Origin: a virus
Lineage: Duplodnaviria > Heunggongvirae > Uroviricota > Caudoviricetes
DNA length: 38,962 bases
IMG/VR virus record: IMGVR_UViG_2703718778_000007
Coordinates: 1 to 38,962 of that record
Strand: one strand, 5' to 3'
Made by a program: the position numbers and the translations under genes
The notes under the pieces: generated by a model
What the model saw: only the letters and a program-made list of their open reading frames with translations
The model's database searches: none
What the model was told of the DNA's origin: nothing
Part shown: piece after piece, positions 1 to 38,962 of the stretch
How positions within the stretch are numbered: the stretch's first letter is position 1
How the letters are laid out: each line of letters opens with the position of its first letter

Positions 1-1248
1 ATGGCACTGAATATTCCATTCAGAAATGCGTACTATCGTTTTGCATCCAGTTACTCATTTCTCTTTTTTATTTCCTGGTCGCTGTGGTGGTCGTTATACG
101 CTATTTGGCTGAAAGGACATCTAGGGTTGACAGGGACGGAATTAGGTACACTTTATTCGGTCAACCAGTTTACCAGCATTCTATTTATGATGTTCTACGG
201 CATCGTTCAGGATAAACTCGGTCTGAAGAAACCGCTCATCTGGTGTATGAGTTTCATCCTGGTCTTGACCGGACCGTTTATGATTTACGTTTATGAACCG
301 TTACTGCAAAGCAATTTTTCTGTAGGTCTAATTCTGGGGGCGCTATTTTTTGGCTTGGGGTATCTGGCGGGATGCGGTTTGCTTGATAGCTTCACCGAAA
401 AAATGGCGCGAAATTTTCATTTCGAATATGGAACAGCGCGCGCCTGGGGATCTTTTGGCTATGCTATTGGCGCGTTCTTTGCCGGCATATTTTTTAGTAT
501 CAGTCCCCATATCAACTTCTGGTTGGTCTCGCTATTTGGCGCTGTATTTATGATGATCAACATGCGTTTTAAAGATAAGGATCACCAGTGCGTAGCGGCA
601 GATGCGGGAGGGGTAAAAAAAGAGGATTTTATCGCAGTTTTCAAGGATCGAAACTTCTGGGTTTTCGTCATATTTATTGTGGGGACGTGGTCTTTCTATA
701 ACATTTTTGATCAACAACTTTTTCCTGTCTTTTATTCAGGTTTATTCGAATCACACGATGTAGGAACGCGCCTGTATGGTTATCTCAACTCATTCCAGGT
801 GGTACTCGAAGCGCTGTGCATGGCGATTATTCCTTTCTTTGTGAATCGGGTAGGGCCAAAAAATGCATTACTTATCGGAGTTGTGATTATGGCGTTGCGT
901 ATCCTTTCCTGCGCGCTGTTCGTTAACCCCTGGATTATTTCATTAGTGAAGTTGTTACATGCCATTGAGGTTCCACTTTGTGTCATATCCGTCTTCAAAT
1001 ACAGCGTGGCAAACTTTGATAAGCGCCTGTCGTCGACGATCTTTCTGATTGGTTTTCAAATTGCCAGTTCGCTTGGGATTGTGCTGCTTTCAACGCCGAC
1101 TGGGATACTCTTTGACCACGCAGGCTACCAAACAGTTTTCTTCGCAATTTCGGGTATTGTCTGCCTGATGTTGCTATTTGGCATTTTCTTCTTGAGTAAA
1201 AAACGCGAGCAAATAGTTATGGAAACGCCTGTACCTTCAGCAATATAG
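1..1248 (+). CDS. cscB: Sucrose:H+ symporter (MFS, oligosaccharide:H+ symporter/LacY family)
   Basis: 415-aa ORF, 12-TM-like hydrophobic profile; N-terminus MALNIPFRNAYYRFASSYSFLFF... matches CscB as I remember it; csc locus is known to sit next to argW. Confidence 0.85.
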   Translation: MALNIPFRNAYYRFASSYSFLFFISWSLWWSLYAIWLKGHLGLTGTELGTLYSVNQFTSILFMMFYGIVQDKLGLKKPLIWCMSFILVLTGPFMIYVYEPLLQSNFSVGLILGALFFGLGYLAGCGLLDSFTEKMARNFHFEYGTARAWGSFGYAIGAFFAGIFFSISPHINFWLVSLFGAVFMMINMRFKDKDHQCVAADAGGVKKEDFIAVFKDRNFWVFVIFIVGTWSFYNIFDQQLFPVFYSGLFESHDVGTRLYGYLNSFQVVLEALCMAIIPFFVNRVGPKNALLIGVVIMALRILSCALFVNPWIISLVKLLHAIEVPLCVISVFKYSVANFDKRLSSTIFLIGFQIASSLGIVLLSTPTGILFDHAGYQTVFFAISGIVCLMLLFGIFFLSKKREQIVMETPVPSAI

Positions 1249-1689
1249 ACGTAAACTTTTTCCGGTTGTTGTCGATAGCTCTATATCCCTCAACCGGAAA
1301 ATAATAATAGTAAAATGCTTAGCCCTGCTAATAATCGCCTAATCCAAACGCCTCATTCATGTTCTGGTACAGTCGCTCAAATGTACTTCAGATGCGCGGT
1401 TCGCTGATTTCCAGGACATTGTCGTCATTCAGTGACCTGTCCCGTGTATCACGGTCCTGCGAATTCATCAAGGAATGCATTGCGGAGTGAAGTATCGAGT
1501 CACGCCATATTTCGCTATCAGGATTCTGTGTGATGGTTACATCGCCCGGCTCAGGGCTGTTTAGTCATCAGCGCTTTCTGACAGTGCTGAGATTTCAACC
1601 TGTTGCAGTAAAAATGAGTAGATATAAGGCAAGTGTGCTGCCAAACCCATCTTTTACGGGGTGAAGGTAGATTTCGTTTGAAGGGTATC

Positions 1690-1704
1690 TGGTGTCCCCT
1701 GCAG
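1690..1704 (-). other. Putative attR core (reverse complement of tRNA-Arg argW 3' end CTGCAGGGGACACCA)
   Basis: TGGTGTCCCCTGCAG present about 75 bp from the excisionase gene; argW 3' end recalled from memory. Confidence 0.5.
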
Positions 1705-1777
1705 ACATCTACTTGAAGCGGCAGGGGATTGATTGGAATGGTGTTTTTTAGATGTGAAAAATATTTTACCCGCTATT

Positions 1778-1978
1778 TTACCCATTGGCGCGGCTTAAGA
1801 GCTTATTTTTGAATTCACAATGGTCACGATATAACCATCTTGCTCGTCCGTGGATAACTTTGGCTTTAGGCAGGTCGCCGGACTTAATCCGGTCATAGAT
1901 GAAGGTCTTACCGAAGCCAGTATCAGCCATGATGAATTTCAAATCAACCAGTGAATCAGGTTGTAGTTCGTGTTGCAT
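1778..1978 (-). CDS. torI: Excisionase / recombination directionality factor (TorI/AlpA-like winged helix)
   Basis: 66-aa ORF MQHELQPDSLVDLKFIMADTGFGKTFIYDRIKSGDLPKAKVIHGRARW...; position next to att at the end opposite the integrase. Confidence 0.7.
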   Translation of the reverse strand: MQHELQPDSLVDLKFIMADTGFGKTFIYDRIKSGDLPKAKVIHGRARWLYRDHCEFKNKLLSRANG

Positions 1979-2100
1979 GAGTGCTATCTCCGAATATGGA
2001 ATCGAACCTGCAAATCAGGCAATAAAAAGCCGCATTGATGCAGCAATGGTAGGTCTGGATATCTTGAGAAATGAACAGGCCTCATCGAGTGTGAGGCGGG

Positions 2101-2445
2101 TTAGTCCTTGCGTAGCTCGCTGATTCTTCTGTAAGTCTCTGGTGCTTTGTTCCCGTACGTCTTCATTTCAGACTTCAACAGAGCAACGAGTGAATCCCAT
2201 TCGTTGAGGATTCCTTTGAATGCCGGAACGCGCTTTGCAACCTTGTCGAATGAATCTCTGATTTCTGGAATCTGCTCAACAAGTGCAACGCATCGCCGAA
2301 AGTCTGCTGCGTCATGGGGAGCGCCGAAGTGATGACCATAGATATTCTTTTTCAGGCCACATGCGATTGAGGCAAGAGTTGCGCTACTGATGCCGACATC
2401 GCCAGTTGATTGCCATTTCAAAACCTTCATAGCCAAATCTGACAT
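2101..2445 (-). CDS. Hypothetical phage protein (114 aa)
   Basis: ORF with RBS GGAGACAAG before ATG; starts immediately downstream of a terminator, so expression probably needs read-through. Confidence 0.5.
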   Translation of the reverse strand: MSDLAMKVLKWQSTGDVGISSATLASIACGLKKNIYGHHFGAPHDAADFRRCVALVEQIPEIRDSFDKVAKRVPAFKGILNEWDSLVALLKSEMKTYGNKAPETYRRISELRKD

Positions 2446-2459
2446 TTCTTGTCTCCAAT

Positions 2460-2482
2460 AAAAAAAACCGCCATCAGGCGGC
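2460..2482 (-). terminator. Rho-independent terminator (leftward transcription)
   Basis: Minus strand reads GCCGCC-TGAT-GGCGG followed by 8 T; perfect GC stem. Confidence 0.65.
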
Positions 2483-2641
2483 TTGGTGTTCTTTCAGTTC
2501 TTCAATTCGAATATTGGTTACGTCTGCATGCGCTATCTGCGCCCATATCATCCAGTGGTTATAGCAGTCGTTGATGTCCTCTGCTTCGATAACCCTGTCG
2601 AATGGCTCTCCATTCCATTCACCTGTGACTCGGAAGTGCAT
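2474..2641 (-). CDS. Small hypothetical protein (55 aa) whose stop codon lies in the terminator stem
   Basis: Translated by hand: MHFRVTGEWNGEPFDRVIEAEDINDCYNHWMIWAQIAHADVTNIRIEELKEHQAA; RBS GGAG 7 nt upstream; below the ORF-track length cutoff. Confidence 0.4.
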   Translation of the reverse strand: MHFRVTGEWNGEPFDRVIEAEDINDCYNHWMIWAQIAHADVTNIRIEELKEHQAA

Positions 2642-2741
2642 TTATCATCTCCATAAAACAAAACCCGCCGTAGCGAGTTCAGATAAAAGAAATCCCCGCG
2701 AGTGCGAGGATTGTTATTCACCTTTAACGGCAAGTTGCAGG

Positions 2742-3374
2742 TTAGCCACGGTTTACCTCCTGCGGCGGTTCCGGTAGCGGCATCCAGTGAGTTGCTTGCT
2801 CAATACCATTACCCGGCTTAATCGTTGCATCTCCGCGCCGAAAGGTGCTTCCGGTATAGCGTGCGGAGCATATTAGCGGTTCAACCAGAGAGCTATCGAA
2901 ATTCACCGAAATAAGCACGTTCTGGCCCTTTTCAGGCATTCGCTCACTACAGCTTATCCAACCATCCTTAATGCAATTACCTTGACTCTGAAGCATAGCG
3001 GCACGACAGGCGTTCCAGCCAGCTGTTCGCCCAAGCGCGTAAACTTCAGATGGCTCAAGATAATCAATGTCATTCCCGTCCTCATCGTCGTTCTCAGGTA
3101 ATGCAGCAGGTACTACCGGTACTGGCGGGGCGGCATAAACAGGAATAACGTCCGCTTGCTCTTTATTGCTTTCATCCGTTAAAGCCCAGAATAATTTCCC
3201 GGCCGGATGTTTGAAAATATAAGCAACTGGTTTTACTTCCAGCGATGCCAGCTCCAACTTGAACGCCTGAAGCTCAATGGCACTGTTGGTATCCAGTCCA
3301 AACGGTAATTCATCACGATTGGCTTCGTATTCAGCGATAGTTTGCTTCAGCCATTCTTTGGTTAGTTCAGCCAT
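2742..3374 (-). CDS. Phage protein with C-terminal DUF551-like domain
   Basis: Internal ATG at 3374 preceded by AAGGGGAA, 4 nt after upstream stop; C-terminal motif W..HWMPLPEPP typical of DUF551. Confidence 0.6.
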   Translation of the reverse strand: MAELTKEWLKQTIAEYEANRDELPFGLDTNSAIELQAFKLELASLEVKPVAYIFKHPAGKLFWALTDESNKEQADVIPVYAAPPVPVVPAALPENDDEDGNDIDYLEPSEVYALGRTAGWNACRAAMLQSQGNCIKDGWISCSERMPEKGQNVLISVNFDSSLVEPLICSARYTGSTFRRGDATIKPGNGIEQATHWMPLPEPPQEVNRG

Positions 3375-3378
3375 ATCC

Positions 3379-4104
3379 CTAATTCCCCTTGATGCTGACT
3401 TTGACGCCAACCTTGCGAATCTCATCGGCGCATCTGTTCACGATACTCCGGTGAAACTCACAAAAAATTTTCGCCGACTGCGGCCCTAATGGGTGAACAT
3501 CGTGCGCACGCGGCAGTACAACCTCCCGTGCTTCCAGTTCTGCAATGCGCTTCTCTGCGGCTTCCAGCTTCTCGCGCATATCGTCAACGTACTCGACCAG
3601 AGATCCGCCAGCAGGGATTTCGCACTCCTCGACCAGTTGGAAGTAGATATCAGCTGCGGCCCGTGTGTTGCTATGCCTAGCGTCGCCCATCTCACCTTCA
3701 CGAAGAGCATCGCGTTCGGCGGTAAGATTGGCTATTTTGCTGTCTTTGCCTTCCAGCTCAACGCGCAGCTTCCCTACCGTTAGCGCAATATCCTCGTTCT
3801 CCTGGTCACGGCGTTTGATGTATTGCTGGTTTCTTTCCAGTTCATCCAGTAATGCCAGCACGGTAGCCGGATTGGCTGCGGCGATGAATTCAGCATTGGC
3901 CTGCTGTTCCATTTGGAAATCTTCATCGAAACCGCTTTCAGGATGCGCTCCTTCAATTCTGCAAATGGGAAGATATCCAACAACTTCACGATGAATTAGC
4001 GCATCACCAGCATCAAATCTCTCCTCTCCATATTCGAGCGACCACACGCCACACGTTGCTTTCTCTGCCTTTTCACGCAGTGCCTGATAGTTAATTTTGG
4101 TCAT
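3379..4104 (-). CDS. Ea22-like early protein (coiled-coil)
   Basis: 241 aa, acidic coiled-coil centre, resembles lambda Ea22 family proteins. Confidence 0.55.
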   Translation of the reverse strand: MTKINYQALREKAEKATCGVWSLEYGEERFDAGDALIHREVVGYLPICRIEGAHPESGFDEDFQMEQQANAEFIAAANPATVLALLDELERNQQYIKRRDQENEDIALTVGKLRVELEGKDSKIANLTAERDALREGEMGDARHSNTRAAADIYFQLVEECEIPAGGSLVEYVDDMREKLEAAEKRIAELEAREVVLPRAHDVHPLGPQSAKIFCEFHRSIVNRCADEIRKVGVKVSIKGN

Positions 4105-4105
4105 A

Positions 4106-4405
4106 TCACATCACCCTGAAGCCGTTGCATTTACGTAAGAAATCGCAGATATAGCCCTTCATTTTTTCATGCCAATCTCGATCATTCCCATTGCACCAAC
4201 CATCAGGTGGAGTCCAGTTTTCTATCAGAGCAGCCATTTTCTTTGCTTTCGCCGGAGTAGCTGTTGCGGTATCGCAGTAATGACGAGTGTCAACCAACGC
4301 ATCCATACCATCGATATCAAGTACGCAAAACCATGTGTGATTCGGAATTCCTACAGGTGGTATTTGTTGCCCACGTCGACGTTTATCAATAAGATATACA
4401 CTCAC
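4106..4405 (-). CDS. Hypothetical Cys-containing protein (about 99 aa, GTG start after AAGGAGG)
   Basis: Perfect RBS AAGGAGG 6 nt before GTG at 4405; ORF-track start at 4426 is also GTG. Confidence 0.45.
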
Positions 4406-4587
4406 TGGTTGCCTCCTTTGCGCCACATCGCATTCAGATATTTGTTTTGATTCACTGATGGAAAAGAATTTCTCTTAAGTGATTCCTCTCTCGATGGCAT
4501 TGGCTTTACGCGTTGGCGAATAATCATTTCTGCCGGAAGAATGCCGGGATTGTATGCAAGTCCTCTCATGGTAAATTCCTCAGTCAT
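4402..4587 (-). CDS. Hypothetical small protein (about 61 aa)
   Basis: Internal ATG at 4587 just after stop of the upstream ORF; longer ORF-track version overlaps the neighbour. Confidence 0.3.
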
Positions 4588-4876
4588 TACTGATGGCGCC
4601 ATAGCGTGAGCGGTAATTACGCAGGCGCGGGTCGATATATTCAGGGAAGTGGGTATATGTGGCTTTGCGGAATGGTCGGATTGATGTCTGGTAAATTCTC
4701 TCGCGTTCTTCTTTCTCTGCAAGCCATATACAATGGCGAAATTCCTTTTCCTCTTTCGTTTCCTGCGGTAGAGACATTATCCGGTCGTAGTTTTTCCTGA
4801 ATTTATCCAGCACCTCCGATACGGAATTGCCGGAACAGCGGCGCGGGTCATCCGCACCATACAGAGGCGCTGGCAT
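4580..4876 (-). CDS. Hypothetical phage protein (98 aa)
   Basis: Intact ORF in the early-left operon, no recognised family. Confidence 0.45.
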
Positions 4877-4899
4877 AATTAAATCCTTATTTTTCTGAA

Positions 4900-5283
4900 T
4901 CAGAATGGGATGGAATCGTCGTATACAGGAGTGTTCTGCTGGTTACTACTTTGCTGCTGCGGGCCATTTCCTGAAGCTGCAAATCCAATCTTTGCATTCA
5001 GTAATTCAAGAGTGATTGATTGACCATTTTGCCCCTGATAAACATCAACCCTGATGTTTTCTCCGGTAATTTCAACAATGCCACCTTCAACAAGAACACT
5101 ACGGTAGTAATCCACTTGCGCTCCCGGCTTGGCAAATACAACGGCGCTGTAGTTTGTCCATTCTTTCTTTTTTGTCTGGCGATCGTAATACTGAACGCCA
5201 GCACGGATGTTGAATCCGATATTTTCCCCGGCCTGAAACTCTCTTGCGGGCTTGTTTAGTCTTACAGTAATCGAATGTGCCAT
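4900..5283 (-). CDS. Single-stranded DNA-binding protein (phage SSB)
   Basis: Start at internal ATG 5283 (overlaps erf stop); Gln/Gly-rich linker and C-terminal DDSIPF tail, the canonical SSB acidic tip. Confidence 0.7.
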   Translation of the reverse strand: MAHSITVRLNKPAREFQAGENIGFNIRAGVQYYDRQTKKKEWTNYSAVVFAKPGAQVDYYRSVLVEGGIVEITGENIRVDVYQGQNGQSITLELLNAKIGFAASGNGPQQQSSNQQNTPVYDDSIPF

Positions 5284-5888
5284 TAAGCTGCCGCTCCTTC
5301 TAATTCGCCTCGTCTGATGTTGTAAACGTCCTGCGCTTTGTGCTGCTCCGGTGTGCCTTCGAGCATCTTCCACGCTTTGGCGAACGCCTGTTTAAGCTCT
5401 TCTACGGTGTTTTTCTGCATTGCTGCGTCAGTGAATGCTTTTAGAACCTGTTCAGATGTAGGTGATGGTTTTGATTGCTTTGCTGCTGCGTTCTGCTGAT
5501 GTTTATGCTCGTCTGTATCTGCATCTTTCGCATCATCAATGCCGAACAAACCATTGAGGCAATACTTGCGTGCATAAGAGCTTGTAGCTCCCGTAACTTG
5601 TGCAGAATCCATTCCTTTCTTGCTTTCTTCCTCTCGTGCTAGTGCGGTTGCCGTATGACTGTTTTCGCCATCGGTAATAGTTGCCGTTGCTTTCACGTAA
5701 TACCGATCACCAATCAACACAACTTCATCGCTGATTGATAAAAACAGGCCATTCAGTAACGGCTTAACTCCTTCAAGAATGTCTTCGCAGCTTCTGTATT
5801 TATATTTACCGAATGAGTTGTACTGATTCTTTGGCGCGTTCAAGTTCTCCTGAATAGCTGCCAGTCTTGCGTAAAATTCTTTGCTCAT
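5283..5888 (-). CDS. erf: Erf-family single-strand annealing recombinase
   Basis: First ATG at 5888; resembles P22 Erf-type proteins; paired with SSB as in P22-like recombination modules. Confidence 0.65.
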   Translation of the reverse strand: MSKEFYARLAAIQENLNAPKNQYNSFGKYKYRSCEDILEGVKPLLNGLFLSISDEVVLIGDRYYVKATATITDGENSHTATALAREEESKKGMDSAQVTGATSSYARKYCLNGLFGIDDAKDADTDEHKHQQNAAAKQSKPSPTSEQVLKAFTDAAMQKNTVEELKQAFAKAWKMLEGTPEQHKAQDVYNIRRGELEGAAA

Positions 5889-5977
5889 ATGTTTGTTCTC
5901 AGAATGGGCATGGCCCAAGGAAATAACGCTGATTTAATACTTCAGTCTTTGCCGCATTCAAAAATACGCGAACACCT

Positions 5978-6148
5978 TCACGATCTCCCTTCTGGCGATA
6001 CATTAACGCCTGCTGCGTGTACATGCGTCTCTGTAACTTGCTCTCCTTCACTGTGGTTGCAAGTGACATGAATATCTCCTTCGTTACCGATTAATTCTTT
6101 CATCTGACGAATGAATTCTTCGTCTGACCAGTTATCTGTAAAACTCAT
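5978..6148 (-). CDS. Hypothetical small acidic protein (about 56 aa)
   Basis: ATG at 6148 overlaps the Kil-like stop (ATGA). Confidence 0.3.
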   Translation of the reverse strand: MSFTDNWSDEEFIRQMKELIGNEGDIHVTCNHSEGEQVTETHVHAAGVNVSPEGRS

Positions 6149-6297
6149 TTCCTGCGATACCACGGAAGGTTGATAGCTGATTTCATCTCTTTATTTGCTT
6201 CAAGCCACATTTTTGAATCACCAATAAATCTGGCTATTACTGCTTTGTTTTGTGCCGCACGAAGCATCTGGTGATTGATGGCTATTTCATTGCGCAT
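6145..6297 (-). CDS. kil: Kil-like host cell division inhibitor (50 aa)
   Basis: Hand-translated MRNEIAINHQMLRAAQNKAVIARFIGDSKMWLEANKEMK...; the IARFIGDSKMW segment resembles lambda Kil IATFIGDEKMF; RBS GGAGG. Confidence 0.45.
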   Translation of the reverse strand: MRNEIAINHQMLRAAQNKAVIARFIGDSKMWLEANKEMKSAINLPWYRRK

Positions 6298-6416
6298 AAC
6301 GCCTCCAGTTGTTTCTTTGCTGCTCTGATTAATTGTTTAACTCGGCGTGATAATTCAGATTCGTGCGGGTAGAAAGCGGACATGACGCCGCTACCCGCGA
6401 GCTGAAAGTGCATCAT
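6282..6416 (-). CDS. cIII: CIII-like FtsH inhibitor (44 aa)
   Basis: Hand-translated MMHFQLAGSGVMSAFYPHESELSRRVKQLIRAAKKQLEAL...; resembles lambda CIII core PSESLLERITRKLR; RBS AAGGAG. Confidence 0.5.
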   Translation of the reverse strand: MMHFQLAGSGVMSAFYPHESELSRRVKQLIRAAKKQLEALCAMK

Positions 6417-6482
6417 GGGTAACTCCTTATATTTGATTGCATAACGAAAACGCCTCGAGTGAAGCGTTATTGGTATGCATAT

Positions 6483-6506
6483 AAAAAGGCCCTCACACTG
6501 GAGGGC
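6483..6506 (-). terminator. Rho-independent terminator (leftward), tL-like
   Basis: Minus strand GCCCTC-loop-GAGGGC followed by T-run (A-run 6483-6487 on plus). Confidence 0.55.
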
Positions 6507-6610
6507 AAAGAAGATTTACAATAATCAGAACAAGTCGGCTCCTGTTTAGTTACGAGCGACATTGCTCCGTGTATTCACTCGTTGGAATGAATACACAGTG
6601 CTTATTTGTA

Positions 6611-7081
6611 CTAATAAAATACCCAATTTTCTGTTTCTTGGTTGTGTCCAAAGTTATATTCAATATCTGGTGTTGATGTATCAATATTCTTCATCCCATC
6701 AACAAGAGTTGATACAACAGCCAAATCTTGTTTGATTCTCATTAAATGGTACTTCTTCCGGCGCAATAAACTTTCAATGGCAAGTTTCTTCGTTGGGAAT
6801 GCAAAAGATCTTTCTGCATTTTTTGCTACTTTCTTAATTGCATATCTATTTCTCCTTTGTTTCCATTCCTGTAACCACTGATTTGGTGCTGGTTTAAAAT
6901 TAACAATCCAATGCGCAGGAACCAACCATGCATAATGCTCTGTCTGATGAAAAGCTATATATTGAAGTGCGAATATTTTTATCCCATCTTCTTCAACTGT
7001 CGCCTGGAATCTCCAGAAAACAGGCATTCCATCATGTTCAGTTTCTGATTCAGGAAAAGGTACGCTCCATGATTTTGTCAT
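6611..7081 (-). CDS. Hypothetical AT-rich moron protein (156 aa) directly downstream of N
   Basis: Intact ORF; segment 6600-7090 is clearly more AT-rich than flanking phage DNA; followed by a 9-bp-stem hairpin at 6570-6597. Confidence 0.55.
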   Translation of the reverse strand: MTKSWSVPFPESETEHDGMPVFWRFQATVEEDGIKIFALQYIAFHQTEHYAWLVPAHWIVNFKPAPNQWLQEWKQRRNRYAIKKVAKNAERSFAFPTKKLAIESLLRRKKYHLMRIKQDLAVVSTLVDGMKNIDTSTPDIEYNFGHNQETENWVFY

Positions 7082-7089
7082 ATCTCACC

Positions 7090-7389
7090 TCAAATAAGTG
7101 GTTTGCTGCCTAATTTCATTTTCTGGCGACCAACACAAGTCACACCCATTTCACTGCGTGGCTTGCGGTAGTAAATACGGTTCTGTTTACGCTCGACTTC
7201 TTCTGCCTTCTTGCAGCGAAGGCTTCCGAGTGATGCTGCTTTATCTGCTCTGACGCAACCAGAGAGCTTTAGCGCAATTTTTCGTGCCAATCGCTGTTCT
7301 TGCATTGCCTGTTCACGTTGAGCCTGTCTGCGTGCTCTGCGGCGATTTCTGGCGTTATCGTCAGCCAGATATGTAATGACTACTGTCAT
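7090..7389 (-). CDS. N: Antitermination protein N (lambda-type)
   Basis: Arg-rich motif NARNRRRARRQAQREQ near N-terminus; C-terminus RIYYRKPRSEMGVTCVGRQKMKLGSKPLI aligns with lambda N C-terminus; RBS GAGGT. Confidence 0.75.
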   Translation of the reverse strand: MTVVITYLADDNARNRRRARRQAQREQAMQEQRLARKIALKLSGCVRADKAASLGSLRCKKAEEVERKQNRIYYRKPRSEMGVTCVGRQKMKLGSKPLI

Positions 7390-7445
7390 GTTGACCTCAG
7401 ATGAAACAACTTTGGAATTGATAGTGATTGCAAAGTGGTTTCTGG

Positions 7446-7464
7446 CCCCTCGAACTGAGGGGCA
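7446..7464 (-). promoter_or_regulatory. Stable hairpin in the N leader (possible RNase III/translation control element)
   Basis: GCCCCTC-AGTTC-GAGGGGC, 7-bp GC stem about 55 nt upstream of the N start. Confidence 0.3.
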
Positions 7465-7949
7465 GAAAGAGCATCTCGCCACCTAATAGGTCGATGCTCG
7501 GATCGAGAGATTTAATTAACCTCGGTTTTGAAGTTATGCATTCACATAAATCCTCCTGTTGCATGTGCAGCATTGGCTGTGTTTGGCGGCTGCATTTCGC
7601 CTATGGAATTGACTTTGGCGGTGACGCGCCGGGTGCTTATCTTCCGGTTGCCGTCGTGCAGCTGCACTTCACGTCACCCCAAAGCCAACTACTCTTTGAC
7701 TCACACTCTCGCAGTGAGCGCGCCCATGCCATTGAGTCTCTGCCGCTTCATCGCCGCTGATAACCGGTGCGCGTCTGGCATTCGCGCTGCTTTACCGGAG
7801 CTACTTTTAATATATTGACCTTAACCCGATGCTAAGCAGGCTCGCTCAATGACGACTCAGGGCAGTATCATTACTGCTGCATTGCCTTTCGGCTGCGGTC
7901 TAACCGCGTTAGTGCACCATTACGGCACCTCCTGTTTGGTTAAACTCAG

Positions 7950-7991
7950 TTCCCGCATTTCGGCGGGACAATCCCATCAATGTTAAAGAGC
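7950..7991 (-). promoter_or_regulatory. nutL (boxA GGCTCTTTAACA + boxB hairpin)
   Basis: Minus strand carries the same boxB TCCCGCCGAAATGCGGGAA found at nutR, preceded by a boxA-like element. Confidence 0.6.
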
Positions 7992-8039
7992 CTGCCAATC
8001 TGTTCCGTTTGGCTACCAGCGTCCTGCTGATGGCTAAAG

Positions 8040-8079
8040 AATACTGTAGGTATTTTATTGTGTAAATACCCAAGGTATT
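8040..8079. promoter_or_regulatory. oL operators and pL promoter
   Basis: Two 15-bp palindromes AATACTGTAGGTATT (8040-8054) and AATACCCAAGGTATT (8065-8079), 25 bp apart, matching the oR sites; leftward TTTACA-17-TATTCT overlaps them. Confidence 0.5.
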
Positions 8080-8211
8080 TATTTTTGATGAAATAATGAT
8101 AAGCAAATGAATACAAAGGATATTTATTTTTTTCGGTGTCTGCTTGTTCAGTGCTTTTTATGCGGGATATGTGAAGTGGATCCCGATAGCTATTGCTGCC
8201 GGGATTATAGG

Positions 8212-8580
8212 TTAGTCAGCGAAGGTTAAGACGAGAATTACCTTAATGATGTCTGCTACAACAGACACGGCCATAGATAAACCAAAGACGATCCAAGCCA
8301 CAGTGATGTCTTCACTACCATCGTATAGAGTTCCGTAATCACTGGTGTAAGGCGTAAATGTCGCGCCTTGATACAATAGGTATAAGCTTGATCCATAGAG
8401 GATAAATGCAGATATCCCTTGTATTGCTATGATCACAAGAATCATGAAACGAGCTGATCTATGCGCCCAAGCCTGGCTTATTTTTTCTGATAGAGATTTC
8501 GCAATAAAAGCATGCGCTAAGCCGTAAATTGTCGAGATTGCCAACATCCCAAAAAAGCTTGCTATAGCGGTTCCAACCAT
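8212..8580 (-). CDS. Small integral membrane protein (about 122 aa, 3 predicted TM helices) co-transcribed with cI
   Basis: First ATG at 8580, 17 nt after the cI stop with RBS AAGGGG; TTG at 8601 overlaps the cI stop; three long hydrophobic stretches. Confidence 0.6.
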   Translation of the reverse strand: MVGTAIASFFGMLAISTIYGLAHAFIAKSLSEKISQAWAHRSARFMILVIIAIQGISAFILYGSSLYLLYQGATFTPYTSDYGTLYDGSEDITVAWIVFGLSMAVSVVADIIKVILVLTFAD

Positions 8581-8597
8581 AATCGCCCCTTGCGTGA

Positions 8598-9314
8598 TCA
8601 AACCAGCCTTAGTTTTGTCTCAATTGCAACGCCTATAATCTTGCAGTTTCCATTGATTGGCACGAGAGGCCATGCAGGATTAAGTCCCTTGAGGTATTTA
8701 TTTCCGCCGTCGATTATCAGCTTCTTGAATGTTGCTTCGTTAGAGTCAGAAAGTTTTGCTATGACCAAGCTGCCGTTGATCGCCTCCCTTCCGGTATCGA
8801 AAAGAACGAATGTTCCCTCTGGAATGCTTAACCCAACCGGTGCCGTCATTGAATCACCTTCCACTTTAAGCCAGAACGCATTACCTTGAATATGCGCGTC
8901 AGACTCAAGCCAAACATCTATGTCTTTAATGGTGTATGGTTCGCATGCTTCACACCACGAGCCAGCCTGGATACTGCTTAACACCGGATACCTCTTTCCT
9001 GCTCTGTATTCCCCTGCATACCTTACGTTGGCATCGCTCTTAAGGCTTTCTGCCTGTTCTGCAACCTTGGCAGCAATTGACTGGCTAAAATCAGCAATTG
9101 AGACTTGCAACAAACGTGCAAAACCAGATGCGACCTCAACGTTTAGCGCGTTTCTGCCATTAAGATAATGCCCTACCGCTCCTTGGGTGATACCCAGTTC
9201 ATCAGCGATTGAGTATTGGGTTATTCCCAATTCTTTCTTTTTTGACTCATACAAAGCCTTAAGCCGCTTAGCGTCTTCGAGCTGTTCTGTCGTCAGTGAT
9301 TTTTTATTTTCCAT
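8598..9314 (-). CDS. cI: CI-type prophage repressor (HTH + S24 LexA-like autopeptidase domain)
   Basis: N-terminus LTTEQLEDAKRLKALYESKKKELGITQ aligns with lambda CI; candidate Ala-Gly cleavage site (RYAGEY) and GDSM...K motifs. Confidence 0.85.
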   Translation of the reverse strand: MENKKSLTTEQLEDAKRLKALYESKKKELGITQYSIADELGITQGAVGHYLNGRNALNVEVASGFARLLQVSIADFSQSIAAKVAEQAESLKSDANVRYAGEYRAGKRYPVLSSIQAGSWCEACEPYTIKDIDVWLESDAHIQGNAFWLKVEGDSMTAPVGLSIPEGTFVLFDTGREAINGSLVIAKLSDSNEATFKKLIIDGGNKYLKGLNPAWPLVPINGNCKIIGVAIETKLRLV

Positions 9315-9349
9315 AGCTTAATTCTAATAGCTAAGGTACTTAAACTAAA

Positions 9350-9391
9350 AATACCCTGAGTATTGATTGCTTTGAATACCTGTAGTATTCT
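9350..9391. promoter_or_regulatory. oR operators with pR promoter (pRM expected just upstream)
   Basis: AATACCCTGAGTATT (9350-9364) and AATACCTGTAGTATT (9375-9389); pR -35 TTGATT 9363-9368 and -10 TATTCT 9386-9391. Confidence 0.55.
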
Positions 9392-9420
9392 TTGTTCATG
9401 GTTAATAACGGAGAGTGCAT

Positions 9421-9615
9421 ATGATTCGAATGACACTTGCCGATTACGCCAAAATCCATGGACAGGCTAAAGCAGCCAGTGACTTTGGTGTAATCCAGTG
9501 CGCTATCAGCAAGGCCATTCTGGCAGGCCGTAACATTATGGTTACGGTAAAGCCTGATGGCAGTGTGATTGGAGAGGAAGTTCGTCCTTTCCCAAGCAAC
9601 AAGAAAAACAAATAG
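9421..9615 (+). CDS. cro: Cro repressor
   Basis: [32 protein letters not shown]... aligns with lambda Cro including C-terminal [11 protein letters not shown]; RBS GGAGAG. Confidence 0.8.
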
Positions 9616-9621
9616 TAACAC

Positions 9622-9666
9622 CGCTCTTTAACAGTCATGGTCCTCATTCCCGCCGAAATGCGGGAA
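9622..9666 (+). promoter_or_regulatory. nutR (boxA CGCTCTTTAACA + boxB hairpin)
   Basis: boxA 9622-9633; boxB TTCCCGCCGAAATGCGGGAA 9647-9666; identical boxB on opposite strand at nutL. Confidence 0.65.
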
Positions 9667-9673
9667 TACAACG

Positions 9674-9691
9674 CGCATAAGTTGATGCGCA
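9674..9691 (+). terminator. tR1-like hairpin between nutR and cII
   Basis: GCGCAT-AAGTTG-ATGCGC followed by a U-containing tract. Confidence 0.35.
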
Positions 9692-9723
9692 TAACTTCTT
9701 ATTAGTTAAGGAAATACTTACAT

Positions 9724-10002
9724 ATGCAACTTACAAGTACTCGCAAGAAAGCGAATGCAATTACAAGCAACATCCTGAATCGAATTGCTGTACGTGGTCA
9801 GCGAAAGGTTGCCGACGCGTTAGGGATTAATGAATCGCAAATTTCGCGATGGAAAGACAGCTTCATCCCCAAAATGGGAATGCTTCTTGCTGTTCTTGAA
9901 TGGGGTGTTGAAGACGAGGAGTTGGCGGAACTGGCTAAGAAAGTAGCCAGAATGCTGACAAAAGAAAAAGCCCCGAAGAACGGCGAATTCTTCGAGGCCT
10001 GA
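9724..10002 (+). CDS. cII: CII transcriptional activator
   Basis: ESQISRWKDSFIPKMGMLLAVLEWGV aligns with lambda CII KSQISRWKRDWIPKFSMLLAVLEWGV. Confidence 0.8.
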   Translation: MQLTSTRKKANAITSNILNRIAVRGQRKVADALGINESQISRWKDSFIPKMGMLLAVLEWGVEDEELAELAKKVARMLTKEKAPKNGEFFEA

Positions 10003-10010
10003 TGTAGAAA
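9966..10010 (-). terminator. oop-like antisense RNA terminator inside the cII 3' end
   Basis: Minus strand 10-bp stem CCTCGAAGAA/TTCTTCGGGG followed by CTTTTTCTTTT. Confidence 0.4.
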
Positions 10011-10036
10011 GACTGGATCAATCCACAGGAGTAATT

Positions 10037-10198
10037 ATGACAAAACGTCGTAAGAAATACCAGGAAAAAGAAGAGATTCGACACCCTGATTCACCTGAGG
10101 GATTAGTGGTAGCCGCAGCAAATAACAGGGCGTTCGCAGAGCGCCTTGTTGGTGTTTACAGACTAGCCAAAGCAGGAGTGAAACATGGGCGTCGTTAA
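10037..10198 (+). CDS. Small basic hypothetical protein (53 aa) between cII and O
   Basis: Hand-translated [53 protein letters not shown]; RBS AGGAG 5 nt upstream. Confidence 0.3.
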   Translation: MTKRRKKYQEKEEIRHPDSPEGLVVAAANNRAFAERLVGVYRLAKAGVKHGRR

Positions 10199-11006
10199 GT
10201 TAGCTGATTACAGGCCTCAACTGGAGGTCGTGGAGCATCGCGTGGCAGATACCGAAGATGGTTTCATGCGCGTTGCTAACGAGATTACCGACAGTCTGCT
10301 GATGGCTGATTTAACCGTCCGGCAGTTGAAGGTGATGCTCGCTATCATGCGCAAGACATACGGATTCAATAAGTCGATGGATCGACTCACAAACACGCAG
10401 ATAGCAGCCATGACAGGTATTCATCACACTCATGTTTGCGCTGCCAAGCGCCAGCTTATTGAGCGTAAATTCCTCATTGCTGATGGCGTGAAAATCGGAG
10501 TGAACAAGGTGGTTTCTCAGTGGATTAGCCAGGACAGCTTAACATTAGCTAAAACAGCTAATAAAACATTAGCCAAGTCGGCTAATGGGTATAAGCCAAG
10601 TCAGCTAAACACAAAAGACAATATACAAAAGACAATAAATACAAATACCCCCTTACCCCCTAACGGGGGCGGCGATGGGCAGGTTAAACCTGAACGTCGC
10701 AAGGCAGAACGAATCGACTATGAATCCTTCCTGAACGCCTACAACACCGAAGTCGGTGACAGACTGCCACACGCTGTTGCGGTCAACGAGAAACGCAAAC
10801 GCCGCCTGAAGAAAATCATCCCGCAACTGAAAACGCCAAACGTGGACGGTTTCAGAGCGTATGTCAGGGCGTTTGTGCATCAGGCCAAGCCGTTTTACTT
10901 CGGAGACAACGACACGGGCTGGACAGCTGATTTTGATTACCTGCTGAGGGAAGATTCGTTAACGGGAGTACGGGAAGGGAAGTTTGCAGACAGGGGGATT
11001 GCATGA
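10185..11006 (+). CDS. Replication initiator, lambda O-like N-terminal domain
   Basis: N-terminal region ([28 protein letters not shown]) aligns with lambda O; iterons inside the gene. Confidence 0.75.
10525..10647. repeat. Replication origin: four 17-18 bp iterons followed by an AT-rich tract
   Basis: TTAGCCAGGACAGCTTAA, TTAGCTAAAACAGCTAA, TTAGCCAAGTCGGCTAA, TAAGCCAAGTCAGCTAA at about 24-bp spacing, then ACAAAAGACAATATACAAAAGACAATAAATACAAAT. Confidence 0.65.
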
Positions 11007-12379
11007 GACAGGATATCGAAGCGAGCGTTATCGGTGGCTTGCTGATTGGTGGATTAACACCAACCGCCAGCGACGTTCTGGCAACGCTGGAGCCGGAAGC
11101 GTTTTCAATTCCGCTCTACCGGAAAGCCTTCGAAGTTATCCGCAAGCAGGCGAGAAACAGAAACCTAATCGACGCGCTGATGGTTGCCGAGGCGTGCGGA
11201 GAGGAGCATTTCACGTCAATCCTGATGACCAGCAAAAACTGCCCGAGTGCCGCAAACCTGAAGGGATATGCCGGAATGGTCGCGGATAACTATCACCGCC
11301 GTCTGGTGCTGGAAATCATGGATGAAATGCGTGAACCAATTCAGAGCGGAACCATCGACGCATCGAGTCAGGCGATGGATGAACTTGTAAAGCGTCTTTC
11401 AGCCATCAGAAAGCCCCGTGACGAGGTTAAACCGGTACGGTTAGGGGAAATCATTACTGACTACACTGACACGCTTGACAGGCGTCTGAGGAACGGAGAA
11501 GAGTCAGATACCCTGAAGACCGGAATCGAAGAACTTGATGCCATCACCGGAGGGATGAACGCGGAAGACCTGGTGATAATCGCTGCTCGTCCTGGTATGG
11601 GGAAAACCGAACTGGCGCTGAAGATTGCCGAAGGCGTTGCAAGCCGCGTTATTCCTGGTTCTGACGTCCGGCGCGGAGTATTGATTTTCTCAATGGAAAT
11701 GAGCGCATTGCAGATTGCAGAGCGAAGCATTGCCAACGCCGGGAGGATGTCGGTTAGCGTACTGCGAAATCCTGCATCAATGGATGACGAGGGCTGGGCA
11801 CGTGTTGCTAACGGCATGAGTCAGCTTGCAGATTTGGATGTATGGGTAGTCGATGCCTCGCGGTTATCGGTCGAAGAAATACGCTCAATCGCAGAACGGC
11901 ACAAACAGGAAAATCCAAACCTGTCACTCATCATGGCGGATTATCTTGGCCTGATTGAGAAGCCGAAAGCAGATCGCAACGACCTCGCAATTGCTCACAT
12001 CTCAGGAAGCCTGAAGGCGATGGCGAAAGACCTGAAAACGCCTGTTATCTCCCTGAGTCAGCTTTCGCGCGATGTTGAGAAGCGACCAAACAAACGCCCG
12101 ACAAACGCAGATTTGCGTGATTCAGGAAGCATTGAGCAGGACGCAGACTCAATCATCATGCTCTATCGGGAAGCGGTATATGACGAGAACAGTAGCGCCG
12201 CGCCATTTGCTGAAATCATCGTGACGAAAAACCGTTTTGGCTCACTTGGTACGGTTTACCAGCGGTTCTGCAACGGACACTTTGTTGCATGTGACCAGGA
12301 TGAAGCCAGACTGATTTGCACAGCATCAAATGTACCTGCTGCGCGTGGCAGACGATATGCGCAAGGGGCTGACGTATGA
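11003..12379 (+). CDS. Replicative DNA helicase (DnaB family)
   Basis: 458 aa; Walker A GMGKT, RecA-like C-terminal domain with DnaB-type motifs. Confidence 0.85.
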
Positions 12380-12404
12380 CCATCTACATCACTGAGCTAA
12401 TAAC

Positions 12405-12436
12405 AGGCCTGCTGGTAATCGCAGGCCTTTTTATTT
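12405..12436 (+). terminator. Rho-independent terminator (tR2-like) after the helicase gene
   Basis: AGGCCTGC-loop-GCAGGCCT followed by TTTTTATTT. Confidence 0.6.
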
Positions 12437-12451
12437 GGGGGAGAGTAAATC

Positions 12452-12658
12452 GTGGTTGAGTTTATGCTCGTCGCACTCAAATGCGTCGGCGTTGGATGGA
12501 TTCTTCTGACGTTTTTTATTGTTCTGCATAGCTACATTCGTCTTGTGAATGACGGTAAAGATCCATGGTATACGTTGTTTGGCGCTGCATTTGTCTGGGT
12601 GATTATCGGTGTTATGCCTGTTGTCGTAGCAAAAGTGGCGTGGCGTTTTGTGAGTTGA
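12452..12658 (+). CDS. Small hydrophobic protein (68 aa, 2 predicted TM helices), GTG start
   Basis: RBS GGGGAGAG before GTG; two hydrophobic helices. Confidence 0.35.
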   Translation: MVEFMLVALKCVGVGWILLTFFIVLHSYIRLVNDGKDPWYTLFGAAFVWVIIGVMPVVVAKVAWRFVS

Positions 12659-12665
12659 GGTAACG

Positions 12666-13112
12666 ATGAAGCAAATATACATGCTTCGCAACGAAGCAAT
12701 CAGAAACAACGCCATAGACGCAATACTCTCACTTCCGATCGACGGCAAGTCACCTCACGAAGTCCACATTAAAGAACCAAAGCGGAGCAATCCTCAAAAC
12801 CGCCTTATGTGGGCGTTATTGCAGGACGTATCGCGTCAGGTGCTTTGGCATGGAGAGAGACTTGCGCCGGAGGACTGGAAAGACCTGTTCACTGCCCTGT
12901 GGCTTAAGACCAAAAAACTGGAGCAACGAAGTGCGCCTGGTATCGACGGTGGCGTTGTTATGCTTGGCGTGCGTACCAGCAAAATGCGAAAGGCCAGCAT
13001 GACTGAGCTTATCGAAATCATGTTCTGGTTCGGCTCAGAGCGCAACGTGCGGTGGAGTGATGACTCCCGGCGAGAGTATGAATGGTCACAACGAAAAGGG
13101 AAGGCTGCATGA
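12666..13112 (+). CDS. ninB: NinB recombination protein
   Basis: Aligns with lambda NinB (RSNPQNRLMWALLQDVSRQVLWHGERL...). Confidence 0.8.
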   Translation: MKQIYMLRNEAIRNNAIDAILSLPIDGKSPHEVHIKEPKRSNPQNRLMWALLQDVSRQVLWHGERLAPEDWKDLFTALWLKTKKLEQRSAPGIDGGVVMLGVRTSKMRKASMTELIEIMFWFGSERNVRWSDDSRREYEWSQRKGKAA

Positions 13113-13636
13113 CTATCAAATCAAATACGCCAGCACACGACAAGGACTGCTGGCAAACGCCGCTTTGGCTTTTTGATGCACTGGATATTGAGTTTGGATT
13201 CTGGCTGGATTCGGCAGCGAGCGACAAAAATGCTCTGTGCGCTCACTGGCTAACTGAGGCTGACGACGCGCTAAATTCTGAGTGGATAAGCCACGGTGCA
13301 ATCTGGAATAACCCACCGTACAGCAATATCAGGCCGTGGGTGGAAAAAGCCGCTGAGCAGTGCATACAACAGCGACAGACGGTAGTTATGCTTGTGCCAG
13401 AGGATATGTCAGTCGGATGGTTCAGCAAGGCTCTGGAGAGTGTCGACGAAGTTCGCATTATCACTGATGGACGGATTAATTTTATCGAACCATCGACAGG
13501 GCTGGAGAAGAATGGAAACAGCAAAGGCTCCATGCTGCTGATTTGGCGACCGTTCATCAGTCCTCGACGGATGTTTACTACCGTATCCAAAGCGGCATTG
13601 ATGGCGATCGGGCAGGGCGTCAGGAGGGCGGCATGA
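13109..13636 (+). CDS. Phage DNA N6-adenine methyltransferase (Dam-like)
   Basis: NPPY motif (WNNPPYS), start overlaps ninB stop as ATGA, RBS AAGGGAAGG. Confidence 0.75.
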
Positions 13637-13809
13637 GGCGACAGCGACGAAGTTTCACCGACATCATCTGCGAAAACTGCAAATACCTTCCAACGAAACG
13701 CTCCAGAAATAAACGCAAGCCAATCCCAAAAGAATCTGACGTAAAAACCTTCAACTACACGGCTCACCTGTGGGATATCCGGTGGCTAAGACATCGTGCG
13801 AGGAAATGA
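13633..13809 (+). CDS. ninE: NinE
   Basis: [52 protein letters not shown] matches lambda NinE as recalled. Confidence 0.75.
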
Positions 13810-14174
13810 CAATGGATTATTCACAGTTAAGTGATTTTGAAATTAACTTAAAAGTCGCGCATATCGTGCTAGGAAAAAACAATTACGACTGGGATCCAGA
13901 AAAGAAAGAAGTTTACTTGGCTGGAATTGATGGTGGTGAGTTTTTGCCTTGCGGATATTTCGACCCATGTAATATGGCCGCTGACGCATATCCGATCATC
14001 ACTGAAAACAAAATTAGCACCATGTGGATGACAGCGGAAAAAGAATGGTGCGCATGGTCAGGAGGTGATTTAGAGGAAGGTTGTTGGGTTCCTGACTACT
14101 GCTTCTGCGGTGAATCGCCTCTCCGCGCAGCCATGATTGTATTTCTAATGATGCAGGATGCCAATAATGCTTAG
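13806..14174 (+). CDS. Conserved nin-region protein (DUF2591-like)
   Basis: ATG overlaps ninE stop (ATGA); family assignment from memory. Confidence 0.45.
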
Positions 14175-14343
14175 CCCATCCCAATCCCTTCAATACCAGA
14201 AAGAAAGCGTCGAGCGAGCTTTAACGTGCGCTAACTGCGGTCAGAAGCTGCATGTGCTGGAAGTTCACGTGTGTGAGCACTGCTGCGCAGAACTGATGAG
14301 CGATCCGAATAGCTCAATGTACGAGGAAGAAGACGATGAATGA
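14167..14343 (+). CDS. ninF: NinF
   Basis: [43 protein letters not shown] matches lambda NinF. Confidence 0.75.
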   Translation: MLSPSQSLQYQKESVERALTCANCGQKLHVLEVHVCEHCCAELMSDPNSSMYEEEDDE

Positions 14344-15058
14344 GTTAATAAATGGCAATGCCATCAAAATGACAAGCATTGAAATCGCTGAGCTTACAGG
14401 TAAGCGTCATGACAATGTGAAACGTACCATCGAAACGCTGGCTAAAAATGGTGTTATCCGGCTTCCTCAAATTGAGGATTGTGGAAGAATCAATGGGTTA
14501 GGCTTAAATCAAAGTTTTTGTGTGTATGTATTCGAAGGCGAACAAGGAAAGCGAGACAGTATTGTCGTTGTAGCCCAGCTGTCGCCGGAATTCACCGCTC
14601 GCCTTGTTGACCGCTGGCGAGAGCTTGAAGAAGCTGCGGTTAATATCCCCAAAACGCTACCAGAAGCGTTGCGCCTTGCTGCTGATCTTGCTGAGCAGAA
14701 AATGCAACTGGAAAACCAGCTCGCAATTGCCGCACCTAAAGTTGAGTTTGCCGATCGCGTTGGCGAGGCCAGCGGAATTTTGATTGGAAACTTTGCAAAG
14801 GTTGTTGGAATTGGTCCAAACAAACTGTTTGCGTGGATGCGCGATCACAAAATCCTTATTGCTTCAGGTTCCCGGCGCAATGTGCCAATGCAGGAATATA
14901 TGGATCGCGGCTATTTCACAGTGAAAGAAACAGCGGTCAACACAAATCACGGGATACAGATATCGTTCACCACAAAAATCACCGGGCGTGGTCAACAGTG
15001 GCTGACCAGAAAGCTGATCGATAACGGAATGCTGAAAGTAACAGGGGAGGCTGCTTAA
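14336..15058 (+). CDS. Antirepressor (Rha-like N-terminal domain + KilA-C/ANT C-terminal domain)
   Basis: 240 aa; N-terminal MTSIEIAELTGKRHDNVKR HTH-like; start overlaps ninF 3' end. Confidence 0.65.
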   Translation: MNELINGNAIKMTSIEIAELTGKRHDNVKRTIETLAKNGVIRLPQIEDCGRINGLGLNQSFCVYVFEGEQGKRDSIVVVAQLSPEFTARLVDRWRELEEAAVNIPKTLPEALRLAADLAEQKMQLENQLAIAAPKVEFADRVGEASGILIGNFAKVVGIGPNKLFAWMRDHKILIASGSRRNVPMQEYMDRGYFTVKETAVNTNHGIQISFTTKITGRGQQWLTRKLIDNGMLKVTGEAA

Positions 15059-15348
15059 TGGCTAACCTACGCAAAGAAGCGCGCGGCAGAGAATGCCAGG
15101 TACGTATTTACGGCGTATGCAATGGCAATCCTGAAACCACAGTTCTGGCACATTACCGGATGGCTGGAATTTGCGGAACGGGAATGAAGCCTGACGACCT
15201 GATCGGCGCATGGGCTTGTAGCGCGTGTCACGATGAAATCGACCGACGCACCCATAACCTCGACAACAAAGACGCCAGACTTTACCACCTCGAAGGCGTG
15301 ATCAGGACGCAGGCGATACTGCTGAAGGAGGGGAAGATTAAGTCATGA
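15058..15348 (+). CDS. DUF1364 / YbcO-like putative nuclease
   Basis: Cys-rich MANLRKEARGRECQVRIYGVCNGNPETTVLAHYR...; TAATG overlap with upstream gene. Confidence 0.6.
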   Translation: MANLRKEARGRECQVRIYGVCNGNPETTVLAHYRMAGICGTGMKPDDLIGAWACSACHDEIDRRTHNLDNKDARLYHLEGVIRTQAILLKEGKIKS

Positions 15349-15707
15349 ACGAATATCAGTTTGTGCTTCCATACCCGCCGTCGGTGAACACCTACTGGCG
15401 AAGACGGGGAAGCCAATACTACATCAGCGATAAAGGCCAGAAATACCGAAAAGACGTTCAGCAAATCATCCATCAACTCAAGTTAGACATTTTCACCAAA
15501 TCACGACTCCGCATCAAAGTCATCGCAGACGTTCCAGACTCCCGCCGCCGCGACCTCGATAACATCCTGAAAGGTTTACTCGATTCCCTTATCCACGCCG
15601 GATTTGCGGAAGACGACGAGCAATTCGATGACATTCGCGTAATTCGTGGTGTGAAAGTACCAGGCGGACGGCTTGGAATAAAAATCACCGAACTGGAGAA
15701 CGCATGA
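15345..15707 (+). CDS. rusA: RusA Holliday-junction resolvase
   Basis: PDSRRRDLDNILKGLLDSL and C-terminal GGRLGIKITEL align with E. coli RusA. Confidence 0.8.
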   Translation: MNEYQFVLPYPPSVNTYWRRRGSQYYISDKGQKYRKDVQQIIHQLKLDIFTKSRLRIKVIADVPDSRRRDLDNILKGLLDSLIHAGFAEDDEQFDDIRVIRGVKVPGGRLGIKITELENA

Positions 15708-15892
15708 ACGCCACAATTCAAACGATACCAGAGCTTCTTATCCAGACACGAGGCAATCAGACCGAAGTGGCGAGGATGCTTTCCTGTGCAAGAGGAACAG
15801 TGCTCAAGTACAACCGAGACAGCAAAGGTGAGCGTCACGTAATAGTTAACGGCGTCCTGATGGTCAAACAGGGCAAGAGGGGTAGACCATGA
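15704..15892 (+). CDS. ninH: NinH
   Basis: GNQTEVARMLSCARGTVLKY matches lambda NinH GNQTEVARRLKCSRGTVRKY. Confidence 0.7.
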   Translation: MNATIQTIPELLIQTRGNQTEVARMLSCARGTVLKYNRDSKGERHVIVNGVLMVKQGKRGRP

Positions 15893-16512
15893 GACTCGAA
15901 AGTGTAGCTAAATTTCATTCGCCAAAAAGCCCGATGATGAGCGACTCACCACGGGCCACGGCTTCTGACTCTCTTTCCGGTACTGATGTGATGGCTGCTA
16001 TGGGGATGGCGCAATCACAAGCCGGATTCGGAATGGCTGCATTCTGCGGTAAGCATGAACTCAGCCAGAACGACAAACAAAAGGCTATCAACTATCTGAT
16101 GCAATTTGCACACAAGGTATCGGGGAAATACCGTGGTGTGGCAAAGCTTGAAGGAAATACTAAGGCAAAGGTACTGCAAGTGCTCGCAACATTCGCTTAT
16201 GCGGATTATTGCCGTAGTGCCGCGACGCCGGGCGCAAGATGCAGAGATTGCCACGGTACAGGCCGTGCGGTTGATATAGCCAAAACAGAGCAGTGGGGGA
16301 GAGTTGTTGAGAAAGAGTGCGGAAGATGCAAAGGTGTCGGCTATTCAAGAATGCCAGCAAGCGCCGCATATCGCGCTGTAACGATGCTAATCCCAAACCT
16401 TACTCAACCCACCTGGTCACGCACTGTTAAGCCGCTGTATGACGCTCTGGTGGTGCAATGCCACAAAGAAGAGTCAATCGCAGACAACATTTTGAATGCG
16501 GTCACACGTTAG
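15889..16512 (+). CDS. Q: Late gene antiterminator Q (lambda-type)
   Basis: 207 aa, MRLESVAKFHSPKSPMMSDSPRATASDS...; matches lambda Q as I remember it essentially throughout. Confidence 0.9.
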   Translation: MRLESVAKFHSPKSPMMSDSPRATASDSLSGTDVMAAMGMAQSQAGFGMAAFCGKHELSQNDKQKAINYLMQFAHKVSGKYRGVAKLEGNTKAKVLQVLATFAYADYCRSAATPGARCRDCHGTGRAVDIAKTEQWGRVVEKECGRCKGVGYSRMPASAAYRAVTMLIPNLTQPTWSRTVKPLYDALVVQCHKEESIADNILNAVTR

Positions 16513-16554
16513 CAGCATGATTGCCACGGATGGCAACATATTAACGGCATGATA

Positions 16555-16590
16555 TTGACTTTTTGAATAAAGTTGGGTAAATTTGACCCA
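16555..16590 (+). promoter_or_regulatory. Late promoter pR' with overlapping qut site
   Basis: -35 TTGACT 16555-16560, 17-bp spacer, -10 TAAATT 16578-16583; same arrangement as lambda pR'. Confidence 0.6.
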
Positions 16591-16782
16591 ACGATGGGTT
16601 AATTCGCTCGTTGTGGTAGTGAGATGAAAAGAGGCGGCGCTTACTACCGGTTCCGCCTAGTTGGTCACTTCGACGTATCGTCTGGAACTCCAACCATTGC
16701 AGGCTGAGAGGTTTGCAAAATGCAATCCCGGAACAGTTCGCAGGTAATAGTTAGAGCCTGCATAACGGTTTCGGGATTTTTT
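16591..16782 (+). ncRNA. 6S-like late leader RNA ending at tR'
   Basis: Transcript from pR' to tR' of about 190 nt, as in lambda. Confidence 0.45.
16725..16782 (+). terminator. tR' terminator (long interrupted hairpin + T-run)
   Basis: ATCCCGGAAC ... GTTTCGGGAT followed by TTTTTT. Confidence 0.55.
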
Positions 16783-17225
16783 ATATCTGTGCAACAGGTA
16801 AGAGCATTCTCCCTTATGGGGCTTGGCTTAAATGCACCGAGTGCTCTTATCGTTGTGGTGAAGCTCAATGGCGAGCTAGCAGATAGGCGACAGTGAAAAT
16901 ACTAGTCATGTAGCTGACCGCCGCGCGTACTGCAATCGGCAGCGCACCGATGGAAGCCGGTTCGATTCCGGCCGCCACAACCCAAACTGAGCCGTAGCCA
17001 CTGGCTATCCTGAATTCATCAGTGATAGTTACGCTGCGGCCTTCTACACATGACCTTCGTGAAAGCGGGTGGCATGAGGTTGCGCTAACAACCTCCTGCC
17101 GTTTTGCCCGTGCATATCGGTCACGAACAAATCTGATTACTAAACACAGTAGCCTGGATTTGTTCTATCAGTAATCGACCTTATTCCTAATTAAATAGAG
17201 CAAATCCCCTTATTGGGGGTAAGAC

Positions 17226-17549
17226 ATGAAGATGCCAGAAAAACATGACCTGTTAGCCGCCATTCTCGCGGCAAAGGAACAAGGCATCGGGGCAATCCTT
17301 GCGTTTGCAATGGCGTACCTTCGCGGCAGATATAATGGCGGTGCGTTTACAAAAACAGTAATCGACGCAACGATGTGCGCCATTATCGCCTGGTTCATTC
17401 GTGACCTTCTCGACTTCGCCGGACTAAGTAGCAATCTCGCTTATATAACGAGCGTGTTTATCGGCTACATCGGTACTGACTCGATTGGTTCGCTTATCAA
17501 ACGCTTCGCTGCTAAAAAAGCCGGAGTAGAAGATGGTGGAAATCAATAA
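17226..17549 (+). CDS. S: Holin S (class I, dual-start MKM: holin/antiholin)
   Basis: [34 protein letters not shown]... matches lambda S. Confidence 0.9.
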
Positions 17550-18009
17550 TCAACGTAAGGCGTTCCTCGATATGCTGGCGTGGTCGGAGGGAACTGATAA
17601 CGGACGTCAGAAAACCAGAAATCATGGTTATGACGTCATTGTTGGCGGAGAGCTATTCACTGATTACTCCGATCACCCTCGCAAACTTGTCACGCTAAAC
17701 CCAAAACTCAAATCAACAGCCGCCGGACGCTACCAGCTTCTTTCCCGTTGGTGGGATGCCTACCGCAAGCAGCTTGGCCTGAAAGACTTCTCTCCGAAAA
17801 GCCAGGACGCTGTGGCACTGCAACAGATTAAAGAGCGTGGCGCTTTACCGATGATTGACCGCGGTGATATTCGTCAGGCAATCGACCGTTGCAGCAATAT
17901 CTGGGCTTCACTGCCGGGCGCTGGTTATGGTCAGTTCGAGCATAAGACTGACAGCCTGATTGCAAAATTCAAAGAAGCAGGCGGAACGGTCAGAGAGATT
18001 GAGGTATGA
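17533..18009 (+). CDS. R: Endolysin R (lytic transglycosylase)
   Basis: [35 protein letters not shown]... matches lambda R. Confidence 0.9.
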
Positions 18010-18464
18010 ACAGAGTAACCGCGATTATCTCTGCTCTGGTTATCTGCATCATCGTCTGCCTGTCATGGGCTGTTAATCATTACCGTGATAACGCCATCGC
18101 CTACAAAGAGCAGCGCGATAACAAGGCCAGTGAACTGGAGAAGGCGAACGCTACCATCGCTGACATGCGGAAGCGTCAACGTGATGTAGCAGAACTCGAC
18201 GCAAGATACACAAAGGAGCTTGCTGATGCTAACGCGACTATCGAAAGTCTCCGTGCTGATGTTTCTGCTGGGCGTAAGCGCCTGCAAGTCGCCGCCACCT
18301 GTGCAAAGTCAACGACCGGAGCCAGCGGCATGGGCGATGGAGAAAGCCCAAGACTTACAGCAGATGCTGAACTCAATTATTACCGTCTCCGAAGTGGAAT
18401 CGACAGGATAACCGCGCAGGTTAACTACTTGCAGGAATACATCAGGACGCAATGCCTTCGATGA
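18006..18464 (+). CDS. Rz: Spanin Rz (i-spanin)
   Basis: [31 protein letters not shown]... matches lambda Rz N-terminus; coiled-coil. Confidence 0.85.
18220..18411 (+). CDS. Rz1: Rz1 (o-spanin lipoprotein) embedded in the +1 frame of Rz
   Basis: Lipobox-like LLGVSAC, Pro-rich mature part; nested inside Rz as in lambda. Confidence 0.7.
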
Positions 18465-18639
18465 TAGCGATAATTTTACTCATCATCCTTCACATCTGGC
18501 TCTGTAGACAGGGTGGTGATCACTTCTGGAGTGAATCCAGATTAAACATCTCATTGCTGATGCTTGAAGTTGAGCATCTGGCGCGCGGTAAGGGGCTGCG
18601 TTGAGATAAGAGCCAGTTCATTACAAACACCAGGATTTA

Positions 18640-18663
18640 GCCTCGCATTCGCGGGGCTTTTTT
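18640..18663 (+). terminator. Rho-independent terminator after the lysis cassette
   Basis: GCCTCGC-ATTC-GCGGGGC followed by TTTTTT. Confidence 0.5.
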
Positions 18664-18812
18664 GCATCTGAATTTCACAGCGCATCTCACGCGCATATTA
18701 CATCACCCGAGCCTTTCAGAAAGTTGAGCCTGAGAACTGCCGTATATGGTGGCGACCATCTCGGGGCGGCTTTTCTGTGAGACAGGCTCACTTTCTAAAA
18801 GGTAAAGACGCT

Positions 18813-19331
18813 ATGAATCATCAATTGGCTAATCTCGATTTCCGGGACATGGTGGTTGTTTCTGGTGATCGCGTGATCACAACCTCCCGCAAGGTAGCAG
18901 CTTACTTCGACAAGCAGCATCACCACATCATTCAGAAAATCGAAAAGCTAGACTGTTCGGATGAATTTCTAACCAGCAACTTTTCGCGGGTTACCTATGA
19001 ACACAAGGGTAATCAGTATGTTGAATATGAAATTTCCAAAGACGGCGCGATGTACATCATCATGTCGTTTACCGGCAAAAAAGCTGCCGCCATCAAAGAG
19101 GCGTTTATCAAAGCATTTAATTGGATGCGTGACAGGCTGATGGAGATGGCTCACTCATACCAAAGAGAGCACAACGAGTTAATGCTGGAGTTCATGAAGG
19201 AAAAGGATGTTGCCAGTATGTCAGGACGCTTGCTGAACCGCTGGGGCAGGATCAAAAAACCGCAACTCATAGCAAGAATCGAAAGGCTTGAGCAGCAGGC
19301 GCAAATATCGATCCCCGGACTGCCAAAGTGA
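18813..19331 (+). CDS. Rha-family phage regulatory protein
   Basis: ATG at 18813 with RBS AGGTAAAG; Phage_pRha-like N-terminal region. Confidence 0.6.
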   Translation: MNHQLANLDFRDMVVVSGDRVITTSRKVAAYFDKQHHHIIQKIEKLDCSDEFLTSNFSRVTYEHKGNQYVEYEISKDGAMYIIMSFTGKKAAAIKEAFIKAFNWMRDRLMEMAHSYQREHNELMLEFMKEKDVASMSGRLLNRWGRIKKPQLIARIERLEQQAQISIPGLPK

Positions 19332-19614
19332 CCATTCCAAAGCCCATCTACGGGTGGGCTTGATAATGAAACCGTGATTTACATCCCCACAATCCGGGTA
19401 TGTAAAAGATAGTTCAGGCAAGAACAGATTTAACTAAATCTGTGCACCACCAGTTGCGGCAGTACCACGAAACAACCCAAGCCAGTAAGTGGGGAAATAA
19501 CACTGGCAGCCACTGAAAGATGAACATCCTGCCTTATGGCAAAAAAGATTCTTTGTGGTGGCGGACTGATGGAAAGACATCCTAATCAAGCAACCACTCC
19601 ACAGGGTCATAATT

Positions 19615-19971
19615 ATGAACGACCAGCAAATCGAAAAAGAAATCGTTGAGAAAGGCAAAACGGCACCGCGCGTTACGCCCCAATATATCGAAAGCATCAT
19701 TCTTGAAGAGCATTTCTTTACTGCTTATGACGGTATTCGTGCCGCCAATATGGGCGTTGGCGATGCGTGGACAGCGCATAAATCTACAGACCTCCTTACT
19801 TTCTGCGTACTGGTGCTGAAGAATGGCTTCACCGTCACCGGAGAGAGTGCCTGTGCAAGCCCGGAAAACTTTGATGCAGAAATTGGTCGGAAGATTGCCC
19901 GGCAAAATGCTGTAAACAAAATCTGGGTGCTCGAAGGTTACTTGCTGAAGCAGAAGCTAAGCGAACAGTAG
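19615..19971 (+). CDS. Gp49-like conserved phage protein
   Basis: 118 aa; family assignment from memory; flanked by related hairpin repeats. Confidence 0.45.
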   Translation: MNDQQIEKEIVEKGKTAPRVTPQYIESIILEEHFFTAYDGIRAANMGVGDAWTAHKSTDLLTFCVLVLKNGFTVTGESACASPENFDAEIGRKIARQNAVNKIWVLEGYLLKQKLSEQ

Positions 19972-20074
19972 TTATTACAAAAGCCATTCCCTACAGAGTG
20001 GCTTTGATAATGGCTTATACCCTACACGGGATAACTTAACTGATATCCCTTTTAACGGATAAACGGAGCCAACA

Positions 20075-20317
20075 ATGGCAGAGATTATTCCCATGACTGA
20101 AGAACAGAAATTCCAGTTAGAGATTTACAAGCTGGTCATGAACCAGAACGCAGCCGCAGAAGAAGCATTTCAATTCATTGGCACTGACGAGCTGAAGCTT
20201 GAGCTATTCAAAATTCACTTCCAGTCAGGCGGCGCTAATTCAGATATCACGACCCGCACTATCGAAGCGGTGCGTAAATCGAAGGAAGCGTTAGACCTGT
20301 TCACCACCGGAGCATAA
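20075..20317 (+). CDS. Hypothetical small phage protein (80 aa)
   Basis: ORF with RBS AACGGAG upstream. Confidence 0.45.
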   Translation: MAEIIPMTEEQKFQLEIYKLVMNQNAAAEEAFQFIGTDELKLELFKIHFQSGGANSDITTRTIEAVRKSKEALDLFTTGA

Positions 20318-20396
20318 ACATGGCAACTCAAGGTTTCGACAACCCATCCAAATTCCGCGATGAATGGGATAAGCAAGCAGAAGGGAAATAATCAAT

Positions 20397-20822
20397 ATGG
20401 CGACTGAGAAAAAGAATGTCGGTCGCCCTTCGGATTACCTGCCGGAGGTGGCTGATGATATCTGTGCGCTGCTTGCCTCCGGGGAAAGTCTGGTTAAGGT
20501 TTGCAAGCGCCCCGGCATGCCAGCAAAGGCTACTGTATTTCGCTGGCTGTCAGAGCATGACGAATTTAGAGACAAGTACGCGAAGGCAACTGAGGCACGA
20601 GCTGATTCTATTTTCGAAGAGATATTCGAAATTGCTGACACTGCGATTCCAGATGCTGCTGAGGTGGCAAAGGCAAGACTTCGCGTTGATACCCGCAAAT
20701 GGGCGCTGGCCCGAATGAATCCCCGTAAGTATGGCGACAAGGTAACTAACGAGCTTGTCGGCAAAGACGGCGGCGCAATCCAGATTGAAACATCACCGAT
20801 GAGCACTCTATTCGGAAAATGA
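20397..20822 (+). CDS. Terminase small subunit
   Basis: 141 aa, N-terminal HTH-like MATEKKNVGRPSDY; immediately upstream of and overlapping the large terminase start. Confidence 0.7.
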   Translation: MATEKKNVGRPSDYLPEVADDICALLASGESLVKVCKRPGMPAKATVFRWLSEHDEFRDKYAKATEARADSIFEEIFEIADTAIPDAAEVAKARLRVDTRKWALARMNPRKYGDKVTNELVGKDGGAIQIETSPMSTLFGK

Positions 20823-22231
20823 CCTCGATTAATCCTATCTTTGAACCGTTCATTGAGGCGCATCGCTACAAAGTTGCCAAAGGCGGTCGAGGTAGCGGTA
20901 AATCATGGGCAATTGCGAGGCTGCTTGTTGAAGCGGCGCGTCGGCAGCCTGTGCGTATTCTCTGCGCGCGTGAACTGCAAAACAGTATCAGCGATTCGGT
21001 AATCCGGTTGCTTGAAGATACCATCGAGCGTGAAGGGTATTCGGCTGAGTTTGAAATTCAGCGTTCAATGATTCGTCATCTCGGAACGAATGCTGAATTC
21101 ATGTTCTACGGCATCAAAAACAACCCGACGAAGATTAAATCGCTCGAAGGTATTGATATCTGCTGGGTGGAAGAAGCGGAGGCGGTAACGAAGGAATCAT
21201 GGGATATCCTGATACCAACCATCCGTAAGCCGTTCTCTGAAATATGGGTGAGCTTTAACCCGAAGAACATCCTCGACGATACCTATCAGCGATTCGTCGT
21301 AAATCCTCCCGATGATATTTGTCTGCTGACGGTGAACTACACCGACAATCCGCACTTTCCTGAAGTTCTCCGTCTGGAGATGGAAGAGTGTAAACGCAGA
21401 AATCCGACCCTGTATCGTCACATCTGGCTTGGTGAGCCAGTGAGCGCAAGTGATATGGCAATCATCAAACGTGAATGGCTTGAAGCCGCAACCGATGCGC
21501 ACAAGAAACTCGGATGGAAAGCGAAAGGCGCGGTTGTTTCTGCTCATGACCCGTCAGATACAGGGCCGGATGCTAAAGGTTATGCATCGCGTCACGGTTC
21601 GGTAGTTAAGCGCATTGCCGAAGGTCTGCTGATGGACATCAACGAGGGGGCTGACTGGGCTACTTCGCTGGCGATTGAAGACGGTGCTGACCACTACTTG
21701 TGGGATGGTGATGGTGTCGGTGCAGGGCTACGCAGACAGACAACGGAAGCGTTCTCCGGCAAGAAAATCACCGCTACGATGTTCAAGGGCAGCGAATCGC
21801 CATTTGATGAAGATGCACCATATCAGGCCGGAGCATGGGCTGATGAAGTCGTGCAGGGCGACAACGTTCGCACTATTGGCGATGTATTCCGCAATAAGCG
21901 AGCGCAATTCTATTACGCGCTAGCTGACAGGCTGTATCTGACATATCGGGCGGTTGTCCACGGTGAGTATGCAGACCCCGACGACATGCTGAGTTTCGAC
22001 AAAGAAGCGATAGGCGAGAAGATGCTGGAGAAGCTGTTTGCAGAACTGACGCAGATTCAGCGCAAATTCAATAACAACGGGAAGCTGGAGCTTATGACTA
22101 AGGTCGAAATGAAGCAGAAGCTCGGTATTCCATCTCCTAACCTGGCTGATGCGCTGATGATGTGTATGCATTGCCCGGCATTGGTCCGCGAAGAAACAGA
22201 AATATACGTTCCCTCATCCTCCAGTTGGTAA
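20819..22231 (+). CDS. Terminase large subunit (ATPase + nuclease)
   Basis: 470 aa; Walker A KGGRGSGKS; length matches Sf6-type TerL. Confidence 0.9.
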   Translation: MTSINPIFEPFIEAHRYKVAKGGRGSGKSWAIARLLVEAARRQPVRILCARELQNSISDSVIRLLEDTIEREGYSAEFEIQRSMIRHLGTNAEFMFYGIKNNPTKIKSLEGIDICWVEEAEAVTKESWDILIPTIRKPFSEIWVSFNPKNILDDTYQRFVVNPPDDICLLTVNYTDNPHFPEVLRLEMEECKRRNPTLYRHIWLGEPVSASDMAIIKREWLEAATDAHKKLGWKAKGAVVSAHDPSDTGPDAKGYASRHGSVVKRIAEGLLMDINEGADWATSLAIEDGADHYLWDGDGVGAGLRRQTTEAFSGKKITATMFKGSESPFDEDAPYQAGAWADEVVQGDNVRTIGDVFRNKRAQFYYALADRLYLTYRAVVHGEYADPDDMLSFDKEAIGEKMLEKLFAELTQIQRKFNNNGKLELMTKVEMKQKLGIPSPNLADALMMCMHCPALVREETEIYVPSSSSW

Positions 22232-22233
22232 AC

Positions 22234-24360
22234 ATGGCAGAGACATTAGAGAAAAAACATGAGCGGATCATGCTCAGGTTTGACCGCGCCTATTCTCCAC
22301 AGAAGGAAGTGCGCGAAAAGTGCATTGAAGCTACGAGGTTTGCTCGTGTCCCCGGAGGTCAATGGGAAGGAGCAACGGCGGCTGGAACTAAGCTTGATGA
22401 GCAGTTCGAGAAGTATCCTAAGTTTGAAATCAATAAGGTAGCAACTGAACTTAACCGCATCATTGCAGAATACCGCAATAACAGAATAACCGTTAAGTTT
22501 CGTCCTGGTGACAGAGAGGCAAGCGAAGAGTTAGCCAATAAATTAAATGGTCTGTTCCGTGCTGACTACGAAGAAACTGATGGCGGTGAGGCTTGCGATA
22601 ATGCATTTGACGACGCTGCTACTGGTGGTTTCGGTTGCTTCCGTTTGACGTCTATGCTGGTCAATGAATACGACCCCATGGACGATCGTCAGCGCATTGC
22701 TATTGAACCAATATACGACCCGTCGCGCTCTGTGTGGTTTGACCCTGACGCTAAGAAGTACGACAAATCTGACGCGTTGTGGGCGTTCTGCATGTATTCG
22801 TTGTCACCTGAAAAATATGAGGCTGAATACGGAAAGAAACCTCCTGCTTCTCTGGATGTAACGTCTATGACCAGTTGGGAATATGACTGGTTTGATGAAG
22901 ATGTTATTTACATAGCGAAGTATTACGAAGTTCGTAAAGAGTCTGTTGACGTCATCAGTTATCGACATCCAATCACTGGAGAGATTGCAACATACGACAG
23001 TGATCAGGTTGAAGATATTGAAGATGAACTGGCAATAGCTGGATTTCAGGAAGTGGCAAGGCGCTCAGTGAAGCGCCGTCGTGTGTATGTATCCGTAGTG
23101 GATGGTGATGGTTTCCTTGAGAAACCTCGACGTATTCCTGGTGAGCATATCCCCCTCATTCCGGTTTATGGAAAACGCTGGTTCATTGATGACATTGAGC
23201 GTGTCGAAGGGCACATTGCAAAAGCAATGGATCCACAGCGTTTGTACAACGTTCAGGTTTCAATGCTGGCTGATACTGCAACGCAAGACCCCGGTCAGAT
23301 CCCTATAGTTGGCATGGAGCAAATTCGTGGACTTGAGAAGCACTGGGAGGCTCGCAACAAGAAACGACCAGCGTTCTTGCCGTTGCGCGAAGTGAGAGAT
23401 AAATATGGCAACATCATCGCTGGAGCTACCCCGGCAGGATATACACAGCCTGCGGTTATGAATCAGGCATTGGCTGTATTACTACAGCAAACCAGTGCTG
23501 ATATTCAGGAGGTTACAGGCGGCAGTCAGGCCATGCAGCAGATGCCAAGTAATATTGCTCAGGAAACGGTTAACAACTTGATGAACAGAGCAGATATGGC
23601 TTCGTTTATCTATCTGGACAATATGGCGAAAAGTCTTAAACGCGCTGGTGAAGTATGGCTGTCAATGGCGCGTGAAGTGTACGGTTCAGAACGTGAAGTG
23701 CGCATCGTTAACGAAGATGGAAGTGATGATATCGCTGTCCTGAGCGCACAGGTTGTTGACAGGCAAACAGGGGCTGTTGTTGCGTTAAATGACCTTTCTG
23801 TCGGTCGATACGATGTGAAAGTTGATGTTGGACCAGGCTACACAGCACGACGTGATGCAACGGTTTCTGTACTGACAAATGTCCTTAGCTCTATGCTTCC
23901 AACGGACCCAATGCGCCCGGCAATTCAGGGTATTATTCTGGACAATATCGATGGCGAAGGCCTTGATGACTTCAAAGAGTACAACCGAAACCAACTGCTG
24001 ATATCTGGTATTGCAAAACCACGCAATGAGAAAGAGCAGCAGATTGTTCAACAGGCGCAAATGGCAGCACAAAGCCAGCCAAATCCTGAAATGGTTCTCG
24101 CTCAGGCGCAAATGGTAGCAGCGCAGGCAGAAGCGCAAAAAGCAACTAACGAAACTGCTCAAACTCAAATCAAAGCATTTACTGCCCAGCAGGATGCGAT
24201 GGAGAGTCAGGCAAACACTGTCTATAAATTGGCTCAAGCCAGAAACATCGATGACAAAGCAGTGATGGAGGCAATACGCCTTCTGAAAGATGTCGCCGAG
24301 TCACAACAACAGCAATTCCAGTCACCACCACAGTCACCGGCAGACTTAATGCCGAGTTAA
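22234..24360 (+). CDS. Portal protein
   Basis: ATG at 22234 (MAETLEKKHERIM) 3 nt after the TerL stop; about 708 aa, Gln-rich C-terminal barrel region as in P22/Sf6 portals. Confidence 0.85.
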   Translation: MAETLEKKHERIMLRFDRAYSPQKEVREKCIEATRFARVPGGQWEGATAAGTKLDEQFEKYPKFEINKVATELNRIIAEYRNNRITVKFRPGDREASEELANKLNGLFRADYEETDGGEACDNAFDDAATGGFGCFRLTSMLVNEYDPMDDRQRIAIEPIYDPSRSVWFDPDAKKYDKSDALWAFCMYSLSPEKYEAEYGKKPPASLDVTSMTSWEYDWFDEDVIYIAKYYEVRKESVDVISYRHPITGEIATYDSDQVEDIEDELAIAGFQEVARRSVKRRRVYVSVVDGDGFLEKPRRIPGEHIPLIPVYGKRWFIDDIERVEGHIAKAMDPQRLYNVQVSMLADTATQDPGQIPIVGMEQIRGLEKHWEARNKKRPAFLPLREVRDKYGNIIAGATPAGYTQPAVMNQALAVLLQQTSADIQEVTGGSQAMQQMPSNIAQETVNNLMNRADMASFIYLDNMAKSLKRAGEVWLSMAREVYGSEREVRIVNEDGSDDIAVLSAQVVDRQTGAVVALNDLSVGRYDVKVDVGPGYTARRDATVSVLTNVLSSMLPTDPMRPAIQGIILDNIDGEGLDDFKEYNRNQLLISGIAKPRNEKEQQIVQQAQMAAQSQPNPEMVLAQAQMVAAQAEAQKATNETAQTQIKAFTAQQDAMESQANTVYKLAQARNIDDKAVMEAIRLLKDVAESQQQQFQSPPQSPADLMPS

Positions 24361-24373
24361 CCAGGAGTAATCA

Positions 24374-25258
24374 ATGGAAAACGAACTGATCATCGACGGT
24401 CAGGTTATTGACCTGTCTGAAACACAGGAAAATGCAGAAGAAACCATCATCCAAACAGAGTCACAGCCTGAAAATGAAAGCCAGGATGACAACGGTAAAG
24501 AGGTGGCAACTGAGCCTGAAAAAACCGAAGAGACACCAGAAGATTACGCCTTGCGTATTGGTGATGAAGAAATTCAGCTTAACGCTGACGATGATGATCA
24601 CATTGACGGGCAACCTGCACCGCAATGGGTAAAAGATCTTCGCAAAGGCTTCAAAGAAACACAGAAAGAAAACCGTGAGTTGCGCCGCCAGCTTGAGGAA
24701 GCATTAGCCAAGCCTGCGGAACATCAGCAACCACAACCAGACGCTATTCCACCAAAACCGACTCTTGAGTCGTGTGATTATGACGAACAGGCGTTTGAAC
24801 AGGCATTGACTGATTGGCATGAGAAAAAAGGCCGTGTCGAACAGCAGCAGCAACAAAAACTACGTCAGCAACAGGAATACCAGCAGCGTTTCCAGCAAAG
24901 GGTAGAAGCGCATAAACAACGGGCAGCCAAACTTCCTGTGAAAGATTATCAGGAAATGGAAGCCATTGTTCTTAGTGAGCTACCACCAATTCAGCAGGAA
25001 ATCATCATTCACTGTGCAGACGAAGGCTCTGAACTACTCGCCTATGGCTTAGGTAAGAGCCAGCAATTACGCCAGCGTGTAGCCGCTGAGACAGATCCAA
25101 TTCGCGCAGCATTCCTCTTGGGGCAGATTAGCAAACAGGTAAGCCTTGCTCCAAAACCAAAGAAAGCCATCAAGCCAGAGCCGGAAGTACGTGGTGGCGG
25201 TGCTGATGCGAAACAAGACGAATTCAACAAATTATGCCCCGGCGCAAAAATCGAATAA
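24374..25258 (+). CDS. Scaffolding protein
   Basis: 294 aa, acidic N-terminus, Gln-rich coiled-coil; between portal and coat. Confidence 0.7.
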   Translation: MENELIIDGQVIDLSETQENAEETIIQTESQPENESQDDNGKEVATEPEKTEETPEDYALRIGDEEIQLNADDDDHIDGQPAPQWVKDLRKGFKETQKENRELRRQLEEALAKPAEHQQPQPDAIPPKPTLESCDYDEQAFEQALTDWHEKKGRVEQQQQQKLRQQQEYQQRFQQRVEAHKQRAAKLPVKDYQEMEAIVLSELPPIQQEIIIHCADEGSELLAYGLGKSQQLRQRVAAETDPIRAAFLLGQISKQVSLAPKPKKAIKPEPEVRGGGADAKQDEFNKLCPGAKIE

Positions 25259-25269
25259 GGAAAAGATAA

Positions 25270-26541
25270 ATGCCTAACAATCTCGATAGTAACGTCAGTC
25301 AAATCGTTCTGAAAAAATTCCTTCCGGGTTTTATGTCAGATTTAGTTCTGGCGAAAACCGTAGACCGTCAGTTGCTGGCAGGTGAAATCAACTCCAGCAC
25401 TGGCGATAGCGTTAGCTTTAAACGTCCGCATCAATTCTCATCCCTCCGTACTCCCACTGGTGATATTTCAGGGCAAAATAAAAACAACCTGATCTCAGGT
25501 AAAGCTACGGGGCGTGTAGGTAACTACATCACTGTTGCTGTTGAATATCAGCAACTGGAGGAAGCGATCAAGCTTAACCAACTGGAAGAAATTCTCGCGC
25601 CGGTTCGCCAGCGAATCGTTACCGACCTTGAAACAGAGCTTGCTCACTTCATGATGAATAACGGTGCGTTGTCACTTGGTAGCCCCAATACTCCAATCAC
25701 CAAATGGTCTGATGTTGCGCAGACGGCATCTTTCCTGAAAGACCTCGGCGTTAATGAAGGTGAAAACTATGCTGTAATGGATCCATGGTCTGCACAGCGA
25801 CTTGCTGATGCGCAGACTGGTTTGCACGCTTCAGATCAATTGGTTCGTACTGCATGGGAGAATGCACAGATCCCAACCAATTTTGGCGGCATTCGCGCAC
25901 TGATGTCTAATGGGCTTGCCTCTCGTACGCAGGGGGCATTTGGCGGAACACTGACAGTCAAAACACAGCCAACTGTTACCTATAACGCAGTTAAAGACTC
26001 ATACCAGTTCACTGTAACATTGACCGGAGCGACAACCAGCGTTACAGGTTTCCTGAAAGCTGGTGATCAGGTTAAATTCACCAATACCTACTGGCTGCAA
26101 CAGCAGACCAAACAGGCGTTGTATAACGGAGCCACACCAATTAGCTTCACTGCAACGGTTACTGCTGATGCTAATTCAGACAGCAGTGGCGATGTGACGG
26201 TTACGCTTTCTGGTGTTCCGATTTATGACACTACAAACCCGCAGTACAACTCTGTAAGTCGTCAGGTAGCGGCAGGCGATGCCGTATCTGTAGTAGGCAC
26301 TGCTAGCCAGACAATGAAGCCAAACCTGTTCTATAACAAGTTCTTCTGTGGACTTGGCTCTATCCCACTGCCGAAACTGCACAGTATTGATTCTGCTGTT
26401 GCCACATATGAAGGTTTCTCCATCCGCGTACATAAATACGCAGATGGCGATGCCAACGTGCAAAAAATGCGCTTTGACTTACTGCCTGCATATGTGTGCT
26501 TTAACCCTCACATGGGCGGTCAGTTCTTCGGTAATCCGTAA
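25270..26541 (+). CDS. Major capsid (coat) protein
   Basis: 423 aa, size and position match Sf6/P22-type coat protein. Confidence 0.8.
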   Translation: MPNNLDSNVSQIVLKKFLPGFMSDLVLAKTVDRQLLAGEINSSTGDSVSFKRPHQFSSLRTPTGDISGQNKNNLISGKATGRVGNYITVAVEYQQLEEAIKLNQLEEILAPVRQRIVTDLETELAHFMMNNGALSLGSPNTPITKWSDVAQTASFLKDLGVNEGENYAVMDPWSAQRLADAQTGLHASDQLVRTAWENAQIPTNFGGIRALMSNGLASRTQGAFGGTLTVKTQPTVTYNAVKDSYQFTVTLTGATTSVTGFLKAGDQVKFTNTYWLQQQTKQALYNGATPISFTATVTADANSDSSGDVTVTLSGVPIYDTTNPQYNSVSRQVAAGDAVSVVGTASQTMKPNLFYNKFFCGLGSIPLPKLHSIDSAVATYEGFSIRVHKYADGDANVQKMRFDLLPAYVCFNPHMGGQFFGNP

Positions 26542-26545
26542 TAAC

Positions 26546-26570
26546 AAGGGGCTTACGCCCCTTTTATGTT
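26546..26570 (+). terminator. Rho-independent terminator/attenuator after the coat gene
   Basis: AAGGGGC-TTAC-GCCCCTT followed by T-rich tract. Confidence 0.6.
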
Positions 26571-26583
26571 TTAAGGAAACAAT

Positions 26584-26769
26584 ATGGATCGCATGAGTGT
26601 ATTCCTTGCCGCAGATAACGAATCCGGGCATGTACAGGCCGTTATCGCAGAAAAAGACTTCCAGTTTTTCGAAAAGTTGGGCTTTGTTGCCTCAGTTGAT
26701 GAATTGAAACCGACCAGTAAGCGAGGTCGTAAGGCGGCAGACAATGGCGACAGTACTGACAAAGGGTGA
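26584..26769 (+). CDS. Small hypothetical virion-module protein (61 aa)
   Basis: ORF with RBS AAGGAAAC; overlaps the start of the gp4-like gene. Confidence 0.4.
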   Translation: MDRMSVFLAADNESGHVQAVIAEKDFQFFEKLGFVASVDELKPTSKRGRKAADNGDSTDKG

Positions 26770-37804: not shown

Positions 37805-38962
37805 CTATGACACCTTCTCATCAATCCAGTCCGCCCACCACTGCATCATTTCTCTGCGCTTATCGAGATACTGAGCATGGTTGTAAATCCCACGCACAGA
37901 TCCGCCGTTGGCATGTGCAAGTTGCACTTCAATAGCGTCAGCAGGCCATTCGTGCTCGTTCATAATCGTACTGAATTCATGCCTGAATCCGTGACCGCTT
38001 TCCAGACCCTCATAGCCGATTTGTTTGATCACAAGTAGCACCGCGTTCTCGCAGATTGGCTTCTTCTTATCGTTGCGTCCGGCAAAAACAAACTCTGATA
38101 CTGGTTTGGTGATTGAGCTTAGCGTAGTGAGAAGTTCAACTACCTGGTCTGACATCGGTACTACATGAATCTTGCGGCCCTTCATCACATTGGCGTCGAT
38201 GGTGATAATCCTGTTTTCAAAATCGACGTTCTTCCATTGCATGGAACGAAGCTCTTTCGTTCTTAGGGCTGTATAGCGTAAAACCTTGGTGGCAATGAGC
38301 GATACGATACTTCCTGAAAATGTTGCCAGTGCTTTGTTGAATGCCGGGATCTGGTCTGCAGGAAGAAACGGGAAGTTCTTCTTGCGGTATCCCTTCATGG
38401 CGTCAGCAAGGTCAGGTGCCGGGTTATATTTAGCCCTGCCGGTGACAATAGCGTAACGGAAAACCTCGCCGCATCTTCTGCGTGCTTTGTTGGCTCGCTC
38501 CATTGCACCGCGATCTTCAAATCTGCGGATTACTTCCAGCAGTTGCATCGGCTCAATATCCTGAATTTCAAGGCCGCCGATGACAGGTAAAATGTCGTCA
38601 TCAAACATTTTTGCAAGTTCAGTCGCATACCCTACTGACCATACTTGCTTCTTGTGCTCGTACCATTCCTTGTAAATCGCACTAAAGGAATTGTTGTTAG
38701 ACGAAGCCTTTTTCGCCTTTACCGGATCGATGCCAACCGAGATGTCTTTCCTCGCAGTCCATGCTTTATCCCTTGCTTCCTGCAAAGTCATAAGCGGATA
38801 TTTTCCGACAGTCAGGATTTTCTCCTTACCGTCAATCTTGTAGCGAAGCTGCCATACCTTTTTCCCGGATACAGGGACATAAAGGTACAGGCCATTACCA
38901 TCGAGAAGGCGGTATGGTTTTTCTTTCGGCTTAGCTGCTTCAATCTGCTTAACGGTGAGCAT
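37805..38962 (-). CDS. intS: Tyrosine integrase (IntS-type)
   Basis: 385 aa; N-terminus MLTVKQIEAAKPKEKPYRLLDGNGLYLYV and C-terminal HGFRH...Y catalytic region; start codon is the last 3 bases of the window. Confidence 0.85.
   Translation of the reverse strand: MLTVKQIEAAKPKEKPYRLLDGNGLYLYVPVSGKKVWQLRYKIDGKEKILTVGKYPLMTLQEARDKAWTARKDISVGIDPVKAKKASSNNNSFSAIYKEWYEHKKQVWSVGYATELAKMFDDDILPVIGGLEIQDIEPMQLLEVIRRFEDRGAMERANKARRRCGEVFRYAIVTGRAKYNPAPDLADAMKGYRKKNFPFLPADQIPAFNKALATFSGSIVSLIATKVLRYTALRTKELRSMQWKNVDFENRIITIDANVMKGRKIHVVPMSDQVVELLTTLSSITKPVSEFVFAGRNDKKKPICENAVLLVIKQIGYEGLESGHGFRHEFSTIMNEHEWPADAIEVQLAHANGGSVRGIYNHAQYLDKRREMMQWWADWIDEKVS

Follow-up and report, generated by a model that had tools for sequence, protein, structure and literature searches.

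The cscB–torI junction of a P22-like Escherichia coli prophage: an argW-derived attR core and a KplE1-type IntS/TorI module

Background

At the left end of a prophage genome recorded in IMG/VR (IMGVR_UViG_2703718778_000007), a host sucrose permease gene gives way to phage genes across an intergenic interval, raising the question of where exactly the bacterial chromosome stops, which host gene received the phage and how the recombination genes of the element are arranged around this junction. We addressed this question on the whole stretch of DNA (38,962 nt, hereafter the window), starting from an original prediction, made from the sequence alone, that assigned an attachment core derived from the tRNA gene argW to positions 1690–1704.

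The split layout of integrase and excisionase genes (int/xis), together with its regulatory consequences, was worked out for the KplE1 prophage between 2007 and 2012. Like the int-xis systems of lambda and P22, modules of the KplE1 type combine a heterobivalent tyrosine integrase, arm- and core-type sites, a small recombination directionality factor (RDF), IHF and excision by attL x attR recombination (PMC2951348). In lambda, however, int and xis remain neighbours at the same end of the prophage and share a transcript, whereas in KplE1-type modules attP is located between them (PMC2951348); integration therefore separates the integrase and RDF genes, and intS depends on an autoregulated promoter of its own. 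In KplE1 the core is duplicated and the intS promoter overlaps attL (PMC2951348, PMC3509656), this promoter being repressed by both IntS and TorI (PMC2951348). The KplE1 attL gathers IntS P′ sites, PintS and five TorI sites (GTTCG, GATCG, GTCCG), the latter forming two blocks (Panis et al. 2010, PMC2951348). Excision has been obtained in vitro with IntS, TorI and IHF on KplE1 and HK620 substrates (PMC2951348), and modules of this type are conserved in HK620, Sf6 and CUS-3 (PMC2951348, PMC3509656).

Methods

An unoccupied attachment site (attB) was reconstructed by joining positions 1300–1704 of the window to the argW–yfdC side of GPEC1292, and was queried against complete E. coli genomes. Draft contigs identical to the window were found by exact look-up of its proteins, contig L013 (GCA_015136235.1) being retrieved via the IntS protein. 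The two prophage ends were read in separate contigs (L013 and L018), each identical to one window end. The promoter upstream of torI was mapped by transferring HK620 features 1664–1702 and 1689–1701 with an offset of +321, taken from the ungapped match of window positions 1690–2033 to HK620 positions 1369–1712.

The argW-derived core

The sequence TGGTGTCCCCTGCAG occurs as a single copy in the window, exactly at 1690–1704, and was not found in any of 100 dinucleotide-preserving shuffles. As predicted, it is the exact reverse complement, over all 15 bases, of the 3′ end of argW. According to ARAGORN and RefSeq calls at related loci, argW encodes tRNA-Arg(CCT) (anticodon CCU) and ends with CTGCAGGGGACACCA, starting in the orientation of the window with TGGTGTCCCCTGCAGgaatcgaacc at the GPEC1292 and MS6192 loci. 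In the chromosomes of these two strains, intS is followed by 161 bp and then by tRNA-Arg(CCT) (ARAGORN, RefSeq). No second or degenerate core was detected elsewhere in the window with up to three mismatches allowed, and the weight is carried by the exact 15-mer match, because the pattern with three mismatches is no longer unusual.

The position of the crossover was resolved by comparing occupied and empty sites. The reconstructed attB is uninterrupted in 1414 of the 5426 complete E. coli genomes, with identities of up to 99.6%. One such empty site, that of APEC O78, reads cscK-cscB, a 441-bp spacer, then argW-yfdC. The comparison with an unoccupied cscB–argW junction, which the original prediction had proposed, revealed that the window agrees with APEC O78 through base 1704, save for position 1551 (T vs C), and diverges thereafter. 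In the three-way alignment, the attL side of GPEC1292 has the 15-mer alone in common with the window. From 1690 rightward, the window tracks K-12 KplE1 attR as well as HK620 and Sf6 attP, apart from substitutions at 1720 and 1758. Host identity thus extends up to 1704 and phage attP identity starts from 1690, from which it follows that the crossover block is 15 bp long.

Existing annotations coincide with this assignment, the K-12 counterpart of the attR core being annotated as pawZ, a 15-bp pseudogene, and a 16-bp "attP core" being annotated in HK620 and Sf6 at the aligned position (window 1689–1704). The core repeat of K-12 KplE1 is 16 bp long (CTGCAGGGGACACCAT, PMC2951348), and the base preceding TGGTG is C in the window and A in K-12. 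The additional base of the K-12 repeat is only a coincidental contribution of its dsdC-side flank. The predicted core length of 15–16 bp can consequently be narrowed, with 15 bp directly repeated here, corresponding to 15 of the 16 nt of K-12. Altogether, we identify the feature as the attR of a P22-like prophage integrated in E. coli argW and carrying the IntS/TorI module of KplE1, HK620 and Sf6, with a probability of about 0.95 (Table 1).

Table 1. Coordinates of the features at the two ends of the window
Feature	Position	Strand	Basis or remark
cscB, sucrose permease, flanking host gene; the window opens at its ATG	1–1248	+	Pfam LacY_symp, E 1.7e-193
Host-side spacer, from cscB to the argW 3′ end	1249–1689		Resident chromosomal DNA, occurs in unoccupied sites
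Decayed DUF4942 pseudogene fragment, ~aa 38–151 of a 281-aa protein	1337–1623	-	tblastn, Pfam
Hybrid 43-aa ORF	1654–1785	-	First 32 aa match HK620 HkaB (Sf6 gene 17/gp17)
attR core, duplicate of the argW 3′ end (CTGCAGGGGACACCA on the minus strand)	1690–1704	-	Three-way attR/attB/attL alignment
Phage-derived attR arm, i.e. the torI-side arm of attP	1705–1784		Two differences (1720, 1758) vs KplE1 attR and HK620/Sf6 attP
Pair of perfect direct TATTTTACCC repeats, period 12 bp (1762–1771, 1774–1783)	1762–1784	-	Repeat search
torI, recombination directionality factor (excisionase), last gene of the leftward early operon	1778–1978	-	K-12 TorI match
Counterpart of the pI promoter of HK620 (cII-activated, annotated "phage integration"), located upstream of hkaC/torI	1985–2023	-	Annotation transfer only
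intS, tyrosine integrase with arm-binding N-terminal domain	37805–38962	-	ORF and Pfam

The phage arm of attR

The phage arm carries two direct TATTTTACCC repeats, the second of which overlaps the torI stop codon (1778–1780), and the segment 1762–1784 is identical to HK620 repeat_region 1441–1463, annotated "attP". The reverse complement of the repeat, GGGTAAAATA, contains TAAA, a motif reported in all IntS P′ sites of KplE1 (Panis 2010, PMC2951348), and TTTTACCC is found four times in the window for 0.85 expected. With this TAAA core on the other strand, the repeats are probably IntS arm-type binding sites of attR, as judged from sequence. No exact match to the IHF consensus WATCAANNNNTTR was found in 1600–1800, and we therefore claim no IHF site there.

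The junction also creates a chimeric reading frame. HkaB of HK620 and gene 17 of Sf6 are annotated across the attP core, and integration splits this ORF, its C-terminus being replaced by host-derived sequence. The resulting 43-aa ORF is identical to HkaB residues 1–32 at 31 of 32 positions and diverges past the core; a functional gene is improbable here.

An inverted repeat of 8 bp without mismatches (TCCCCTGC/GCAGGGGA) was also observed at 1695–1702 and 1721–1728. Its arms are 18 nt apart, the first belonging to the core and the second to the phage arm. The repeat is conserved in K-12, HK620 and Sf6 and might reflect core-type IntS sites or hairpin formation by the leftward transcript.

The recombination genes

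The TorI-like gene, predicted at about 75 bp from the core, lies 73 bp away from it. Its 66-aa product is identical to K-12 TorI at all 66 positions and matches the full length of PDB 1z4h, "Tor inhibition protein" (E 6.6e-43, 100% identical); RefSeq names this ORF "response regulator inhibitor TorI". Pfam and NCBIfam returned no family for TorI, whose identity was established instead by direct comparison with K-12 TorI and PDB 1z4h.

At the other end, the 384-aa alignment of IntS with its K-12 counterpart shows 380 identities (99%), and the protein carries the Arm-DNA-bind_3, Phage_int_M and Phage_integrase domains of Pfam, all above cutoffs. The original prediction had placed the integrase at the end opposite to the core, reading out of the window. 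Its location was correct, but its direction has to be reversed, as intS (385 codons) has its ATG in the last three bases of the window and is transcribed inward, away from argW, as in K-12. The integrase and RDF genes thus occupy opposite ends of the prophage (attL-intS ... torI-attR), a layout identical to that of K-12. With TorI, IntS and an attR arm that differs at only two positions, the proposed KplE1/Sf6 arrangement, in which int sits beside attL and xis beside attR, was borne out.

A terminator-like hairpin was observed at 2029–2044 (minus strand), formed by GCTGCATCAATGCGGC then TTTTTATT. It lies upstream of the predicted pI region, exactly where the att-torI homology with HK620 and Sf6 stops (~2033). 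An Rfam scan of 1200–2100 (E<=1) gave RAGATH-25 as its sole hit, with 15 bits, at chance level.

The argW side and the extent of the prophage

A tRNA scan detected no tRNA gene inside the window, which was expected because argW lies outside it. The window starts exactly at the ATG of cscB (position 1) and ends exactly at the ATG of intS (38962); it was apparently cut at gene boundaries, hence leaving attL and argW just out of view. A complete tRNA gene had been predicted just beyond 38962, and the search for argW past this position had been named beforehand as the refuting test. Contig L013, which matches the final 4158 bp of the window without any mismatch, contains an intact tRNA-Arg(CCT) ending 161 bp upstream of the intS ATG, with CTGCAGGGGACACCA as its 3′ end, i.e. 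the same 15-mer. On the other side, contig L018 is identical to positions 1–7425 and runs on into cscK and cscA. Placed via L013, the attL core is located ~162–176 bp past the window end, and the distance from core to core is 37,434 bp. When 37400–38962 was compared with complete E. coli genomes, no full-length match exceeded 96.7%.

Over 239 positions, the attL arm of L013 departs from that of K-12 at four. Within this arm, five motifs are arranged as 2+3, namely GTTCG and GTCCG at 2847 and 2867, then GTTCG, GTTCG and GATCG at 2910, 2920 and 2930 (contig coordinates). A TTGACA hexamer at 2935 abuts the second motif block, and four GG(G/A)TAAAA-type sites follow at 2956–3000, extending to the intS ATG. 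This pattern is consistent with the published account of TorI sites, P′ sites and PintS (PMC2951348), suggesting that the corresponding elements would be present here.

The host-side spacer

On the other side of the core, the spacer separates argW from cscB, the product of which is named "cscB: sucrose MFS transporter" or "oligosaccharide MFS transporter" in RefSeq. It measures 441 bp, against 440 bp in the original prediction, which had rightly described it as non-coding; it has no ORF longer than 44 aa and is present at >=80% coverage in 2624 genomes. Being on the bacterial side of the crossover and present in empty sites, it is not phage arm DNA. A promoter and terminator scan of 1150–2150 returned nothing above shuffle expectation in the spacer.

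Its sole detectable homology is with DUF4942 genes. Using the DUF4942 protein of E. coli Nissle as a tblastn query, residues 76–151 aligned to 1337–1564 with 51% identity (E 1e-19) and one in-frame stop, while residues 38–65 weakly aligned to 1540–1623 in another frame (E 0.012). The fragment passes the Pfam DUF4942 cutoff (PF13708; 37.1 bits vs 25, profile positions 5–62 of 190), and the DNA of 1345–1546 shares 72–76% identity with DUF4942 genes at other E. coli loci. No intact ORF of ~280 aa is present, the sequence being interrupted by the in-frame stop and a frameshift, and RefSeq marks a pseudogene at 1391–1480 in some genomes. The spacer DUF4942 is a dead fragment and not a gene, and the spacer as a whole is host DNA older than this phage and largely made of this fragment. 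The suggestion that the spacer may hold decayed remnants was therefore correct in kind, with a DUF4942 scrap such as those of CP4-like islands, and incorrect in origin if a remnant of this phage was meant.

Where this scrap comes from can be read in a way that complements the attR assignment, namely as the scar of an older CP4-like island once integrated in argW and almost entirely deleted since. In the two contexts examined (Nissle and M24), a DUF4942 gene closes a CP4-like gene set of antirestriction, JAB, DUF987, CbeA, CbtA, DUF5983 and DUF957 genes, this DUF4942 gene being intact in Nissle and IS-disrupted in M24. In addition to its similarity to such genes at the Pfam, DNA and amino-acid levels, the spacer fragment points away from argW, as the distal gene of an argW-integrated island should, and argW is a recombination hotspot for csc/dsd replacement (PMC4366372). 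On the other hand, neither a second att core nor an att-like repeat or integrase remnant was found past the csc genes in APEC O78, the fragment lies only ~65–125 bp from the tRNA end, requiring a large internal deletion, and it could equally have come with the csc cassette by homologous replacement. We therefore consider the island scar as a tentative explanation, with the odds somewhat against it. A more specific scenario is that the spacer is the last scrap of a CP4-type island that occupied argW before P22-like phages, and that it was in association with this island, and not through a mere homologous replacement of dsdC and dsdX, that the csc operon arrived; we regard this scenario as rather unlikely.

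In APEC O78 (5766–5984), the csc cassette abuts a dsdX fragment devoid of its N-terminus, followed by an intact dsdA. This truncation indicates that the csc cassette replaced dsdC and most of dsdX in csc-type strains.

The original prediction had also allowed for recombinase-binding arm sites in the spacer, which would make 1249–1689 a part of the recombination site itself, either as arm-type sites or as what decay has left of the end of a previous IntS/TorI-type prophage. The spacer is indeed non-coding and lies directly against the core, and it includes a single, isolated GTTCG at 1399. These features are outweighed by its location on the bacterial side of the crossover, by its presence in unoccupied sites with one base different, by the absence from the spacer of GGGTAAAA-type and TTTTACCC motifs and of any second core even at three mismatches, and by its exclusive homology with DUF4942 genes. 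Moreover, K-12 has an entirely different flank (the dsdC side) and yet a functional attR (PMC2951348). Arm sites in the spacer are thus discarded as host DNA without arm-type motifs, and this reading is very improbable. Finally, a fortuitous 15-mer, with the true prophage end located elsewhere, is barely conceivable, since, although one hit is the chance expectation when up to three mismatches are tolerated, the exact sequence is absent from the shuffles, empty-site homology stops exactly at 1704 and phage attP homology begins exactly at the core.

Comparison with known elements

The attR assignment places the window element next to KplE1 (CPS-53) of E. coli K-12, with which it shares the integration site at the argW 3′ end and the core. 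TorI is 100% and IntS 99% identical between the two, the attR arm differs at two positions and the attL arm, as read in L013, at 4 of 239. In both, intS reads inward, from a promoter located in attL in KplE1 (PMC2951348). By contrast, KplE1 is defective, a remnant of 10.2 kb that lacks a repressor, whereas the window element is a full-length P22-like genome of 37.4 kb that carries head, tailspike, lysis and immunity regions. Their flanks also differ, with cscB for the window prophage and dsdC for KplE1.

The phages HK620 and Sf6 (Lederbergvirus) carry a torI homologue (hkaC in HK620; the gene 16/18 region in Sf6), attP and int on one strand, in the order expected for the phage form of the window element. 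The region 1690–2033 is 97.4% identical to the attP-hkaC region of HK620 (1369–1712), without gaps, and the annotated attP core and attP repeats of HK620 coincide with window positions 1689–1704 and 1762–1784. The late genes are ~95–96% identical to those of HK620, Sf6, N7 and vB_EcoP-683R2 over 58–63% of a 25-kb query, and no phage record covers >=80% of this query. Compared with HK620 and Sf6, the window is a mosaic, differing in its early genes, in the tailspike's C-terminal part and in the conversion gene; it also represents an integrated form, whereas the HK620 and Sf6 records are circular or linear phage forms. As a prophage, the element is a further Lederbergvirus-like mosaic.

Two further observations concern the genes associated with this module. 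In E. coli DETEC-S565 (3350–4700), we found the same cscB-spacer-attR-torI junction as in window 1100–2445, with 99.9% identity over 1100–2100. A neighbouring 345-nt gene has the product WP_001281193.1 in both the window and the DETEC-S565 records, as matched by identifier and not by alignment. The DETEC-S565 prophage is a lambda-like siphovirus with a Nu1/A-type terminase, a tape measure and gpJ. This junction is common to P22-like and lambda-like prophages, implying that the IntS/TorI module is exchanged across virion types.

Between the tailspike (34473–36341, with a Head_binding domain) and intS, the minus strand encodes a 368-aa Acyl_transf_3 protein (36384–37490). As this gene occupies the position of the O-antigen acetylase gene oac of Sf6, a role in lysogenic conversion is probable. 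In further contigs that have an identical IntS, gtrA, gtrB and gtr-type genes stand in place of the Acyl_transf_3 gene.

Proposed recombination mechanism

In the circular phage genome, torI (hkaC), attP and intS would follow each other on one strand, and IntS would recombine attP with the 3′ end of argW across the 15-bp block of identity. Integration would cut the module between torI and int, leaving torI beside attR and next to cscB, where it would close the leftward early operon. The intS gene would be left ~37 kb away, beside attL and a regenerated argW, with inward transcription from its own promoter in the attL arm. Excision would involve TorI acting on sites of the attL arm and IntS bridging arm-type and core sites with the assistance of IHF, a process shown for KplE1 and proposed here on the basis of near-identity. 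In the HK620 record, the cII-activated promoter annotated for "phage integration" lies upstream of hkaC, and the int-side arm holds a distinct one, labelled "prophage excision".

Significance for the prophage and its family

The attR junction and the split int/xis layout described here are already known, in agreement with Panis et al. (2010) and with the annotation of HK620 and Sf6, and our results matter little beyond annotation. They provide small additions only, i.e. a core repeat of 15 bp in csc-type strains and a host-side spacer that is a scrap of a DUF4942 pseudogene. The limits of the prophage are nonetheless fixed, from the attR core within the window to the attL core beyond its end. 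Finally, the IntS/TorI module is complete and near-canonical, and, as far as its sequence indicates, the element is therefore probably excisable.

Follow-up and report, generated by a model that had tools for sequence, protein, structure and literature searches.

A phage N leader assembled from folded RNA modules includes a member of a widespread structured-RNA family with a Shine-Dalgarno/mini-ORF cassette

The leader of the N gene in phage lambda, which measures about 150 nt from nutL to N, carries an RNase III hairpin next to the N Shine-Dalgarno sequence, and in phage HK022 the N gene is replaced by put, two stem-loops of about 70 nt. From the lambda pL promoter also come the bar minigenes, stand-alone combinations of a Shine-Dalgarno sequence with a two-codon ORF that are recognized by the toxicity they exert where the host is deficient in peptidyl-tRNA hydrolase. 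Ribosome-dependent stabilizers of mRNA 5' ends are exemplified by the Bacillus STAB-SD in cryIIIA, the ermC leader and the E. coli ompA 5' UTR, and the RNAs ROOL and GOLLD reach about 500-800 nt. The put RNAs act in cis in antitermination (PMC9378689); ROOL and GOLLD are large structured RNAs borne by phages, the function of which is not known (PMC12286853); and prophages of E. coli encode the sRNAs Pas (bioRxiv 10.64898/2026.05.13.724894), svsR (PMC12803456) and StxS (PMC7547250).

We analyzed the N leader of a virus of the Caudoviricetes (IMG/VR record IMGVR_UViG_2703718778_000007), the window being the whole stretch of 38,962 nucleotides. Its landmarks are the following:

8038..8066, minus strand: pL promoter, a sigma-70-like site (TTTACA-17-TATTCT) that matches the HK620 pL through alignment A1
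7951..7992, minus strand: nutL, transferred from the HK620 annotation through an identical segment of A1
7991-7983, minus strand: boxA GCTCTTTAA, within nutL
7967-7952, minus strand: boxB hairpin CCCGCCGAAATGCGGG, within nutL
within 7399-7390, minus strand: N Shine-Dalgarno sequence, GAGG
ATG 7389 to stop 7090, minus strand: N gene of the H-19B/phage 21 type, 99 aa

As in lambda, pL, nutL, a long hairpin near the N ribosome-binding site and N follow each other in this order. An earlier note on this DNA had placed nutL correctly, though at 7950-7991, one base away from the 7992-7951 obtained by alignment with HK620; its N start at 7389 is the very ATG annotated for N in HK620, and the N product shows a weak match to the Pfam N_peptide model (E=8e-4, under the curated cut-off). 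The pL promoter is the sole promoter-like minus-strand site in 7050-8250 and feeds the whole leader transcript, and no terminator-like site was found on the minus strand within the leader. Between nutL and the N start lie 561 nt with no conserved ORF inside, in agreement with the leader of about 560 nt, devoid of credible ORFs, that had been described. HK620, with the same nutL and the same N, has only about 107 nt between them, and hence the unusual length that the earlier note had ascribed to the leader is real.

Comparison with the N leaders of relatives, a check which that note had proposed, revealed a leader that is mosaic relative to HK620, HK140 and an Stx2c phage and in which module A, a long hairpin of the HK620 type and module B succeed one another. 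The additions with respect to HK620 amount to 250 nt in common with the Stx2c phage and 204 nt in common with HK140:

7948-7699, minus strand: mosaic insertion relative to HK620 and HK140, delimited by alignment
7693..7942, minus strand: module A, a structured-RNA family member located by covariance model R1 and nhmmer
7609..7698, minus strand: core N-leader hairpin (alignments A1 and A5), with a stem pairing 7688-7672 with 7626-7609
7405..7608, minus strand: module B, a second insertion, absent from HK620 and present in HK140

A single transcript from pL makes up the leader, in which nutL and the ribosome-binding site of N are separated by three folded RNA modules, all conserved. We hold the descriptive picture as a whole, namely a mosaic leader, a real structured-RNA family and a ribosome-loading cassette, with high confidence.

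The earlier note had considered that this segment might be a decayed insertion. The extra length is indeed inserted relative to HK620, but the modules are intact, sharply bounded and 70-100% identical over many genomes, and the base pairs of module A change in a compensatory manner (see below), both of which argue against functionless decay. A hidden small protein gene would account for the segment in another way, and the annotated hypothetical protein HK140_048, antisense ORFs called in Klebsiella phage RothC and, in E. coli NU14, a 129-aa CDS on the antisense strand could all be cited in its favor, as could two minus-strand ORFs in the window, a 58-aa ATG ORF (7573-7397) and a 41-aa GTG ORF (7667-7542), which contradict the previous statement that minus-strand ORFs here are all 26 aa or shorter. 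The leader ORFs, however, gain stops or altered tails in relatives: the frame of the 58-aa ORF has 1-4 in-frame stops in allelic copies, while the 41-aa ORF is 25 aa long in HK620, where its tail differs, and is missing from the Stx2c phage. The plus-strand ORFs, rightly regarded as not credible before, span mosaic junctions, and neither they nor the leader ORFs have a match in Pfam. No coding frame is open across 100 members of the module A family on either strand, and a conserved protein gene in relatives, which the earlier note had itself named as the finding that would speak against it, was looked for and not found. Whether framed as decay or as a hidden gene, this explanation is largely refuted and retains next to no plausibility.

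The core consists of a long stem of about 19 bp around two small hairpins; it was also detected as an inverted repeat, and none of 200 shuffles was as stable as its predicted fold (MFE -38.7 kcal/mol, z=-4.62). It is present in HK620, HK140 and the window (A1) as well as in CUS-3-type prophages (A5), with only its first ~20 nt kept in the Stx2c phage and other sequence in its place in XH2172. In HK620 the core stem abuts the N Shine-Dalgarno sequence. A long near-perfect stem between nutL and the N Shine-Dalgarno sequence is the hallmark of a lambda-type leader, and the core provides it. By analogy with lambda, we regard the core hairpin as a candidate RNase III-type site, and the earlier suggestion of an RNase III-controlled leader finds partial support in this stem. 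Unlike the leaders of lambda and HK620, that of the window separates nutL from N by the longer gap given above and holds two inserted modules with ribosome-binding cassettes of their own.

The second of these insertions, module B, displays the following features:

7557-7552, minus strand: Shine-Dalgarno sequence AGGAGG
7547-7542, minus strand: start-stop ATG TGA, in the spacing AGGAGG-N4-ATG TGA
7499-7469, minus strand: long hairpin GAGCATC...GATGCTC
7463-7445, minus strand: GC hairpin GCCCCTC/GAGGGGC
7612-7601 and 7421-7410: direct repeat TCAATTCCAWAG, 11/12, bracketing the module

The GC hairpin, 56 nt upstream of the N ATG, is the 7-bp hairpin that had already been noticed ahead of N. Module B occurs in 163 of 5426 E. 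coli genomes, at full length in 159 of the 163 and in three identity tiers, and its only annotation is 'bsq5 boundary sequence', in CUS-3. It is unusually stable (z=-4.26), and its two allelic types keep both hairpins despite changed sequence (A5). The structured RNA postulated in the earlier note is thus borne out by the z-scores of the core and module B and by strong covariation in module A. MITE or IS-type mobile DNA was rejected as an identity, as terminal inverted repeats are absent and the sole relevant repeat is the direct repeat around module B. Likewise, module B and the core were rejected as diverged copies of module A, all their covariance-model scores being negative.

Module A is found in the Stx2c phage and is missing from HK620 and HK140. 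The window copy matches covariance model R1 over its full length (250 bits, E=7.7e-69, model positions 1-249), and nhmmer recovers it with E=9e-67 as the sole copy in the window. It combines the two features that define the family, a full-length R1 match and a Shine-Dalgarno/mini-ORF cassette (AGGAGG, MVH-stop). Its RNA is compact, with about 210 nt, about ten helices and invariant unpaired nucleotides, and is organized as follows:

7700..7907, minus strand: structured body (alignments A4 and A3)
7907-7895, minus strand: helix P1
7893-7884, minus strand: helix P2, with a GAAA loop
7880-7862, minus strand: helix P3
7861-7859 with 7821-7819, minus strand: long-range helix P4, CCU pairing with AGG and enclosing P5 and P6
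7855-7842, minus strand: helix P5
7840-7825, minus strand: helix P6; an A-rich linker comes after P4-P6 and before P7/P8/P9
7801-7756, minus strand: P7/P8/P9 block
7736-7723, minus strand: CUC/GRG hairpin with a AAGGGCAU-type loop, added beyond the initial model
7718-7700, minus strand: helix P10

This structure was built by folding one subtype and then proceeding to a manual structure and a covariance model; RNAalifold applied to the raw MAFFT alignment recovered three helices only, a consequence of the misalignment of variable hairpins. Of the cells of model alignment A4, 95.1% pair, as against 31-37% in slid controls, compensatory double changes affect 28 of the 41 pairs (310 cells), and the covariation score of 0.297, compared to 0.02-0.04, was reached by 0 of 500 shuffles. 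Even in the structure-blind MAFFT alignment A3 the paired fraction is 92.1% (29-39% when slid). At the level of sequence comparison, these compensatory base-pair changes show selection on the RNA structure, and the many G-U pairs single out the minus strand as the transcribed one. The fold of the single window sequence is not stabler than that of shuffles (z=-0.54) and is the same in this respect on either strand; the case for the structure consequently rests on the comparative data. Thermodynamics alone would miss module A. Two further pairings were considered and set aside: a long-range GAG/CUC helix was devoid of covariation support, a local CUC/GAG hairpin providing the better fit, and covariation support was not found for a switch between P1 and AGCGGC.

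The 5' edge of module A is formed by a cassette with two elements:

7933-7928, minus strand: Shine-Dalgarno sequence AGGAGG, opening the cassette at 7909..7933
7920-7909, minus strand: mini-ORF ATG GTG CAC TAA, its stop 1 nt ahead of helix P1

In the window the spacing is AGGAGG-N7-ATG GTG CAC TAA. Across the family, a Shine-Dalgarno-like 4-mer followed by an ORF of at most six codons is seen in 122 of 145 distinct copies (84%); the start codon is ATG in 123 of the 145, there are 1-3 sense codons in 129 and exactly three in 93, and in 90 the stop ends 0-1 nt upstream of P1. The codons themselves are not conserved. In about ten copies an upstream ORF, mostly a spanin gene by context plus one other gene, runs into the element and ends at the mini-ORF stop, yielding about seven distinct C-terminal sequences. 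The layout of the bar minigenes, with a Shine-Dalgarno sequence, a start, few sense codons and a stop behind a strong phage promoter, recurs in both leader cassettes: as in bar, a strong Shine-Dalgarno sequence and an AUG lie in the pL operon, module B being reduced to a bare start-stop. In contrast to bar, the minigene of module A belongs to a large structured RNA, of which it forms the conserved 5' edge.

The widespread family of structured RNAs to which module A belongs has no counterpart in Rfam or in any paper found. A scan against Rfam, as recommended in the earlier note, gave no relevant match to the leader: with the 4227 models of Rfam 15 at gathering score there were no matches in the whole window, and relaxing the threshold to E<=10 in 7300-8120 gave as the sole match a spurious snoRNA outside module A. 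At E<=1, ten other element-bearing loci had no match on the element, only genuine neighboring tRNAs, and searches of the searchable literature with sequence strings and keywords found no description of module A. Transfer RNA or tmRNA was rejected as an identity, ARAGORN predicting 0 genes in 103 copies and Rfam giving no tRNA/tmRNA match on the element. Complementarity or similarity of the element to E. coli 16S, 23S and 5S rRNA was not above that of shuffles.

The multi-helix fold with its long-range helix, GNRA loop and highly conserved junction nucleotides might be taken as that of a ligand-sensing riboswitch or a self-processing ribozyme within the leader, and the terminator that follows some copies could serve as an expression platform. 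These Rfam scans returned no such model for the window copy (E<=10) or the ten other loci (E<=1), and the platform is inconsistent: downstream sequences and distances vary, the neighbors are unrelated, and no metabolic or transport gene class is associated, such that the aptamer, expression platform and ligand-related genes of a riboswitch are not found together. Moreover, riboswitches usually have the aptamer ahead of the ribosome-binding site, whereas here the order is inverted, and we judge this reading to be highly improbable. ROOL and GOLLD resemble module A in being complex conserved RNAs of prophages that sometimes lie beside tRNA genes; unlike it, they occur mostly outside Enterobacterales, have no Shine-Dalgarno/mini-ORF cassette and possess Rfam models, none of which matches module A. 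Pas, svsR and StxS are likewise encoded by lambdoid prophages, some of these sRNAs lying near Q or the late terminator, but they either lie within cI or are terminator-bearing RNAs of about 74-84 nt that act by base pairing. Pas and svsR were accordingly rejected as identities for module A on size, position, structure and prevalence. The independent sRNA gene entertained in the earlier note found no support, for the window offers it neither a promoter of its own nor a Rho-independent terminator in the leader.

At least 145 distinct copies of the family were collected, about 80-90% identical to each other and set in unrelated flanks. As drawn from phage, plasmid and E. coli collections, its taxonomic range comprises 13 phage records (Escherichia, Klebsiella, Hafnia and Providencia), 117 of 5426 complete E. 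coli genomes and 20 plasmids from nine genera of Enterobacterales, and each of two independent patterns finds it in at least 120 IMG/VR contigs. All inspected copies lie on the same strand as the flanking genes, and, with about a quarter of the contexts left unclassified, four settings recur. At nut sites, the element lies 56-59 nt past boxA, with at least five different boxB sequences among the sites. Behind Q, Pfam-confirmed as a gene, it lies 17-21 nt past the terminator. A third group follows the lysis cassette, ahead of HNH/terminase genes. On conjugative plasmids it heads pil/pilus and VirB-type (type IV secretion) operons, where the copies are full length with the mini-ORF kept; one is downstream of a Pfam-confirmed NusG paralog, and in a Yersinia plasmid a promoter-like TTAGCA-16-TATAGT, read by eye, directly precedes the element, an arrangement in which the mRNA would begin right at the cassette. 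The distance from the element to the next gene may be as short as 23 nt or exceed 400 nt, a terminator or tRNAs sometimes intervening, and this variation indicates that the element does not control one particular downstream start codon. A strict scan of 142 contexts places another intrinsic terminator within about 50 nt downstream, often at 14-19 nt, in 27 of them, most being of the terminator type. No conserved neighboring protein partner emerged, the flanking ORF clusters being small and diverse. The earlier note is silent on the mosaic architecture, on the two Shine-Dalgarno/mini-ORF cassettes and on the large family to which the 250-nt module belongs, as well as on the presence of this family outside N leaders.

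These positions, promoter-proximal or at the junctions of long operons like those of nut and of the Q-dependent terminator, could suggest an RNA that, like HK022 put, Bacillus EAR or Salmonella mgtCBR RARE, targets polymerase or Rho and whose fold, by binding to the elongation complex or by trapping Rho, would keep transcription processive. Such an activity would not depend on the genes that follow; the adjacent NusG paralog and the terminators within about 50 nt downstream are congenial to it, and the conserved unpaired nucleotides could contact a host protein conserved across Enterobacterales. As with put, module A is a structured RNA lying co-oriented just past a lambdoid early promoter, with an action presumed to be independent of the following genes. 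However, its ~210 nt and ~10 helices, its Shine-Dalgarno sequence and mini-ORF and its coexistence with N/nut and Q set it apart from put, and neither sequence nor model similarity between the two was detected; a put-type element would consist of two stem-loops within some 70 nt and reside in a phage lacking N/nut, neither of which applies here. Furthermore, the element usually lies past the point where protein antitermination has acted, which would make it redundant; many copies have no nearby terminator; and the conserved Shine-Dalgarno/mini-ORF has no role in the put, EAR and RARE paradigms. We consider this reading quite unlikely.

Instead, we tentatively favor, at somewhat less than even confidence, the proposal that module A is a cis-protective, ribosome-loaded leader RNA for the very long operons of mobile elements. 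It would be transcribed only after polymerase clears an antitermination checkpoint, such as nutL in the window, the post-Q terminator in other phages or a terminator-like hairpin on plasmids. A ribosome would then load at the mini-ORF and terminate at the foot of the fold, and this ribosome, whether parked or cycling, would form with the compact RNA a protective, insulating 5' block. Behind it, the multi-gene transcript might be spared 5'-end-dependent decay, access of Rho or both, which would allow full expression of the long operon. A role in cis is favored by the lack of an own promoter and terminator in the window, by the shared strand of all inspected copies and their flanking genes, and by the four recurrent settings described above. 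Like the known 5' stabilizers, module A offers a gene-less ribosome-binding site at or near a 5' end beside a stable structure; unlike those short and simple elements, it has a large covariation-supported fold and is horizontally exchanged, with a stabilizing effect that is a proposal. In this leader, modules A and B would shift nutL away from the N start by about 450 nt without adding a gene, and translation of N probably remains under RNase III-type control through the core hairpin. Two considerations temper this proposal: N- or Q-modified polymerase already resists Rho and terminators, making an anti-Rho role partly redundant, and the complexity of the fold and its invariant unpaired nucleotides exceed the needs of a simple stabilizer, which suggests a specific partner or catalysis.

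A bolder and decidedly doubtful version would make module A a new class of ribosome-engaged leader RNA, standing beside N, Q and RfaH-type antiterminators as their RNA counterpart or partner and exchanged as a cassette between phages and conjugative plasmids of Enterobacterales, wherein the mini-ORF-captured ribosome and the fold would together permit long operons to be expressed in full length, whether by counteracting Rho or decay or by coupling of a pioneer ribosome with polymerase. The coupling of the element to a ribosome-loading mini-ORF, kept even where an upstream gene reads into it, and its place at the head of pilus and type IV secretion operons on conjugative plasmids point to a general, portable means of expressing very long foreign operons in a silencing host; if correct, this would tie translation initiation to RNA structure and processive transcription in a new way. 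Few regulatory regions have been studied as thoroughly as the early and late leaders of lambdoid phages, and yet module A adjoins nut sites and Q-dependent terminators. A covariance model of the family would also remove recurrent spurious 'hypothetical protein' calls from phage and E. coli annotation.

The distribution of the element also fits a cargo landing in tolerated non-coding slots. Under such a scenario, module A would be a stable RNA that is processed out and acts in trans on some conserved machinery of the host, such as the ribosome, an RNase or a defense system, with the Shine-Dalgarno/mini-ORF protecting no more than the RNA's own 5' end. Its presence in operons of different timing (early-left and late) beside unrelated neighbors, with no phage or plasmid protein consistently alongside, is compatible with this, as are the invariant unpaired stretches and the GNRA loop, features that RNAs with a dedicated partner typically show; the occupied slots are classic accessory-gene slots, and the terminator after some copies would define a 3' end. 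Against it stand the lack of a promoter of its own, the lack of a terminator in most copies, the chance-level rRNA complementarity and the absence of tRNA/tmRNA features. Additionally, the copies are strongly biased to sites just past antitermination sites or terminators and to the heads of plasmid transfer operons, rather than to 3' ends or random sites, and we view a trans-acting cargo as possible but unlikely. Genes in the vicinity of the element include those for the Acb2/Tad1 anti-defense protein and for tRNAs, the latter adjoining 5 of 40 late-leader loci.

The window holds a lambdoid prophage immunity region whose leftward operon runs along the minus strand in the order cI, a membrane ORF of 129 aa, pL, nutL and N. 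Phage HK620, in which the OL sites, pL, nutL and N are annotated, is collinear with the window here, and its annotations of pL, nutL and the N start were carried over via an alignment that also contains HK140 and an Stx2c phage. In the same alignment the leader consists of HK620 sequence plus two extra blocks, and is thus a mosaic:

9314-8598, minus strand: cI (Peptidase_S24 and HTH)
8212-8601, minus strand: predicted membrane protein, 129 aa, between cI and pL
8066-8038, minus strand: pL, the sole promoter-like site on that strand
7992-7951, minus strand: nutL
7948-7699, minus strand: module A block, common to the Stx2c phage
7933-7928, minus strand: Shine-Dalgarno (SD) sequence AGGAGG of the module A cassette
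7920-7909, minus strand: mini-ORF of the module A cassette, ATG GTG CAC TAA
7698-7609, minus strand: core of HK620 type, between modules A and B
7608-7405, minus strand: module B block, common to HK140
7557-7542, minus strand: conserved SD AGGAGG of module B followed by the start-stop ATG TGA
7389, minus strand: ATG start codon of N

The unusually long nutL-N gap reported in the earlier note is real, measuring 561 nt by the HK620 annotation as against about 107 nt in HK620; speculatively, these roughly 450 additional nucleotides may loosen the coupling of the NUT complex to translation of N. No phage record covering at least 80% of the whole leader was found, and a scan of the leader region detected no terminator-like site on the minus strand. 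The GC hairpin noted ahead of N is likewise present (7463-7445), and the view that the leader lacks a credible gene held up, its ORFs being lost or altered in relatives. The limit of 26 aa then set on minus-strand ORFs was inexact, as ORFs of 58 and 41 aa are present: the frame of the former has one to four in-frame stops among allelic copies, whereas the latter is 25 aa with a different tail in HK620 and is absent from the Stx2c phage. As a side observation, the 129-aa membrane protein, for which no Pfam match was recovered, occupies the place of hkaS in HK620 and rexAB in the Hafnia phage yong1, and may be an exclusion gene expressed in the lysogen. In phage mEp213 a single leftward operon contains two N genes that differ in type (L005:1372-3129; L-numbers are our handles for retrieved loci), the second, of HK620 type, being preceded by a remnant boxB and a module A element; mEp213 is a recombinant with a duplicated N-leader unit.

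Alignments of module A display hairpins that vary in sequence and keep their pairing. Based on the folding of one subtype and by-eye work, we built R1, a covariance model of 249 positions and 41 pairs, to which 100 diverse members aligned at 145-270 bits (250 bits for the window copy). Standard pairs make up 95.1% of cells in this alignment, compared with 31-37% after sliding the partners by 1-3 columns; two-sided changes occur in 28 of the 41 pairs (310 cells), and covariation scores 0.297, falling to 0.02-0.04 on sliding; none of 500 shuffles reached the observed pairing and covariation values. As an alignment to R1 is fitted to the model, the count was redone on a structure-blind MAFFT alignment, where 92.1% of cells remain paired (29-39% when slid), double changes occur in 20 of the 41 pairs and the covariation score is 0.21 against at most 0.05. 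The best-supported helices are P2, capped with a GNRA loop, P3, which covaries at all six pairs, a long-range CCY/RGG helix enclosing P5 and P6 (C-G 66, U-A 32), P6 itself (U-G 56, A-U 33, G-C 9), P8, P9 and P10. U-A, U-G and C-G variants occur in an additional CUC/GAG hairpin, whose AAGGGCAU loop is invariant. The many G-U pairs, which become A-C mismatches on the opposite strand, identify the RNA as the pL-sense transcript. Long unpaired stretches, namely GAGUC, GGUAAAGCAG, CACCGGUUAU-N-AGCGGC and CUCAAGGGCAUG, hardly vary, including in copies found by an unrelated pattern. The single-sequence fold of module A is not significant (z=-0.54), and neither strand of the family has a conserved reading frame. 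Module A is therefore a genuine structured-RNA family bearing a ribosome-loading cassette, and the earlier suggestion of a structured RNA is borne out by covariation for this part of the leader. The competing suggestion of a decayed insertion, and likewise the idea of a hidden gene, are contradicted by conservation, covariation and broken frames and are hardly credible.

The cassette comprises, in nearly all copies, an SD sequence, a start codon, 1-3 sense codons and a stop immediately 5' of P1. After removal of duplicates we recovered at least 145 distinct full-length copies; of 145, the start codon is ATG in 123, the sense codons number 1-3 in 129 (exactly three in 93), and an SD-like 4-mer is present in 125 and combined with an ORF of at most six codons in 122. 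The encoded peptides differ between copies (MVH, MKQ, MKH, MHQ, MNQ, M and others), which suggests that the act of translation is conserved rather than its product. Furthermore, 90 of the 145 copies have 0-1 nt between the end of the stop and P1, a spacing at which a terminating ribosome would have to open P1. In about ten copies an upstream ORF extends into the element as far as the mini-ORF stop (e.g. at the 5' edge of the element in L111, L083, L261, L253, L255 and L307); these read-in ORFs have about seven distinct C-terminal types, by context mostly spanin genes and one other gene, and their copies retain the SD-like sequence and the start codon in frame.

The window has exactly one copy of module A, identical throughout to that of E. 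coli JNE082640. Searches with it matched 13 phage records (79-98% identity; Escherichia, Klebsiella, Hafnia and Providencia) in which the region is annotated with nothing or with doubtful ORFs only, and two independent sequence patterns each matched at least 120 IMG/VR contigs. Among 5426 complete E. coli genomes it is present in 117, always on the chromosome, and annotated there as 'none' or 'hypothetical protein'; 20 plasmids from nine Enterobacterales genera also carry the family. In addition, pipelines have covered both modules and the core with 'hypothetical protein' CDSs, many of them antisense (RothC L007:2416-2752; HK140_048 L002:1403-1528; E. coli NU14 L311:521-910), which are probably false, their frames not being conserved on comparison. 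Phage mEp237 (JQ182730.1, 40369-40459) has a partial copy of only the 5' ~90 nt, with a terminator-type flank, SD, mini-ORF and P1-P3, suggesting that truncated or chimeric derivatives exist.

Every inspected copy is co-stranded with its flanking genes. In the first phage context, that of the window, it lies 56-59 nt after the boxA of nut sites with at least five different boxB hairpins, with the N-leader hairpin CAAAG...CTTTGGGG coming after it. In the second it lies 17-21 nt after the intrinsic terminator following a Pfam-confirmed Q gene, in leaders preceding holin genes, TerB-like genes or tRNAs. In the third it lies between the lysis cassette and HNH/terminase genes, sometimes directly after an Acb2/Tad1 gene; about a quarter of contexts fit no class. 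A terminator-like hairpin follows within about 50 nt, often at 14-19 nt, in 27 of 142 contexts, mostly of the second class. Acb2/Tad1 is an anti-CBASS/anti-Thoeris sponge, and in E. coli strain 164 (L315:2160-2453) a gene annotated with this domain, with homologs in L006 and L077, is immediately upstream of a post-lysis element, which thus shares a slot with anti-defence cargo.

Outside phages, conjugative plasmids from Pectobacterium, Rahnella, Pantoea and Yersinia have transfer operons headed by full-length copies (187-241 bits) with the mini-ORF kept (L320:3974-4225, L321:3960-4212, L323:3974-4239, L324:~3000-3236 and L327:~2889-3130). On the MPF_I plasmids of Rahnella and Pantoea, traI-traJ-traY lies on one side together with an HNH gene and a ~205-aa gene, and type IVb pilus genes lie on the other; in Pectobacterium a Pfam-confirmed NusG paralog lies upstream of the element and pil genes follow it, and the Yersinia element precedes a VirB-type type IV secretion operon. 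Directly upstream of the Yersinia element is a promoter-like TTAGCA-16-TATAGT, read by eye, which would place the cassette at the extreme 5' end of the mRNA. A hairpin and T-tract precede the Rahnella element as in phage late leaders, and the hairpin and U-tract directly before the SD (...TTTGYCGTTTYTGGAGG) are alike in both (Rahnella L321:3930-3985; Q-associated loci such as L009 and L316), so that the element may have an extended version that includes an upstream terminator. In Rahnella, GGCGGAGTTTG also bears a loose resemblance to an ops site.

Thus module A, for which the window shows no dedicated promoter, recurs at the heads and junctions of long operons dependent on N, Q or, by proximity, a NusG paralog, and we infer that it acts in cis on the transcript carrying it. 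As the likeliest mechanism we tentatively posit that a ribosome would park or cycle on the mini-ORF and, together with the compact fold, form a protective, insulating 5' block that might make long foreign operons less open to 5'-end-dependent decay and/or Rho loading. Two rivals stay alive, as the complex fold and invariant loops suggest a specific partner: a trans-acting cargo RNA, which we consider possible but unlikely, and, at somewhat longer odds, an effector of polymerase or Rho resembling put, EAR or RARE. A riboswitch or ribozyme is very improbable, having neither Rfam support nor an expression platform: no Rfam 15 model hits module A at E<=10 for the window copy, nor, across ten further loci, at E<=1. 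ARAGORN detected no tRNA or tmRNA, similarity or complementarity to rRNA is not above chance, and the prophage sRNAs PasA-D and svsR were rejected as they differ in size, place and structure. A search of the full-text literature by sequence strings and keywords, incomplete in its coverage, found no description of module A. On the available evidence it lies outside all known families, and its mini-ORF fused to a fold of about ten helices is an architecture without close precedent.

The two remaining leader segments both fold with unusual stability. The core forms a ~19-bp stem (z=-4.62) around two small hairpins. In the lambda N leader an RNase III hairpin sits at the N SD, and in HK620 the core adjoins the same site; by this positional analogy it is a putative functional counterpart, and compared with known N leaders an ordinary variant of the theme. 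Module B (z=-4.26) occurs in 163 of the 5426 E. coli genomes, in three identity tiers and at full length in 159, and is annotated in CUS-3 only as 'boundary sequence'. Its two allelic forms keep the long hairpin and the GC hairpin despite changed sequence (GCCCCTC/GAGGGGC in one, CCCCGTC/GGCGGGG in the other), and an 11/12 direct repeat, TCAATTCCAWAG, flanks it on both sides. Covariance-model scores rejected homology to module A. We propose, with less support than for module A, that it too is a portable leader module, one whose start-stop cassette is of the same type. Its SD and start-stop, GGAGGATTTATGTGA, are similar to the 5' cassette GGAGGATTTATGTAA of one module A subfamily (e.g. L074 and L267).

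What the first reader, a model, noticed from the sequence alone, without database searches (positions are those of the whole stretch)
8212..8601. Membrane protein translationally coupled to the cI repressor (rexAB-equivalent slot)
A roughly 122-aa protein with three predicted TM helices begins 17 nt after the cI stop (an alternative TTG start overlaps the stop), on the same strand and without an intervening terminator, so it should be expressed from pRM in the lysogen. In lambda this slot holds rexA/rexB, and in other lambdoid phages it carries exclusion or abortive-infection cargo. The gene is AT-richer than cI and I do not recognise the protein as RexB, SieA or SieB, so it is a candidate uncharacterised superinfection-exclusion or defense factor.
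Basis: partly seen in the sequence, partly recalled or inferred. Interest (0 to 1): 0.7.

Follow-up and report, generated by a model that had tools for sequence, protein, structure and literature searches.

The report
Orphan membrane gene behind phage repressor
A small, three-helix inner-membrane protein (the gene HK620 calls hkaS) always sits directly behind one type of prophage repressor gene, in the spot where phage lambda keeps its rexAB defence genes; it is a real, conserved gene with no detectable relatives and no known function, most likely a prophage-expressed factor that keeps other phages out.

Summary
On the minus strand, a 122-aa ORF (8212-8580) starts 17 nt after the cI stop and has its own Shine-Dalgarno sequence. 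It has three hydrophobic helices and a positive-inside charge pattern. It is not new as a gene: it is hkaS of coliphage HK620, annotated "unknown", and PHROG 6534.

It is an orphan family. There are 12 clusters among 5.8 billion proteins. A profile search of 1.84 billion representatives finds only the family itself. Pfam, NCBIfam, PADLOC and PDB give nothing, and there is no similarity to RexB, SieA, SieB, HK97 gp15 or a class I holin.

In all 89 loci with upstream sequence it lies 17-20 nt downstream of a LexA-like cI. The intact ORF is found in all 90 related loci scanned. Its dS is about equal to that of cI, its dN/dS is 0.14, and its protein evolves about 4x faster than CI. It follows the cI C-terminal domain even when the DNA-binding domain is swapped, and it occurs in podoviruses, lambda-like and HK97-like siphoviruses, and Stx2c phages. 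About 2.7% of complete E. coli genomes carry it.

Function is inferred only. Most likely it is a prophage-expressed inner-membrane exclusion or defence factor, possibly blocking DNA entry. An abortive-infection channel, a switch modulator and a host-fitness role remain open. Interest is moderate.

The parts
8212..8580 (-). hkaS-type gene: 122-aa predicted inner-membrane protein with three transmembrane helices. Predicted topology is N-terminus out and C-terminus in, with a basic cytoplasmic loop (28-44) and an acidic periplasmic loop (72-92).
   Evidence: ORF. Full-length match to PHROG 6534. 99-100% identical to hkaS of HK620, HK630 and mEpX2. Hydropathy and charge distribution. AlphaFold pLDDT 89. 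dN/dS 0.14.
8586..8591 (-). Shine-Dalgarno sequence AAGGGG, ending 5 nt upstream of the hkaS ATG, inside the 17-nt cI-hkaS spacer (8581-8597).
   Evidence: Sequence. An AAGGA/AAGGGG motif is kept in the divergent homologues' 17-20 nt spacers.
8598..9314 (-). cI repressor (HTH_3 plus Peptidase_S24), the first gene of the presumed pRM/pRE operon.
   Evidence: Pfam E = 5e-24 and 8e-10. 100% identical protein to HK620 cI.
8180..8205 (-). Stem-loop 7 nt after the hkaS stop (AUCCCGGCAGCAAUAGCUAUCGGGAU) with no U-tract. It is a candidate operon end.
   Evidence: RNA fold. The consensus terminator scan did not call it. The Buttiauxella homologue has a canonical terminator at the same position.
8039..8125 (.). 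OL operator cluster: three AAATACCnnnGGTATTT-like palindromes at 8039-8055, 8064-8080 and 8109-8125.
   Evidence: Pattern search gave 7 hits against 1.3 expected, all but one in OL or OR. The DNA is near-identical to the annotated HK620 region.
8031..8066 (-). pL early leftward promoter, which marks the downstream edge of the immunity operon.
   Evidence: Promoter scan: TTTACA, 17-nt spacer, TATTCT. The HK620 annotation transfers by alignment.
9325..9390 (.). OR operator cluster (three palindromes) between cI and cro. This is the pRM/pR region that would drive cI-hkaS.
   Evidence: Pattern search. HK620 annotation of OR1-3 and pR. Cro at 9415-9615 (Pfam Cro, E = 4e-26).

Best explanation
hkaS is the second and last gene of the prophage repressor operon (cI-hkaS). 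It would be transcribed from pRM in the lysogen and from pRE during establishment, and it encodes a small three-helix inner-membrane protein. The most likely role is a prophage-expressed superinfection-exclusion or defence factor acting at the cytoplasmic membrane. The favoured mechanism is interference with genome entry across the inner membrane, by binding a host membrane component or the incoming phage's DNA-delivery conduit, in the manner of P22 SieA or HK97 gp15.

Shown: the gene is real and conserved. It is under purifying selection, predicted to be membrane-integral, invariably linked to cI, and unrelated to any known family.

Inferred: expression in the lysogen, any anti-phage activity, and the step that is blocked.
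For: Position:
- Same strand as cI, 17 nt downstream, with its own Shine-Dalgarno sequence and no terminator or promoter between them.
- It is followed by a hairpin, then OL and pL.
- In the Buttiauxella homologue a canonical terminator follows the gene.
- All 89 loci with upstream sequence have an S24 cI ending 17-20 nt upstream, and no other gene is ever called between hkaS and N.

Slot logic:
- Lambda holds rexAB here and BTP1 holds the abortive-infection gene bstA. The cI-N interval is a recognised mosaic hotspot driven by the strongly transcribed repressor promoter (PMC8585504).
- The nearest cI relatives carry a different secreted protein here or nothing.

Architecture:
- Three TM helices with a conserved positive-inside pattern. 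P22 SieA is likewise an inner-membrane protein with three predicted TM segments (PMC10883804).
- HK620 and this phage lack a sieA gene in the gene 16-gene 9 interval. All 22 sequenced sieA-carrying P22-like phages infect Salmonella.

Selection:
- dS matches cI (0.67 against 0.76) and dN/dS is 0.14, but dN is about 4x that of cI.
- The ORF is intact in 90 of 90 loci.
- It is present in 146 of 5426 complete E. coli genomes, always next to the repressor.
- The periplasmic loop is the least conserved region.
Against: - There is no experimental or transcriptomic evidence of any kind, and I found no paper on function.
- There is no similarity to any known exclusion or defence protein, and structure searches return only generic helical bundles.
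- Known injection blockers travel with the virion module they protect against (sieA next to the ejection-protein genes, gp15 next to the tape-measure gene). hkaS travels with cI across Lederbergvirus, Lambdavirus, Hendrixvirinae and Stx2c phages.
- The most conserved parts face the cytoplasm: the loop KISQAWAHRxARF and the C-terminal KxILVLTFAD. There is also an invariant intramembrane Gln54/Asp110/Lys113 set. These features fit a channel or a cytoplasmic partner as well as they fit an entry block.
- No canonical terminator is called after the gene in this window.
Confidence: 0.4

Rival explanations
1. hkaS is an abortive-infection effector. It would form an oligomeric channel in the inner membrane that is silent in the lysogen and opens on superinfection, collapsing membrane potential or triggering premature lysis. 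This is RexB-like or holin-like in effect but without a RexA-type sensor.
For: - It occupies the same slot as rexAB.
- Each TM helix carries a stripe of small or polar residues. There is a G3xxx[A/G]7xxxG11 packing motif and invariant intramembrane Gln54, Ser106, Asp110 and Lys113, as expected for a pore or a tight oligomer.
- It travels with the immunity module rather than with a virion type, which suits a general post-entry defence.
Against: - No sensor gene is present. hkaS is always the only cargo gene.
- hhalign against RexB gives 0.6% probability and against the P22 holin 0.3%.
- It has three predicted helices, against the four reported for RexB (my own knowledge).
- The oligomeric state was not predicted or tested.
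Confidence: 0.17
2. hkaS is an accessory of the lysis-lysogeny switch rather than a defence gene. It would be a membrane protein that, through its conserved cytoplasmic face, influences CI or CII stability or prophage induction, for example via FtsH or another membrane protease, or by contacting the CI C-terminal domain. This would parallel the reported roles of RexA and RexB in the transition to lytic growth.
For: - Linkage is to the cI C-terminal (S24/oligomerisation) domain. The Buttiauxella prophage has a different HTH domain and a different cro but the same C-terminal domain plus hkaS.
- The cytoplasmic loop and C-terminus are the best-conserved parts.
- Lambda RexA binds CI and RexB modulates this (bioRxiv 10.1101/2021.04.19.439022).
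- Independence from virion type fits a switch function.
Against: - Linkage to the C-terminal domain is also what simple adjacency predicts, because the recombination breakpoint lies in the cI hinge.
- Close cI relatives do without hkaS, so it is not needed for repressor function.
- The protein evolves about 4x faster than CI, which is unusual for a tightly co-adapted partner.
Confidence: 0.12
3. hkaS is a lysogenic-conversion (host-fitness) moron unrelated to phages. It would be a small membrane protein that modulates a host transporter, envelope stress response or tolerance trait, benefiting the lysogen in the gut.
For: - It would be expressed with the repressor in the lysogen, which is where conversion genes belong.
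- The neighbouring allelic cargo in HK446, Huey and Sf6 is a secreted protein of unknown role, so the slot is not exclusively used for defence.
- It is kept intact in 2.7% of complete E. coli genomes, including STEC, and in Salmonella, Hafnia and Buttiauxella prophages.
Against: - There is no similarity to any transporter, regulator or known small-protein modulator.
- The taxonomic range is narrow and strictly phage-borne.
- The characterised cargo of this slot (rexAB, bstA) is anti-phage.
Confidence: 0.16
4. hkaS has no current function. It would be a hitchhiking ORF preserved by tight linkage to cI.
For: - It is an orphan with no relatives.
- Among near-identical alleles, 22 codons show amino-acid variation against 14 with only synonymous variation, which suggests weak constraint over short timescales.
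Against: - dN/dS is 0.14 at dS 0.67.
- Length is exactly conserved at 122 aa, and the ORF is intact in 90 of 90 loci down to 52% identity.
- There are 36 invariant residues, including buried charges.
- The Shine-Dalgarno sequence and spacer are conserved.
Confidence: 0.05

Closest known systems
HkaS of coliphage HK620 (AAK28867; PHROG 6534; also annotated in HK630, mEpX2 and HK140)
   Same: It is the same gene: 99-100% protein identity, the same 17-nt spacing after an identical cI, and the same OL/pL downstream.
   Different: Nothing material differs. These records give no function ('unknown' or 'hypothetical protein').
Lambda RexB (with RexA)
   Same: It occupies the same slot between cI and OL, on the cI strand. 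It is a small polytopic inner-membrane protein presumably expressed from pRM.
   Different: There is no sequence relationship (hhalign probability 0.6%). There is no RexA partner and no room for one. It has three predicted helices and 122 aa, against 144 aa for RexB and four reported helices (my own knowledge). No pLIT-like internal promoter was found.
P22 SieA
   Same: It is a prophage-expressed inner-membrane protein with three predicted TM segments whose conserved motif faces the cytoplasm. SieA blocks DNA injection (PMC10883804).
   Different: hhalign probability is 0.3%. The SieA motif FxRYPxEAxxFNK is absent. SieA is 162-164 aa, has its own promoter, and lies between genes 16 and 9 of P22-like phages only. 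hkaS lies in the immunity region of several virion types.
HK97 gp15
   Same: It is a small prophage-expressed moron protein, predicted to be in the inner membrane, and it blocks DNA entry (cited in PMC10883804).
   Different: gp15 is 62 aa and sits in the tail-gene cluster next to the tape-measure gene. There is no similarity (hhalign probability 0.2%).
BstA of Salmonella prophage BTP1
   Same: [quoted passage not shown]
   Different: BstA is a large protein that localises to sites of phage DNA replication, with a self-immunity DNA element. It is not a membrane protein, and hkaS gave no PADLOC hit of any kind.
Sf6 gp38-type protein (HK446 gp39, Huey CDS0038)
   Same: It is alternative cargo in the same slot behind the next-closest cI C-terminal domains (about 71% identity). 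It is also a single small gene, and it overlaps the cI stop.
   Different: It is a 134-aa protein with an N-terminal signal peptide and no TM bundle. It is unrelated in sequence.

Membership tests
HkaS / PHROG 6534 | Full-length sequence match to the family profile | tested here: met
   E = 2.4e-79 over 1-122 of 122 profile positions. 99.2% identical to HK620 hkaS.
HkaS / PHROG 6534 | Position immediately downstream of a LexA-like cI, on the same strand | tested here: met
   17-nt spacer here. 17-20 nt in all 89 related loci with upstream sequence.
Lambda RexB | Sequence or profile similarity to RexB | tested here: not met
   hhalign probability 0.6%. No Pfam or PADLOC hit.
Lambda RexAB system | A RexA-type sensor gene between cI and the membrane component | tested here: not met
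   Only 17 nt separate cI and hkaS. No other gene is called between cI and N in any homologous locus.
P22 SieA | Sequence similarity and the conserved cytoplasmic motif FxRYPxEAxxFNK (PMC10883804) | tested here: not met
   hhalign probability 0.3%. The motif is absent from the 122-aa sequence.
P22 SieA | Location between the gene 16 and gene 9 homologues of a P22-like phage | tested here: not met
   hkaS lies in the immunity region. The gene 16-tailspike gap of the window (34049-34473) is too short for sieA.
P22 SieA | Blocks DNA injection of P22-like phages | not testable with these tools
   This needs plating, K+ efflux and DNA-entry assays.
P22/lambda SieB | Sequence similarity | tested here: not met
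   hhalign probability 0.1%.
HK97 gp15 | Sequence similarity, and location next to the tape-measure gene | tested here: not met
   hhalign probability 0.2%. gp15 lies in the tail cluster.
Class I holin (P22 gp13 / lambda S type) | Sequence similarity and location in the lysis cassette | tested here: not met
   hhalign probability 0.3%. The only holin hit is a sub-threshold NCBIfam match in one homologue (E = 0.08, 12.9 bits against a cutoff of 40.2).
Known anti-phage defence proteins (PADLOC-DB v2) | Match to any defence-system HMM | tested here: not met
   0 families at E <= 1.
Repressor-operon cargo ('rexAB slot' moron) | Lies between cI and OL/pL, co-oriented with cI, with no intervening promoter or terminator | tested here: met
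Repressor-operon cargo ('rexAB slot' moron) | Transcribed in the lysogen from pRM | not testable with these tools
   This needs RNA-seq or a reporter fusion in a lysogen.

The most novel reading that the evidence does not exclude
HkaS is not a classical exclusion protein. It would be a membrane-anchored partner of the CI C-terminal domain or of the CII/FtsH axis, giving a membrane-state input into the lysis-lysogeny switch. This would explain why it is inherited with the cI C-terminal domain even when the DNA-binding domain and cro are replaced, why it is independent of virion type, and why its cytoplasmic face is its most conserved part.
Probability: 0.07. Interest if true: 0.75.

Novelty: new member of a known kind. 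Interest (0 to 1): 0.38.

Why it matters
The interval between the repressor and N in lambdoid prophages is a proven source of anti-phage systems (rexAB, bstA). hkaS is a compact, single-gene, family-less occupant of that slot.

It is carried by a well-studied model phage (HK620), by lambda-like and HK97-like phages that plate on K-12, by Stx2c-converting phages, and by about 1 in 37 complete E. coli genomes.

If it excludes phages, it would define a new small membrane exclusion family and add a tractable case to the still poorly understood question of how inner-membrane proteins stop phage DNA entry. If it does not, it is a clean case for asking what else prophages express alongside their repressor.

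Either answer is cheap to obtain, because isogenic lysogens and phage panels already exist.

Tried and rejected
- **Family assignment.** Pfam gave only sub-threshold noise (Cation_ATPase_C at 17.6 bits against a cutoff of 27.3). NCBIfam, PADLOC and PDB sequence searches gave nothing.
- **Remote homology.** The word-indexed search of 5.8 billion proteins found 12 clusters. The exhaustive profile search of 1.84 billion representatives found 2 hits, the family's own representative and a 44-aa sequence matching profile positions 1-33. I found no more distant relatives.
- **Direct profile comparisons.** RexB, HK97 gp15, SieA, SieB and the P22 holin all gave under 1% probability.
- **RNA element.** Rfam on 7300-9500 gave nothing.
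- **Extra operators.** I looked for CI operators inside hkaS that could support looping or a self-immunity element. None were found; operator-like sites occur only at OL and OR.
- **Literature.** Searches for hkaS, HK620, mEpX2 and downstream-of-cI membrane proteins found no functional study. The HK620 genome paper (J Mol Biol 2001) is not held.
- **TTG start.** The overlapping TTG start was rejected because it is not conserved.
- **tIMM.** The HK620 record's tIMM was not confirmed as a terminator by scan or fold, and it overlaps an operator-like palindrome.
Full report
**1. What is there**

On the minus strand, the cI repressor gene (8598-9314; HTH_3 plus Peptidase_S24) ends with TGA at 8600-8598. 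The 17-nt spacer tcacgcAAGGGGcgatt follows, then an ATG at 8580 that opens a 122-codon ORF ending at 8212. A TTG at 8601 overlaps the cI stop and would give 129 aa.

The consensus scan finds no terminator between the genes and no promoter on that strand inside cI. GC is 42.0% for the ORF, 45.6% for cI and 47.3% for the window. The "AT-richer" remark is therefore true but weak.

Hydropathy gives three hydrophobic segments: about 2-27, 45-71 and 93-122. AlphaFold, run on an 8-sequence alignment, gives mean pLDDT 89. It predicts helices at 2-29, 31-38, 41-74 and 89-121, and a small hairpin at 78-86.

Loop 28-44 carries 4 Lys/Arg against 1 acidic residue. Loop 72-92 carries 0 basic and 4 acidic residues. 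This pattern is kept in all divergent homologues. It predicts an N-terminus-out, C-terminus-in topology with loop 1 in the cytoplasm and loop 2 in the periplasm.

**2. It is a known, named, uncharacterised gene**

The protein matches PHROG 6534 ("unknown function") end to end, with E = 2e-79. By tblastn it is 99-100% identical to a gene in 16 phage records:
- HK620, where it is named hkaS with product "unknown"
- HK630 ("HkaS protein"), mEpX2 and HK140
- HZ41, HF4s, phi296, phi367 and 611R6
- two Stx2c-converting phages

The window is a mosaic HK620-like (Lederbergvirus) genome. From the hkaS stop through OL, pL and nutL it is nearly identical to HK620. The HK620 record places hkaS between cI and OL/pL.

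An operator-like palindrome, AAATACCnnnGGTATTT, occurs three times at OL (8039-8055, 8064-8080, 8109-8125) and three times at OR (9325-9390). That is 7 hits against 1.3 expected. These sites bracket the cI-hkaS unit.

**3. The start codon and 'coupling'**

Homologues keep the ATG, a 17-20 nt spacer and an AAGGA/AAGGGG Shine-Dalgarno sequence. They do not keep the overlapping TTG. In the Salmonella locus an in-frame stop lies immediately upstream of the ATG, and the PHROG profile is also 122 positions long.

The protein is therefore 122 aa. "Translational coupling" amounts to tight spacing with an independent ribosome-binding site, not a demonstrated overlap.

**4. Real gene under selection, co-inherited with cI**

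The family is tiny. There are 12 clusters at 90% identity among 5.8 billion proteins, from E. coli, Salmonella, Hafnia and metagenomes. One of 185,579 species-representative genomes has it, a Buttiauxella. A profile search of 1.84 billion 50%-identity representatives returns only the family's own representative and a 44-aa sequence matching profile positions 1-33.

The members span 52-100% identity. All full-length members in the alignment are 122 aa except one 123-aa variant with an aberrant N-terminal third (P0007). There are 36 invariant positions.

For the window-against-Hafnia pair:

| Gene | dS | dN | dN/dS |
|---|---|---|---|
| hkaS | 0.67 | 0.093 | 0.14 |
| cI | 0.76 | 0.022 | 0.03 |

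For more distant pairs, synonymous sites are saturated in both genes. The two genes have therefore been inherited together for a long time. hkaS is under purifying selection, but its protein changes about four times faster than CI.

The ORF is intact in all 90 related loci scanned. All 89 with upstream sequence have an S24 repressor ending 17-20 nt upstream. No further gene is called between hkaS and N.

146 of 5426 complete E. coli genomes carry the cI-hkaS junction. All copies are chromosomal and all lie next to a "LexA family protein".

**5. What it is linked to**

Almost all copies sit behind the HK620-type cI. Across the alignment, CI is 86-100% identical to the window's, with the most divergent copies at 86-89% paired with HkaS proteins only 52-61% identical.

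The Buttiauxella prophage is informative. Its repressor has a different N-terminal HTH domain and a different cro, but the same C-terminal S24 domain followed by hkaS after 20 nt. The unit of inheritance is therefore cI C-terminal domain plus hkaS, not an immunity specificity. This is what adjacency predicts, though it also leaves room for a functional tie to the C-terminal domain.

The carriers belong to Lederbergvirus (HK620), Lambdavirus (HK630), Hendrixvirinae (mEpX2, HK140) and Stx2c phages. The gene follows the immunity module, not a virion type.

**6. The slot**

The cI-to-OL slot holds different things in different phages:
- Lambda has rexA and rexB.
- P22 has nothing, only 38 nt.
- CUS-3 has nothing.
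- The next-closest cI C-terminal domains (about 71% identity: HK446, Huey, Sf6-type) carry an unrelated 134-aa signal-peptide protein whose start overlaps the cI stop.

Owen et al. describe the cI-N interval as a mosaic hotspot. They note that bstA, like rexAB, lies downstream of the highly transcribed repressor and presumably shares its promoter (PMC8585504). Villafane et al. made the same inference for two epsilon34 genes (PMC2629481).

**7. End of the operon**

A stable hairpin (8205-8180) begins 7 nt after the stop codon but has no U-tract, and the terminator scan does not call it. In Buttiauxella a canonical terminator (stem plus TTTTATT) occupies the equivalent position.

The "tIMM" of the HK620 record maps to 8099-8129. 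There I see an operator-like palindrome rather than a terminator. How transcription ends in this window is not settled.

**8. What it is not**

- Pfam gave only sub-threshold noise, and NCBIfam, PADLOC and PDB sequence searches gave no hit.
- hhalign of the family profile against lambda RexB, HK97 gp15, P22 SieA, P22 SieB and the P22 holin gives probabilities of 0.1-0.6%.
- The SieA signature FxRYPxEAxxFNK (PMC10883804) is absent.
- Structure searches give only generic helical bundles.

Membership in every known family I considered fails. Only the HkaS/PHROG 6534 family is met.

**9. How it most likely works (inference)**

The position argues for expression in the lysogen together with the repressor. 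The architecture resembles P22 SieA: a small polytopic inner-membrane protein with short loops. SieA has three predicted TM segments, sits in the inner membrane and has a conserved cytoplasmic motif.

I therefore favour a prophage-expressed exclusion or defence factor acting at the inner membrane, most plausibly by blocking genome entry (confidence 0.4).

Three things count against this specific mechanism:
- The gene is independent of virion type.
- Its most conserved surfaces are cytoplasmic (KISQAWAHRxARF and the C-terminal KxILVLTFAD).
- It has invariant buried Gln54, Asp110 and Lys113, a Ser102/Ser106/Asp110 stripe, and a G3xxxA7xxxG11 motif.

These features fit an oligomeric channel (abortive-infection-like, 0.17) or a cytoplasmic partner equally well. 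The partner could be part of the switch (0.12) or a host protein affecting fitness (0.16). A functionless hitchhiker is unlikely given the selection data (0.05).

**10. Novelty and score**

The gene and its placement were recorded with the HK620 genome record (AF335538; genome paper J Mol Biol 2001, cited). Its function has not been addressed in anything I could search.

It is best described as a new (uncharacterised, family-less) member of a known kind, repressor-operon cargo. A specialist would not be surprised by its existence. The value lies in an easy, well-posed experiment on a compact orphan that is fairly common in E. coli prophages.

Interest is 0.38.

Noticed in passing
window 8099-8129 and 8109-8125: The HK620 GenBank record's 'tIMM' terminator maps here, but the sequence shows no terminator-like stem and T-run. 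Instead it contains a third operator-like palindrome (GAATACAAAGGATATTT). The record's OL3 (window 8086-8102) does not match the operator consensus. OL3 and tIMM may be mis-assigned in the reference annotation.
   Followed up: partly
L012 1833-2869 (Buttiauxella sp. contig CBCPKK010000004.1): This is a hybrid repressor. It has a different N-terminal HTH domain and a different cro, but the same S24 C-terminal domain as HK620 cI, followed by an hkaS homologue (56% identity) and a canonical terminator. It is a clear case of recombination at the cI hinge.
   Followed up: partly
L094 2190-2594 (phage Huey) and L095 2190-2594 (HK446); the Sf6 gp38 family: A 134-aa protein with an N-terminal signal peptide starts with an ATGA overlap on the cI stop. 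It occupies the same slot behind the next-closest cI C-terminal domains. One pipeline labels it 'PagP', which looks doubtful. Its function is unknown.
   Followed up: no
window 6611-7081 (-): This is a strongly AT-rich ORF (GC 36%, GC3 28%) of 156 aa, immediately downstream of the N-like gene. It matches PHROG 1636 (unknown function) over its full length. It looks like a separately acquired moron in the pL operon.
   Followed up: no
window 7483-8030 (-): The pL-to-N leader is unusually long, about 640 nt. It includes the nutL boxB hairpin (7952-7967) and a GC-rich stretch (54-55% GC at about 7600-7900). That stretch is about 90% conserved in mEp213 and Hafnia phage yong1, where nothing is annotated. 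CUS-3 labels its cI-N spacer 'bsq5 boundary sequence'. There is no Rfam hit.
   Followed up: partly
window 7090-7482 (-): The mechanical ORF for the N-like antiterminator starts at a GTG and is probably too long. The PHROG match begins at residue 22, and the arginine-rich motif (NRRRARRQAQ) follows the internal Met at about 7389. The likely N gene is about 99 aa.
   Followed up: no
hkaS alleles in L013-L092: Among 24 near-identical HkaS alleles, amino-acid polymorphisms are all conservative (A/S, I/V, F/L). They are most dense in TM1 (9 of 26 positions) and rare in both loops. This is the opposite of the pattern seen between distant homologues.
   Followed up: partly

Follow-up and report, generated by a model that had tools for sequence, protein, structure and literature searches.

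Two papers cite Roi of phage HK022 as a DNA-binding protein with an effect on lytic growth in IHF mutants (PMC3430580, PMC4587872). The gene has been annotated at its position in the nin region since the 1990s, with ninF on one side, ybcO/rusA on the other and Q further downstream, and the same roi gene is annotated in HK97, HK620, CUS-3, 933W/Phi24B and Kapi1. Clerget and Boccard reportedly found in 1996 that the binding site of HK022 Roi lies within roi, adjacent to a site for IHF, which is said to stabilise the binding of Roi. Beyond this, literature searches on the function of Roi gave only mentions in genome annotations. A founding phenotype in IHF-deficient hosts is common to Roi and to Rha of phages phi80 and P22, which blocks lytic growth in such hosts according to a passage of PMC4936722 (citing Mozola & Friedman 1985 and Henthorn & Friedman 1995). 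The two proteins also have the Phage_pRha N-terminal domain family in common, but Rha carries an ORF11CD3 C-terminal domain in place of KilAC and its gene lies after the lysis genes.

The C-terminal half of Roi is of a different kinship. The Pfam ANT/KilAC domain takes its founding members, Ant1/Ant2 and KilA, from phage P1, and the P1 record annotates a predicted IHF site within ant1. Ant1 differs from Roi in having another N-terminal half, in being encoded in the immI region under the control of C4 antisense RNA and Icd, and in the complex that it is documented to form with C1, the P1 repressor. AriS of Listeria phage phi10403S also combines a variable N-terminal regulatory domain with a C-terminal KilAC domain, an architecture that Roi shares, and the N-terminal partners of KilAC in AriS-like proteins vary between AntA/B, Bro-N and pRha (PMC9043618). 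AriS itself, however, belongs to a phage of Firmicutes and has an AntA/AntB N-terminal domain, and its inhibition of the SOS response was shown on over-expression. P22 Ant, encoded in the immI region as mnt-arc-ant, is of an unrelated family, and in Pfam neither P22_AR_N nor P22_AR_C matched Roi. In Phi24B, a P22-Ant-like ant is present in the nin region as a separate gene just upstream of roi (PMC3430580).

Here, we present an analysis of roi in a window of 38,962 nt, meaning the whole stretch of viral DNA that was analysed. The window represents the prophage of a P22-like podovirus (HK620/Kapi1 type), whereas HK022 is a siphovirus; it encodes CII and a Q antiterminator of the lambda type. 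The presence and the placement of roi in the window are ordinary and already known. The part worth following up is a candidate operator inside the reading frame, together with an apparent recognition code that connects the bases of this operator to residues of the protein.

The roi gene and its operon

The features of the gene and its surroundings are the following, with coordinates counted from the first nucleotide of the window.

12405..12428, + strand: strong hairpin resembling an intrinsic terminator, AGGCCTGC...GCAGGCCT with a T-run behind it, located 3' of the DnaB-like helicase gene
14158..14343, + strand: ninF (Pfam NinF 47 bits, PHROG 672), with its stop codon TGA at 14341-14343
14323..14327, + strand: Shine-Dalgarno sequence GAGGA for roi, within ninF, at a spacing of 8-9 nt to the ATG at 14336
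14336..15058, + strand: roi open reading frame, ATG start, 240 aa, Rha-like N-terminal and KilAC/ANT C-terminal domain
14369..14632, + strand: Phage_pRha domain (winged-helix type), codons 12-99 (Pfam E 3.8e-8)
14711..15016, + strand: ANT/KilAC domain, codons 126-227 (Pfam PF03374, E 1.9e-32)
15058..15348, + strand: ybcO/hkbD, putative nuclease (Pfam YbcO 150 bits)
15345..16512, + strand: rusA, ninH and Q antiterminator, downstream of roi, overlapping or abutting (NinH 86 bits, Antiterm 192 bits)
18813..19331, + strand: rha, a second Rha-domain gene, after the lysis genes (Phage_pRha 84 bits, ORF11CD3 84 bits)
34139-34432: mnt-like gene (Arc and Mnt domains), abutting the tailspike gene

The open reading frame at 14336-15058 is roi, which has long been known as an accessory gene in the nin region of lambda-like phages. 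The window protein is 88% identical to HK022 Roi over 240 aa, with 100% identity over most of residues 64-240, and 95% identical to Kapi1 gp032. At the nucleotide level, a stretch of 2.1 kb around roi is 93-96% identical in HK022, HK97, HK620, CUS-3, Kapi1 and many others, and related records label the gene roi, 'DNA-binding protein Roi' or 'anti-repressor'. The gene was found in 1107 of the 5426 complete E. coli genomes, i.e. in about a fifth of them and usually in the order ninF-roi-ybcO. Few accessory genes are as common as roi in the prophages of E. coli.

An earlier, sequence-only reading of the window had proposed a 240-aa protein at 14336-15058 with a Rha-like N-terminus and a KilA-C/ANT C-terminus, and the open reading frame was recovered exactly, on the + strand and with an ATG start. 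Both domains were also found by the Pfam search, ANT/KilAC (PF03374) with 112.2 bits against a gathering cut-off of 25.3 and Phage_pRha (PF09669) with 34.2 bits against a cut-off of 29.9, the latter being a weak and marginal pass. PHROG 63, 'anti-repressor Ant', matches the product with an E-value of 1e-95, and none of the NCBIfam models, the Rha model included, matches Roi. A sequence search against solved structures returned nothing meaningful, its best match being an unrelated CBS protein (E 0.067). An AlphaFold2 model built with 40 close homologues was unusable (pLDDT 39, pTM 0.35); the protein search had given only relatives of at least 83% identity, and the prediction was poor because diverse sequences were missing from the alignment. 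This low-confidence model has a helix at Roi residues 25-37.

The gene order ninB-dam-ninX-ninF-roi-ybcO-rusA-ninH-Q is the same as in HK022 and Kapi1, and from ninB to Q all genes lie on one strand and overlap or abut each other. The start codon of roi (14336-14338) lies 8 nt inside the end of ninF (...GAC GAT GAA TGA), an overlap that was seen in 104 of 146 related loci examined. At the other end, the stop codon TAA (15056-15058) has one base in common with the following ATG, and this TAATG junction between roi and the next gene, ybcO or ninG, occurs in all 146 loci. From this layout we infer that roi is translationally coupled to both ninF and ybcO.

Upstream of the operon, the hairpin at 12405-12428 has 8 pairs, of which 6 are G-C, followed by TTTTATTT; by analogy it would sit at the position of lambda tR2 and mark the entry into the nin region. 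A scan of the + strand from 12429 to 16555 found no sigma-70-like promoter site, and a search for a LexA box (CTGT-N8-ACAG with at most one mismatch) across 11481-18070 found none, nor does one lie within 2 kb of roi. The overlapping layout, considered together with the lack of a promoter and of a LexA box in these ranges, suggests, by analogy with the nin region of lambda, that roi is made without a promoter of its own, with ninB to Q on the rightward delayed-early transcript after antitermination. The promoter with a LexA box by which the LexA-controlled type of antirepressor is recognised (Tum of 186, AntC of N15, Gifsy) is thus not found at roi. Neither are the domains and the mnt and arc neighbours of a P22-type immI region, and beside the mnt-like gene at 34139-34432 no arc or ant was found.

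The sequence-only reading had placed the start of roi within the 3' end of ninF and its expression on the operon transcript, with no dedicated promoter, and these points hold together with the domain architecture. The position within the nin operon is not unusual; it is the standard position of roi in HK022, HK97, HK620, CUS-3, Kapi1 and Stx phages. The second Rha-family gene that it had noted at 18813-19331 is borne out by the two Pfam matches listed above and by TIGR02681 (76 bits), and the product is 100% identical to the 'Rha transcriptional regulator' of phage Gally. By BLASTP, the direct similarity of Roi to this Rha is negligible.

An intragenic dyad beside an IHF core

Within the 5' part of roi, three further features were delineated.

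14402..14440, + strand: putative recognition helix, codons 23-35 (KRHDNVKRTIETL), of which residues 27, 30, 31 and 34 covary with bases of the dyad
14464..14478, within roi, codons 43-48: perfect 7+1+7 dyad TCCTCAA-A-TTGAGGA, candidate Roi operator
14488..14500, + strand: IHF core AATCAATGGGTTA, a perfect match to WATCAANNNNTTR, within the variable patch of roi

The dyad is the best palindrome in roi, and no further copies with at most two mismatches were found across the 38,962-nt window. We looked for the same element in 86 Roi-like genes of 27-90% identity, comprising six distant phage homologues (27-47%) and 80 bacterial loci from one-genome-per-species assemblies of Gamma-, Beta- and Alphaproteobacteria, the latter mostly at 38-62% identity. 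Perfect arms of at least 5 bp, centred on the nucleotide homologous to 14471, were present in 56 of the 86 genes, and arms of at least 6 bp in 51 of them. Elsewhere in these genes, the background frequency per position was 0.0014 for 5-bp arms and 0.0006 for 6-bp arms. In some Roi-like genes the arms reach 9-11 bp. The dyad is absent in 30 of the 86, including the allele of Stx2 phages, an Aeromonas subgroup and an Aggregatibacter-like subgroup. In the rha gene of the window a search for an equivalent dyad found only an unrelated palindrome with 6-bp arms (18865-18880).

While its position is kept, the sequence of the dyad differs between the alleles of the gene. At the same centre as in the window, the other alleles read as follows.

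HK022 allele: TCCTGCA-T-TGCAGCA (HK022 dyad TCCTGCATTGCAGCA)
Allele G: TCCTGCA-T-TGCAGGT
Allele H: TCCCCCA-A-TGGGGGA
Allele F: TCCCCCA-A-TGGTGGT, with one inner-arm mismatch
Allele E (Stx2 phages): no dyad, and the IHF core is missing as well

Allele F, with its one mismatched pair, is the commonest allele in E. coli. Among the half-sites we distinguished the classes CCTCAA, CCTCCA, CCTGCA, CCCCCA, CCACCA, CCGCCA and CCTCAG. Across ten distinct sequences the two arms pair in 85.7% of cells, compared with 30-50% in slid controls, and the covariation score of the arms was reached by none of 500 shuffles; in three dyad pairs both sides are altered in a compensatory manner. Further, 54 of 58 distinct sequences have, at the synonymous third position of the Pro44 codon, the complement of the second base of codon 47. 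It is therefore the nucleic acid that is under constraint here, and not the protein.

A constraint on nucleic acid could also reflect a stem-loop in the nin mRNA, serving as a processing, pausing or translational element. Covariation of the arms would be equally expected for such a hairpin, which would have a 3-nt loop, and the arms of 9-11 bp in some genes agree with it, as do the predicted folding energies of the window allele (-13.2 kcal/mol, z -2.1) and of allele H, where the stem extends to 11 pairs (-23.4 kcal/mol, z -4.7). The folding of the HK022 allele (z -1.1) and of allele F (z -0.6), however, is no better than that of shuffles. The two bases of the innermost A/T pair have just one base between them and would be unable to pair in RNA, yet the left one, the synonymous third base of codon 45, is still A (or G, likewise synonymous) in nearly all genes with a dyad. 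An RNA element moreover gives no reason for residues 27, 30 and 34 of the protein to track the identity of the bases, as they do below. HK022 Roi, in addition, is said to bind DNA within roi. We regard the stem-loop as quite unlikely, and a binding site for Roi on DNA as the preferred explanation of the dyad.

Next to this candidate binding site, the IHF core at 14488-14500 is the only perfect one in the 38,962-nt window, and its first base lies 17 nt beyond the centre of the dyad. One perfect core against 2.5 expected is by itself not significant, and a relaxed search, with 37 one-mismatch sites against 44.7 expected, is uninformative; a one-mismatch copy lies at 14507-14519. The weight of the core comes instead from its conservation at a fixed offset. 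HK022 roi has an IHF core at the same intragenic place, and the +17 offset is kept in 12 of the 86 genes, including those of Gilliamella, an Acinetobacter and a Stenotrophomonas assembly.

Allelic variation and the residue-base correspondence

In alignment, enterobacterial Roi proteins are near-identical outside residues 21-63, and the KilAC half is nearly invariant. The patch formed by codons 21-63, in contrast, exists in at least seven alleles on this otherwise near-invariant protein. Between the window and HK022, all differences fall within residues 21-63, except for one conservative change at residue 228. The variable patch covers the predicted recognition helix (residues 23-35) and, behind it, the hairpin or wing of the Rha-type domain. 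Helix and wing belong to different alleles in the two phages (KRHDNVKRTIETL in the window, SRHSNVKVSIDRL in HK022), and the half-site differs accordingly, TCCTCAA in the window and TCCTGCA in HK022, with the palindrome at the same centre.

Residues of the putative helix and bases of the half-site were found to correspond as listed here.

Residue 27 Asn: T at half-site base 4
Residue 27 Lys: C at half-site base 4
Residue 27 Ser: A at half-site base 4
Residue 27 Asp: G at half-site base 4
Residue 30 Val, Ile or Thr: G at half-site base 5; Arg or Gln: C
Residue 34 Arg: C at half-site base 6; other than Arg: A

The one-to-one rule between residue 27 and base 4 holds in 47 of 47 cases, although with few half-site classes (about seven) the correlation between residues and bases rests on perhaps six independent changes. 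Residues 27, 30, 31 and 34 would lie on one face of the helix, since their spacing is i, i+3, i+4 and i+7. The observed pairings are also chemically sensible: read on the opposite strand, they match the usual contacts, in which G is met by Lys or Arg, C by Asp and A by Asn. The helix codons and the dyad are about 60-100 nt apart, so that the two could be inherited as one block.

The linkage of Roi and CI was compared in 150 related loci, of which 85 had a recognisable CI. Each Roi allele was seen together with 5-7 different CI clusters, and every cluster in turn with more than one allele of Roi. This free assortment excludes a cognate pairing of Roi and CI.

Candidate role of Roi and the antirepressor label

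The family is named anti-repressor both in PHROG 63 and in RefSeq, and Roi could be a true antirepressor that inactivates the CI of its own prophage or the repressors of co-resident prophages, giving a feed-forward commitment from the pR transcript. The C-terminal 189 aa of Roi are 54% identical to P1 Ant1, which according to the P1 record 'antagonizes C1 repression by formation of Ant1/Ant2/C1 complex', and a different, P22-Ant-like Ant of Phi24B, encoded in the nin region of this Stx phage, promotes efficient induction (PMC3064807, PMC3430580). The near-invariant KilAC domain and the lack of linkage between Roi alleles and CI clusters, however, argue against a cognate antirepressor, though not against a broad-spectrum one. 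The CI repressor of the window (8598-9314) carries an S24 self-cleavage domain, so an antirepressor is not needed for SOS induction, and roi would be silent until CI is already gone. Roi homologues are also found in Jersey-type phages (S102), a group usually taken to be virulent. The KilAC domain of Listeria AriS, for its part, inhibits the SOS response instead (PMC9043618). We consider antirepression by Roi unlikely. The term 'antirepressor' is a label inherited by homology from P1 Ant1, standing for a possible activity but not for the best-supported reading, and it should not be used for inferring how the window prophage is induced.

The finding from AriS suggests another role, in which the KilAC domain of Roi would damp RecA activity during lytic growth while the N-terminal domain regulates phage genes. 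The ANT/KilAC domain alone blocks SOS induction in the case of Listeria AriS, and the pairing of pRha with KilAC is among the AriS-like architectures given in the same study (PMC9043618). A conserved host target would, in addition, explain why KilAC is invariant among heteroimmune phages. On the other hand, AriS was studied in Firmicutes only and its similarity to Roi is restricted to the Pfam domain, while AriS at native level gave no inhibition of SOS (PMC9043618). An SOS-modulating role of this kind seems to us very unlikely for Roi.

We instead consider it probable, on the basis of the sequence comparisons above, that Roi restrains its own synthesis by binding within roi, aided by IHF and with KilAC as the output. 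A site in its own gene beside an IHF site, as ascribed to HK022 Roi, would have its counterpart in the window in the dyad at 14464-14478 and the IHF core at 14488-14500, and the dyad would correspond to the published HK022-type Roi site. A dimer of the Rha-type winged-helix domain at the N-terminus of Roi would occupy this palindrome within the coding sequence of roi, and in the window allele IHF bound at 14488-14500 would aid the binding. The bound complex would probably hinder the passage of RNA polymerase through roi and thereby lower the synthesis of Roi. Such a roadblock would set the dose of Roi and, as pure conjecture, possibly also that of the downstream genes including Q. It would allow autoregulation in a gene that has no promoter. 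The KilAC domain would serve as the output module. Loss of IHF would loosen the control, leading to an excess of Roi and to harm to phage growth. Relatives with a KilAC domain do harm when overproduced. Harm from excess Roi fits the reported block of lytic growth by wild-type Roi in the absence of IHF, and it also fits P1 KilA, another KilAC protein able to kill the host: the P1 record states for kilA that its 'product can kill host'.

This model offers a testable role for roi, a gene whose role has been unclear for 30 years, and predicts which bases are read by Roi and which residues read them. It also offers a reason for the IHF-dependent phenotype that is common to Roi and Rha. The site may already have been mapped for HK022 alone in the 1996 paper, while the conservation of the dyad across the family and the code seem not to have been described before.

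For the family as a whole, we see an even balance for the broader proposal that Roi-family genes are promoter-less, self-contained autoregulatory cassettes, with the operator placed in the codons of the wing and read by an amino-acid-to-base code. If this is true, specificity and target would travel and diversify together, and the gene could be dropped into any operon and retain its own dose control. Roi would then be a natural regulator with the operator in its own reading frame, and its matched specificity variants could be reused as orthogonal parts. Examples of settings for such a cassette include the nin regions, plasmids of the P1 type, Jersey-type phages and the prophages found in Gamma-, Beta- and Alphaproteobacteria.

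Mobility and disruption of roi

In the comparison loci L090, L091 and L092, which carry allele H, one form of the variable patch at residues 21-63, roi is uncoupled from ninF and instead lies about 150 nt downstream of a P63C-domain gene, with ninG and a metallophosphatase gene on its other side. Because these neighbours differ from those in the window, where the gene lies between ninF and ybcO, roi is a unit that moves among differing nin-region contexts. The interdomain linker of the protein (residues 100-128) occurs in two discrete forms among the enterobacterial homologues that we aligned, EAAVNIPKTLPEALRLAADLAEQKMQLENQLAIAA and GATAKIPQTFSEALRLAADLEDQKAELEKQLALAA, and these recombine independently of the N-terminal patch.

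Some phages carry a disrupted roi. In the Stx1a phage Stx1_8100 (L083), codon 45 is changed from CAA to TAA, and this in-frame stop, which falls exactly within the dyad (CCTTAAATTGAGG), makes roi a pseudogene. Insertions of IS629 in roi have additionally been reported for Stx2a phages (PMC4587872). Based on the stop codon and these insertions, roi is a dispensable gene.

Palindromes, IHF sites and a promoter-like match

In some alleles the arms of the roi palindrome reach 10-11 bp (AACTTCC....GGAAGTT), as in L090 (9115-9157) and in the genome loci L268, L286, L291 and L312, and the L090 version has a predicted RNA fold of -23 kcal/mol (z -4.7). The IHF core is missing wherever the arms are this long, which gives the impression that the longer dyad and the IHF site are alternatives to each other. 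A parallel to the internal IHF core of roi is found in phage P1 (L238), the record of which annotates a predicted IHF site at 48945-48957, within ant1 and close to the start of ant2.

Three further sites were recorded in the window:

18865-18880, palindrome GTGATC-GCGT-GATCAC with 6-bp arms, within codons 18-23 of the second Rha-domain gene, rha
12682-12698, palindrome TGCTTCG-CAA-CGAAGCA, right where ninB starts
14164..14136, minus strand, the region's best match to a sigma-70 promoter (TTGGCA-17-TACAAT, 10/12)

The rha palindrome, which contains two Dam GATC sites, does not correspond in position to the roi dyad. Besides the roi dyad, the ninB palindrome is the sole one in the window's nin region to have 7-bp arms. 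The sigma-70-like match lies at the ninX/ninF junction in antisense orientation, pointing leftward, and may be due to chance, since the promoter scan found such sites to be rarer than in shuffled sequences.

Accessory and mnt-like genes in the window

13082-13636, Dam-family N6-adenine methyltransferase gene, nin region
34139-34432, minus strand, mnt-like repressor gene with Arc and Repressor_Mnt domains
36384-37490, acyltransferase-3 gene, adjoining the integrase end

By analogy with related P22-like phages, the acyltransferase-3 gene probably functions in O-antigen modification (seroconversion). The mnt-like gene has neither arc nor ant next to it and looks like what is left of a P22-type immI region after loss of the antirepressor; it directly adjoins the tailspike gene, which starts at 34473.

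Follow-up and report, generated by a model that had tools for sequence, protein, structure and literature searches.

The window analysed here, a stretch of 38,962 nucleotides, belongs to a P22/Sf6-like prophage in which two hairpins, designated H1 and H2, stand on either side of a small cargo gene between the lysis and packaging modules. Their position raises the question of whether they are promoters, terminators, joints for the exchange of genes, or signals in the RNA of the late operon. Both are located on the sense strand of this operon, 1–2 nt past a stop codon (Table 1).

Two Hairpins of a Common Plan Flank the Cargo Gene

H1 and H2 consist of an AU-rich lower stem AUUR/YAAU, a 2 × 2 internal loop of 5'-CA opposite 5'-GA, and a G+C-rich upper stem of 9–10 bp with 4–6 G-C pairs (Table 1). 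In the hairpin family the AUUR/YAAU stem is often longer by 1–5 pairs. The H1 of the window carries ATTC instead of the usual ATTA, which reduces its lower stem to four pairs and weakens it. The predicted fold of H1 has a free energy of -18.4 kcal/mol (z -3.5), that of H2 of -20.6 kcal/mol (z -5.2).

An earlier note, made from the sequence alone, had assigned 7-bp stems to both elements and had placed GATAATG after the hairpins. The upper stems are longer, and GATAATG is the 3' half of the structure itself: GA lies in the internal loop and TAAT(G) pairs with the upstream (C)ATTA. The extent given there for H2 (AAAGCC...GATAATG, 19980–20012) is exact, but H1 was placed one base off, as AAGCCC...GATAATG runs from 19340 to 19368 and not from 19341 to 19369.

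Table 1. Features of the hairpin region, with positions in the window.
Feature	Position	Strand	Basis or remark
Upstream accessory gene, Rha family	18777..19331	+	Pfam Phage_pRha and ORF11CD3; TGA stop at 19329–19331, 1 nt before H1
Hairpin H1, full element	19333..19368	+	Fold, covariance model
H1 lower stem, CATT(C)/(T)AATG	19333–19337 with 19364–19368	+	
H1 internal loop, CA opposite GA	19338–19339 and 19362–19363	+	
H1 upper stem, 9 bp	19340–19348 with 19353–19361	+	
H1 tetraloop, UACG	19349–19352	+	
Variable spacer, two more hairpins	19378..19443	+	Present in one class of relatives, replaced in another
Spacer hairpin, TTTACATCCCC/GGGTATGTAAA	19378–19406		
Spacer palindrome, perfect, 9 bp, ACAGATTTA/TAAATCTGT	19424–19443		
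Conserved non-coding core, ending ...GGAAAGACATC	19445..19583	+	Comparison with relatives
Leader of the cargo gene	19584–19614	+	Precedes the gp49-like ORF
Cargo gene in slot, 118-aa Phage_gp49_66 family protein	19615..19971	+	Pfam; TAG stop at 19969–19971
Hairpin H2, full element	19970..20015	+	Fold, covariance model
H2 outer stem, AGTT/GGCT	19970–19973 with 20012–20015	+	
H2 lower stem, ATTA/TAAT	19974–19977 with 20008–20011	+	
H2 internal loop, CA opposite GA	19978–19979 and 20006–20007	+	
H2 upper stem, 10 bp	19980–19989 with 19996–20005	+	
H2 loop, CCUACA	19990–19995	+	
Right flank of H2, conserved, TATACCCTACACGGGATAACTTAACTGATATCCC...	20016..20074	+	Leads to the DUF2560 gene
Downstream gene, orf80/hkbM (DUF2560)	20075..20317	+	Small terminase gene next, at 20397

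H1 and H2 differ in their apical parts, and the 9-mer TTGATAATG does not by itself reach significance (two found versus 0.56 expected; two or more in 11 of 100 shuffles). A covariance model built from H2 variants only, which scores H2 at 65.5 bits, retrieved H1, at 23.3 bits (E ~1e-3), as the second-best match of the 39-kb window. The composite hairpin match, unlike the 9-mer, significantly exceeds chance, and the H2-only model bears out the earlier description of the two elements as related. The same model found no third copy in the window, where the reverse strand of H2 scored 13.7 bits and the rest at most ~11 bits; the window contains two copies only.

Compensatory Changes and Strand Preference

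Among 20 distinct variants of H2, 96.4% of the cells are paired and both sides have changed in 7 of 18 pairs. The broad set, 18 sequences from at least 10 genera, is 98.5% paired, with double changes in 7 of 15 pairs. Covariation amounts to 0.356 in the H2 set, against 0.239 ± 0.016 after shuffling (reached in none of 500) and at most 0.13 in slid controls, and to 0.433 versus 0.198 in the broad set, although these shuffle-based statistics are inflated, many of the sequences being closely related.

The changes form stepwise series, one from GAGACC/GGTCTC through GAGGCC/GGTCTC to GAGGCC/GGCCTC, and another, in the lower stem, from ATTA/TAAT through ATTG/TAAT to ATTG/CAAT. In the latter, the change of GATAAT to GACAAT covaries with that of ATTA to ATTG on the opposite arm (AU in eight, GC in six, and GU in four). 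As a test with less bias, we scanned 185,579 species genomes with the pattern ATTRCA-N7-TTC-N3-6-GAG-N7-GAYAATGG, in which both N7 segments are unconstrained and the apex TTC/GAG is that of the H2 type. This yielded 28 matches. The N7 segments are complementary at 7/7 positions in 17 of them, which are all Enterobacterales-type and represent eight different stem sequences, and form 0–5 of the 7 pairs in the remaining 11. As the lower stem, loop, and apex are fixed by the scan pattern, their invariance in the distant members is not independent evidence.

H1 variants keep 97% of the pairing and show one-sided G.U or U.A changes only. There is no double compensatory change in H1, which is thus supported by its wobble-only variation and its resemblance to H2.

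All copies are on the sense strand of the late operon. For 21 of the 22 members, the sense RNA is predicted to fold more stably than the antisense RNA, with a mean difference of 6.5 kcal/mol. Together, the compensatory changes through G.U intermediates and the folding of the sense strand point to selection on RNA structure. A hairpin of single-stranded DNA would give similar covariation, which counts against an RNA-level reading. The covariation indicating an RNA-level structure, the main point of this locus, had been overlooked in the earlier note.

Occurrence Among Phages and Prophages

In lambdoid phages the hairpin family follows small accessory genes in the region that separates the lysis cassette from the packaging genes. 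A phage carries no more than one or two copies, which occupy the post-lysis region in all prophages whose context was examined. H1 stands after at least seven unrelated genes, with the stop codon 2–15 nt upstream, and the position of the Rha-family gene is occupied by unrelated genes in relatives. Placement after a stop codon is also seen in prophages of Serratia, Pantoea, Apirhabdus, Atlantibacter, Raoultella, and Enterobacter, downstream of holin, endolysin, or Rz genes. The neighboring genes differ among phages (Rha, KilA-N/hkbL, gene 65, DUF2560, and others), as do the terminase and head types of the carriers (P22-like, HK97-like, and Stx phages).

In Raoultella a second hairpin pair brackets a 74-aa gene. 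One copy from this genus has a closed internal loop (CA/TG), indicating that the loop is no strict requirement. Of 5426 complete E. coli genomes, 2677, about half, match some part of the 742-bp stretch from H1 to orf80 (19333–20074); the hairpin is absent from the cryptic prophages DLP12 and Qin of K-12. Small annotated ORFs that overlap the hairpin, such as orf25 of P22, are probably not genes.

A Variable Cargo Slot Between Conserved Landmarks

H1 and the gp49-like ORF are separated by 246 nt of non-coding DNA (19369–19614), of which ~140 nt are conserved and are kept in relatives that lack the gene. The spacer adjacent to H1 is present in one class of relatives, and another class has in its place a spacer that is ~58 nt shorter (H1-to-core distance of 165 versus 107). 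The core occurs in P22, L, HK97, HK022, HK620, and Sf6, with or without a cargo gene after it; ~115 nt of it are nearly invariant in 67 distinct sequences, and its right end forms the left edge of the cargo slot. A small ORF in the core (MNILPYGKKDSLWWRTDGKTS) was rejected as a gene, as it has no Shine-Dalgarno sequence, its C-terminus varies with the cargo junction, and its substitutions are not biased toward third positions.

The slot before H2 is unoccupied at 42 loci of relatives and otherwise contains gp49-like variants, a DUF551 gene, a gene of 56–59 aa, or a remnant. Replacement of the gp49-like gene by other cargo, which had been put forward as a check, is therefore observed. The hairpins do bracket the gp49-like ORF, as first noticed, but they are not tied to this gene as such: HK620, APC_JM3.2, HK97, and P22 lack it and retain an H2 variant, and mostly H1 as well, around the non-coding core. 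The right flank of H2 (20016–20074) accompanies H2 and, in certain phages, the body of an H1, and the distance from the end of the H2 match (20011) to the ATG of the DUF2560 gene is 64 nt in nearly all loci.

Both Hairpins Coincide With Mosaic Junctions

Breakpoints of megablast alignments fall at the edges of the hairpins, at 19333 and 19371 for H1 and at 19971–19974 for H2, and many E. coli matches begin at H2 and continue through the right flank. The flanks are reassorted, with 61 copies of H1 combining 14 upstream with 6 downstream classes and 94 copies of H2 combining 13 with 9. Phage 2851, L034, and L067 have single hybrid hairpins with the body of H1 and the flank of H2, and everything between H1 and H2 is missing.

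H1 and H2 are short conserved segments with unrelated sequence on both sides among phages, which is what defines a boundary sequence. The concept of such sequences, proposed to serve homologous exchange at the module junctions of lambdoid phages, has been summarized (PMC3029335), and 'bsq' boundary features are annotated in the Sf6 record; none of its bsq2–bsq7 lies at the hairpin sites (37836–37870 and 38500–38537). The proposal that the elements are boundary sequences holds in that both are sharp mosaic junctions with reassorted flanks and in that H1/H2 hybrids exist. Mobilization of the cargo gene, proposed along with it, is not borne out: there is no dedicated recombinase nearby, and ordinary short-homology recombination is sufficient. 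Red-beta requires an identity of only 23–27 bp (PMC3945230). Because H1 and H2 have only 12–14 identical bases in common, the H1 × H2 events reflect rare microhomology and not a designed reaction.

Searches for Known Elements

There was no gathering-level match to Rfam 15 in the window and five phage loci, with nothing on H1 or H2, and no tRNA or tmRNA was found. A 17-bit match to the Rfam family Proteo-phage-1 at 19448–19511 did not recur in the five related loci and was attributed to chance. A candidate IHF site on the minus strand (WATCAANNNNTTR) misfits in its TTR part, as judged by eye. The prophage sRNAs AgvB, AsxR, STnc100, and Esr41 are Rfam families with no match here, and the Pas sRNAs, AgvB, and AsxR map near Q and holin, not at the hairpin region. 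A REP-like GTAG 5' of the hairpin is confined to copies that chance to follow a TAG stop codon. The inverse core/core arrangement of attC-like sites, RYYYAAC...GTTRRRY, is absent from H1 and H2, and their neighbors are lysis, accessory, and terminase genes, with no IntI integrase.

Papers on BTP1 and P22 transcripts cover pid and STnc6030 and are silent on the hairpins (PMC7067206; PMC8835761; PMC6333337). The hairpin is unmarked as a feature in the records of Sf6, L, HK620, P22, HK97, ES18, and BTP1, and we found no description of it in the literature searched.

Alternative Explanations

The earlier note read TTGATAAT as an extended -10 element, in which case the hairpins would be sigma-70 promoters driving the downstream genes. 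GATAAT does agree with TATAAT at five of six positions and is located upstream of small genes. However, the hexamer is preceded by CTT (H1) or TTT (H2) and not by TGN, no -35 element is present at 16–19 nt (the nearest -35-like sequences, ATTACA and TTACAA, are 21–23 nt away), a promoter scan gave no site on the + strand in 17000–22000, and the region lies inside the Q-dependent late operon. The frequent variant GACAAT makes a poorer hexamer, and the pairing of its T-to-C change with an A-to-G change on the opposite arm shows the behavior of a base pair rather than of a -10 hexamer. We reject the promoter reading as very improbable. Intrinsic terminators, decayed or weak, that insulate morons by stopping their transcripts in the lysogen and are read through by Q-modified polymerase in lytic growth would account for a G+C-rich upper stem directly after a stop codon, the classic moron layout. 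Terminators are tolerated within Q-antiterminated operons, as known for lambda Q, and two distant members of the family have U-rich tails (GATAATGGATTTTTTT in Serratia and GATAATGGTTATTTTC in Enterobacillus). Against this, ~12 of 14 distinct 3' flanks lack a U-tract, including both window copies, whose tails are GAUAAUGAAACC after H1 and UAUACCCU after the full H2 stem. The terminator scan calls neither hairpin, in agreement with the earlier observations that no T-run follows them and that they are not simple terminators. Nor are the AU lower stem, the CA/GA loop, and the U.G wobble, all of them conserved, characteristic of terminators, and the records of phage L and Sf6 annotate many terminators but none at the hairpin sites, so that termination appears unlikely.

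The hairpins could also act at the level of DNA only, either as mere recombination joints or as single-stranded folds on which a site-specific recombinase acts in an attC-like manner, cutting and joining them, allowing cassette movement with no function in RNA. A plain homology patch needs no hairpin and no pairing kept via G.U intermediates, and it is not expected to be strand-specific with respect to transcription or to lie directly after stop codons. Neither a dedicated recombinase nor an integron-type integrase gene is present, the attC core sites RYYYAAC/GTTRRRY are lacking, and the annotators of Sf6 did not include the hairpin sites among bsq2–7. We therefore consider a purely DNA-based role improbable, even though it agrees with the sharp junctions and reassorted flanks, with the alternative cargo genes between the same landmarks and the second pair around the 74-aa gene in Raoultella, with hybrids as expected from H1 × H2 deletion, and with the existing boundary-sequence concept for lambdoid phages (Sf6 'bsq'; PMC3029335). 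Finally, the hairpins may be RNA sites bound by a specific protein of phage or host origin that regulates translation or stability, instead of sites of nuclease processing. The CA/GA loop, the U.G wobble 3 bp below the loop, and the UUC/GAG apex of the H2 type are conserved and the mid-stem covaries, a combination typical of protein-recognized hairpins. Yet the hairpin is not accompanied by any conserved candidate for the binding protein, as neighbors, terminase, and head types vary; the apical parts of H1 and H2 differ, and one copy has no internal loop. This explanation, too, has a low probability in our view.

A Proposed Role in the Late mRNA

H1 and H2 are likely to be structured elements at the level of RNA that double as mosaic junctions. 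We lean slightly toward the fuller reading in which they are conserved hairpins for the processing or stabilization of the late mRNA, perhaps as RNase III-type sites, that also serve as recombination homology; the RNase III-type mechanism in particular is a tentative candidate, drawn by analogy with known substrates. In BTP1, transcription of the lytic genes proceeds as a single long polycistronic operon (PMC7067206). In the Q-antiterminated late transcript, H1 and H2 would function in the sense RNA as a post-transcriptional signal, most likely one for endonucleolytic processing or for the stability of 3' ends, in the manner of RNase III sites. Substrates of RNase III typically comprise about two helical turns, and internal loops restrict cleavage to one strand, such that protective 3' hairpins remain (PMC1540722). 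Compared to the ~20 bp of such substrates (PMC1540722), H2 comprises 18 pairs and 2 mismatched positions, and H1 and the distant members have 14–19. Helix length in the family is 17–21 positions, at the low end for RNase III. Nearly all copies, with one exception, have the 2 × 2 CA/GA internal loop at a distance of 9–10 bp from the apical loop.

In the proposed mechanism, the helix of ~20 positions, broken by the internal loop, would limit cleavage to one strand. Cleavage would leave a protective 3' hairpin on the upstream cistron, and the accessory-gene mRNA would thereby have a fate independent of the mRNA for lysis and head genes. The element of 36–46 nt, kept beside many unrelated genes, could provide short homology where phage recombinases swap cassettes. 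By supplying this homology, the retained hairpin may account for the alternative cargo genes as well as for the H1/H2 hybrids.

It is conceivable, though we hold this with limited confidence, that the hairpins represent an uncatalogued cis-acting RNA motif of the lambdoid post-lysis accessory region, read by a nuclease or RNA-binding protein via the CA/GA loop and the U.G wobble, and that its conservation makes the region a site of cassette exchange. If so, this would give a mechanistic basis to the 'linker sequence' idea, with junctions held by RNA-level selection and reused by recombination. Confirmation of an RNA role would provide a testable example of why lambdoid mosaic junctions are sharp and often reused. 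It would also imply a post-transcriptional punctuation of the late operon between the lysis, accessory, and packaging genes, which is not addressed in the literature searched. The hairpin is present in prophages of many Enterobacterales genera, yet no Rfam 15 family corresponds to it in the window and five phage loci. As the hairpins mark the ends of the cargo slot, they may aid the annotation of accessory genes, possibly with functions in defense or anti-defense.

Comparison With Known Systems

Like moron or intrinsic terminators, H1 and H2 are G+C-rich stem-loops directly downstream of an optional accessory gene in a late operon; they differ from these in the missing U-tract of most members and in the conservation of the internal loop and the AU lower stem. 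The stabilizer hairpins of the REP/BIME type are likewise imperfect palindromes of ~35–40 nt after stop codons that could block 3'–5' exonucleases, and as repeated elements they can be substrates for recombination. In contrast to REP/BIME, the hairpin is limited to one or two copies in a phage, lying in the post-lysis region of all prophages examined in context, with no RAYT transposase and no conserved GTAG. The attC sites of integrons resemble H1 and H2 in that they, too, are imperfect hairpins, with structure conserved above sequence, and in that each stands at the 3' end of a small cassette devoid of a promoter. The hairpins described here lack the core sites, the integron integrase, and the array, and their wobble pairs favor the transcribed strand as RNA.

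RNase III sites, such as those of the T7 R1.1 type and in the retroregulation by lambda sib, share with H1 and H2 the layout of an intercistronic hairpin of very roughly two turns, with an internal loop, after a cistron of a long polycistronic transcript. The internal loop of T7 R1.1 is larger and asymmetric. H1 and H2, which are candidate sites, differ from the T7 R1.1 type in their shorter helix (17–21), their symmetric 2 × 2 CA/GA loop, the absence of sequence similarity, and the existence of one loopless member.

The boundary or linker sequences of HK620 and Sf6, and of the Susskind-Botstein module theory, are alike in being short conserved segments at module junctions with unrelated flanks. 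To our knowledge, no covarying strand-specific hairpin is known for the classic boundary sequences. H1 and H2 are not among the bsq of Sf6, and they differ from these in that their conservation has a recognizable cause, namely a covarying, strand-specific hairpin.

Two Related Hairpins in the Late Operon

The window is a P22-like prophage (Lederbergvirus; Sf6/HK620-type), whose late operon runs on the + strand from holin to portal; transcription data for BTP1 show such an operon to be polycistronic (PMC7067206). The earlier note had described two hairpins with 7-bp stems, each followed by GATAATG. Both are present in the sequence (H1 and H2), H2 exactly where it had been placed and H1 one base away, but the inverted repeats reach further and include the GA and UAAU, so that GATAATG makes up the 3′ side of the internal loop and lower stem and is not a trailing motif. 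RNA folding predicts both structures as drawn in the table (H1, -18.4 kcal/mol, z -3.5; H2, -20.6 kcal/mol, z -5.2).

Features of the late operon around the two hairpins (window coordinates)
Feature	Position	Strand	Description
Holin	17226	+	
Lysozyme	17533	+	
Rz	18006	+	
Rha-family gene	18777-19331	+	
H1	19333-19368	+	C-ATT(C) / CA / AAGCCCAUC-[UACG]-GGUGGGCUU / GA / UAAU-G
Core	19445-19583		Non-coding; almost invariant in 67 distinct sequences
Phage_gp49_66 gene	19615-19971	+	118 aa
H2	19970-20015	+	AGUU-AUUA / CA / AAAGCCAUUC-[CCUACA]-GAGUGGCUUU / GA / UAAU-GGCU
DUF2560 gene (orf80/hkbM)	20075-20317	+	
Small terminase	20397	+	Sf6-type
Large terminase	20819	+	
Portal	22162	+	

The 9-mer common to H1 and H2 has by itself no statistical significance. 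Their relatedness is nevertheless borne out by a covariance model built from H2 variants only, which ranks H1 second among all its matches in the window (23.3 bits, E about 1e-3). A third copy is absent: the reverse strand of H2 scores 13.7 bits, and all remaining matches reach about 11 bits or less. A structural regular expression likewise matches the complete Sf6 genome exactly twice, and each of the HK620, phiKp_30 and APC_JM3.2 loci twice, always on the + strand.

The Hairpin Stems Covary

H2 variants differ by compensatory changes, the upper stem pairing as AAAGCCA/UGGCUUU in the window, GAGACCA/UGGUCUC in APC_JM3.2, GAGGCCA/UGGUCUC (one G.U pair) in HK620, GAGGCCA/UGGCCUC in P22, and GGAGCUC/GGGCUUC and GCAGCCC/GGGCUGC in two further loci (L022 and L061). 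The lower stem forms the series AUUA/UAAU, AUUG/UAAU and AUUG/CAAU. Over 20 distinct H2 sequences 96.4% of cells are paired and 7 of 18 pairs changed on both sides; none of 500 shuffles (0.239 ± 0.016) reaches the covariation score of 0.356, and slid controls give 0.13 or less. The 16 H1 variants are 97% paired, with one-sided changes only (G.U or U.A).

As these local alignments are open to shared-ancestry bias, 185,579 species, each represented by a single genome, were scanned for ATTRCA-N7-TTC-N3-6-GAG-N7-GAYAATGG, leaving both N7 segments free. This yielded 28 matches (about 17 expected by chance), and in 17 of them the N7 segments are complementary at 7/7 positions, with eight different stem sequences. 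They come from Serratia (GGUGGCG/CGCCACC), Pantoea and Apirhabdus (GAAGCCC/GGGCUUC), Enterobacillus (ACAGGCA/UGCCUGU), Citrobacter, Raoultella, Kluyvera, Atlantibacter and E. coli types. An Enterobacter prophage provides one more genuine member (5/7 pairs), and the other ten matches, from unrelated phyla and Xenorhabdus, form 0–5 pairs. In the combined alignment pairing is 98.5%, with 7 of 15 pairs doubly changed (covariation score 0.433 vs. 0.198 ± 0.019). Four MAG contigs (L101, L112, L115, L104), labeled Bacillota, Collinsella or Advenella, have hairpins and flanks identical to those of E. coli or Enterobacillus prophages; most likely they are enterobacterial prophage contigs placed in the wrong bins.

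Strand and Position Are Fixed

The hairpin family is strand-specific: every copy lies on the late-operon sense strand, and for 21 of 22 members G.U pairs make the sense RNA more stable than its antisense counterpart (mean difference 6.5 kcal/mol). This bias speaks for a structure in RNA, or at least in the single sense strand, rather than for a site in duplex DNA. Placement is fixed as well: within the polycistronic operon the hairpin starts 2–15 nt past the stop codon of an accessory gene. Upstream of H1 that gene can belong to any of seven or more unrelated families (two Rha types, hkbL-like, gene-65-like, a 159–173-aa protein, and 62-, 91- and 95-aa proteins). In distant genera the hairpin is again found 3′ of an accessory gene just past holin/endolysin/Rz-Rz1. 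Two copies in Raoultella sp. (L110 7446-7482 and 7810-7859) surround a 74-aa ORF that follows a DUF2560 homologue; the second is a perfect 15-bp palindrome, its internal loop closed by paired CA/TG in place of CA/GA. The P22 'orf25' (L008 1949-2026), which starts at an ATG in the H2 loop and crosses the H2 3′ arm, is probably an annotation artefact and no gene.

A Conserved Core and a Cargo Slot

In every case aligned, the constant content between H1 and H2 is a non-coding stretch with a nearly invariant core of ~115–140 nt (equivalents L001 2470-2609 and, in P22, L008 1790-1925), found in P22, L, HK97, HK022, HK620 and Sf6. When relatives are aligned, H1 and a variant of H2 both turn out to be retained in HK620 and APC_JM3.2, which have no gp49-like gene. 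We surveyed the segment from the core end (...GGAAAGACATC) to H2 in 80 IMG/VR loci retrieved via the orf80 protein. It is empty in 42, where H2 is always of the 35-nt type; filled slots hold the gp49-like gene (118–126 aa), a DUF551 gene (71 aa), a gene of 56–59 aa or a 190-bp remnant, and all of them have the 38-nt H2 type, as the window does. The earlier note had asked whether relatives carry other cargo between the same landmarks, and they do; a cargo slot exists, although it is limited by core and H2, and not by H1 and H2.

Taken as a whole, the H1-core-H2 module has a far better predicted fold on the sense RNA (z -4.6) than on the antisense (z -1.85), and the core may serve as a structured leader or give rise to a processed RNA. 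It also holds a weak small ORF, MN[IL][LQ]PYGKKDSLWWRTDGKTS..., whose C-terminus differs with each cargo junction. According to the phage L record, the core contains a terminator on the minus strand (L006 1624-1668, window about 19527-19544), and a consensus scan likewise flags that site; this candidate is unconvincing on either strand, the minus-strand T-run lying 5′ of the TGCC/GGCA hairpin. A match to Proteo-phage-1 (RF03044) at 19448-19511 (17.4 bits, E 2.5, gathering score 42) was judged chance, since it does not recur in five related loci. In the variable spacer 3′ of H1, a perfect 9-bp inverted repeat, ACAGATTTA-AC-TAAATCTGT (19424-19443), occurs in one spacer class only; the other class is ~58 nt shorter. 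The gp49-like proteins (118, 123, 124 or 126 aa; window, L002, L010, L014, L016, L056) have near-identical N- and C-terminal thirds, and their central ~40 aa are swapped for unrelated segments of varied length, so that the gene contains a mosaic or hypervariable patch.

The Hairpins Coincide With Reused Mosaic Junctions

Phage BLAST matches begin or end at 19333 and 19371, and many E. coli matches begin at 19971-19974. Stx phages, phage 2851, mEp043 and ev099 have H1 alone, and in ES18 H1 is joined to just a part of what lies downstream. P22 and BTP1 carry core and H2 without H1, whereas HK97, HK022, L, HK620 and Sf6 carry both hairpins; head and terminase types vary among these phages. Among fetched loci, the flanks of 61 H1 copies fall into 14 classes upstream and 6 downstream, which are reassorted among the copies, and those of 94 H2 copies into 13 and 9. 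Phage 2851 and two further loci (L034, L067) have one hybrid hairpin, an H1 body joined inside GAYAATG to the H2 right flank, and are missing all H1-to-H2 content, as H1 x H2 recombination, or reverse insertion, would leave. Exchange between phages at H1 x H1 or H2 x H2 offers 36–46 nt of identity, which exceeds the 23–27 bp needed by Red-beta-type recombinases (PMC3945230), whereas H1 and H2 have only 12–14 nt in common. In P22 (L008 1973-2633) and BTP1 (L089 1671-2329) the pid moron, which lies on the minus strand and has a terminator of its own, is inserted directly 3′ of H2, before orf80, and the 3′ edge of H2 is thus also an insertion point.

Possible Function of the Hairpins

The extended -10 promoter suggested in the earlier note is rejected: TGN and a -35 are missing, the promoter scan is blank there, and the GATAAT hexamer co-varies with the opposite arm. 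That note had also held that the hairpins are not simple terminators, in agreement with the missing U-tract at H1, H2 and most family members, and intrinsic termination is a weak explanation for the family; two distant members do have a U-tract, so that descent from terminators is possible. A purely DNA linker or attC-like site fares poorly, as it leaves the hairpin, wobble pairs and strand bias unexplained and comes with no recombinase or core sites.

The hairpins have no match in Rfam 15 and are unmarked in the inspected records of Sf6, L, HK620, P22, HK97, ES18 and BTP1; the Sf6 record does list 'bsq' boundary sequences, but at other places. Nor are they mentioned in the accessible literature on the region, which covers the P22 pid locus, the BTP1 transcriptome and surveys of prophage sRNAs. 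Intercistronic mRNA hairpins and lambdoid boundary sequences are familiar kinds of element; neither this motif nor a connection of the two roles seems to have been described.

We favor a processing or stability signal in the late transcript, which may be an RNase III site or a plain exonuclease barrier, with the target of a specific RNA-binding protein as a rival reading. If the hairpin is conserved as such a signal, its junction role would follow as a by-product. This reading is suggested by anatomy: a helix of ~17–21 positions with an internal loop 9–10 bp below the apical loop, located between cistrons of a long phage transcript. Phage RNase III sites share this interrupted intercistronic helix; there the internal loop restricts cleavage to one strand, and the 3′ hairpin left behind protects the upstream RNA (PMC1540722).
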